A stretch of 64,000 nucleotides of DNA from Octopus vulgaris (GCA_951406725.2 OX597815.1:143220001-143284000), one strand, 5' to 3'. Counted from the first letter of the stretch, positions 1 to 64,000 are shown. The notes: generated from the sequence alone by a model not told the origin. A program made the numbers and translations.

Positions 1-367
1 GAAGTGAGTGGCACTCCTCAGAGTTTATTGCTTGTTGCATAGATTTGGCCTCCCTTCTCGATAGAAAACCCTAAGCCCTTCACCCCCAGCTCATAAGTAC
101 TCCATAAACTCGATGCAGAGGACTTGAGGAGTTTGAGATTTCAAAGTCAGACTCGGTACGTGACCTGGGAATAAATATGAGAAATAATGCATCATGGACA
201 TATTATCGAGACAGCATATATGTATACGTATGTATATATGTATATATGCGTACATATATACATATATATACGTGTACATAAATGTACATATATGCATATA
301 CATACTTATACAGTTATATAAAATATATATATACATATATGTATGTAAGTATGAATATATATATATG

Positions 368-408
<41 letters not shown>

Positions 409-864
409 AAGAGTTACGGAATGGAGTAGATAAGATCCGGGTTGCATATGTATCACAACGAACGGAACCTCGGAGGTGGTAGATATCCAAGCGAGATGTA
501 TACTGCAGCTACATGACAGGTCAAGGGTATCTTGATTAAATAAAGTTTACATTGTCACAAGGAGATAAATTTTAACACATGCGTGTGTCGCAAGGAGGTA
601 ATCAAGATACTCTTGGCCTGACGATTAACCTGCGGTATGCACTTCACCTGGATATCTACCACCTCCGAGGTTCCGCTTGCTATGAAACATATGTATCCCG
701 GATCTTGTTTACTCCATTCCTTAACTCCTGTATTCTTATTCGCATACCCGGTAACAGTGGTTACGTACCGGGAAATACATTAAAAAAAATTTCAACTTAT
801 AGTACTTCAATACGAAAAATCCCACTATAAACCCTCAATAAATCACTATTGTCCCTAGAATACA

Positions 865-1120
865 TATTTTCTTCAGAAAAATATTTTGTCCGTGTTTGTA
901 GAGTTTATTAATGAATGATTTCACAAGTAGAAAAATCTAAAGAAATCATTCTTTAATAAACTCCACACACAACTTGGACAAAAAATTTTTCTGAAGAAAA
1001 TACTTATATAAATAAATTTCAATGTTATGATTAGCGAAAGCGAAACCGGTCGATAAACAATATAAGATATATTAAAAATTATATTAAAACTATGTAACGT
1101 GTATGCATTTTTCTTCTTTA

Positions 1121-1125
<5 letters not shown>
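865..1125 (+). mobile_element. Fold-back Penelope-like terminal remnant (inverted repeat + HHR-like motif, ending in (TA)n)
   Basis: Imperfect inverted repeat 865-922/942-1002, then tgtt-ATGATTA-GC-GAAA-GC-GAAAC-CG-GTC-gata at 1023-1055, then (TA)n from about 1126. Confidence 0.5.
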
Positions 1126-1176
<51 letters not shown>

Positions 1177-3345
1177 GACGGCTGCCCATTACTCGATGTG
1201 TAAGTACTTTTTACTGTTTTACATGTAAAATCTAAAGTTATTATTCGATATCAAAGAGGAAAGAAACCCAAGATTTGAGACGAAAACTGCAAGTTTAGTC
1301 TATGATATAAAAACATTAAGTGGCAAACCTTCATTTAATTTTATCACATCTTCTCAAGTATGACCTGGAAAAACGAATGGAGAGCGAACATACTTTGATA
1401 ATATATATACAACTATTTGTATTAACACATGTTCGCAAAGAATTTAAACACACATTCGTGGATACATTCCCATAAATTAGAAACGAAGCACTGTCTCGTT
1501 CAATTCACTGAACAGTTAGAAATCAATCAGAAAAAAAAAGAAGCAATCACCCGTAAATACTCCGCTTATTTAAGTTCTGTTTTTCTGACTTCATTGACTC
1601 AAACAGAAAGTTCTGCTAACTTCATGGTATCATGCCTCCAACTTTATTAGAAGAAACCAGTAATGATCTGATATGGTAAAACAAAGAAACTGTTAACAAA
1701 ATACATAAGTAAGCTCGGAAGATTTGGGTTTTGACATTAAGTACAGCTCCTTTCTTCGAAGAGATAGTAAGTGTCCCTTTTAATGTGTTAGCGTTTATTT
1801 ACGCACTTTATTTTACTTTGATAAAGGAGCCCAGCCCCAAATATCAGAACTCACTTCTTATATGTGAGATAAGAAGAGTTAAATCCCATTAGTTACAAGA
1901 CTCTAAAAGACATTCCTATTTTGGTGGAGCCCATTACAACCAAAGCTTTTGAACAAGACATTTTAAGATTCAGATATAATATGGAGCCTATATCTTTCGA
2001 TTCCAGACATATTTACCATCTCAATAACACCTGCAAAACCATTTATCACAGACGATGACATACACACATATTCAAAAAAGAAAATCTCTCACATACACTG
2101 AAACAAACATACATACTCGCACATATACATTCTCACAAATTATAAAACGACGAAACAATGTCTCGCCACAATTTACAGAACAACCAAAAGTCAATCAGAA
2201 ACGACTAATCGCCCGTAGATATTCTGATGATTTAAGTTCTGCTTTCCAAACTTCTCTGACTTAAGCTGAAAACTATGCGAACTTTGTGGAATCTTGTTGC
2301 CAACATTATTAACTCAATTACATCTGAATTCACACATAATTCTTCTCAATAAAGATTATATTTCTTATAATCTGATTTTCTTGTTTGTAATTCCATTCCA
2401 AGAGAACGAACTAAATATTCATGCATACAGTCAATATATTTCTTCTTGCTTTCAGGAACGCTTTCATAATCCCTTATACATAGTCACTCCACCACACACA
2501 TATATATCAACACAAGCACACATACACCCACACGTTTATATACAATTACGATACCGTAATCATTACAATCCATGATTAAATAACAATATTAAATGCGGCT
2601 TACAATGTGGTTAAGATGTTTCCGGTCACATTTTTTTTAGGGGAATCTACTTCACCCAACACTGCATGCAGTTTTATATAAATGCATCCTGAAATAAATA
2701 AGTTTTCAATATACACTCCACTCCACAGCAGGATGAAGGGAGAGACATGATAAATAACGTACAAAGTCAGCAGCTGATCGCATTCCGATAAAAAATAGGG
2801 ATCATGCCAAAAGAATACTTTTTTAGAGGATAAACAAAAAGCATACAATAAATAAAGTGCAATTTAGTAAGTTTTAAATCCAGTTAAAATATTTTACTTT
2901 ATTCTTGTTCCCTGCAGTAGCTATAGAACGGTCTGTCCTCTGACGTTTCCAGTAGCACACCGAATTGTGTGTGTGTGTGTGTGTGTGAGACCAAACTGTT
3001 TTTCGAAGAAAATAAATTGTTGGAGGGTGGATGGTTAGAGCTTCAGTCACTAAAATTGTTGAATCGATCTTTTACGTTATATCTATTACTTGCTTCAGTC
3101 ATTGGGCTGCGACCATGCTGCAGTGTTGCCTTGAATAACCTTAAGTTGAATAGATCGATCCTAGTCCTATTTTTTAAAGACTGGTACTAATTCTATCTGT
3201 CTTTTTCGCTAAACCGCTAAGTTTCAGTGACGTAAACATACCAACACCGATTGGCAAGCCTTGTTGCAGGAACAGGCACAGCCACAAAAACAGACAGATT
3301 CACACACACGAATATGTAGATATATAAATAGATAGATAAATAAAT

Positions 3346-3384
<39 letters not shown>

Positions 3385-3537
3385 CAAAGGATATACTTAG
3401 TATGTCCTTTGATCAATTTTAATCCCTCGGCTATTTAATGCTATTTTGGGGCCTGCTATCGCCTGTGTCATTGATTCTGTTATTATCATTTTTAAAATAG
3501 TCACATTGGATAATAATAGAATTAATGATATACCTTC

Positions 3538-3654
<117 letters not shown>

Positions 3655-3745
3655 TGTGTAAGCATGTATTTCGGAATGGTCATTTTGCCAGTTTAACCAA
3701 TAAATATATATATAGCAAATATATAAACGTATATGTAAGCATGTT

Positions 3746-3782
<37 letters not shown>

Positions 3783-3790
3783 TTACACAC

Positions 3791-3836
<46 letters not shown>

Positions 3837-3841
<5 letters not shown>

Positions 3842-4929
3842 AAAAGGTTTGAAAATGCATTTTAAACGATGTTTATTTACTTAACCGGTTTCACTCTTTG
3901 GTAAAGATTGTCAAAAGTTACATTTAAGGAAACATTGAATAATATGGGTTCAAAAAAGTTTTACATAATTGTCACATTGAATATTATGCATTCAAAAAAG
4001 TTTTTTACATAATTGTCACATTGGATATTATGGGTTCAAAAAGTTTTTACATAATTGTCACATTGAATATTATGCATTCAAAAAAGTTTTTTACATAATT
4101 GTCACATTGGATATTATGAATTCAAAAATGTTTTTATACATAATTGTCACATTATTTGGGAAAATTTGGCAGAAAAGGATAAAACAAATATATTATTGGG
4201 AATTGGTTGCGTTAATTATTGGTTGTCGCAAATTGTCACATTACATGTATATATATACAATCTTTGGTATATATATACAGCGTTTTGACAGCAAAAATTA
4301 AAATGGATTTTTTGTCCATCTCAGAATATTTTAAGTATGTTTTTACTGACCTGTCAGTATTAGCAGAAAGGCTGAACAGTTCAGCCTTTCTGCTAATACT
4401 GACAGGTCAGTAAAAACATACTTAAAATATTCTGAGATGGACAAAAAATCCATTTTAATTTTTGCTGTCAAAACGCTGTATATATATACCAAAGATTGTA
4501 TATATATACATGTAATGTGACAATTTGCGACAACCAATAATTAACGCAACCAATTCCCAATAATATATTTGTTTTATCCTTTTCTGCCAAATTTTCCCAA
4601 ATAATGTGACAATTATGTATAAAAAAACATTTTTGAATTCATAATATCCAATGTGACAATTATGTAAAAAACTTTTTTGAATGCATAATATTCAATGTGA
4701 CAATTATGTAAAAAACTTTTTTGAACCCATAATATCCAATGTGACAATTATGTAAAAAACTTTTTTGAATGCATAATATTCAATGTGACAATTATGTAAA
4801 AAACTTTTTTTGAACCCATATTATTCAATGTTTCCTTAAATGTAACTTTTGACAATCTTTTACCAAAGAGTGAAACCGGTTAAGTAAATAAACATCGTTT
4901 AAATTGCATTTTCAAACCTTTTTTCTTAT
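3837..4929. repeat. About 1.1-kb near-perfect palindrome (centre 4378) with internal ~44-bp tandem repeats
   Basis: GCTGAAC-A-GTTCAGC at the centre; mirror ORFs 4219..4413(+) and 4343..4537(-) with coordinates summing to 8756; unit ttacataattgtcacattgRatattatg.. repeated about 5 times per arm. Confidence 0.95.
4845..4885 (+). ncRNA. Minimal type-I hammerhead-like motif, U3-A8 variant (mirror copy on - strand at about 3879-3919)
   Basis: actt-TTGACAA-tcttt/aaaga hairpin-GAAAC-CG-GTT-aagt; helix I actt/aagt; palindromic helix III ACCGGT. Confidence 0.5.
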
Positions 4930-4972
4930 ATAATCCCACTCGTGCGATACCCCACAACTCAACTTTTTTATA

Positions 4973-5010
<38 letters not shown>

Positions 5011-5204
5011 CATACATACATACATACATACATACATACATACGAAGAGCTTCTTTCAGTTTCCGTCTACCAAATCCACTCACATTGCTTTTGGTCTACG
5101 CAAGGCTATAATAGAAGTGGCATGCCCAAGGTGCCATGCAGTGGGACTGAAACCCGGAACCTGTAGTTAGGAAACAAACTACTTTACCATACAGCCCCCA
5201 TTGA

Positions 5205-6138
5205 GACTATAATTGTTTAATGTTTGAAGAGGTACAGTCTTTAAAACCATGTTGGCATTCCAAAACCAAGGTGAAAGCAATTCTGGCAGGCATAACTAAG
5301 GACGGAAGACAAAGCTCATGGAGAGGGAGTGTTGTATAGTTAAACGCATAATGTCTTAATATCTTCGAACCACGATAGGAAAAGTGACAACAGAGCACCA
5401 CCATGCTAACCTTGTGTCAACCAAAACTGTTTGTCGAAAGCTCCTTAAACCTGGATACCATCGAAAGGCTACAACTGCTAAACTTTTTCTGTTCTATTAA
5501 CATTGATGAGCGGGTAAAATTATGTCTATTATTAGAAGTGGTCAATCGCTCAATGGAACTTTTCTTCTTACTTCGGGGCTAGTTGATGTTCAAAGACAGC
5601 CCCAAAAGCCTTCTACCCTGAGTGTCTGCCCTTACTGTAAAGCATGGAGGTGGCCCTGTGATTACTTGGGCATCCATATCAATTCTCTGCGCCCTTTGGT
5701 TGTTCTACATAACAGAGTTAACACGAAGGATTATCTGAGTATTTTAGCTGATTATGTTCGTCCGATAGTACAAACATTGTTCCCTGATGATAACAACCAT
5801 CCAGGGTGTTGAGGCACCGATTTCGCATGGCTAATGTTATTCAAAATTGGCATGAAGGGCACAAAATGTTCCATTTGGATCTTAATATAATCAAACATTT
5901 ATAGTGCATTTTGATCAGTTAGTTAGGTTCCACTTCTCCCGGCCATCGAAAACGATAAAGCTAAAGTAAAATTTTACTAGAATAATTGGCTCAAAATTCC
6001 CCTAACAACCGTTCAGAACCTGTACAAGTCAATTCCTCGATATATTAAAGCTGAGATTGATGTCAAAGTTGGAACAACTACGTAATGAATATTAAGATTT
6101 CCATTTAACATGTTTTCATTATTCTATCCAACTTCTGT
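5205..6138 (+). mobile_element. Degenerate Tc1-family DNA transposon
   Basis: Frameshifted transposase motifs TVKHGGGPVITW and LRPLVVLHNRVNTKDYLSILADYVRPIVQTLFPDD; right end ...ttattctatccaacttctgTA resembles a Tc1 TIR. Confidence 0.75.
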
Positions 6139-6864
6139 ATGTATGTATGTATGTATGTATGTATGTATGTATGTATGTATGTATGTATGTATGTATGTAT
6201 GTATGTATGTATGTATGTATGTATGTATGTATGTATGTATGTATGTATGTATGTATGTATGCATGCATGCATGCATGCATGTATGTATGTATGTATGTAT
6301 GTATGTATGTATGCATGCATGCATGTATGTATGTATATATGTATGTATGCATGCATGCATGCATGTATGTATGCATGCATTCATGCATGCATGTATGTAT
6401 GTGTGTATGCATGCATGCATGCATGCATGCATGTATGTATGTATATATGTATGTATGTATGTATGTATGCATGCATGCATGCATGTATGTATGCATGCAT
6501 TCATGCATGCATGTATGTATGTGTGTATGCATGCATGCATGTATGTATGTATGTATGTATGTATGTATGTATGCATGCATGCATGTATGTATGTATGCAT
6601 GTGTGTGTGTATGTATGTATGTGTGTATGTATGTATGTATGTATGTATGTGTGTATGTATGTATGTATGCATGCATGTATGTATGTATGCATGTGTGTGT
6701 GTATGTATGTATGTATGTATGTATGTATGTATGTATGCATGTGTGTGTGTATGTATGTATGTATGTATGTGTGTGTGTATGTATGTATGTATGTATGTAT
6801 GTATGTGTGTGTGTATGTATGTATGTATGTATGTATGTATGTATGTATGTATGTATGTATGTAT
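6137..6864. repeat. Compound (ATGT)n/(ATGC)n/(GT)n microsatellite
   Basis: Direct reading; source of the MYVC/HTYI ORFs. Confidence 0.97.
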
Positions 6865-7028
6865 CGTTTCAATGACCATTCTTGTTCAATTCATATACGA
6901 GTCACTCATGACGTTAATAAATGCTCTATGTTGCGTGGCAACCCGTCTAACTGTCTTTAGTGCAACATTGACTGTAAAGCATCTAGATGTGCCGCAAGGT
7001 AGCTTATGATAGATATTCCATAATTTTT

Positions 7029-7088
<60 letters not shown>

Positions 7089-7317
7089 TTCCTTCTTTTT
7101 GTTTGTTTAATTCACATGAAGTTATAGCACCGATTACTTTTTGAGCTGCTGTGCACCATTGGTGGTTAAATACTTCACGTAGTTGAAGCCACATTGTGCT
7201 GTCTAGGTTCATATACATCTATCTGATACATGCACACACTCATACACACACACGCACATACGTACGCACACACATGGTGGAGAAACATGTATTGTAACGT
7301 GTGTATACATCTACATA

Positions 7318-7391
<74 letters not shown>

Positions 7392-9000
7392 AGTGTGTCT
7401 TTATGTGTGTGTATGAACAGAGTTAGTGCAATGTACAGGAGTTGGGGAAGAAAACAAAGGATAGAAAGTTGCCGACAAGAAACTATTTATTTAAACATAT
7501 TCAGTTCGATACAAGCAACTATATTAGCTTCTGAATAGTTTAAATTTTTATTGTAAAGGTCATGGGTTAAATTCAATATCGGCATTGTTCTGTAGAGAAT
7601 AAGACATTTCGCCAATTTGATAGACTCTGTGTTGATTGGTAAAAGATAGACTTTTGTGAGTGTTTTATCACGGACAGCATAATGAAGATGCTTTCAGTGC
7701 CTTCAAGCAGGACTTCAGCTAGTGACAATGTTTATTTTATCAAATAAACACGACAAATATAAAGTGCTTTATGCTAGATATATGTTAGCGATGAGTGAAA
7801 TATAGTGAAAGAGATATAAGATGAAGGTTTAGTGCGTGGGTTTCTGTGTCCACGTGTGTGTGGAGAGCGAGAGAGTGAGAGAGATAGAGAACGGGAGAGA
7901 GAGAGAGAGATCTAAGAGTAGAAAGGTGAAGATAGTCGCATACTATTATGATTGCAAACAGACAAAGATGGATATACGATATGGAGGTGGAGGGACAGAG
8001 AACGAGGTTTGTGTAAGATGGAGCGAAGATAGATACATATATGAAAAGTTGCAGCTAGACATATGTGGATGGGTGTATGTATATATGCGTGTATGTGAGT
8101 ATGCTTTGGCTTACGTAAGAAAAACTTGAGTCTATTAAGACACGTATATGCTGCCAAACAGAGAGACAGTGGGTTCGAAAGATAGATATTTTTAGCCTAT
8201 GGTGGCTAATATACTTAAGGTAGTGAGGGAAAATTAATTAAACATCTGGTGTTACACCTATTAGAGACATTAGGATTAATGACAAAATTCATTAAAAATG
8301 AAATCGTAATATGCAACTGGGGGTGAATGAGGCTGACCTTTGACCGAAAATTTGTCAATTGTGGACATTTTTCAATTTTATTAAACATTTTCCAGAAAGT
8401 ATAATCTAACACAGATCTACAAAATGACTTAGAATGGCTTAGATTAGATATAATTTTTATACCATACATACATGTTCGCTCGCTTTCGTCTCCACCTGGC
8501 ACCAACATTCATAATTAATTCACCATTGTTATCATAATTACAATGCTTAGTTTCTTTATTACTAAGCAGGTACTTCATTAGTGAAATGATTCAACTAATA
8601 TATACAGAGCGATAATATATATATATATTCTACACTGATGACAGTGACGGAGGCTCTATTTATCTAATGTTTATATATAATATATAAAGCAATATTAAAT
8701 CTCTGAGCGAGAAGTCAACAGTAGATGTCAACGGCGTTCCCATATAGTATTTACGAAGGGAAATCATCGTTCCCATCTCTAGCTTTACGTGATACACACA
8801 GACCCGGGTTTCTGGGTACTAACCCGCCAGCAGTGTGTGATAATCACCAGCTAGCGATGAGAATTCATTTCAAACGCAAAATACTATATGCTTTTTCCAG
8901 TGACATGGGAATGGAGAAAATGAAATTAAAGTTGTCGCTTAAAGATGTTCCACTTACCAACAAAATTGAAAACTTGAAACTCGTTACATATACACGTGTA

Positions 9001-9095
<95 letters not shown>

Positions 9096-9099
<4 letters not shown>

Positions 9100-9390
9100 A
9101 CGCGCGGCCTAGTGGTTAAGTGTGTTGAACCCACGATCATGTGATCGTGGTTTCGATTTCCAGACCGGCAGCGCATGCTGTGCTATTGAGCAAAGCCCTT
9201 CATTTCACGTTTTTCCAGCCCACTCAGCTGTAAATGAATGACCCTGCGACGGGCCAGCCTCCCGTTCAGGGGGAAAAGTGGCCTGCTCACCCAACCAGCA
9301 AGGTGGCATCGTTCGAAAGCTAAAACGACACGATTCGTATTGTGACCAGTGATGTACAACAACATGCAATAATATGGTCGATCACATGAT
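9096..9390 (+). mobile_element. tRNA-derived SINE, family C (other copies about 21736-21995 and 42620-42960, + strand)
   Basis: A-box GGCCTAGTGG, B-box-like GTTTCGATT, shared core tgtgttcttgagcaaaac..tttcacgttg..ccactcagctgta. Confidence 0.8.
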
Positions 9391-9506
9391 GTATGTATGT
9401 ATGTATGTATGTATGTATGTATGTATGTATGTATGTATGTATGTATGTATGTATGTATGTATGTATGTATGTATGTATGTATGTATGTATGTATGTATGT
9501 ATGTAT

Positions 9507-10188
9507 CAGTGGCGGCTCGTGTATAGGAACTGCGGGACTGCAGCACTCTCTATTTCCTCTCGATATTATCGATAACATTCAATATAATGAGTCCTTTTTT
9601 CTTTAGTTCTTTCTTTATACTTGTACATTATATAATCCTTAAGCTTAATGTCAGTAGCCATCCCCTAGTTAATGAAAAAAATACAAAAATCCTTGTATAG
9701 AACTGTGCGCTTCACAGCTCCAGCGCCGCAGTGTTTGGCTGTTGTTCGTATGCTTACATGTCCGAGATAGGAAGCTTCACGCTAGGGAGAGAGAACACTG
9801 CGTTAATGACAGTGTCGGGTGAAAGGTATAGTGTTTCTTTTTGACTCCGCGTGTGCTGTGCTTGAAAACGTCTTTATATTTTTGAAGAATTAGATTACAA
9901 TCCTACTTCCAGCTTCAGTGTTGCTGCCAGGATTTGAAAAACAGGGCATATTTCCACCTACCTTATTTCGTAGTTTAGGAAGGATTTTTGAAAAATAAGG
10001 GGGAATTCGCGGCGGTGTTCAGTGAACAAATTAAACGCACTACCCGACAGTGGATAAAACGCGAACCTATCAAAGTTATGTATAATTTTTCTTTTTATAT
10101 GTTTGTTTCCTTTTGCACAATATTAAAACAACGGCTAAAAATTTTCTGAAGCAGCACCCCTACGAATTTTATCTAGGCGCCAACACTG
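9507..10188. mobile_element. Non-autonomous hAT-like element inserted in (TATG)n
   Basis: Ends CAGTGGCGGC... and ...GGCGCCAACACTG form imperfect TIRs; flanked by GTATGTAT on both sides (8 bp, but inside a microsatellite). Confidence 0.55.
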
Positions 10189-10262
10189 GTATGTATGCAT
10201 GTATGTATGTATGTATGTATGTATGTATGTATGTATGTATGTATGTATGTATGTATGTATGT

Positions 10263-10832
10263 CATTATTCAGTTTATTTCAAGATTTATTGCCAATAGAG
10301 AAAGAACCGGTTTCTAACCTAGGTCCGAGGCTCATTCATTGGAATTTCAACATCAACAAGGTATATTTGAATGTATGTATGTATGTATGTATGTATGTAT
10401 GTATGTATGTATGTATGTATGTATGTATGTATGTATGTATGTATGTTTTATGTATGTATTCTGATGCATATATATCTGCATATCTAGACATGCTCATATA
10501 TGTTTAAATGGTAAACGTCTGAAAAGTTTTACAGATTTTTACAGTTGGAGTGATAGATTGGATCTGTAGGCTTCGAATTAGCTTTCTCCTTTCTCCTTAC
10601 ATATCCCAGGGCCCCAATAATTACAGATATAAACCTGAACATGTAATCTGGATAGTTCAGCATAGGTGTTTTCTTTTCTCCTGATCTTCAGCTTTATTTT
10701 AACATCCGCCAGGCAGCTAATTTCTACAACTGAGCACAGTTTCTCTTCTCTATCTCAAATCATTAGACTTGGTCTGTTTTGCTTACATTTTATTGAGGTC
10801 TTCACTGGTACATCCCACCAGTATCCCTTTCT
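10263..10832 (-). mobile_element. 3' fragment of an REL-endonuclease non-LTR retrotransposon (R4/Dong-like) in (TACA)n
   Basis: Minus-strand translation YWWDVPVKTSIKCKQNRPSLMI*DREEKLCSVVEISCLADV...KENTYAEL / FISVIIGALGYV matches the RPD..E...K REL motif; (TATG)n on both sides. Confidence 0.75.
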
Positions 10833-11929
10833 ATGTATGTATGTATGTATATATGTATGTATTATCTATGTATGCATGCATGCACGTATGTATGTATATA
10901 CGTACGTACGTATGTATGTATGTATGCATAGAAACCTTTATATCCTACGTAACATGGATATACTTTAATAACACCATAATCCTGCGCTATTCGTCTTGAG
11001 AACTCTTCTCGTATAGACGTATAGCTAGATCATGTGATTTCTGCGTATTTGCGTTTCATCCTCAGCAGATATACATTATACTAACCAAATTTCGTCTATA
11101 GTGACTGACTAATCAGTCATTGGTATCGCTACAAGTTGTAGGCTGGGTTAAAATTAGCATACATGTGTGTGTTTTTTTTGTGTGTGTGTGTCTGTATGTG
11201 TGTGTGTGTCTGTATGTGTGTGTGTGTGTGTGCGCCCGCGCATGCGTACGTGTGTGTGTGTATCTGTCTGTCTGTGTCTGTGTAAATAATATTAGAAAAA
11301 ATAGGTCACAAGAATGGAAATGCCAGTTCTTTGACCATTTAAATCAATTTATATTTGTTTCTTTACCAGAAGAAACTGGCTTTATCTCTTAAGCCAGCTT
11401 AAGATTTGTTATTCCTTCGAGTCTCCCATATATATAACATTTATATACATGAATTCATAGAAAAGCTTATAGTTTTGTAATTTAACTATTTGTGCTTTAA
11501 ACAGACACATTAAATGAAAGAAGCATTCAAACACAAACATTATCATCAAACATGTTTACCTTAATAGTCTACTAAATATTATTAATGGAGTGCCATGAAA
11601 AACACACCTGTACCTAATCAATGTTTTTTATATTTTCTTTTTATTTATTTATATATTTTAGCGACTATTTATGTGTGAAGACATAAATTTGTCGTCATTT
11701 GTTTCCATAGGTTTGTCATCTGCTGCTTTCAATATTTTTTCTTTTTTTAACAAAAATGATTAAACACTTTGTAAAACAATTCTGAGAATATTCTGAAGAA
11801 AAGAATACAAACTTTACCAAAATGAGAACATTTGCTATAAAATATGCTGTTTGCTTGATCTAAAACCTTTTTAAACTTATTTCTGAAAGGCTGTTTTCTT
11901 TCTGTTTATAAATAAATATATATATATAA

Positions 11930-12231
<302 letters not shown>

Positions 12232-12296
12232 TTTTAATGTATATATATATATACATTAATATATATATATGAATGTGTATATATATATATACATAT

Positions 12297-12345
<49 letters not shown>

Positions 12346-13514
12346 TGCATGCATGTATGTATATATGTATGTATGTATATATATATATCGATTTTTTCAG
12401 ACAGTATTCATGAAACCGCTATTAGTGGACAATTGTTGTTAGTATGACATTTCTGTATACCTTTCATTAATGGGGGTAAAGGTAGTGGTAGAGCGGTAAT
12501 AGGGATGTAATGGTAGTGGATATAGCAAAAGAGGTGGTGAACACGCGGTGGTGATAGCTGTAGTAAGTGTGCGTGATATGATGTTGGTTGTGGTTTGTGT
12601 ATTGCTATTGTTGCTGTTGGTAGTAGCAGCAGTGATGTAGTAATGAATATAGTGATGCAGTGATGGTTTTGGTGGACGCATTGCAGTTGGTATCGAGACA
12701 GTGATTTTGTTGGAAGAGGTTGATGGCAGTGTTGTTGCTGATGGTGATTGGATGGGGTGCTGATAGTGGTGGTGTTATGGGAGTGATAGTGGTGATGAGT
12801 GATGAGTGATGATGATGGTGGTGGTAGTACTAGAAGAAGTAATGTGGATAGAAGAGATGGTGATGATGGCGGTAAGGTTTTGAGTATAGTAGTGGTAGTT
12901 GCAGTGAGTGGGGAAATTGTGGTGGTTCTGATGGCTGTATTGGTGGTGGTAGAAGTAGTGGTTGTGATGCTCATGGTGGAAGTAGTGGTGGTGCTACTGC
13001 TGCTAGTGCTGCTGTTGCTGATGCCTATCGACGCCATCGTCATATTGATTTTGTTATTGTTGTTGCTACTGTTGTTGTTTTTTGTCGTCGTCATCATCGT
13101 CGTCATCATCGTCGTCATCGTCGTCGTCTTTGTCATCGTTTTTGTTGTTGCTGTTATTCATATCCCAACAGAATTGCAAAGCTACAATACGAATTGAAAT
13201 GACAGAATTTTTGCAACTCTCAATTGACTTGGGACTCGAAATTTCTGGTGAAAACTTGTCTGTGGGGACTGTGCCGCGAGAGCAAGTTTAAAAGAACAAT
13301 CTGGATTCCATTCTAAATAGATTTCCATGTCAAAAACGCTGTTCCGATAGAACCTAGTCGCCATCATGATTGTCGCCATTTTGGTTGTCATCATCGTCGT
13401 TATAATGAGATAGATGATATTTATTTATATATTCTATAAAGCAGTAATTGTTAAGTCGGTGCAGTCAAAGTATGTGATACTTACGTCAGTCAACTACTTA
13501 TATGCCTTTCTTTT

Positions 13515-13903
13515 AAAGACACAAGGCCCGAAATTTGAGGGGAGAGGACTAGTCGATTACATCGACCCCAGTGTTTCACTGGTACCTAATTTATCAGCCC
13601 CGAAAGAATGAAAGACAAAGTCGGCCTCGGTGGACTTTGAACTCAGAACTTAGCGACGGGCGAAATACCTATTTCTTTATTACCCACAAGGGACTAAACA
13701 CAGAGGGGACAAACAAGGACAGACACGCAGATTAAGTCGATTATATCGACCCCAGTGCGTAACTGGTACTTATTTAATCGACCCCGAAAGGATGAAAAGC
13801 AAAGTCGACTTCGGCGGAATTTGAACTCAGAACGTAACGGCAGACGAAATACCGCTAATCATTTCGTCCAGCGTGCTAACCGTCCTGCCAGTTCGCTGCC
13901 TTA
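13515..13903 (-). mobile_element. tRNA-derived SINE, family B, dimeric (other copies about 16485-16860(-), 25890-26010(+), 28612-28810(+), 31320-31445(+), 34235-34340(-), 35660-35870(+), 59000-59365(-))
   Basis: Shared core gttctgagttcaaattccgccgaggtcgactttgcctttcatcctttcggggtcgat..gtaccag..ggggtcgatgtaatcgact. Confidence 0.85.
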
Positions 13904-14151
13904 ATCAACCACTTATATTGCTATATTTTGTTATCTAGGAATACCCTGTTATACCCCTTTATGGGAGTTGCTGTCAGTTTTTACATCTCATCCTGTTGGT
14001 TACAACTATATATCGTTTGATATTGTTGTTGATATATTAAATCCCGATTGGAAGCTTGTTATATGTTAGAAAAGCGTTTAGTGAAGATCTAGCCATCTCA
14101 TGTTGAAGAATAAATACAAATTTGTGTTTGAAAAAAGAAAATAAATGAATA

Positions 14152-14229
<78 letters not shown>

Positions 14230-14282
14230 CCATTATTTCCATTATTTACAATTGACTGATAATTGTCCTCATCTTTGTTGTT

Positions 14283-14328
14283 AACACAACGTTTCGGTTG
14301 ATATACCCTCCAGCCGTCATCAGGTGTC
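14283..14328 (-). ncRNA. Minimal type-I hammerhead ribozyme motif (canonical core)
   Basis: gacac-CTGATGA-c-ggctg/caacc helix II-GAAAC-GTT-gtgtt; helix I gacac/gtgtt; helix III is the palindrome ACGT; predicted GUU cleavage after 14288. Confidence 0.7.
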
Positions 14329-14428
14329 TTGGTTCTCATTCTTGAGATATTTTCCGATGTTATTATTATCATTGTTGTCGTTGTTGTTGCTGCTGCTGCT
14401 GTTTGTTATTATTATTATCATTATTATT

Positions 14429-14982
14429 GAGTGAGAGAGCAGTGCATGCCATCAAAGTGACACTGGGGTAAAATATACGAAGCCCAATATACCCATCATG
14501 ACTACCCGTCTGATAAAGGTACACCAGGCACATGCATCACAACCATATGTGCGCGACATGGTGATCTCATATCAAGATAAACAGTTCATGACCTTGCAGG
14601 TGGGGCCCAGTTAGAATTTTCTTCAGGTTGAGTAGCCCATCCCGCTCAAATGGTCCCTGAATAAGGGTTGTTTAAGGATGTTGAAAGAACCACCCATGTT
14701 TCCAGAGGTGAATTATTCAAACCCCAAAGAATCCCTCTCAACACATGGCTATGATGCTCCCCAACTACTTCTGCTCGTGATCAGAGATGCACATATCGTC
14801 AGCCACTAAGGGACATGCTCAACTGGTTAAGGTCAAACAACTGACAAGCAAATTTGTGGTATTGAGCAGAATATTTGCTGTAGCCCATCTTTTATACCAA
14901 GACAAAACAATGTACATGATAACACTTCCAATCAGTTAAGATCAGAAGCCATGAGAGCCACTGCCTAGTACTGCATCAGGGC
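14429..14982 (-). mobile_element. Interspersed repeat inserted in (AAT)n (probable 3' UTR or non-autonomous derivative of an R4/Dong-type element); partial second copy at about 34800-34960 (+)
   Basis: (ATT)n on both sides; 14820-14930 is reverse-complement similar to 34850-34950. Confidence 0.55.
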
Positions 14983-15007
14983 ATAATCATTATTATTATT
15001 ATTATAA

Positions 15008-15091
<84 letters not shown>

Positions 15092-15096
15092 TATAA

Positions 15097-15162
<66 letters not shown>

Positions 15163-15289
15163 TCACTGCCGGGAATCGAAATCGGAATCTTTAGGTTAAG
15201 AAGCTGAGCAAAGGCAACAACAATAACAACAACAACGACGACGACGGCGACGACGACGATGATGATGATGATGATGATGATGGAATTAA

Positions 15290-16379
15290 ACACAACGCTA
15301 TAGAAGAAAAAAAATTGGCTTCAAAACTGAATGCCAGAAACATAATTTCGCAATAAATTCACGTGCAGTTGCAGTAGTTTGTTATGGCGTTGGAATCCTG
15401 AAATGGACAGAAGAGGAGCTAAAGGAGTTGGACAGGAAAACAAGAAAGCTTCCAACGATGCATGGAACCCGTCATTCACGTGCAGACATTGATCACCTAC
15501 GCATGAAGAGAGAAAATGGAGGAAGGGGACGTATCGAACTCAGGAGCTTAATGAGATACCTATCCCAAAATAAGGAAACCTGGCTAATGTCAGTTAGGAA
15601 TGAGGGGGTATTGAAAGCAGAGAAAAGTGGAAAAACAAAGAAAGAAGTACAAAAAGGACATGAAGAAGCATTATATAACAAGGGGTTACACATTCAAATC
15701 CACAACAGAACTTGCTGGAAAACATAGGTGAGATTGGATGAAGAAAGGAACACCGGAGAATGAGACTTGCAGCACAAGACCAAGCTTTGACCACGAATAG
15801 GAGGGTCAACCTTAGGAATGAGTAAGTGCCTCTACCGTTCCGCATTTGTAATAGAGTGGAAGAAACCATTGTCCATATCGTGAACGAATACCCAAGACTT
15901 GCCCCCAAACCACTAAACCTTGTGGCGACTCGATGATGCAGCGAAAGTCCTACATTGGAAACTGTGCGAAAAGAGGAGTTAGACGGAGGAAAGACGTGGT
16001 ATGAACACAAACTGCAGAGAGTCGTGGAGTCGGAAACCTGCAAAATCGTCTGGGATTTCCCAATCCAAACAGATCAGGTGCTGAAGCATAACAGACCAGA
16101 CTTAGTGGTAGTCAACATGATGCACTACATGTGCTTTACAGTTGATGTTGCGTGCCCCTTTGACCCACGAATAGAAAAGAAGGAAGGCGAAAAATTAGAT
16201 ATTTTCAATCCTCTTAAGTACGAAATAGCCCGGCTATGGAAAATGAAGAAGGTGAAGATAAAGTCGATTATTGTTGGCTTCTTGGGGACCACGCATATTG
16301 TGTAAAGTACTGTCTGTCTGAGGTCCTTGTTGTGACTTGGCAGATAGTACAAACCCGCGGTAAACACGATATCTTCCCA

Positions 16380-16380
<1 letters not shown>
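15290..16380 (+). mobile_element. R4/Dong-clade non-LTR retrotransposon 3' part (post-RT region, degenerate CCHC finger, REL endonuclease), pseudogenised
   Basis: ILKWTEEELKELDRKTRK..., AAQDQAL, RICNRVEETIVHIVNE, WDFPIQTDQVLKHNRPDLVVV..DVACPFD..KYEIARLW; stops and frameshifts; ends in (AAT)n. Confidence 0.88.
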
Positions 16381-16472
<92 letters not shown>

Positions 16473-18200
16473 GATAATTTCTGCCATAAGGCCTGAAATT
16501 TTAGGGGAGAGGGCTAATCGATTACATCGACCCCAGTGATTCACTGATACTCAATTTATCGACCCCGAAAGGATGAAAAGCAAAGTCGACCTCGACGGAA
16601 TTTGACCTCAGAAAGTAAAGACAGACGAAATACCTCTAAGCATTTTGACCGGCATACAAACGATTCTGCCAAGCACAATGCCTGAACTTTTCTGGTGTGG
16701 GGGAGGAGTCGATTACATTAACCCCAGTATTCAACTGATACTTAATTTATCGATCACCTTCAAAAAGATGAAAAGCAAAATTGACCTCGGCAGAATTTGA
16801 AGTCAGAACGTTAAGATGGACAGACGAAGTGCCACTAAGTCTTTTGTCCGGCGTGCAGAGCATAATAAAGACATTCCAGGTATTTGGCAATAATGTGCTC
16901 TTGATACCAAAATACTACCATGCATGTCATAAATCGACTCACCGAGAAAAGTGAAACTCAAACCACAGTGGGATAAGTTAAATAATAATATATCTCAGCA
17001 ATATCGCCATTAGAATGAACAAAATTACTTAGGTTATCTATTGTAGATTGCTACTAGAAAATGTGGAGCCAAACAAGGAAAACGCGTGACTGTGAATTTA
17101 TATTGGTTATCTGACGGAATAATGTAGTTTGACAGAAGACGAAATGGAAGGTGCAGATTAGTGATCAAAAAGAAAGGCATGGTAAAAGCTAAATGAAGGC
17201 CTTTTTAAAACCTGTTAAAAAGTTACTGTTTTTGACACTGTTCTTTATTGTACTAGATCCCCGAAAAGACTACAGACTCTCTACCGAAAAATATTAGTGG
17301 ACGATTATATTGTTGATAACGGTAGGTTCACGTTTAAATCACAAAATGTTCTGCAAAAGTTTACAGATACTCTTAGCTATAAACCACCCATGGTTGATCT
17401 CAAATACAGCATAAAACAACATATTAGCAGTCAAGTCAGTAGAAGGAAATATACGCAGTCATAACGCCTCGATTGAAATCGTTTTTCGATAAAACGCCAT
17501 ATTTTTTGTCAATGAATTAGCAGCTAGCTTCATTATTTTCAGATAGTCAAATATGAGCTCATTTGAATAAAAGATGAGCTTGGTGGTTTAGGTGTGTAGC
17601 ATAACAAGAATGTTTGTATCACATGTATTAGAGGGAAAAGCGAATGGTTGTTAACGAGACCTTAGCAAACCTATGCAGGTGTAGCAAAATGTGATTGAGA
17701 GGAATTTTATATTCAGAAGCATAGACAGACTGGAATGTAGCGAGGAATATGCTACAGAAAAAAAGATCAATAGAGAAGTTGTCTGCTTCAATATACTGCA
17801 CACACTTAAATACACGTTACTAATATTCTTGAAAATATGTAGAAGATCGCGTGTTTGATGGCCTAATATATAGTTGAATCAGTTAGCACCTCGCTGCTAA
17901 AAGTGAGCGGTCGGTGAGCCGAATTCGTGCCTTGACTATGTTTCCCAAATACGACTGTTTCTCTTCGCTTACGTCACGAAAACACCTGCAAATGTTAAAT
18001 GCTGAACATCACCCATTACCTACTTCGGTAAAATCAATACAGGTTAATCAAATATCGATAAATACCCCTAATTATAAAATGTCAATCTGTTCAATCTCTT
18101 TATCGCAGTTGCGTGAGACATATACAATATTAATTAATTGAAATTTTTGGTTCTATGCTTAAATAAGAAAACATAAAAACCTAATCTTTTTTCAAAGCCT

Positions 18201-18208
18201 GTCTCTCC

Positions 18209-18255
<47 letters not shown>

Positions 18256-18451
18256 CCTTTCTCTCTCTTTATTTCTCTCACTATCCCTCTCTCTTTCTCT
18301 CTTTCTTTCTCTCCCTCCCTTTCTCTCTCCCTCTTTCTTTCTTTCTCTCTCTTTTCCTCTCTCTCTCTCTCTCTTTCATTCTCTCTCTTCCTTTCCCTCT
18401 TACTGTCTTTCTCTCTTTCTCCTTTTCTCTCTCTGTCTCTCTCTGTCTCTT

Positions 18452-18486
<35 letters not shown>

Positions 18487-18660
18487 CACACACTTTCCCT
18501 TTCATTCTCTCTCTTTCATTCTCCCTCTTCCTTTCCCTCTTACTGTCTTTCTCTCTTTCTCCTTTTCTCTCTCTTTCTCTCTCTCACACATACACACACT
18601 TTCTCTCTCTTCCTCTACCTCTCTTTCACTTTCTTTTTCTCTTTCTTGCTTTCTCTCTGA
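18201..18660. repeat. CT-rich low-complexity tract (similar tract at 38698-39130; GA-rich tract at 63290-63560)
   Basis: Direct reading; source of the RERE ORFs. Confidence 0.9.
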
Positions 18661-19688
18661 AAGTTTTGAAGTATAAAATTTCAAATGACACATTCTACTA
18701 CTTTAAGACTGTACTAGAGTAAACATCTTACGTACAGAATGCTGTTGAATGTAGAGAAGTGATGATGGCATGTGCTATAGTGTGAAGGCAAGTAGTGTAC
18801 TAATTGAGGAAGTGTTGGATGCTGTGAGCCCAAAGTCGATGCGACGGTAAAGAGAGTCGAAGAAGCAATAGCGATAGTAATGATGTCGATGGCGATGACG
18901 ATAGACGATTCTATTAATGTATAAGGTGATGGTATTGATGGTTCCAGATGCTGCTGTTCCAATTGTTAAAACAGGCCACCTGAATCCACACACAAAGAAA
19001 AAACAATATTCTGAAATTGACAAAAAAAAAATGCATATTTTTCATAAGTGAAGCTAAACTGCACGACGCTTGATAGTTAAATTCGATGTTTAGCTCAATT
19101 TTTAGCTTGTTTTACTCGTCGAGTTTCTCGGTACAATTTGTGATACATTGTGCACGCACGAACATGTCTCAATAAATACGTGATGTGTATGGCGGAGGAG
19201 GAGTATACGTTGCTTATGTGGAATAATGCATATGCTGCTAGTTTTTATGAATGTACGTGAAGATTGTGAGTGTTTCATATATACGTTGTATTTCGATGAG
19301 CGTATGTGCTTCACTCTGTACTTGCGGTGGGGAGGAGATGCATGTGTGTGCGTATGTGTGTGTATGTGCGTGTAGGTGTGTGCTGCTTGTGTCTGTGCGT
19401 GCAATTACAAATGCACGATCATGCGATATAATCGAACACTACATAAGCATCAACGCTTGAAATAAAGAAATTAGTACATTTGTGTCAGCTGTAGCACATA
19501 GGCTTCCGCATACACATACGCACTGTCATATGTACATACAAGCACGTATCTGATACACACACACATGCTTATTTATGTGTATGATACATCAAACTGTTAC
19601 ATACATATATATATATACACACACACGCACACATACATACTCACGCACTCACACACATATATATATTTATAGATCTATATTTTTATAT

Positions 19689-19800
<112 letters not shown>

Positions 19801-19872
19801 GATATACGCATACACATGCATGTTTATATCTATGTATAAATATTCGTTTTACATGAGGGAAAAGTACGTGTT

Positions 19873-19907
<35 letters not shown>

Positions 19908-19951
19908 ACACACACACACATTTCTATATGCATTGCATATGCATATAAGCA

Positions 19952-19986
<35 letters not shown>

Positions 19987-20582
19987 TTACGCGGATTTTC
20001 TTTATATGTGTTTATGTGTTTGCGTATGTTAGTATGTACGTACATATATTGTATGTCTATATTTGTATGTATGCACGTGTGTGTGTGTGTGTGTGTGTGA
20101 GTGAGTGTGTGTATGAGTGCATTTTTGTAGGTACGGGTATGCTGTTATATTCTGTTTTCTTCGTACACACTTGTGTCGTGTAGTCGTGCTACGATGTGGA
20201 GAAGGGTGGATGGGAAAAGAAATATTTTGCACCGGGAAACCTGCTATATAAAGGAATAAACATACCATGATCTGATTAGAGTTAACACTCAACTTGTTAA
20301 TATACCTGCAGTCATCCATCTAAATGACAACGGGTACGCACTCACACACACACACACACACACACACACGCGCGCGTATCTGTATCTGTGTGTGTTTGTG
20401 AGTGTGTGTATGTACGTGTGTGAGCGCGCGCAAGTACATGGATCTATGTACCTGACAAATTGGCACTCAACTGAATTATACGCATGCGCATACATACTGT
20501 AATTTTTCCTCAAATATAAATACATACCCATACATAAATATTTTAGTAGATATATATATATGTGTGTGTGTTTGTATGTATG

Positions 20583-20626
<44 letters not shown>

Positions 20627-21025
20627 AGAATATAGGCACATATATGTGTATGTGTGTGTGTGTTTGTAAATAAAATTATATATAGTTAGATATACCATTC
20701 TGCACACATACTGCGCCTAATTTTGCCAATATTTAAATGCACGTAAACACTGACACACACATACTCGCACACATATACTCATATATACACAGACAGACCT
20801 ATACACACACACGCACACATACAGAAATAGGCATACAGAAGATATATATATATAATAGGACGGTTACACACTAACATATATGAACAATTACATCATAATA
20901 ACGATGCACATACCGAAACAAAACTTGTTCTTCATGTTTCCAATTCTTATAAATATATTTTTGACACTTGTTTCTTTAAATAACAAACATATCCACACAT
21001 CTGTGCACAAGCAAAAAAAAAAACT

Positions 21026-21068
<43 letters not shown>

Positions 21069-21235
21069 AAGCGCAGGAAGATACTCACATTCACACATAA
21101 ACAAATATACATATATGTGTACATACATTGATGCATGCATGCGTAACATTTATGCACACATCATTGAGGTATACATACATACATACATACATACATACAT
21201 ACATACATACATACATACATACATACATACATACA

Positions 21236-21268
<33 letters not shown>

Positions 21269-21664
21269 GCATACATATCAAGGTAATCTACCCGCTGCTG
21301 GGTATCAATACCCGAATACTTGCACTGAAAGAAAACATTCTATTATGATTCTTCTTTAACGATTTATCTGTTATCTCCTTTTTATTTTATCTACCCTTCT
21401 CTCTCTCTCTCCTTCTCTCTCTCCTTCTCTCTCTCTCTCCCTCTCTTGCATACACTCACACACAATCACACTCACACACAATCTAGCATACTCAAAAGAC
21501 AAGTGCATACACACCTGCCTACAACCTTATTGTGAGTGTGAACAATTTTACATCTTTTTTCTACACCAATATTCGATTCCCTTAAAATAACTTCCTACCT
21601 GCTTCTATGGCATTTATTCCAGCGTCTATTCTGTATTCTTCCTTCATTTCCAATCAATGGTGCC

Positions 21665-21698
<34 letters not shown>

Positions 21699-22781
21699 AT
21701 CCCAATGCTGTTTGTGAAACTACATGGGAATCTGAGAAGGCGTGTGGCCTAGTGGTAAGGCTACTACACTCACGATCGGTAGATCTTGGGTTCGATTCAC
21801 TGACTGGGCGGCACATTGTGTTCTTGAGCAAAACATTTCGTTTCATGTTGCTTTAGTCCTTTCGATCATATGGGGAATGCTGGCTTGCTCGCCCAACCAG
21901 CAGGGTGGCATCATTTGAAGGCTAAAATAATGCAAAGCGCACTGTGACAAGCGATGTGTAACAACCTCTGATAGTCTGGTCGGTCACGTGATCATGTGTG
22001 ACATGTGAATCTACATTAATTGGCTTTGCAGTCACGTGGTTTCGAGTTTAGTTTCACTGCGCGGTACCTTGAGCTTATTGTGTTTTGCAAAAGGCCCTTT
22101 CCCCAGCCAACCAATGCTTCTGAATGAACTTGGTAGAGGGAAACTGGACAGAAGCCCGTTGTATGTGTGTTTATATGCGTGTCTATGCGTGTGTGTTTAT
22201 CACCACCACACACTGGTTGAAACAGAGTTGGTTTGTTTAGATTCCCGTAACTTACCAGTTCAGTAAAACAAACCAACAGAATATGCACCAGGTCTTCAAA
22301 ATACATAAGTACTAGAGTCGATTTGTTTACGGAGTACCTTTAAAGTGGTGCCCCAGTCTGGGCTGAATACAAATGACTGAAACAAATAAACGATTAAAAG
22401 TTAAAGATAAAAAAAATATTCCACCTAAGAAAACAAGGAACATTACCATCTTTGGATAACTATTTGTCTTTAGACATACATACGTGATTACCTGTAGAAA
22501 TAGCAACAGCGTATCGTACTTTCCTCGCTTTCATATGATACTCTCCTCAACTGTAATGATTGAGCATTGTCGTTTGTATTTTGAGTTCTAACTGAATAAA
22601 TGATAATATCCGTCAGCATGAATGTATATATATATATATATATATATATTTATTTATATATGTCGGGAACACTGCGTGCAGCACCTTGGGCAAGTGTCTT
22701 CTACTATAGCCTCGGGCCGACCAAAGCCTTGTGAGTGGATTTGGTAGACGGAAACTGAAAGAAGCCCGTCGTATATATGTG

Positions 22782-22851
<70 letters not shown>

Positions 22852-25800
22852 CAAATCTATACATATTCATACACTCGTGTATGGTTATCTTTGAATGTAT
22901 GCGTATGTAGGCATGTGAATGTTTGTAAATATGTGTTGCGATTCTCATCGTAGTCACCTACTGTCATTTACAATGGATCAAAGATCCGATCTAGATATCG
23001 ATTTTGACGTTAATCAGTTTCCTGTAACCCATTATTGATATTGAAATATTAAGATTGAGTTTATCTGTGATCGATTGTTCCACTTTGAAAACAGAATATC
23101 TTGCCGAATTTCGATTCCTAATACTGATATCTAATATTGATTAAGAAGATCATGAGAAATATCGATCTAGATTCTTTTTAAGTCTTTGTTTTGCAGAAAA
23201 GAATGGGTGCCATATGACGGCAGAAATAAAAACATCTAAGTACAGGGCTGCATGCAGGGAAGAAATGTCACAATGTCGAAGACTCGGTGTTTGATTTTAC
23301 GTGTTTCATATTATGTATAGTGCGCAGAAGAGATTAGAGGTGTCAATATAAATAGTTTAAAGGAAGAATGGCAGAAAGTATTAGAAAGTTGGTCTGAGGA
23401 TTCACAATAAACTAGACGTCTTTAAAGACACCTAAGGATCGTGGTTTGTAAATTTAATCCACCTGGGTAATGATTAAGCTTACAATCCAAAATTGAGTAG
23501 ATTTTCGTAATATACTATAATGTAGATGCAAGCAAGTAGCAAGGGTCTTTTCTTTATTTCTTTTCTCTTTTATTTGCTGGGCCTTGAAGAATGAACAGCG
23601 CCCATGGCTTTCGCAGACTTTCTGATACTAGTAAGATTGATTTTTTGTTTATTTTAGTTAAATATGGATAGAAGAAGTTGTGCTCATGATCTTTGCAGGC
23701 CCTCGGAGACTAATCAGCTGAATGCCGTTAATATTCCGTCTAAAACTGTTGCAAATCAACAATTGCTGGTAATGTATCACTTGCTTAAGTATGGATCTGT
23801 TCGTCGTATTCTTTGCATGAGAGTGGAACAAATAGGCAATTGATACATAAAAAGAAGAGATGCCATTAAATTTCCTCTGGAACCATTACAAGAAGGAATT
23901 CCAGAAAGCTCACGCCCTAGAAACGAAGAACAGGGCACAGTGATTGATTTGGGGCCTGGGGGTTGGACATAACAAGAGCGATGAAAGAAAGAGAAGTGAG
24001 TGGATCAAGATTTCTTGCATGGAAGTTCATTAGCGCAACCAGCTCCGAGGAGCAAAGCCCTTTGTAATAAGCTGTGGGTTTGAAGTTGGAGTATCTGTAA
24101 ATGACTTTATGCTGATCAGTTACGTTGCCCTTTCCAGATGCAGTTTAGGATGACGTGTATGTGAGTAGAGACAGCACTGCTTCACATGTAGAAGTAATAC
24201 TCTGTTGTGGACTTCACCTGAGCTTTGTTGTATATTAATAAGAGTCCTGTTGTTGCGATGCGGCTCTACTTATAAATGTACTTTCACTAGAAATCTTAGG
24301 TAATATTGAGGCACAAAATTTGGAGCGATTGTGAAGACTGTAGCAGCCTGCTAAGTGTTTAAGTGAATTGTGGCCTGAAGTTGCTTTGCTGGTATGGATT
24401 TGTATTTTCTTGCTGTAGGAAGAGACAAGATTCTTATATACTCAATGGAATATGAGTTCAATGCCTGTCTTAATAGAAGCGCTGCCTGTTTTGGCGTCTC
24501 GTGGTCAAATCGAATAAGCAGAGACTATGCGGTGGCACGTCGGATGGACCGTAGCTATAATTCAAAAAAGCAACCAAATCACATTATGTCATGCTGATTC
24601 TTCTTGAGAATTACGTTAAGGGTACACGTGTCTGTGAAATACTCAACCTCTTACTCGTTCAATTGATCGAACAATTGAATGCTCAACGTCGTAACGGACA
24701 GATAATCCGTTATCGCCATCGTCATTATCACTGTCGTTATGTCGTCGTCATCATCATCCATGTCGTATAATATACTCGCTGTTATCGTTTAGACTTAATT
24801 CAGTTCTATGAATAAAAGCTTTGCAAACATTATCGCTCCTCATTTTCTTTTAGCCATACTGGACTACATTATCCCATGTGGTTTTTACTTTAAGATCTTG
24901 TGGTTACGTTTGAAGGATGTTTGTCTGCAGTTTCTAGAAAGTCAGACGACCACGTAAAGACTGCTCTGTGATTCAAAGCTTAGTGTAATAGTCAAATATA
25001 ATATAAGATTCTTGTTCCATCGTTTCATTTGTATACTAGGACTGCTTCTTGCGTGAAGTTGACCGAAATCACACGGCAACATTCTAACGCGACTTCTGTT
25101 CAGTAGAAGACAATTGACGAGTTCTCCGTCAAACTCAACGATGATCATTGACTAATAAAATTAATTTATAAACAGCTAATTTTTCCAAAGACACATGTAT
25201 CCGCAGTATAATTCTCAGACTGAACAGCGTAGCATTATGTAACAAGCATTGTCTTTTTAATTATTGCCACAATAAAGAGAATGGGATGGAAAGAGAGACA
25301 GACGGTAACAGAGACAGACAGACAGACAGAGAAATCGTTTCAAGTATTGGACGGGTAGTTTGTTTAACAATCGCAAAACAATGAAGAGCAAAGTTGGCTT
25401 CGGCGGTATTTGAACTCGGAGAGCGTGAATGAGCACTGCAAGACATTCTGTTCCACACTTTGAAATTATTCTACTAATGCGCTGATTGGATCAAGTGACG
25501 CTATATACTGTAGTGTAATGTGTTGTTGCTTATAGCTGTCTGTTATTGTTATACTATCGTGTCGTATAAAATATCGTCCATGATATTACTATTATTTTAC
25601 AGTATCAATCTCGTGAAAGGGAGAGAAAAATTTTAGTGAATATGAAAGGAAAAAAATCTATAATAGGCAGGGCAAAATAATGAGTTGCTTCCCTTGAAAA
25701 GTCTATATAGAGTAATCTCCCTTGTATATATTGTACTTTTTGATATGTAATTTTCTATTTTATTTCTAGTCTGGGTTTTATGAAAACAGAAGAATCTTAT

Positions 25801-26189
25801 TATGCTTACCTTATGTAAGATAAGACAAACGTTGCTACATATTCATCGATTTTATATATTTTACAGGAAATTTGCTTTTACGTCTTGTAAATTCTACTTC
25901 AACTTTGCCTTTCATCGTTTCGGAACCGATAAAATGCAGTACCAATCAAGCACTAGGGTCGATGTAATCGACTAGACCTCTCCCATCATAATTGCTGCCC
26001 TTATACCCTACAACGGATCGTTGTCTCATTCAAGGGGAATATTATGATCTTGGTCATTTATACGCCATAGAAACCGGGCATCCAGCTTGTGAGGCCAAGG
26101 ACTCGAGATTTTTTCTTTCTTTTTTCTTTTTCTAAAATATGCTCTCTTTCTCTCAGATACTTTATCCCAGATATACTTTTATGCTTCTA

Positions 26190-26590
26190 CGTGTTTCAGT
26201 CATTTGACAGCGGCCATGCTGGGGCACCACCTTTAGTCGAACAAATCGACTGCAGGATTTACTCTTTGTAAGCCTAGTACTTATTCTATCGGTCTCTTTT
26301 GCTGAAGTACTAAGTTACGGAGACGTAAACACACCAGCATCGGTTGTCAAGCGAAGGAACAAACACAGACACAAACACACACACACTCACAAACACACAC
26401 ACACACACATATATACATATATACATACGACGGGCTTCTATCAGTTTCCATCTACCAAATCCACTCACAAAGCTTTGGTCGACCCGAGGCTATAGCAGAA
26501 AACACTTGCTCAAGGTGCCATGCAGTGAGACTGAACCTGAAACCATGTGGTTGGGAAGCAATCTTCTTACTACATACCCACTCCTGCGCT
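26190..26590 (-). mobile_element. tRNA-derived SINE, family A
   Basis: Reverse complement of the 61676-62085 copy. Confidence 0.85.
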
Positions 26591-26867
26591 GGGAATATTC
26601 CACCAATATGTATGGCATACGTACCATATGGAGTGTTTACGACTATTCACAGTTGTTAAGTTACTCAAACTAAATATAACCCTTTGAGATTTTACTGTTT
26701 AATAGATACAGGTCACCATGAGAGACTTTCTGAACTTTAGAGGTCAAGCATATTTTAAGCTTTAAAGTTTGTTGAGATTTTTGTTGAGAGCTCTCGTGTG
26801 TACGGCTAATAGGGTGAATTGTTGATAATGATGTTGCTGTTGAAATCGCCTTTGTTGTTGTTGTTGT

Positions 26868-27575
<708 letters not shown>

Positions 27576-28271
27576 TTCTGGTGCGGTGGGGGTTGGCGGT
27601 GGTAGTTGCCTTCGCTCTGTTCGTTTAGCCTCGAGTCAACACTGAATGAGATACACTCATCGAAGTTCAGCTGCTACAAATTCAATCATAGACCAACTTC
27701 CTGCCATAAAGCGACAACAAAACCGATAGAAATTAAGTTAAGACGATTGAAACCATTAACAGAATAAAAGAAAAGAAAGAACCGCGTTCTTGTCTTGATG
27801 GTGCTGGCATTTTTCTTTTTTCTTCTTTTTTTTCTTTTTGCCATGTATCTAGGATTACATTCTTCAAGGAATCTACAGAGTAGTTGCTATATATTAACAA
27901 GGCCCATAGCATCCACATAGAACCCTAAAAGTTTCTCGTTTATATACGTAAAGTATATGTATAGTAATTGTGTTCTGATACTGGGGAGAGAGAGACCAGG
28001 TCAGAAACGCAAAATTGCTTGTCACATTTGAAGGCCAGATTTGAATTAAATATACAACAATGAAGCTTCATTAAAATAATTTATTTAATAAACGGAAAAT
28101 TATAATTATAATAATTGAGAATTTGTAAATTATAAATGTTAAAGCAATATTTGTAAATGTAAAACTACTAATAACATTTTTAGAGAAATTAGTTCATTAG
28201 AATAGAAATACAAACATTCTTTGCGTTGTATTTATGAAGATCTTGCCATTATGCAGTGTCTGTAACGCGGA

Positions 28272-28302
<31 letters not shown>

Positions 28303-28873
28303 GGTTGACCACCATGTTTCATAGAAAGCAATAGGTAGATTTTCGTGGTACGGACGATATTTTCATGGCAATATGACGATATTTTCACGGCAATAGCATT
28401 TCTATAACGCGGAGTTGTTTGTATCATTTGACCAATAAAAATATCTTTTGTGCGCAAAACCCTAACTTCTAGATCGGCATACGTAAAGGCCTCAAAAACA
28501 GCATGTGACTATGCAACGAAGTCTAATTTGTAATAAGAATTAAAGAGTGGTTTGGAGTGGAGAGATTCTTAGTGGATGTAATTTAGCTGTTGTTATTTAA
28601 CCTCGAACTGAAAGCGGTGAGCTGGCAGAATCATTAACACGTTGGAAAAAATGTCTAGTGATATTTACTCAAGCCCTGTACATTGTGAATTCAAATCCTT
28701 CTAAAATCAATTTTGCTTTTCAACTCTCCAAAATCGATAAAATAAGCTAAAAGCCAAGTATTGGAGTTGATGGTATCGATTAACTCCTTCCCTTGAAAGT
28801 GGCTAAAATAGAAACTGTTATTTAATCTTAAATTAACGTCTATCATTAAAAGTTATTATAATCATAGATTATA

Positions 28874-29180
28874 GTGGCTGTGTGGTAAGAAGTTTGCTTC
28901 CCAACCACACGGTTCTGGGTTCAGTCTCACTGTGCGGCACCTTTGACAAGTGTCTTCAACTATAGCTCGTGTGAGTGTGTTTGTGCATTTGTCCCTCACC
29001 ATCACCTAACAACCAATGTTGGCTTGTTTACGTTCCTGTAACTTGGTGGTTCGGCAAGAGATTCCGATAGAATAAGTACCAGGCTTTAAAATAAATAAGT
29101 ACTGGGATCGATTCATTCTACTAAAATTCTTCAAAGCAGGGCTGCAGCGTGGCCGCAGCCTAATGACTGAGACAAGTGAC
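28874..29180 (+). mobile_element. tRNA-derived SINE, family A
   Basis: gtggctgtgtggtaagaagtttgcttcccaaccacacggttctgggttcagtc head and gccgcagcctaatgactgagacaagt tail. Confidence 0.8.
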
Positions 29181-29871
29181 AAAAGATATCATTATTTAAA
29201 AATCAACAGCCATACACATCTCCTTACATTTTATTTAGCCATCGTGTATCTATTACTAAATAGAGTACCACTTTTTAAGGTGTGATTTGAGGGATATTGG
29301 ACTGCTAATTTTAGCATGGCTAAAAACAATATGGAGGGGGTTTTCCTTAACACCTATGCGGTGTTAAAGTTGTTGCCCATAGATGTTGCCTGTGTGTGAA
29401 TGATCAGAGAACAACGAAGGATGGTATCATGTACAGGTGAATGTATAATAAAGTTAATCTGTGCCCGGTCCATCAGCAGGACCTGAGTTTGGTTGACTTG
29501 AGTACAGCTCATTCTTGATTGATTTTAATAGGGTCCACTCTGTTTGAAACTACCACTACCACCTGACTTTGGATAGCTTCCACTCAGTTTGAATCAATCG
29601 GTTCATATCTAAAGTCCAATTAAATAGAGTTCATCTCCAATTCCTCCAACCAGTAAGGTAACCCAATATGCAGAGTCACTGAAGCAATGGATAGAGTGCT
29701 TCGCGGGAATCATTCCGCTCTGGGTCCATATTCAGAAGAGATCATCTTTGCGTTGTCTTTCATCTTTTAAGAATCGATAAATAACTGTACTGTACTGGAA
29801 TCAATTCTCTTCTCCCTCTCTACCTCTCGCTATCTCTCTCTTTCTCTCTCTCTCTCTATATATATATATAG

Positions 29872-29925
<54 letters not shown>

Positions 29926-30010
29926 ATCTCTATCTCATTCACTCACTCCATTGGGATGAACGTCATAAGACCTGGAGAGGGATGGGCTCCGCAAGGTTTT
30001 AAAAAGAGCC

Positions 30011-30149
30011 AAGGCGCAGACGTGGCTGTGTGGCAAAAAGCTTCTTAACCACATGGTATTGGATTCAATCTCACTGCGTGACACCTTTGGCAATTGTCTT
30101 CTATAGCCTCGGGCCGAACAGAACCTTGTGAGTGGATTTGGTGTGTGTA

Positions 30150-30182
<33 letters not shown>

Positions 30183-30425
30183 GTGTGTGCGAGTGTCTTT
30201 GTATCTGTATGAGTGTGTGTATCTTTGTGTCTGTGTTTGTCCCCCACCACCACTCAACAACCGGTGCTGGTGTGTTTACGTCCCCGTGACCTAACGGTTT
30301 AGCAAAACAGAACAACAGAATAAGTATCAAGTTTAAAATGAAAATAAGTACTGGGATCGATTCGTTCAGCTAAAATTCTTCAAGGCAGTGCCCTAGCACG
30401 GCCGCAGTCTTGTGAGTGAAACAAA
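30011..30425 (+). mobile_element. tRNA-derived SINE, family A
   Basis: Homologous over its full length to 61676-62085. Confidence 0.82.
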
Positions 30426-30593
30426 TCACGATACGTCATTATAACTCGACGAACTTCCCTACGATACTCTCAGAGAACCCAAATATATATGTTAAGAAGG
30501 ATGCCGTTCCATTTGGACAGTATCTGTGTTGCCTGTTTTGATCCATGTGTTTCTTGCACTCGCTAGTATTGTTATTGTTGTTGTTGTTGTTGC

Positions 30594-30624
<31 letters not shown>

Positions 30625-31147
30625 GATGATGATGATGATGATGTTTCTTTTTTTTTTCCTTACGAAGAATGATGAGATGTGGGCGTGAGCAGAGTTTATA
30701 AGTTCTACATCACAGCGTTAGAGAAAGAGATGATGGATGATGATGATTATGATGACGACGATGATGACGACGACGACGACGACGACGAAGTTGACGGTGG
30801 TGGTGGTGGTGGTGGTATGTTGTTGTCGAGTGGGTAGTGATGGTGGTCGTAGTCGTGGCCATCGTGGTCGTCGTCGTCGTCGTCTTCGTGCAGCTGGTGT
30901 TAATGCTAGTAGTAGATGTAATGGTGCTTAGGATGCCGGTAACGATGGTGGTGTTGATATGGTTGATAACGATGCAGGTAACATATAGTATATTTCATCT
31001 TTTATGGCCCCTATGGAAATTTGCCATCATTCCACCATTCCAGTCTCGGATATATCTACGGGTTCGTCACTTGACACTAGCCATCATCATTACCATCATC
31101 ACCACCACTGCCACTACCACCGCAATCATCACCACCACCATCATCAT

Positions 31148-31204
<57 letters not shown>

Positions 31205-32439
31205 TATCATCATCATCATCACCATCATCACCACCACTGCCACTACACCACAATCATCATCATCATCATAATCATCATCATAATCATCATCATCATCATC
31301 ATCATTATCATCATCATTTCTGCCAAAGATGACTTGGCTTTCATCATTTCGGGGTCGATAAAGTAAATACCAGTCAAGTTCTGAGGTCGATGCAGACGGC
31401 TAACTTCTCCCTACAAATTTCAGGCCTTGTACCTATTGTAAAAAAGAAAACAGTATTATTATGATGCAAATTCCGCTATCAGTCTCGGTCAAGTGCTGTC
31501 ATTCTATGAGCGTTTTAGAAACGTTAGAATTGCTTGTGTGTTAGAAATCCTCTGACGTTGGAAATTCTATATTGGCAGCAAAGCCAACGCGATGTTAAAG
31601 AGATGTTCGCTGTAAGAGCGTCTCCATTGATCTTCAAATGTGTTTTGTGTTTTTGGTTTAAAAACCATTATTTTTCCCTTTTCAAGCTTTGGTCAGATCA
31701 CGATGACATAACAAGGATAGAGAGACAGGGAGAGAGGGAGAAAGAGAGAGAGATCATAACGGTAAAACTATATTTATTTCAATACTTGTCTGTCTATGTG
31801 TCTAGAATATATTTCATATCGTACAGGTCAGATGACGGAAATGAAGATCAGAGTTATAAATCCTAACATTTCGAAGATCTTGTATTCGTTTATCATCAAA
31901 GACTATGGAACTTCGCTTAATATTTCTTAAAAGAACTTTGGCACGACTCTGAATCAAATACTGTTTATGTTTTTTGTTTTGCTTTTGTTTTATTGTATTT
32001 CTAATGTTCGTGTAGTTGCTGTTGTTGGTGGTGGTGTTTTTGTTGTACTTTTATGTGGCTGAGCTGTTGTTGTTGTACCACTAATATTGTTGTAGCAGAA
32101 TTGCTTTCTAACATTTGTGATACTTTGGTTGCAGTTAATGTTAAGGTTGCGATATACGAATTAAATAATACACTGTGATGTGATTCGTTAAGAGGTGATG
32201 GTGGCTGGTGGTGGTGGTGACGGCAGCGGTGTATGCCTACGTATATGCAAATTCATATATATGCGTGTGTATACATCTGTGTGTGTGCGTGTGTGTGTAT
32301 GTGTGTGTGTGCATGTGTGTGTGTTTATGCATGTATGTATACATGTAAATCTCGTCGTCGTCATCAGCTTTCCTGTCTTTTAGGAGACAACGAAAATGTT
32401 CCCTTCTCCCTTGTTTTCCTTTTCTAACTCGCACCACTT

Positions 32440-32880
32440 CCGCTCTACGCCCAAAATATACCGACTCACTGTATGCAACGTCCATTTATGCCAATTCAAA
32501 AGCGATGTGACAGCCAGTCCTTATTGCAGTCACCACAGATGAGAGCTGATTCTTCGTGTAAAGTTGATAGCTTTTACTTCTGTCTTTTTAATGCCAGAAA
32601 TTGGTTTCGATCGCTGTCCGTTTTAGTCACTCCTTCTTTAACAGTATATTTCCAAAAGAAATGGCTCCATGATATGTTCTCTTGCGACTATTTTATTGTG
32701 TGTGCTTAAGGGGAAAGCGCTTTTGCACGTGTCTTTATATCACAGGTAACGACGGTCTCTTTGGACGCGATCTGCACTCAAGCATCCTTAGGGATGCGAT
32801 CACCATCCATCCGCTGCTCATGACCAGGCTGTTCCAATTAATGGCTTCAGACTCAACGTTAGATAACTTCGGATAATTAC
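32440..32880 (-). mobile_element. RTE-clade LINE 3' end, degenerate
   Basis: Minus-strand PGHEQRMDGDRIPKD... and LICGDCNKD resemble the RTE post-RT region GHVxRMxDxRIPK and its C-terminal zinc finger. Confidence 0.65.
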
Positions 32881-34204
32881 AGTCAATCGTATTTAAAAAC
32901 ATGTCTATTAATGCTAGGATTTCTGTGTGAAACGATATATATTAACAGATATATAACCTATCTTCAAAGCTGTTTTGAAGAGATAAAGTTAATATGATGG
33001 CGAGCACTTACGAATTTACTTGGAATTAGAATAACATTAACTTAGATAATCTGGCGGCAAAGTAGATAATCCAACATAGACGGATTATCCAATTTGCCGG
33101 ATTAACTGAAAATAATCCGTAGTGTATCTACTCGCGCGAGCGCGTGTGTATGTGTATAATATATATGTGTATATCTTTTACTCTTTTACTTTTACCTTTT
33201 ACTTGTTTCAGTCATTAGACTGCGGCCATGTTGGGGTACCATATATATATATATATATAAGACATTAACTGTATAAAAGTCAATACGAAGTCTACTCCAT
33301 CCAATGAGAGTTCAGTATTACTAAATGTTTCAACTACATGTACTTATTGCGCTACTAATATGTTCACGTACATGCGTAGGTTCATCAGGCACCAATCAAA
33401 ACCCTCGGTCATCTTGACTCAAAAAGAAAAATCTCACAGAACACTCTTCACGTCTGTACTCAACGCGTCACTGCGAGCGAATAGCACGACCTAGAGACAC
33501 GAAAATTTCTGAGCATGTTCAGGAAGGACTCGGCCACCTAATACCCAAGAGGATTTTGCTCGCGCATTATTATTTTGTGCAAAAAAATAATCAAGGTCAA
33601 ATATTTTTTGACTACACCTCGTATATGTATAGATTTTGATTCTATGACAGCTCCTCAATAGGGCAATCAAGACATCGCTTTGCTAAAACCAACAAGAAGG
33701 ACATCTTTGACTAATTTCCCAACTATTCTGAACCTTGTCTTTCAAAGCCAGCTTCCCCTCCAATTCATATTATCTTCCATCACAGAACATGACAGTTTCT
33801 TAATTGCACATTAACATAATTATGTCAGCACAACTGGCGAAATACAGCTTAATTATACAAGAGGTATTCCATATTAATGGTTGTCTAAGCCGAGATATGG
33901 AATTAATTTAATCAAAGACAGCAAGATTTAAATATTAAACAGGACTATTTCTCTTCTTCCTCATTTCCTCAACTGTATTTTGCTAATCTGCATTTTTGCT
34001 TGTTTGTTTGTTTGTTTTGGTGGCGGGGGCACCTTATCTTGAAACAGGAAGAAAATAATAACAACGACAATATCAACAATAACAAGTAAAATTATATTTC
34101 TGTTTAGTTCGTCACAAAAACAGCAAACATGACAGCGTTAAAAACTGACATAATATACAATTCAGTGCAGGCTTATACGCTATGCAAACATTCCCTGCGA
34201 TGTG

Positions 34205-34237
<33 letters not shown>

Positions 34238-34346
34238 CCTTTCTGCTGAAGGCACAAGGCCTTAAATTTTGGGGGAGTGAGTAAGTCGATTATCGACCGC
34301 AAAAAGATGGAAGGCAAAGTCGACCTCGGCGGGATTTGATAATAAC

Positions 34347-34412
<66 letters not shown>

Positions 34413-35007
34413 CCCTTCTTTATTGGCCTCAAGGACCGAACACAAAACAAATAGGGACAATACAACACAAGGGACGAGTGGTGGGGTTGGCACAATGTCG
34501 TGTGTAAAATAAATAACAAATAACAATAAAATTAAAGAATAAAAATTCTCCAAATTGGGGCGGGTTCTTCACAGAGACAACCGAAGAACCTTACACATCC
34601 TGGTTACCCCGACCACTAGGGGCACCTCAGCAGGTGCCTCTCTCCTTCTCAACTCCTCCAGTTTACAAGCGAATGTTCAGAGTAGGTTCATTCATACGAG
34701 CTATCCTCGCTACATTCACCCCACCTTTCAACAAAAATACTGAGGGGCAGTACTTCCCACTCCACCCTCGCTTTTTTTTCCAAGTAAAATAATAAAGGTC
34801 TTGTTGCAATACGAGGCAGTGATTCTCAAGTCTTGTAATCTTAATTGATTTTGGAAATGTTATCATGTGCATGTTTTGTCTTGGTGTAAAAGGTACAGCA
34901 AATATTCTGCTCAGTACCACAGAACTGTTTGTAAGTTGTTCGACCTTAACGAATTGAGCAGTGCACCTAGAGTAATTCGAAGAAGGAGGGAGGATACGGG
35001 AGGAGAA

Positions 35008-35087
<80 letters not shown>

Positions 35088-36039
35088 TGGTTATTATTAT
35101 TACGATGGCGATCGTTTGGCAGAATCGATACAACTTCAGATGAAATATCCTGAATTATTTAATTAAGTCTCTTAATGTTTTGATTTCAAATCCTGTTGAG
35201 GTCATTTTTGTTTTCCATTTTCGCACATTTGATAAAATAATGATACTGTCAAGTATAAAATGAATGCCTTCTCAGTTTGAAATTGTAGCTATGTGATTAC
35301 TACGTAAGAATTAATTTCTGTTATAATTGTTTATTCAGAAGTTGAAGAGCAGCGCTTCATGGTCCCTTTCAGGAGTCCGTGAAACTGGCAGTAGTCCGAT
35401 TATTTGATCGAATTGTTTACAACAGGCTAGACTCCACTAAAGGCATCCAAGGACCGAGTAGAAATGTTAAACTGCAGGAAAAAATTAACTCTGCCAACCA
35501 GGAACATGAAGGATCAATCTGACAAGCTACCACATTGATTCAGTCTGCTATATTTCACTCACAGGGTTTGGGGTGATCAGAGGCTATGGTAGAAGGTACT
35601 TGCCTAAGATGCTATGCAATGGGGACTTCTTAACTACACAAGAAGAGTGAGTTTATTAGGTGAGTGAGCTGACAGAATCGGTAGGGTACTGGAAATTTGC
35701 TTTGTGGCGTTAATTCCGGCTCTTTATTCCTAAGTTCAAATAGCACTGGATTTAACTCCGCCTTTCACCCCAGTGCGGCGATTAAATAAAGTACCAGTCA
35801 ATAAAGTACCAGTTGGTGATATAGACCAACTCTGCCGCCCTTATCAAAGATTGCTGCTTTTGTGCTTAAATAAGAGACTATTTTATGATTACTGAGAAAT
35901 CAGAATAAGGTTTTAAAATGTGTAGTCTTTGAGGGTTTCTGGAAGCACAGTCAGATTCTCTTATTGCTCTGTTCTAACCCTGATCCAGCAGACATATGAC
36001 TAAAACCATTCTAGCAGTATCCATCCCATACTTTTGTGT

Positions 36040-36083
<44 letters not shown>

Positions 36084-36835
36084 ACAAGAGCTGGACTTCA
36101 CCAAATTGTCTGTAAAGATTGGAAACATCCTGCTCGATGAGTGTTAGCGGGAGGGTTGTAGTGTCTTACAAACTCACCACAGTTGTTATTGTTACTGCTG
36201 CTTTGTTGTAATTGTTGTTTGAGTCAGCAGACCTAACATTCTCTCAGACTACATTATGTAATATGTTCTTCTGTACTTTAATGACTGCGGAGTGAGATTT
36301 GAGGGAGATTTTACTGATATTTCTAGTACTTTGAGCGGCATCGTATAGACACCCTCATAGGAACTGAGACTGTAGATGTAATAGACAAAAAGTAGACGCT
36401 ATGAAAAGCTTTCTACATGCTCAGACGGTCCCAACTCTTTAAAAGGATTCCTCAAATGTAACCAATATCACTTGAACAAATGCAGATCATCTAAGTCGCA
36501 TGTAAATTGAATATCCATGAGGTTAGAAAATAGAGTAGTGAAAGCTTTCTACATTTTTGGTGTTACACAAACCCGAAGAATTTTATCTGAATGAGATTAT
36601 TTGCATATTTATTCGTATCACGTCTGGGCAGGTTCAAATGCAAAATACGCTCGTTGTTGTAATGGATATCTCAGGAGATCTCACTGTACACGGTGCAGAC
36701 AACACTAAATAATCAATTTTAATATAGAACTTTTTTACTTGAGGAGGACAGAACTAAATGTATCTTCTTCATATAGTGTCTGAATTCCAAGTAGACACGT
36801 GAGCCAGTCATCATCCTTGATCATCCTCTAACCGG

Positions 36836-36870
<35 letters not shown>

Positions 36871-36872
<2 letters not shown>

Positions 36873-37080
36873 CGGGAAGCTTTATGAAAATAAACAAAAG
36901 ACGAAGGCAGGTTTACGGAAATAAACAAAAGACGAAGGCAGGTGGAATACAAACAAACAATTGTATTAGTATGGCGCTCAGGAAATATAAATAAAACAAG
37001 TCTTTAACGTTTCGAGCCTACGCTCTTCAACAGAAAGATACACAGAGAAAAAACACAGAAAGAAGGAGAGAAAAAAAATA
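36871..37080 (-). mobile_element. PLE-type terminal repeat with HHR-like motif (family also at 43925-44095(+) and partially at 61430-61520(-))
   Basis: tcttt-CTGTTGA-a-gagc/gctc-GAAAC-GTT-aaaga at 37001-37038; shared tail ccacctgccttcgtcttttgtttatttt; ends in (TA)n. Confidence 0.65.
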
Positions 37081-38718
37081 TATGCGTGCAGAAGCTAGCG
37101 AATCAACATGGCGATCTGATTTCGGCCAGAAGTCAAAGATCAAACATGAGACGCAAGAGCGAAATTAGGGGGTACATACATATTTAAACCAATAAGCGAT
37201 TATTTATAATCTTAAATGTTATAACAGTTTAAATAAAACAAGAGGCTAATGTGTGCATCACTTTATTGATGTACATCTGTCTAATGACTGTGTCTTGTTT
37301 CAGAAAGTATCTAGTAAAATTTCAGTAATGCCACTTTGGGCTTTATGGAATGAGTTCAAACGCATGGTTTTATTTGCAAATACATATTCCTGCCCTCTTT
37401 GCAAGCAGCACGCATGCGTCTGTTGACGTTACAGTATCTGAAGGGGTTCCTAACATGTCCTCCAGTGTGGATCTTTTTGCCAATAATGTATCTTCTCCGG
37501 TTTGTCTCCGTCCTTGGATTCTTGGATTGTGTTGGTTGATGATGGCGTAACAATAGAATGTGATGACAGAAGCAAAACGAGGCACTTCACTGCCAGAATA
37601 TGAGTCGATTAAACAATGAATTTTACCTTCTATTGAGGATTAATGAAAGGAATTGGCAGTGTTCCCTTTAGATGTATTCTGGACATCGACAATGATACAT
37701 TGATGTAGCATGTTCGGGTGAACTTTCAGATTGAGCATTATAGGAAATAACCGGATATCCTCAGTCCATAGATTGTCAATAGTATTAGGGGTTATATCAG
37801 CTGATAGCAGCACGGGCACAGACGTACAAACAACAGAGAATGCCTAACATGCAGTGGAGTCTGCGATATTGATCTACATGAGATCAAGTGTCCAGGATGT
37901 TTTAGTTGTGTCGCGTGAGAACAACCGAGTCGTGCAGCGGAGCCACCAAAACGAATATTTTGCTGCTTTGTTTCAACAAGTGCTTATAAATCATTTGACA
38001 ATACAAAAGCGGCAGAGTTGTCATTTGATCCATGTCAGATCTGCTCGAACAGATTCGTTGATGAAAGGCATTGTGTTCATGGCCATCCAGTTTCTTAACA
38101 TGTATCAAATGTGTTTTTTTTTTACTTCTTTAAGACAGTATGACGTGCTTTGAGACAAATTTGGCTACTAATTTTAGCAAGTCGAGTAACCACAACAAGG
38201 CTTCCGTGATGGGTGAGGTTGAAAGATATGTGATTATTTTATTTTTTTTGGATTTTTGTTGTAGTTTTTGTTTTGTTTTCCATTCCCACCATATCTTCAT
38301 TCTCCTATATCACTTAAAGTGAGATATGAGAAAGATGGTGGAGCAAAGCTGTGAAATAATTGAGTGATATGTGTGATAAGGTAGATTATAAGAGTCAGAC
38401 CCAAACATCAAACATCAAACACAACAACAACAGCAACAGCAACAGACAAATATTAAGTTAAACACAATATATCTTACTGATTAAAATATGAGTTCTAACC
38501 GACATTGATATAACAGTAACAGATTAATTTTCGTATTATTTATTTCATTCTTGTAGAATTTCTTGGATTCAATCAAGGGTTTGAATTCTTAAAATATTGG
38601 TTCCATGTTTGATACAGATGTTTGACATTAATGGATTAATTCTCCTTCTTATTTCTTTCTCATTCTTTCTCATTGCTTTCATTTATTTTAACACGTAATC
38701 TCTCTCTCTCTCTCTCTT

Positions 38719-38776
<58 letters not shown>

Positions 38777-39088
38777 TCTTTCTCATCACTTTTATTTATT
38801 TTAACACGTACTCTCTCTCTTTCTTTCTCTTTCTCTCTCTCTCTATCTCTCTCTCTCTTTCTCATCACTATCATTTATTTTAACACTGCTCTCTCCCTTT
38901 CTGCTTCTCTGCTTCTCTTTTATCCTCTTTATCCCTCTCTCTCTCTCTTTCTTTCTAACTCTCTCCTTGCCTCTCTGTCTTTCTCTAACTTTCTCTCCCC
39001 CACCTATCTCTCTCTCTCTTTCTCTCTCCTTGCCTCTCTCTTCCTCTCTTTTCCTCTCTCTCTCCCACCATCTTTCTCTCTCTCTTTC

Positions 39089-39132
<44 letters not shown>

Positions 39133-39389
39133 ACGCTTCCCCCTTGTATCTCATCGAAGATCAGATGACGTCCTTTTTCACTTTTGCCCCAACTTGCTAA
39201 TGGAAATAACAGCCAAACTTTCATCAAACTTTCACCTTCCAAATATTAGTCGAACCGAGGTTAGAGAAAATATCATTTGGTCAAATGCCACACCGTTGGA
39301 TCAAGCCTGAGACCTCGTAATTGCGAAGCGAATTTCTTAACTAGTCAGCCATACTGCACCTGGATGCATGATGTTTGTATGCATGTCTG

Positions 39390-39960
39390 TACGCGAAGGG
39401 GTACCCTAAAGAAGCCGAAATTTTGCAATATCATTTTATTCATTTAGTTTTACATGTGTATAATTTTATCGTCTTCAAAGAATTCTCCATTTGACGCAAT
39501 GCATCGGTCCCGACACGCTTTCCGCTGTGCGAAGCAATTCTGGAACTCTTGTGATGCCTTTTTACGCCTCCGTCGTATTTTTCTTTTCTTCCCTTCTTCC
39601 ACATCTGCAAAACGTTTTCCTTCAAGGAGCTTTTTTTCATTCGGTGGGAACAAAAAAAAGTCGCAGGGAGCTTGAGGATGGATAAGCGGGCTCATAACAT
39701 TTTTGGTCAAAAACTGTCTTACACTCAAGGTAGTGTGCGCAAGCGCATTGTCATGATGAGACCACTACTCTCCACTTTACCACTAGTCGGGACGTTTTCG
39801 TCTCGCCGTGTCTCACAAACGCTTCAGAACTGCCAAGTAAAATGTCTGGTTAACAGCTTGACCAAGAGGAACAAATTCTGTGTGGACAATTCCTTTCGCA
39901 TCAATGGAACAAATCAGCATCGTCTTGATATTGGACTTCACTTGATGCACTTTGGGATGG
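39390..39960 (-). mobile_element. Mariner-family DNA transposon fragment
   Basis: APCDFFLFP..LEGKRFADVEE..FQNCF..RDRCIASNGEFFE is the mariner transposase C-terminus; TIR-like tacgcgaaggggtaccc at 39390. Confidence 0.85.
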
Positions 39961-40109
39961 GGGTCGTGGTGACATTGAATGATTTCATATGCCCGTCTCT
40001 CAACATCTCCCCTTCTCTTCTTCTCTCCTTCTCTCTTTCTGTCTATCTACCTATCTATCAATTTCCTACTTTTTCATATTTTATAAGAGGAAATTCTGTT
40101 TCTAGTGTA

Positions 40110-40203
40110 GGGCATATGGCGTAGTGGTTAAGAGCGCGGGCTACTAATTCCAAGATTCCAAGTTCGATTCCAGGCAGTAACCTGAATAATAATAATAATG
40201 ATG

Positions 40204-40283
<80 letters not shown>

Positions 40284-40971
40284 CTCAACAGGCATGATAG
40301 AGCTGTACAATATATTCACTGGGTAATCTGCAAAAACCTGGATTTGCCCCATGAAAAAAACTGGTGGGAACACAAACCACCTCCAGTGCTTGAAAATGAC
40401 CACATCTCACTCCTCTGGAACTTCCCCATTCAAACTGACAAAAAGATAGATGCAAATCGGCCAGACATCATATTGAAAGACTTCAAACAAAGAACATGCC
40501 TCCTCATTGATATGACTGTCCCAATCGATATAAACGTATCTGTCAAGACCTACCAAAAACTGAGCAAATATAAAGATCTTGAAATAGAAATCAGCAAAAT
40601 GTGGAAGCTGAAGACTAAAACAATACCTGTTGTCATAGGTGTCCTGGGAATGATAGCAAAAGGGGGGGGCTGATCGCTACCTAACTCAGATACCAGGAAA
40701 CCCCAAAATGACAGAAATTCAAAGGATAGTGCTCATGGGAACTGCTCATATCCTACGCAAAATACTTTCTATGTAATCTCAAGTTTTAAAACAAACATAA
40801 TTTCCGTTTTTTTTTGGGGGGGGGTAACATTCACTAGTACAACACTAAATACAAAACCAAATATATGGCACACTAGGCATAACAACATCACGAACTTCCA
40901 ACCTGTTGTCTCTTGTGGTCTCTGGGTGAGACTTGGAGCCAACTTGTACAAATATAAAGCAAAAGTCAAAC

Positions 40972-41024
<53 letters not shown>

Positions 41025-41160
41025 TCAAAAAATACCTTAGAAATGAGAACCCAGGTTCGAAATTTCCCCAAGACACTTGATGAAGGCTGGAGGGTGTATC
41101 AGCCGAAACAAACAAGATGAGGACAAATATCCGTCAAATGTAATAATGTAAATAATGTAA
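40110..41160 (+). mobile_element. tRNA-head/(AAT)n/hammerhead-tail SINE-like element with nested R4/Dong fragment
   Basis: A-box TGGCGTAGTGG (40117), B-box GTTCGATTC (40162), (AAT)n, insert, (AAT)n, tail with gacac-TTGATGA-a-ggctg/cagcc-GAAAC (41072-41109). A ~115-bp direct repeat lies at 39997-40112 and 41219-41339. Confidence 0.72.
40284..40972 (+). mobile_element. 5'-truncated R4/Dong-clade LINE (REL endonuclease + 3' UTR) in (AAT)n
   Basis: RHDRAVQYIHWVICK..WWEHKP..LWNFPIQTDKKIDANRPDIILKD..IDMTVP..KLSKYKDLEIEISKMW..PVVIGVLG; (AAT)n on both sides. Confidence 0.9.
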
Positions 41161-42189
41161 AAACTTACATATTAGCAAAAATTACATATTAGACTAATCT
41201 ATATATAACATAAATTTACTCTCAACATCTCCCCTTCTTCTCTCCTTCTCACTTTCTATCTATCTACCTATCTATCAATTTCCTACTTTTTCATATTTTA
41301 TAAAAGGAAATTCTGTTTTCAGATGTTTCTAGTGTAGGGGGTATATATATCGAAAGAACTAAGTTCAATAAATTTCATTAAAATAGTTAAGGCTACAGCT
41401 TTGTACAAAGAGGATTTTAAAGTTTTGTAGGCAGGGCCGTTCTTTATTTCACATACTAAATATGGATATCTTTATATCTTTTATCGTTAGATCTAAAGTT
41501 TAAATTTATCATCAGTTTATCTTTCTAATTCATATTCCCGTTTGGTCAGACTGACATTGCTGTGTTTAACTTTATTGATTTACTATATCCTCTCGTCTTT
41601 TCTGCAATATTCTTCCATTTTCTTGGGATTTCATTTAATTTCTGTTTTTCAAATATTCCGAAAGCAAGATGGAAGGTGCGTCTCATTTGATTGATAATTT
41701 ATTCAAATTCTATTCTCATTTCTCCCTGAAGTAGTATATTTTTATCTCTCAGTCTCAACAAATAGTTGAAATAGCCTATTGAGTCTTATTTGGGGTTTAT
41801 CTTATTACTTTATGGCCAACAACAAGTATTTCAATTATGATTCGTATCTGAAAACTCGTTTATTATCGTCAAATGATAGTAAAAATACGTCTTCGAAGAT
41901 ATATCATGTATCAAACCAGTATATGTTTCTATCTCTCAGAAGACATCGTTCCATCTCACACAGAATTTCCAAAGAATAAAATTATGCCTACAGCATCATA
42001 AATTAAATTTTAGTTAATTAACGTTTCTCGGTTCAACATAGTAAATATGTTAGCGCGTAGTCACCGCTATTTATTCAAGCAGAGCATAATTTTTTGTATA
42101 TTACCTTATTTCAGTGTAATATCACAACTTAGTGTTGTTCGCATATATAAGTGTTTCCAGTAATGAGAAGGGCGCGTAATCCTTCACAG

Positions 42190-42582
42190 CACAGCTTGAC
42201 TTATCTGCGACTGATCCAATGGCAAGGAACAGATCCAGGAAGAGTGAGGTCAGGGAGAAGATGCAGCGAACTGTAGCTTCCACTGTATGTAGTGCAACCC
42301 CTGGCTGTTAGTTGCAAGGCATGGAGGTCCGTGTATGATGCTGGGTTGGAGCGATTTGAAACCAAACGCAAGAGGCTGCATGAAAGAGGAGACGTCGTCA
42401 TCAATCGCTAGCGGGTGTTGTTCGGAGTCATTTTCAGTGCTCTCATTACCAGGGGATCTGGCAATCGCGTATTGGTGTTGTTGGCCACGTCCGCTCCCAT
42501 GAGAAACAATGTGTGCTGGAGACAGACGAGGATGAATGCCCTGGATCAACTATGATGGGATATCATAAGCAAGCAAGCAAGC
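42190..42582 (+). mobile_element. RTE-clade LINE 3' end, degenerate
   Basis: AWRSVYDAGLERFETKRKR... and QCSHYQGIWQSRIGVVGHVRSH (RTE-type SRIGL..H.R.H zinc finger); (AAGC)n tail. Confidence 0.65.
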
Positions 42583-42585
42583 AAT

Positions 42586-42620
<35 letters not shown>

Positions 42621-42958
42621 AAGGTGCATCGCTCAGTGGTTAAAGCGTCGGGCTCACAATCACGAGGTAGTAAGTTTTATTTCGAGACCGGGCTATGTGT
42701 TGTGTTCTTGAGCAAGAAACTTTATTTCATGTTGATCCGGTTCACTCAGCTGTAGAAATGAGTTGCGACGTCACTGGGGCCAAGCTGTATCTGTCTTTCC
42801 TTTCCTTTGGATAACATCGGTGGCGTGGAGAGGGGAGGCTGGTATGCATGGGCAAATGCTGGCCTTCCACAAACAACCTTACCCGGACTTGTGCCTTGGA
42901 GAGGAACTTTCTAGATGCAATTCCATGGTCATTCATAACTGAAGGGGGGGGCCTTTAC

Positions 42959-43171
<213 letters not shown>

Positions 43172-44100
43172 GCACATATGCGTATGTAAGTAAATACACA
43201 CGCGTATATACACATACAAGGATACAGATACGTACCCTAAACAAGAAGAGGGGGGACATATAGACAGGCAGACAGAATAAAATCCCAAGTAAAATGAAAA
43301 AAAAAATGGTATGATTAGGATATAACACACAAATAATAATATAGAGATTTAACCAAGCTAAATACGCGGTTGTAAAAGCGCCAGACAATAAAATAAAACG
43401 AAACGATAACAATTTAGCAGTGTGTACAATGAAAATTCATTACGTCAACTGGAAAGATATGGAAGAGCTAATGTTTTGGTTATCAAAGTGAAAGAATTAA
43501 ATAAGGAAAATAGATATATATATACATACAAACATGTATATAAATATATGAATATAAATATATATGTATACACACACACATACACACACACACACACATG
43601 CACACACATATATATAAATATATATTCGAATATACGCCAACGCACGAAACTTTCGGACCCTAAGTCACTCTCTTACTTCTACTAAATATTGACAAAATAT
43701 ACATATACTCATATTTTAGAATTCTATTTTGAGTTCTATCTTTCCTGTTTTCTCCGACATACCTGTGTGTGTGTGTATGTGTGTGTGCGCGTGCGCGTGT
43801 ATGTATGTATGTATGTATGTATGCATGTATATATACACACACACATATATATGTGTGTGTGTGCGTGCGTGTGTGTGTGTGTGTGTGTATGTATGTGTCA
43901 TGATAGATCGCTAGCGACTGCACATTCTTTATTTTCTCTCCTTGTCTCTTTCTGTGTTCTTTTCTGTGGAAGAGCGTAGGCTCGAAACGTTAAAGACGTT
44001 TTCATTTCACGAGCTTTATACTAATATATCTGTTTGTTGTCTACACCACCTATCTTCGTCTTTTTGTTGGTTTTTTTTTTTTGTGAATTCTCCGTATATA

Positions 44101-44212
<112 letters not shown>

Positions 44213-45189
44213 CATACATGTGTGAATGCGCGCGTGTGTGTGTAATCATCTTGATGACGGAGCTGATAAAGACTATACTTTACTAAGGAGATTTAATAAG
44301 GCAGAAGTATGTCCAGAAATGTCTGAACCTACAGTGTACTTAGTATCTGTATTCTACGCTTTCAACTATTTATTCACTTTACGCGAAATTCAGTTTTGGG
44401 AGCTGCCTTTCCTTCATTTTCTTTTTCCTTTTTTTTTTTCACATTATTGGTGTAATTTTAATTAATTAAAATTTCTTTACAGACTGCTCGAAGTATATTA
44501 ACATCGACATAATGTTCAATTGCTATCAATTAGCGGGGTTTTTCTTTTTAACTCGTTTTTTTTTATACCCTAGTAGCTCTGTAATAACCTAGAGGAGACA
44601 ATTTAAAATTTTCTATTATTACATTAACGCTGGTGCAGTTATTAATAATAAATAAGATTTCTGTTTTAGATATTAGTTAAAATAAGATGAGTGACAAGGT
44701 CATTGTATCTGAAATGAAGATTTATATTTACTGAGCCTGAAATCACATTTGCGATATAAATTATAGAGATGTTGACTGTGAGAAAATCATATAGAAAAAG
44801 AGCCACTTTGTGGCTACATGTTCAATCATTTCAAAGTGCTGAGTAATATTTTGCTTCTGCTTCAGTTCCGAAGTCGTGTCACTAAAGCGAAAATAGGTGA
44901 AAAAGTCAGGTGAGCTTTCCAGATCTGAAAAAAAACAACAAACAACCTAACAGGATATATCCCAACCACGCAAGTATTCTCCCCTGAATTTGGGGAGACT
45001 TCAAGTGAGTAAATTTACCATTAAATTATTAACGCAAACAAAACAAATTCAGTGACTGGTAACACAACAATTCAAAGAGGAAAATTTCTTTCAAAATTAG
45101 TATTCAAAGTCGGCACTCGCTCTTGATATAGCTATTTCGAACTTGAAGGTTATTCTTCATACTCAGTAACATCGGTTTCAATGTTTCAA

Positions 45190-45383
45190 ATCCAGCAATT
45201 TGGTGGGAGAGAGTAGGCCGATTACATCGAGCCCAGTCCGCAACTGGTACTTATTTTATTGACCTTGATAGAATGAAAGGCAAAGTCGACCTCGGCGGAA
45301 TTTGAACTCAGAACGTAAAGACTTACGAAATGCCGCAAAGCATTTTACCCGGCATGCTAACGATTCTGCCAGCTCGCTGCCTT
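45190..45383 (-). mobile_element. tRNA-derived SINE, family B, head-to-head with the next element
   Basis: Reverse complement of the ggcgagctggcagaatcgttagc.. head and core. Confidence 0.85.
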
Positions 45384-45484
45384 AATTTAATTCTCATACA
45401 CAATAGTATTGCCATCTTCTATAATGCTTCATTACAGACTTTAACCAACCAGCTACTATAATATTCAATATTTTGTGTTCAGTA

Positions 45485-46096
45485 AGACGGCGAGCTGGCA
45501 GAAAAGTTAGCACGCCGGGTGAGATGCTTAGCAGAATTTCGTCTGCCGCTACGTTCTGAGCTCAAATTCCGCCGAGGGCGACTTTGCCTTTCATCCTTTC
45601 GGGTCGATTAAATAAGCACCAGTCACGCACTGGGGTCGATATAATCGACTTAATCCGTTTGTCTGTCCTTGTTAGTCCCCTCTGTGTTTAGCCCCTTGTG
45701 GGTAGTAAAGAAATAGGTATTTCGTCTGTCGCTACGTTCTGGGTTCAAATTGCGCCGAGGTCGACTTTGCCTTTCATCCTTTCGAGGTCGATTAAATAAG
45801 TACCACTTACGCACTGGAGTCTATACAATCGACTTAATCCATTTGTCTGTCCTTGTCTGTCCCCTCTTAGTGTAGCCCCTTGTGGGCAGTAAAGAAATAA
45901 GAAAGTTAGCACGCCGGCCGAAATGCTTAACGTTATTTTGTCTGTCTTTACGTTCCAAGTTCAAATTCCGCTATGGTTGACTTTGCCTTTCATCCTTCCG
46001 GGGTCGATAAATTAAGTATCAGTTGCGTACTGGGGTCAATCTAATCGACTGGCCCCCTCCCCAAAAATTTTAGGCCTTGTGCCTAGAGTAGAAAAG
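45485..46096 (+). mobile_element. Trimeric family-B SINE with 18-bp target-site duplication
   Basis: Three tandem cores; AATATTTTGTGTTCAGTA at 45467-45484 and 46097-46114. Confidence 0.9.
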
Positions 46097-46480
46097 AATA
46101 TTTTGTGTTCAGTATTGACTTCTAGATTTCTAAAGACAAGAACCAATTTAAGAATAATCTTAAGTTACCTCAAGATTATATGAACTGACAGTCAGAAGAT
46201 GACTTAAGTGAATCAAAATCTATATTTATTTATATATTCTTAAAATTTACATAGTCATAGAGTTTATATATCTGATCAAAGATATATGCATCTGTGTGTG
46301 TGTGTGTAAGAGCGATTAGACAAACGAAAGAAAAAAGAAGGCATTCAACACATTTAGGAGTAGCGTACATTGTTGTTTAAAACAGTTTGTCCAGGCTTCA
46401 TGCAATTTAAAGTTTTGCAGGCTGCTTAAAGAAACTTAGTTCGTTCAGGCTCAGATTACTGAATTCGGTAAATCAAACTC

Positions 46481-46673
46481 ATTTACTTGTTTCAGTCATT
46501 TGACTGCGGCCATGTTGGAGCACCGCCTTTAGTCGAGCAAATCAACCCCAGGACTTATTCTTTGTAAGCCTAATAGTTATTCTATCGGTCTCTTTTGCTG
46601 AAGTGCTAGTCAAGGGGACGCAAATACACCAGCATCGGTTGTCAAGCGATGTTGGAGGACAAACACAGACACA

Positions 46674-46725
<52 letters not shown>

Positions 46726-46896
46726 CATATATACGACGGGCTTCTTTCAGTTTCCCTCTACCAAATTCACTCACAACGCTTTGGTGGGCCCGAGGCTATA
46801 GTAGAAGACACTTGCCCAAGGTGCCACACAGTGGGACTGAACCCGGAACCATGTGGTTGGTAAGCAAGCTACTTACCACACAGCCACTCCTGCGCC
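46481..46896 (-). mobile_element. tRNA-derived SINE, family A, full length (more diverged or partial copies at about 3089-3300(-), 5041-5200(-), 22019-22400(+), 22660-22775(+))
   Basis: Reverse complement of 61676-62085. Confidence 0.88.
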
Positions 46897-46904
46897 TGTT
46901 TAAA

Positions 46905-46976
<72 letters not shown>

Positions 46977-47147
46977 CTATTCATATAATATAATGGGTAT
47001 ATCTATATTATGTATTTATTTTATGCAATCGAGATGTATTCATGTATATCGTATATTCGTGTAGTTGATATACCTATATTATGTATTCATGTAGTCAATA
47101 TGATAAACTGAACAGATGAGGACTTTCAAAGCGGACAACATAAAAAG

Positions 47148-57003
<9,856 letters not shown>

Positions 57004-57159
57004 AAAAGAATTATAAGTATCGAGATAAAGTACTAAACTAGATTGGTATTCTGGTTTTTACGAAGATTCAGTTCCAGAAAAGAAAATTCATTTAATTATT
57101 CTTAAACAGTCGATAAAAAAATAGACACGCCGATTTTTTTCTATTTTTTGCAGTTCATT

Positions 57160-57165
57160 AATAAA
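57160..57165 (+). promoter_or_regulatory. Candidate polyadenylation signal of the Rab gene
   Basis: First AATAAA downstream of the stop codon (about 157 nt); weak evidence in AT-rich DNA. Confidence 0.35.
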
Positions 57166-59439
57166 TCTAGTTATGTTAAACTCGCCTATTAACCCAGAGA
57201 ATAAGATGAACTAAATTAGTAGAAAGAAAAGGACAATAGAATCGTGTTTATAGTAACAGTGGGTCGGTTTCATTCTGTCTATGGTATACTATAGTATATT
57301 AACAGTGCACGAGGTATTGGTGATAAGCATCAAGAGACAAAAGTAACCAGTAGGTGGATCTCTAATACGAGGTTGTCACACAAAATTACTTTTGGTTTTA
57401 GAGTGACTTGGCTTTAGATTCAGGAGTGAAAAGTAAATCAGAGATTAAGTATTCCATAGCACTTAAGTCAGTCTTACAACAAGCATTCATTTGATCAGGT
57501 TATCCATTCTTCGTAGCTTGGTGAACTGTAGTATGATTAGATATATTGACTGAGTCAAGAACAAAACGAAGCATCTGCAGAGGTTTTGCACACGTAGCTT
57601 ATTGGTTATTTATTTCGTCTTCATTCCCATACAGCAGGGTATTTTTCTTTTACGTTTTGTCAAAAGGGAAGGCAGTACCTAAGTCACGATTAGAGAGTCT
57701 CTGACGCAGTTGGGGAGGAGGTAGAACATTGTCTTTATACTGCAGTTCTGATCTGAATGCTTGGACTCTCTTAAAGGTAGCCAATGTGTCAGGTCATTGT
57801 TTTAAATCGGGTGAGGGTTTCAGTATACCACCTAAATCGGCCATGGTAAATTTCAAACTCTAAGAGCCGAAATAAATACCGTAAGATGTTTTTTCTTTTT
57901 TTCTTTTTGTATTGGTGCTTTTTATCGACTTAGAATAAATGAAAGGTAACGTTGAACTAATCGGGGTTTGAACTCAGAATGATAAAAGATATTTCTTATT
58001 CCATAAAACTTAAATACATTGAACGAATTTGGGGAAATATTCTGGTAACCTTTTCAAGTTTTGCAAACTGGAATACTTTTGAAGTTTATTAACTCTTGAA
58101 ATAAATTTGTTGTTTGATATCTTTAGTTCCAAGCTGCTATTATATTCGAACACAACCCAATACCTGCTCTTTTTATTGTAAGATATAAACATTAAAGTAG
58201 AAAGAAGGAGGCATCTCATTATTACTTTTAACTAATTTAATATAGTCAGATATCGCAGCGAGTTAGTAATTCTTTTAAATTATAAATTCTACCATAATTT
58301 GGTTTCCTGACATTCATATGATAGGAAGACTATAGTTTTGTTATTACATTTCTTTTTTGTATTGCTTTTTGCACTTTTTTTTAATTTTTAATGGCATACA
58401 CAGTCGGGAAAGGCCTTTGAGACTGGTGGAAGTAAGGAAGGTTATTCTCAGACTGGTAATTTGATTCGAATGTTTGGAACAGAGAGGACTCCGTTAAAGA
58501 CACCCAAAAATCGGGTGATAGTGTTAAACTGGGTGACTAATTATGTCTGCAGCTCAAAAACAGGAACGGTCTTTCTCACAAACTTCCACACAGTTTCGTC
58601 AAACAAATTTTGCTCACAACACTGTTATCCATCCGGAGAGATGGTAAAAGCCAAATGCCCAAAGTACCAGGCAGTATTTAAGAACCCGGAACATATAGTT
58701 AAGATGAAAACCTCGTAACAAAACACCCAAGACTGCGTTAGCACGGAGAATGTCTTGCTTCAAACATTTGTGAATGAGGCAAATATGAATTATTAAACAT
58801 TTCTAATAAGTAGGTAGAAGGCGGTCAAAAGATTTATTTTAGCTCCAGCACTTCAATGGCGTTTCTTTCAAAGACACAGACGGAAAAGCCTCGTGAAGGG
58901 ACGTGCATAAATAATGCACAACATTTTTCTGACAATCCAGGAATTGTACTATTCAGAAAAAAAAAACAATCATAATAATAGCCCTTTCTGCTATAATCAC
59001 ATGACATGAAACTTTGAGTGGATAAGGTTAGTCGATTTATAGACCTCGAAAAGATGAAAAACAAAGTCGACATCAGCAGAATTTGAACTCAGAACGAAAA
59101 CTGCTGCGCATCTGGCCCAGCGAGATAATTATTCTACCAGCACACCGCCTTAATAATCATTTCTATTATAGGCACAATGCCTGAAATTTTGGTGAGGGGT
59201 TAGCCGATTACATCGACCCCAGTACTCAGATGGTACTTAATTTATGAACCACGAAAGGCTGACAGGCAAAGTCGATCTCGGAGGAATTTGAACTCAGAAC
59301 GTAAAGACACGAAATGTCGCTAAGCATTTTGCCCGGCGTGCTAACGACTCTGCTAGCTCACCGCCTTGGTGATGAGAAGAAGAAGAAGAAGAAGAAGAAG
59401 AAGAAGAAGAAGAAGAAGAAGAAGAAGAAGAAGAAGAAG

Positions 59440-59735
59440 AAACTTTCAAAATACAAAGATCTGGAAATATAGGTAATTTTAATGTGGACCGTAAAAACGG
59501 AAACAATTCCTATAATAGTAGGCGCATTAGGTATGATAAAAAAAAACATAACCAAAATATCAGGACTTACAAATGTAGATAACATACAGAAAATGCACCC
59601 CTGGGCACTGCACACATCCTATGTAAAGCACTTTCAATACAGTAAAAGAAAGAGCACCACAACACACCACAGTACATACCCAAGGCACACAGAGCTGCGT
59701 TCGGTAATGCAGTGAAAGCACGTGATACTACTACA
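59440..59735 (+). mobile_element. Short 3' fragment of an R4/Dong-type LINE
   Basis: KLSKYKDLEI*..MWTVKTETIPIIVGALGMIKK..NIQK; preceded by (GAA)n, followed by short (TAC)n. Confidence 0.75.
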
Positions 59736-59832
59736 GTGAAAGCACGAAAGATAACTACACTCCCTTAAAATTTGAAATAGGAAGAATTTGGAGCATGCGA
59801 ACAGTAAAGGTCGTGCCTATGATAATTGCTGC

Positions 59833-61045
59833 GTTTTGATTGTTTAAGCAGCAATAGTAGCCGAGGACGTAGGCAGCGAAAGAGAAGAAGAAGAAGAAGA
59901 AGAAGAAGAAGAAGAAGAAGAAGAAGAAGAAGAAGAAAAATACGGACGTGGTATGACTGTAATAGGGTATTGGTGGAATCCTCTTAAATGGTCAAGTGAC
60001 CTAAAAGTGCCCAGCTGTGGTTGTAATAGTAGTGATTGGAATTGTTCCGAATAAATTCATGGGTAGTGACTCTTCTGAATATATCGATTTTAATATTTGC
60101 GTGGGTATTATTCTAAGTCCCTAGTAGTAGTGTCATTTGTGGCGGACGCATTTAAAAGGAGGTTATATTTCGTGATGAAATATGAGTCTTTGCTAATGCG
60201 CTGACTGCAGGTTGTATTGTCCCTGAATTTATAGAGGGGGAAAGTTCTGAAGCCAGGTTGTTCGTTAGTGGTGCAAATGTCGATGTGTTCGCTGAAGGCT
60301 ATTTTTCTGTATCCCCGAATTTTGATCTGAGATCTATGTAGAGCCATCCTTTGACATAAACTGTTTTTGGTTTGGCCTATGTATTACTCTCGACACTCTG
60401 AGCAAGTTAATACATATATTAGGTTTTCCAAAACATATGTGAAGTTGTTAGTCAGCGCATTAGCAAAGAGACATATTTTATCACAAAATATAAATCCCTT
60501 CTGAATGCGTCCACCTTAGAATAATATCGATGCAAATATTAAAAACGATATATTCAGAACAGTCACTACCTATGAATTTATACGGAACAATTCCAATCAC
60601 TACTATTACAACCACAACATGTCACTTTTAGGTCACTTGACCATTTAAGAGGATTCCACCAATACCCTACTACTGTCATACTACTCCCGTATTCTTCTGC
60701 TTCTTCTTCTTCTTCTTCTTCTTTGCCGCCTCCGCCCTCGGTTACTACTGCTGCTTAAACAATCAAAACCATAGACTCATATCAAATATTCATTTAGGAC
60801 TACTACAACCTACTACCTGCTACAAAGCCTTCATAAGAGTAAAAAAGAGACAGACAGACAGAAAAAGGAAAATGTCCCTTGTATTTGAAAACTATCGAAA
60901 TATTTTTAAAAACATTTCATTTAATTTTTTCCACAATTTCATTGTTTTCATGCTTAAATCTAAGTTGAAAAAGTCGCAAAGCCTGAAACCGGTACTAAAA
61001 CGCTCTTAATGATAAGATTATTTTAGCATTTTCTACCTTGTCTTA
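59833..61045. mobile_element. Penelope-like element remnant with GIY-YIG endonuclease (- strand) and inverted terminal duplication
   Basis: Minus strand 60450->60108: ENLIYVLTCSECRE*YIGQTKNSLCQ/MALHRSQIK..FSEHID. Inverted arms 59833-60206 and 60450-60769. Degenerate HHR TTGAAAA..TGAAACCGGTA at 60961-60998, then (TA)n. Confidence 0.82.
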
Positions 61046-61056
61046 TTTCCTTATCT

Positions 61057-61116
<60 letters not shown>

Positions 61117-61203
61117 GTATGTTTATATATATACATACATATATATGTGTGTATATATATATATGCATGTTTATATATATATATATATATGCATGTATGT
61201 ATG

Positions 61204-61244
<41 letters not shown>

Positions 61245-61376
61245 GTATTTATATACATATATGTATATATATATACATATGTATGTTTATATATATATAT
61301 ATATATACATATATATATGTGTGTGTTTGTATATACACACATAAAAGACTCCCATTTTCCCGACCGTCAAACCATG

Positions 61377-61411
<35 letters not shown>

Positions 61412-61675
61412 GCATGTATGTATAGTTCAAATTTATAGTAAAACAAAAGACGAAGACAGGCGTAGGAACAAGAAGGACATGTATTGGTTTGAAGGTCGGG
61501 AAAATGGAAGTCTTTTATGTGTGTATAAACAAACACACACACACACACACATACACACACACACACATGCACATTTTCTATATATTAATTTTATCTATGG
61601 TAAGCGCATTATTTGGGGTAGGGCGCGGATCGAAGAACACAAAGAGTTAGGAAACACTTGAAAATCATTTCTATA

Positions 61676-62085
61676 GGCGCAGGAGCGGCTGTGTGGTAAG
61701 TAGCTTGCTAACCAACCACATGGTTCCGGGTTCAGTCCACTGCGTGGCATCTTGGGCGAGTGTCTTCTGCTATAGCCCCGGGCCGACCAATGCCTTGTGA
61801 GTGGATTTGGTAGACGGAAACTGAAAGAAGCCTGTCGTATATATGTATGTATATATAAGTGCGTGTGTATATGTTTGTGTGTCTGTGTTTGTCCCCCTAG
61901 CATTGCTTGACAACCGATGCTGGTGTGTTTACGTCCCCGTCACTTAGCGGTTCGGCAAAAGACACCGATAGAATAAGTACTGGGCTTACAAAGAATAAGT
62001 CCCGGGGTCGATTTGCTCGACTAAAGGTGGTGCTCCAGCATGGCCGCAGTCAAATGACTGAAACAAGTAAAAGAGTAAAAGAGTA
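61676..62085 (+). mobile_element. tRNA-derived SINE, family A, full length
   Basis: tRNA-like head ggcgcaggagcggctgtgtggtaag..ggttccgggttcagtcc, internal (TA/TG) tract, tail ..gactgaaacaagt(aaaagagt)n; about 10 copies in the window. Confidence 0.9.
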
Positions 62086-63668
62086 TACCTAACAATACTT
62101 TCATTCAAAATAAAACTATAAAGCAAAGTTATAGAAGAAAGAATTAAGTAAACAAAATTCATTTACGAAGTACTACAATGAGAGCTCGAGGAAACTAATG
62201 ATTAATAGATGAAAAACTCTTCATAAAACAATCAATTATCATACTTTGCGAATATTCCCGAAATCTTTCCCAGTACACGATTTACGAAAAGGCTTGCGAT
62301 AAATATTATATCAAGGGAAGTAACTTTACCAATACATGAAGTTATTTCCCATGTTTGTTTGAAATATTTATTTTCTACAACGATTGATTTTATTTTTAAA
62401 AGGCGGTGGTTGGGGAGGGGTTTCTCAACATTGCAATTAAAATTCAAAATTTATTTGCAAATCAACTTTATAAAAAAGAGTATGTTGAACTTAATTCATT
62501 GAAAGAATATATGCACTTTTAAATGAATATTTTGTGATAATATCAATTTATGGAAATATCTGATTTTTATCAACTGAAAATCTCAAAACGAAAAATGTTT
62601 TTTTTAAATAAAAATTTGAATTTTAAATATCCACACAAATATTGTAGCTTCACTTGAATTTAGAAAGTATCAGCAAATAACTCATGGCTCAATGAGATAT
62701 AATTAGTTTCTCTTTTACAAGATCAGGTGGCGTAACGTTCTTGGTGCAGCGATGTTCTTGCAGGAAATCAACGATATGGTGTTAAGTTTTAATCAAATTT
62801 TAATTAAAGTTTTAATTTGAATTTCAATTTCAAGAAATCTCTTTTCTATATAAATTATTCGGTTTGAAAACCAGGAATTAGAAGCCGTAGACAAAAAATG
62901 TAAAATTTAAAGAAAAACCGAGCTAATAAAATTTTGAAAGATGCAACATAATCTATGAGAAATAATTATAAGATTTCATAAGAATGGGTCTCGTCGAATC
63001 ACAGTGAGATATAAATGATTCTTACAGGATAGAGCAAAACTGAGGGGAAGGCTTTAATCATGGAGAATTTATCATCATACCAGCACTTCAAACTTATGAC
63101 AACTTGCAAGGGTTTCAGAAATAGATTAGTACAGAGGATGTTGGACAAAATAAAAGTGTCCAGGTAATGTATCTAGTTAAGTATAGTCAACCATGAAATT
63201 CAACTGTTTGACGGAAAATAAAAACTAGGAAAAGCGGTTAGGATGGGACCTACCTGGGGGGAAACACTCTACTGAAAGGTGGCGGCAGCGGTAGAGGGAG
63301 GGAGGAGAGGAGGAAGAAGAGGAGAAAAGGAGGAGGGGGAAAGGATGAGACAGAGAAAAAGAGGAGCAGGAAGGGGAGAAGAATGAAGAGGGGAGGAGGA
63401 AGAGAAAGGGAAGAGAAAAGAAAGAGGAGGAAAGGAAGGGAGGAAAGGAAGTGGGGAAAGGAAGGGCAAGAAAGGAAGAGGAAGAAAAAGAGGGAGAGAA
63501 AAGGAAGAGGGGCAGGAGGTGGAGGGGAATGATGATGATGATGAGGAGGAGGAGAAGATTTGCTAGCTTCGAGGATCAGACACATTGTGAGGAGGAGCAT
63601 GGCTGTTTTAACTGCGTTATAATCATTCCTCGGATCTATAATACTGTTAGTTCACTTGGCCCTATAAA

Positions 63669-63738
<70 letters not shown>

Positions 63739-64000
63739 ACACTACCTAAACACTGAATAGATCCTTAATGATGTTACCATCGACCTGTCCAGCCCCTAGG
63801 TAAGGCGGCCCTGCTGGGTGAGATAGGAGTGAGTCGTTAAGCGATTTGATGCTAACCATTTGGGTAGCATTTCTTCGGTTGCAGCCTTGCATGTATGTAA
63901 GACAGAGAGAGTGAGAGAGGGAGAGGTGTGAGAGAGGGAGGGTGCTGTGTGCGTGTAGTAACACCGTTCTGAACGTGTGAGCAATACTCGATCTATTTGT

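Follow-up and report, generated by a model that had tools for sequence, protein, structure and literature searches.

The 64,000-nt stretch of Octopus vulgaris DNA analyzed here (the window; GCA_951406725.2 OX597815.1:143220001-143284000) carries, in the region 39997-41339, a composite repeat made up of a tRNA-like head, an AAT tract split by a LINE fragment, and a tail with a hammerhead core, with a long direct repeat on its two sides. All of these features were found where an earlier sequence-only reading had placed them (Table 1). The unit adjoins an older interspersed repeat, possibly a DNA transposon by its appearance; it ends abruptly at the unit's left junction and has no continuation in the right flank, and each of its 10 relatives runs on into differing sequence. 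The 11-nt inverted copy of the head start at the left edge is a remnant of the inverted arm typical of insertions by Penelope-like elements (PLEs), and no short target-site duplication (TSD) is visible around this copy. Seen alongside its relatives in the 2.8-Gb genome, the unit is a solo pseudo-LTR (pLTR) of an autonomous PLE.

Table 1. Features of the composite repeat and its flanks, in window coordinates
Feature	Position	Strand	Remarks
Older interspersed repeat (host site)	39399-39988	.	75-85% identity to 10 other loci
11-nt inverted copy of head start	39986-39996	-	Outside left direct repeat
116-nt copy of right flank	39997-40112	+	Between inverted remnant and head, at axis
tRNA-derived head of PLE pLTR	40110-40186	+	A box TGGCGTAGTGG at 40117-40127; B box AGTTCGATTCC at 40161-40171; A-to-B distance 33 nt
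(AAT)33, left half of pLTR microsatellite	40185-40283	+	
5'-truncated REL-endonuclease LINE inside AAT tract	40284-40973	+	Putative Dong/R4 type
(AAT)16, right half of pLTR microsatellite or LINE tail	40974-41022	+	
Tail: 20-nt leader and first ~43 codons of PLE ORF	41023-41159	+	14 nt deleted; start codon 41043-41045
Broken minimal type I hammerhead	41072-41109	+	Judged against family majority
Hammerhead, helix I 5' strand	41072-41076	+	
Hammerhead, core	41077-41083	+	
Hammerhead, extra A	41084	+	
Hammerhead, helix II	41085-41089/41100-41104	+	
Hammerhead, GAAAC	41105-41109	+	
Original flank sequence	41219-41339	+	Likely template of left copy

The tail, used as a genome query, returned 3,100 candidates at first look, and in one of 30 loci from this search (L018) a decayed RT and GIY-YIG frame stops just upstream of a head. 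Among 30 loci holding the GIY-YIG end of the ORF, a head comes next in 29 and a tail follows in 26, the head sitting 29 nt past the ORF stop in ORF-linked copies. The tail in turn continues directly into the ORF in L211/L228, L198, L216, L205, and L219. With the 5' part of the ORF as query, one locus (L228/L211) gave the order GIY end, head, tail, ORF, head, tail, which is the partial tandem pLTR-ORF-pLTR of a PLE. The family majority, built from 58 of 60 copies (L036 and L218 were left out), has one 834-codon frame whose ATG corresponds to window position 41043 and in which the motifs DKG, GSP, YVDD, and VYxIxC..YKGET appear in that order, giving a single ORF with RT followed by a C-terminal GIY-YIG, as expected of a PLE. 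Homologues of the ORF carry RVT_1, PF26215, and PF28514, and on the ORF itself Pfam gave a weak RVT_1 match on one piece. The translated tail is 42-47% identical to the N terminus of a related PLE protein (P0003), a likeness that includes the TPD..G and PKRCV residues encoded by the hammerhead.

Because the tail is in frame with the ORF, the head follows the stop, and the tail matches P0003, the head, AAT tract, and tail together constitute the pLTR of an autonomous PLE and not a SINE. The sequence-only reading had described a SINE with a tail borrowed from a partner element, possibly mobilized by a PLE RT. The second half of that proposal stands, the unit being the PLE's own pLTR; the first half fails, since all three parts are fixed parts of the PLE, and the (aataatgta)n taken for the end of a SINE tail is PLE coding sequence. 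Copies diverge from the majority by 4-12% (mean 6%), so the family looks extinct. Its ORF is 50% identical to an Anolis protein and 32% identical to a second octopus PLE family; a Cx2-4C motif between RT and EN, whose absence would point to Poseidon rather than Neptune, is missing from the one family copy inspected and present in the second family. A PDB sequence search with the C-terminal 321 residues gave 0 hits, and viral contigs contained no relative.

A minimal hammerhead lies within the tail, which covers the opening ~43-52 of the ORF's 834 codons. Minimal PLE hammerheads have an extra base before helix II, a palindromic zero-loop helix III, and a 5-bp helix I (PMC4209133). The family majority conforms to this type, with CUGANGA, the extra base, a helix II containing G10.1-C11.1, GAAA, palindromic 15.2-16.2, NUH, and a helix I of 4-5 bp, which bears out the Penelope-type ribozyme first proposed for the tail. 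In the window copy the hammerhead is broken: a 14-nt deletion has removed helix III together with the cut site and helix I's 3' strand, much as had been noted before, and a C3 to T change in the core is a second defect. Across the family, the core is intact in 20 of 54 copies. In eight aligned copies 92% of cells pair, with no covariation. The commonest shared core change (24/91) falls at N7, the one free position of the hammerhead, and another shared change affects U4 (11/90). Rfam scans of the window, L058, and L132 returned neither a tRNA nor a hammerhead match, and the window-wide Rfam miRNA hits were set aside as microsatellite artefacts. Hammerhead cleavage, which in this type would take place in a dimer or with protein assistance, gains no support as the source of the copies' 5' ends from their positions, as no clear pile-up occurs at the predicted cut (2 of 46 ends at +70-74 and 6 at +75-79).

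The tRNA origin suggested earlier for the head is upheld by its end-to-end alignment with the genome's tRNA-Arg genes (scores of 64 and 61, against 52 for the best of 300 shuffles), in a comparison limited to a handful of isotypes, mainly Arg, Ala, Thr, Cys, and Lys. Its A and B boxes fit the consensus at proper spacing while the cloverleaf has decayed; ARAGORN called no tRNA in the window. In tRNA-derived SINEs such boxes lie 30-35 nt apart and 10-15 nt from the 5' end (PMC8969392), a layout that the head shares. The head probably came from an old tRNA-Arg SINE that landed in the 3' UTR.

To characterize heads across the genome, we drew a sample of 90 from 324 exact matches to the head start. 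It comprised the first 30 in the list and 60 from the 70 after them; the window's own copy, one other, and the last 8 of those 70 were left out. A tail lies downstream of 76 of the 90, within 400 nt in 69, so the head-tail linkage proposed from the window alone holds genome-wide. Upstream, 19 heads are preceded by GIY-YIG sequence and the other 71 are head-start copies. Behind five heads (L123, L173, L175, L176, and L190), AAT gives way to unique DNA and the tail is missing, and no alternative tail is common to the tail-less heads in the 11 loci examined; such heads are either later deletions or head-plus-AAT mini-SINEs primed at the AAT tract.

The family bears the insertion marks of PLEs, for which partial tandems, inverted arms, and 30-40-bp tails are characteristic (PMC8557442). 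An inverted arm is present in 51 of the 71 head-start copies. The inversion axis falls on the palindrome TGCCC-AC-GGGCA at the head start, where the central dinucleotide reads AC in 40, GT in 13, AT in 4, and GC in 3 (n = 71). Of 65 units that could be resolved, 23 lie between TSDs of 9-17 nt, compared with 2 of 319 mismatched controls, and 20 of the 23 are inverted units; the TSDs sought as a sign of insertion exist in the family, with none visible at the window copy. At the other end, family 3' ends cluster near ORF +121-130 and +149-157, and in RNA and DNA reads alike, loose ends with mixed flanks fall at two sites separated by 34 nt. The window tail ends at the first of the two sites. These amount to an optional 30-40-nt 3' extension, with two RT start sites inside the ORF start.

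Most 5' ends are sharply placed. Within the sample, 71 heads (79%) begin within ~10 nt of the head, where the remaining 19 ends, scattered from -43 to -1089, would predict 1.6. The preferred end lies 9-14 nt before the A box, a distance that agrees with SINE promoter spacing (PMC8969392). Some ends fall loosely at -168 to -210 (L198, L209, and 4 of the 19), and not every template began at the head, because the long copies L211, L198, and L209 reach past it into upstream GIY-YIG sequence. Three head-start copies (L149, L396, and L397) run into the ORF, stopping at +232, +329, and +494; no full-length copy beginning at the head was found, the candidates L396 and L397 ending early. Among 37 further loci holding ORF +127 to +224, two begin cleanly at the head and three have a head-containing inverted arm, and none shows same-strand GIY-YIG within the ~500 nt inspected. 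In three RNA runs, the reads displayed no start pile-up, no strand bias, and equal depth in both mate directions; coming from libraries of unstated strandedness and from an old family, they are treated as uninformative on the start site. Trimming by RNase P at +1 was rejected because most ends retain two bases before the head. We infer that the 5' cluster marks a transcription start, and Pol III initiation is its likeliest cause, at about even odds on its own, with the palindrome acting alone as the main live rival.

Inside the AAT tract, the 5'-truncated REL LINE noted earlier is indeed nested in the pLTR. Its 690 nt contain an open frame of 129 codons, a frameshift located at a run of G, and a stop at 40774-40776. 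It is likely younger than the unit, judging by its 15 differences in 673 positions from a longer copy, set against 8 in 200 between the unit and its majority. A longer copy, L224, has CCHC and PD..D motifs and a zf-RVT match at E = 8e-5, below cut-off. A CCHC finger and REL endonuclease at the ORF end, with insertion into TAA/AAT repeats, point to a putative Dong/R4 LINE, the clade name following motifs and target. Dong is known to target TAA repeats (PMC3812793), and Dong-R4 activity has been described in octopus (PMC13282606). Like Dong, the window LINE has AAT on its 3' side, in 27 of 30 copies under a strict rule.

Other insertions of this kind occur nearby and elsewhere. A second solo pLTR of the same PLE family (partial head, AAT, tail) lies on the minus strand at window 15191-14231 and is split by a different, ~550-nt non-coding element ending in AAT. 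That element also precedes tails in L014, L017, L022, and L029 and follows a head in L179, and it may be a non-autonomous partner of Dong-type LINEs. By eye, window ~15280-16380 contains another REL-type LINE end, after which come (AAT)30 and a SINE-like repeat of another sort. L223 and L225 hold several Dong-type LINE families, with long open frames of 681 and 861 codons, inserted within one another at AAT tracts.

The direct repeat around the window copy is real, as had been claimed at ~115 bp, but it does not abut the unit on the right, is not a TSD, and is no trait of the family. Its two copies differ by 3 substitutions in 111 aligned columns and two indels, which would make the duplication as old as the unit or younger. 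The left copy shares GGG with the head start. The right copy occupies the region 60-180 nt beyond the unit's 3' end, leaving a gap of ~60 nt. We rejected a TSD because the left copy lies inside the inverted remnant and the right one 60 nt from the 3' end, and a dispersed host repeat because, among 40 scored genome matches, the sequence is confined to the window's two copies. On the simplest reading, it is likely a one-off templated insertion at the palindrome axis accompanied by a deletion.

The explanation we favor, at a probability of roughly 0.68, is that the unit is the solo pLTR of an autonomous PLE whose RNA likely begins just before the head, likely by Pol III, and whose RT would start in the first ~160 bases of the ORF and run off the RNA 5' end to leave short SINE-like copies. 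An RNA starting a few bases before the head of the upstream pLTR would contain the RT start sites at ~+125 and ~+155, and priming there with run-off at the 5' end would yield exactly head, AAT, and tail; a promoter head that sets the RNA start would thus explain the many short SINE-like copies. Priming at the downstream pLTR would give ORF-bearing copies, mostly 5'-truncated. Inverted arms could form if both nicks are primed, or if cDNA folds back at the palindrome TGCCC-AC-GGGCA, where two cDNAs, or a single folding cDNA, would meet across the head start. The LINE would have entered the pLTR AAT tract later, as such LINEs do AAT tracts elsewhere, and the 116-nt repeat is likely a copy of right-flank sequence placed at the palindrome axis while the unit inserted or later on. 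Both are likely incidental to the unit.

The same pLTR could instead carry its tRNA head as a silent relic, with Pol II starting further upstream and cDNA fold-back, or annealing of twin cDNAs, at the palindrome ending copies at the head. The distribution of axis dinucleotides is what annealing with G-T mismatches would give, PLEs with a promoter and start site in the pLTR have been reported (PMC8557442 and PMC6765202), and the loose upstream ends and the lack of an RNA start in the reads also agree with this account. It would nevertheless require a 4-5-bp stem to halt about four in five enzymes when stronger stems in the same RNA do not. Moreover, non-inverted junctions mostly keep only 2-4 native bases, and the boxes have kept their consensus and spacing in a decayed cloverleaf. 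We consider a relic head unlikely.

An independent life for the short unit, as a true non-autonomous SINE derived from the PLE pLTR, with its own masters, mobilized in trans alongside an ORF mRNA that Pol II transcribes in the ordinary way, strikes us as less probable again. It is true that four in five sampled heads belong to short units whose promoter spacing is SINE-like, that PLEs are known to have non-autonomous derivatives (PMC8557442; bioRxiv 10.64898/2026.07.22.740005), and that one tail position differs between the groups (14/54 versus 2/33, P = 0.0035 uncorrected). That difference does not survive testing over ~170 columns, however, and one ORF-linked copy (L048) has the variant pair too. 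Ages match as well, at 5.6% divergence for short copies against 5.5-6.0% for ORF-linked ones, and the head, which in a SINE should be absent from the autonomous partner, stands at 29 of the 30 ORF ends described above. Short and ORF-linked copies thus look like products of the same masters, with no separate SINE lineage, because they share age and variants. By analogy with the anole protein, which needs ORF sequence up to +172 (PMC11167929), a solo unit would also lack required downstream sequence, because it ends at the RT start sites. Least probable by far is the three-party system of the sequence-only reading, in which the unit would be selected to spread AAT landing pads for a Dong/R4 LINE and long flanking duplications would be part of the insertion mechanism. 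The nested inserts it predicts do occur, with a Dong-type insert in the AAT tract of 7 of the 90 heads, four of them from the window LINE's family. Yet among 29 other copies of the window LINE, only 2 (L079 and L089) are found within a pLTR, which does not exceed the pLTR share of AAT tracts: in DNA sampled without regard to the PLE family, 2 of 15 tracts adjoin a head or tail (the head locus L260 left out). Other SINEs, another PLE, and the non-coding element also land in pLTR AAT tracts, and no comparable long duplication was seen in 65 units. The pLTR AAT tract is an ordinary LINE target, not a dedicated landing pad.

Beyond the Pol III start favored above, we put forward one bolder extension tentatively, as possible though doubtful: that the PLE messenger itself is a Pol III product of the captured tRNA promoter. 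Its 2.8-kb unit would have been cleared of T4 terminators, an (AAU)n/(AAC)n leader would stand in for a cap, and the SINE-like copies would be shed as run-off of the same RNA. An AAT/AAC leader may resemble cap-independent viral leaders; an uncapped Pol III RNA would still need an unusual route to translation. The 2,816-nt majority contains 0 four-T runs, where synonymous shuffles of the ORF expect 2.9 (P = 0.027-0.031), and natural copies have 30 such runs in 78 kb, with at most 3 of 58 copies sharing any site. G4 runs are also 0 in the majority, with 1.1 expected. By comparison, the second, young PLE family has 4-9 four-T runs in each of eight ORFs (1.2-2.1 kb), and its 20 loci lack an A/B pair; the count is 1-3 runs in three Dong-type ORFs. 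Eight distant PLE ORFs contain 24 runs versus 28.8 expected, two having none (2.4 expected in one of those), and the A/B pair is absent in 25 distant PLE relatives with downstream DNA. The T4-absence signal, which also speaks for the Pol III start favored above, is modest. In the head-start copy L149, the ORF ends at +232 on TTT (the family has TCTTT) and the sequence then restarts inside the tail; this end would fit a weak Pol III stop, in a single case.

[quoted passage not shown] Also shared are a minimal hammerhead with an extra base before helix II that overlaps the ORF start and two 3' ends 30-40 nt apart inside that start; in the anole element the hammerhead overlaps the start codon, both nicked strands are extended, and two internal RT starts near +111-118 bound the tail (PMC11167929). 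In the octopus pLTR, unlike in PAc, an A/B-box head of tRNA origin and an AAT tract immediately precede the start codon. A small RNA-derived Pol III promoter in a terminal repeat is also found in TRIMp3 elements (Cassandra, Helenus, and Ajax), where it is proposed to stem from a SINE insertion, in a paper holding that Pol II is obligatory for autonomous LTR elements (PMC10886601); those are short non-autonomous LTR elements, whereas the octopus repeat belongs to a protein-coding PLE. Schistosoma Sm-alpha and Sj-alpha similarly join a Pol III promoter to a hammerhead (PMC6765202), but as non-coding tandem repeats, the octopus hammerhead being of the minimal PLE type inside the ORF of an identified autonomous element. 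Non-LTR retrozymes and non-autonomous Chlamys are other short, hammerhead-bearing or pLTR-like PLE derivatives (PMC7229834; PMC8557442), and animal retrozymes are reported to derive from pLTRs (bioRxiv 10.64898/2026.07.22.740005). Retrozymes form head-to-tail tandem arrays that give circular RNAs, whereas in octopus the copies have a tRNA head and are scattered singly or paired head to head; the accessible text of PMC7229834 makes no mention of octopus, SINE, or Pol III.

PLEs, their hammerheads, solo pLTRs, Pol III promoters in TRIMp3, and the pairing of Pol III with a hammerhead in Sm-alpha are all already known, and the unusual part here is a tRNA-Arg-like A/B-box head within a PLE pLTR. 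In octopus, the tRNA-derived SINEs OK, OR1, and OR2 were reportedly described by Ohshima and Okada in 1994, and OR1 and OR2 have a tRNA-Arg origin. OR1 or OR2 is described as a CORE-SINE in PMC4824008 and PMC4758252; in their accessible text these two and PMC3531059 only name OR1/OR2 or cite Ohshima and Okada 1994. The octopus unit has only AAT between head and ORF, which sets it apart, by description, from a CORE-SINE. Within the accessible literature we found no account of a tRNA-derived promoter in the pLTR of an autonomous PLE; because Repbase, Dfam, and most subscription papers lay outside this scope, the short unit may already be catalogued as a SINE.

Autonomous retrotransposons are usually assumed to depend on Pol II or on Pol I read-through, with Pol III promoters assigned to non-coding passengers such as SINEs and TRIMp3. 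A tRNA promoter fixed 130-200 nt before a PLE start codon makes this polymerase rule testable with a short natural fragment. It also suggests a route by which a PLE could give SINE-like repeats without a separate master, with a bearing on the origin of Sm-alpha-type repeats, and solo pLTRs of this family are likely to end up annotated as SINEs or tRNA pseudogenes. If the Pol III messenger existed, a SINE and its mobilizer would be united within one element; even with a relic head, the ends piled up at the palindrome document cleanly, in natural copies, the way in which PLE inverted arms arise.

Several other repeats were observed in the course of this work. The second PLE family (L260-L279) is young, with a cysteine-rich, Neptune-like linker and many 811-codon open frames; it has a hammerhead-like core, UUGAAAA, and no A/B boxes after the ORF. 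Within the window, two 44-nt tandem arrays at 3932-4153 and 4603-4831 are seemingly inverted with respect to each other around a hairpin at 4343-4413, in a foldback- or MITE-like arrangement, and a 184-nt unit at 45536-45899 forms a tandem dimer resembling the body of an abundant SINE.
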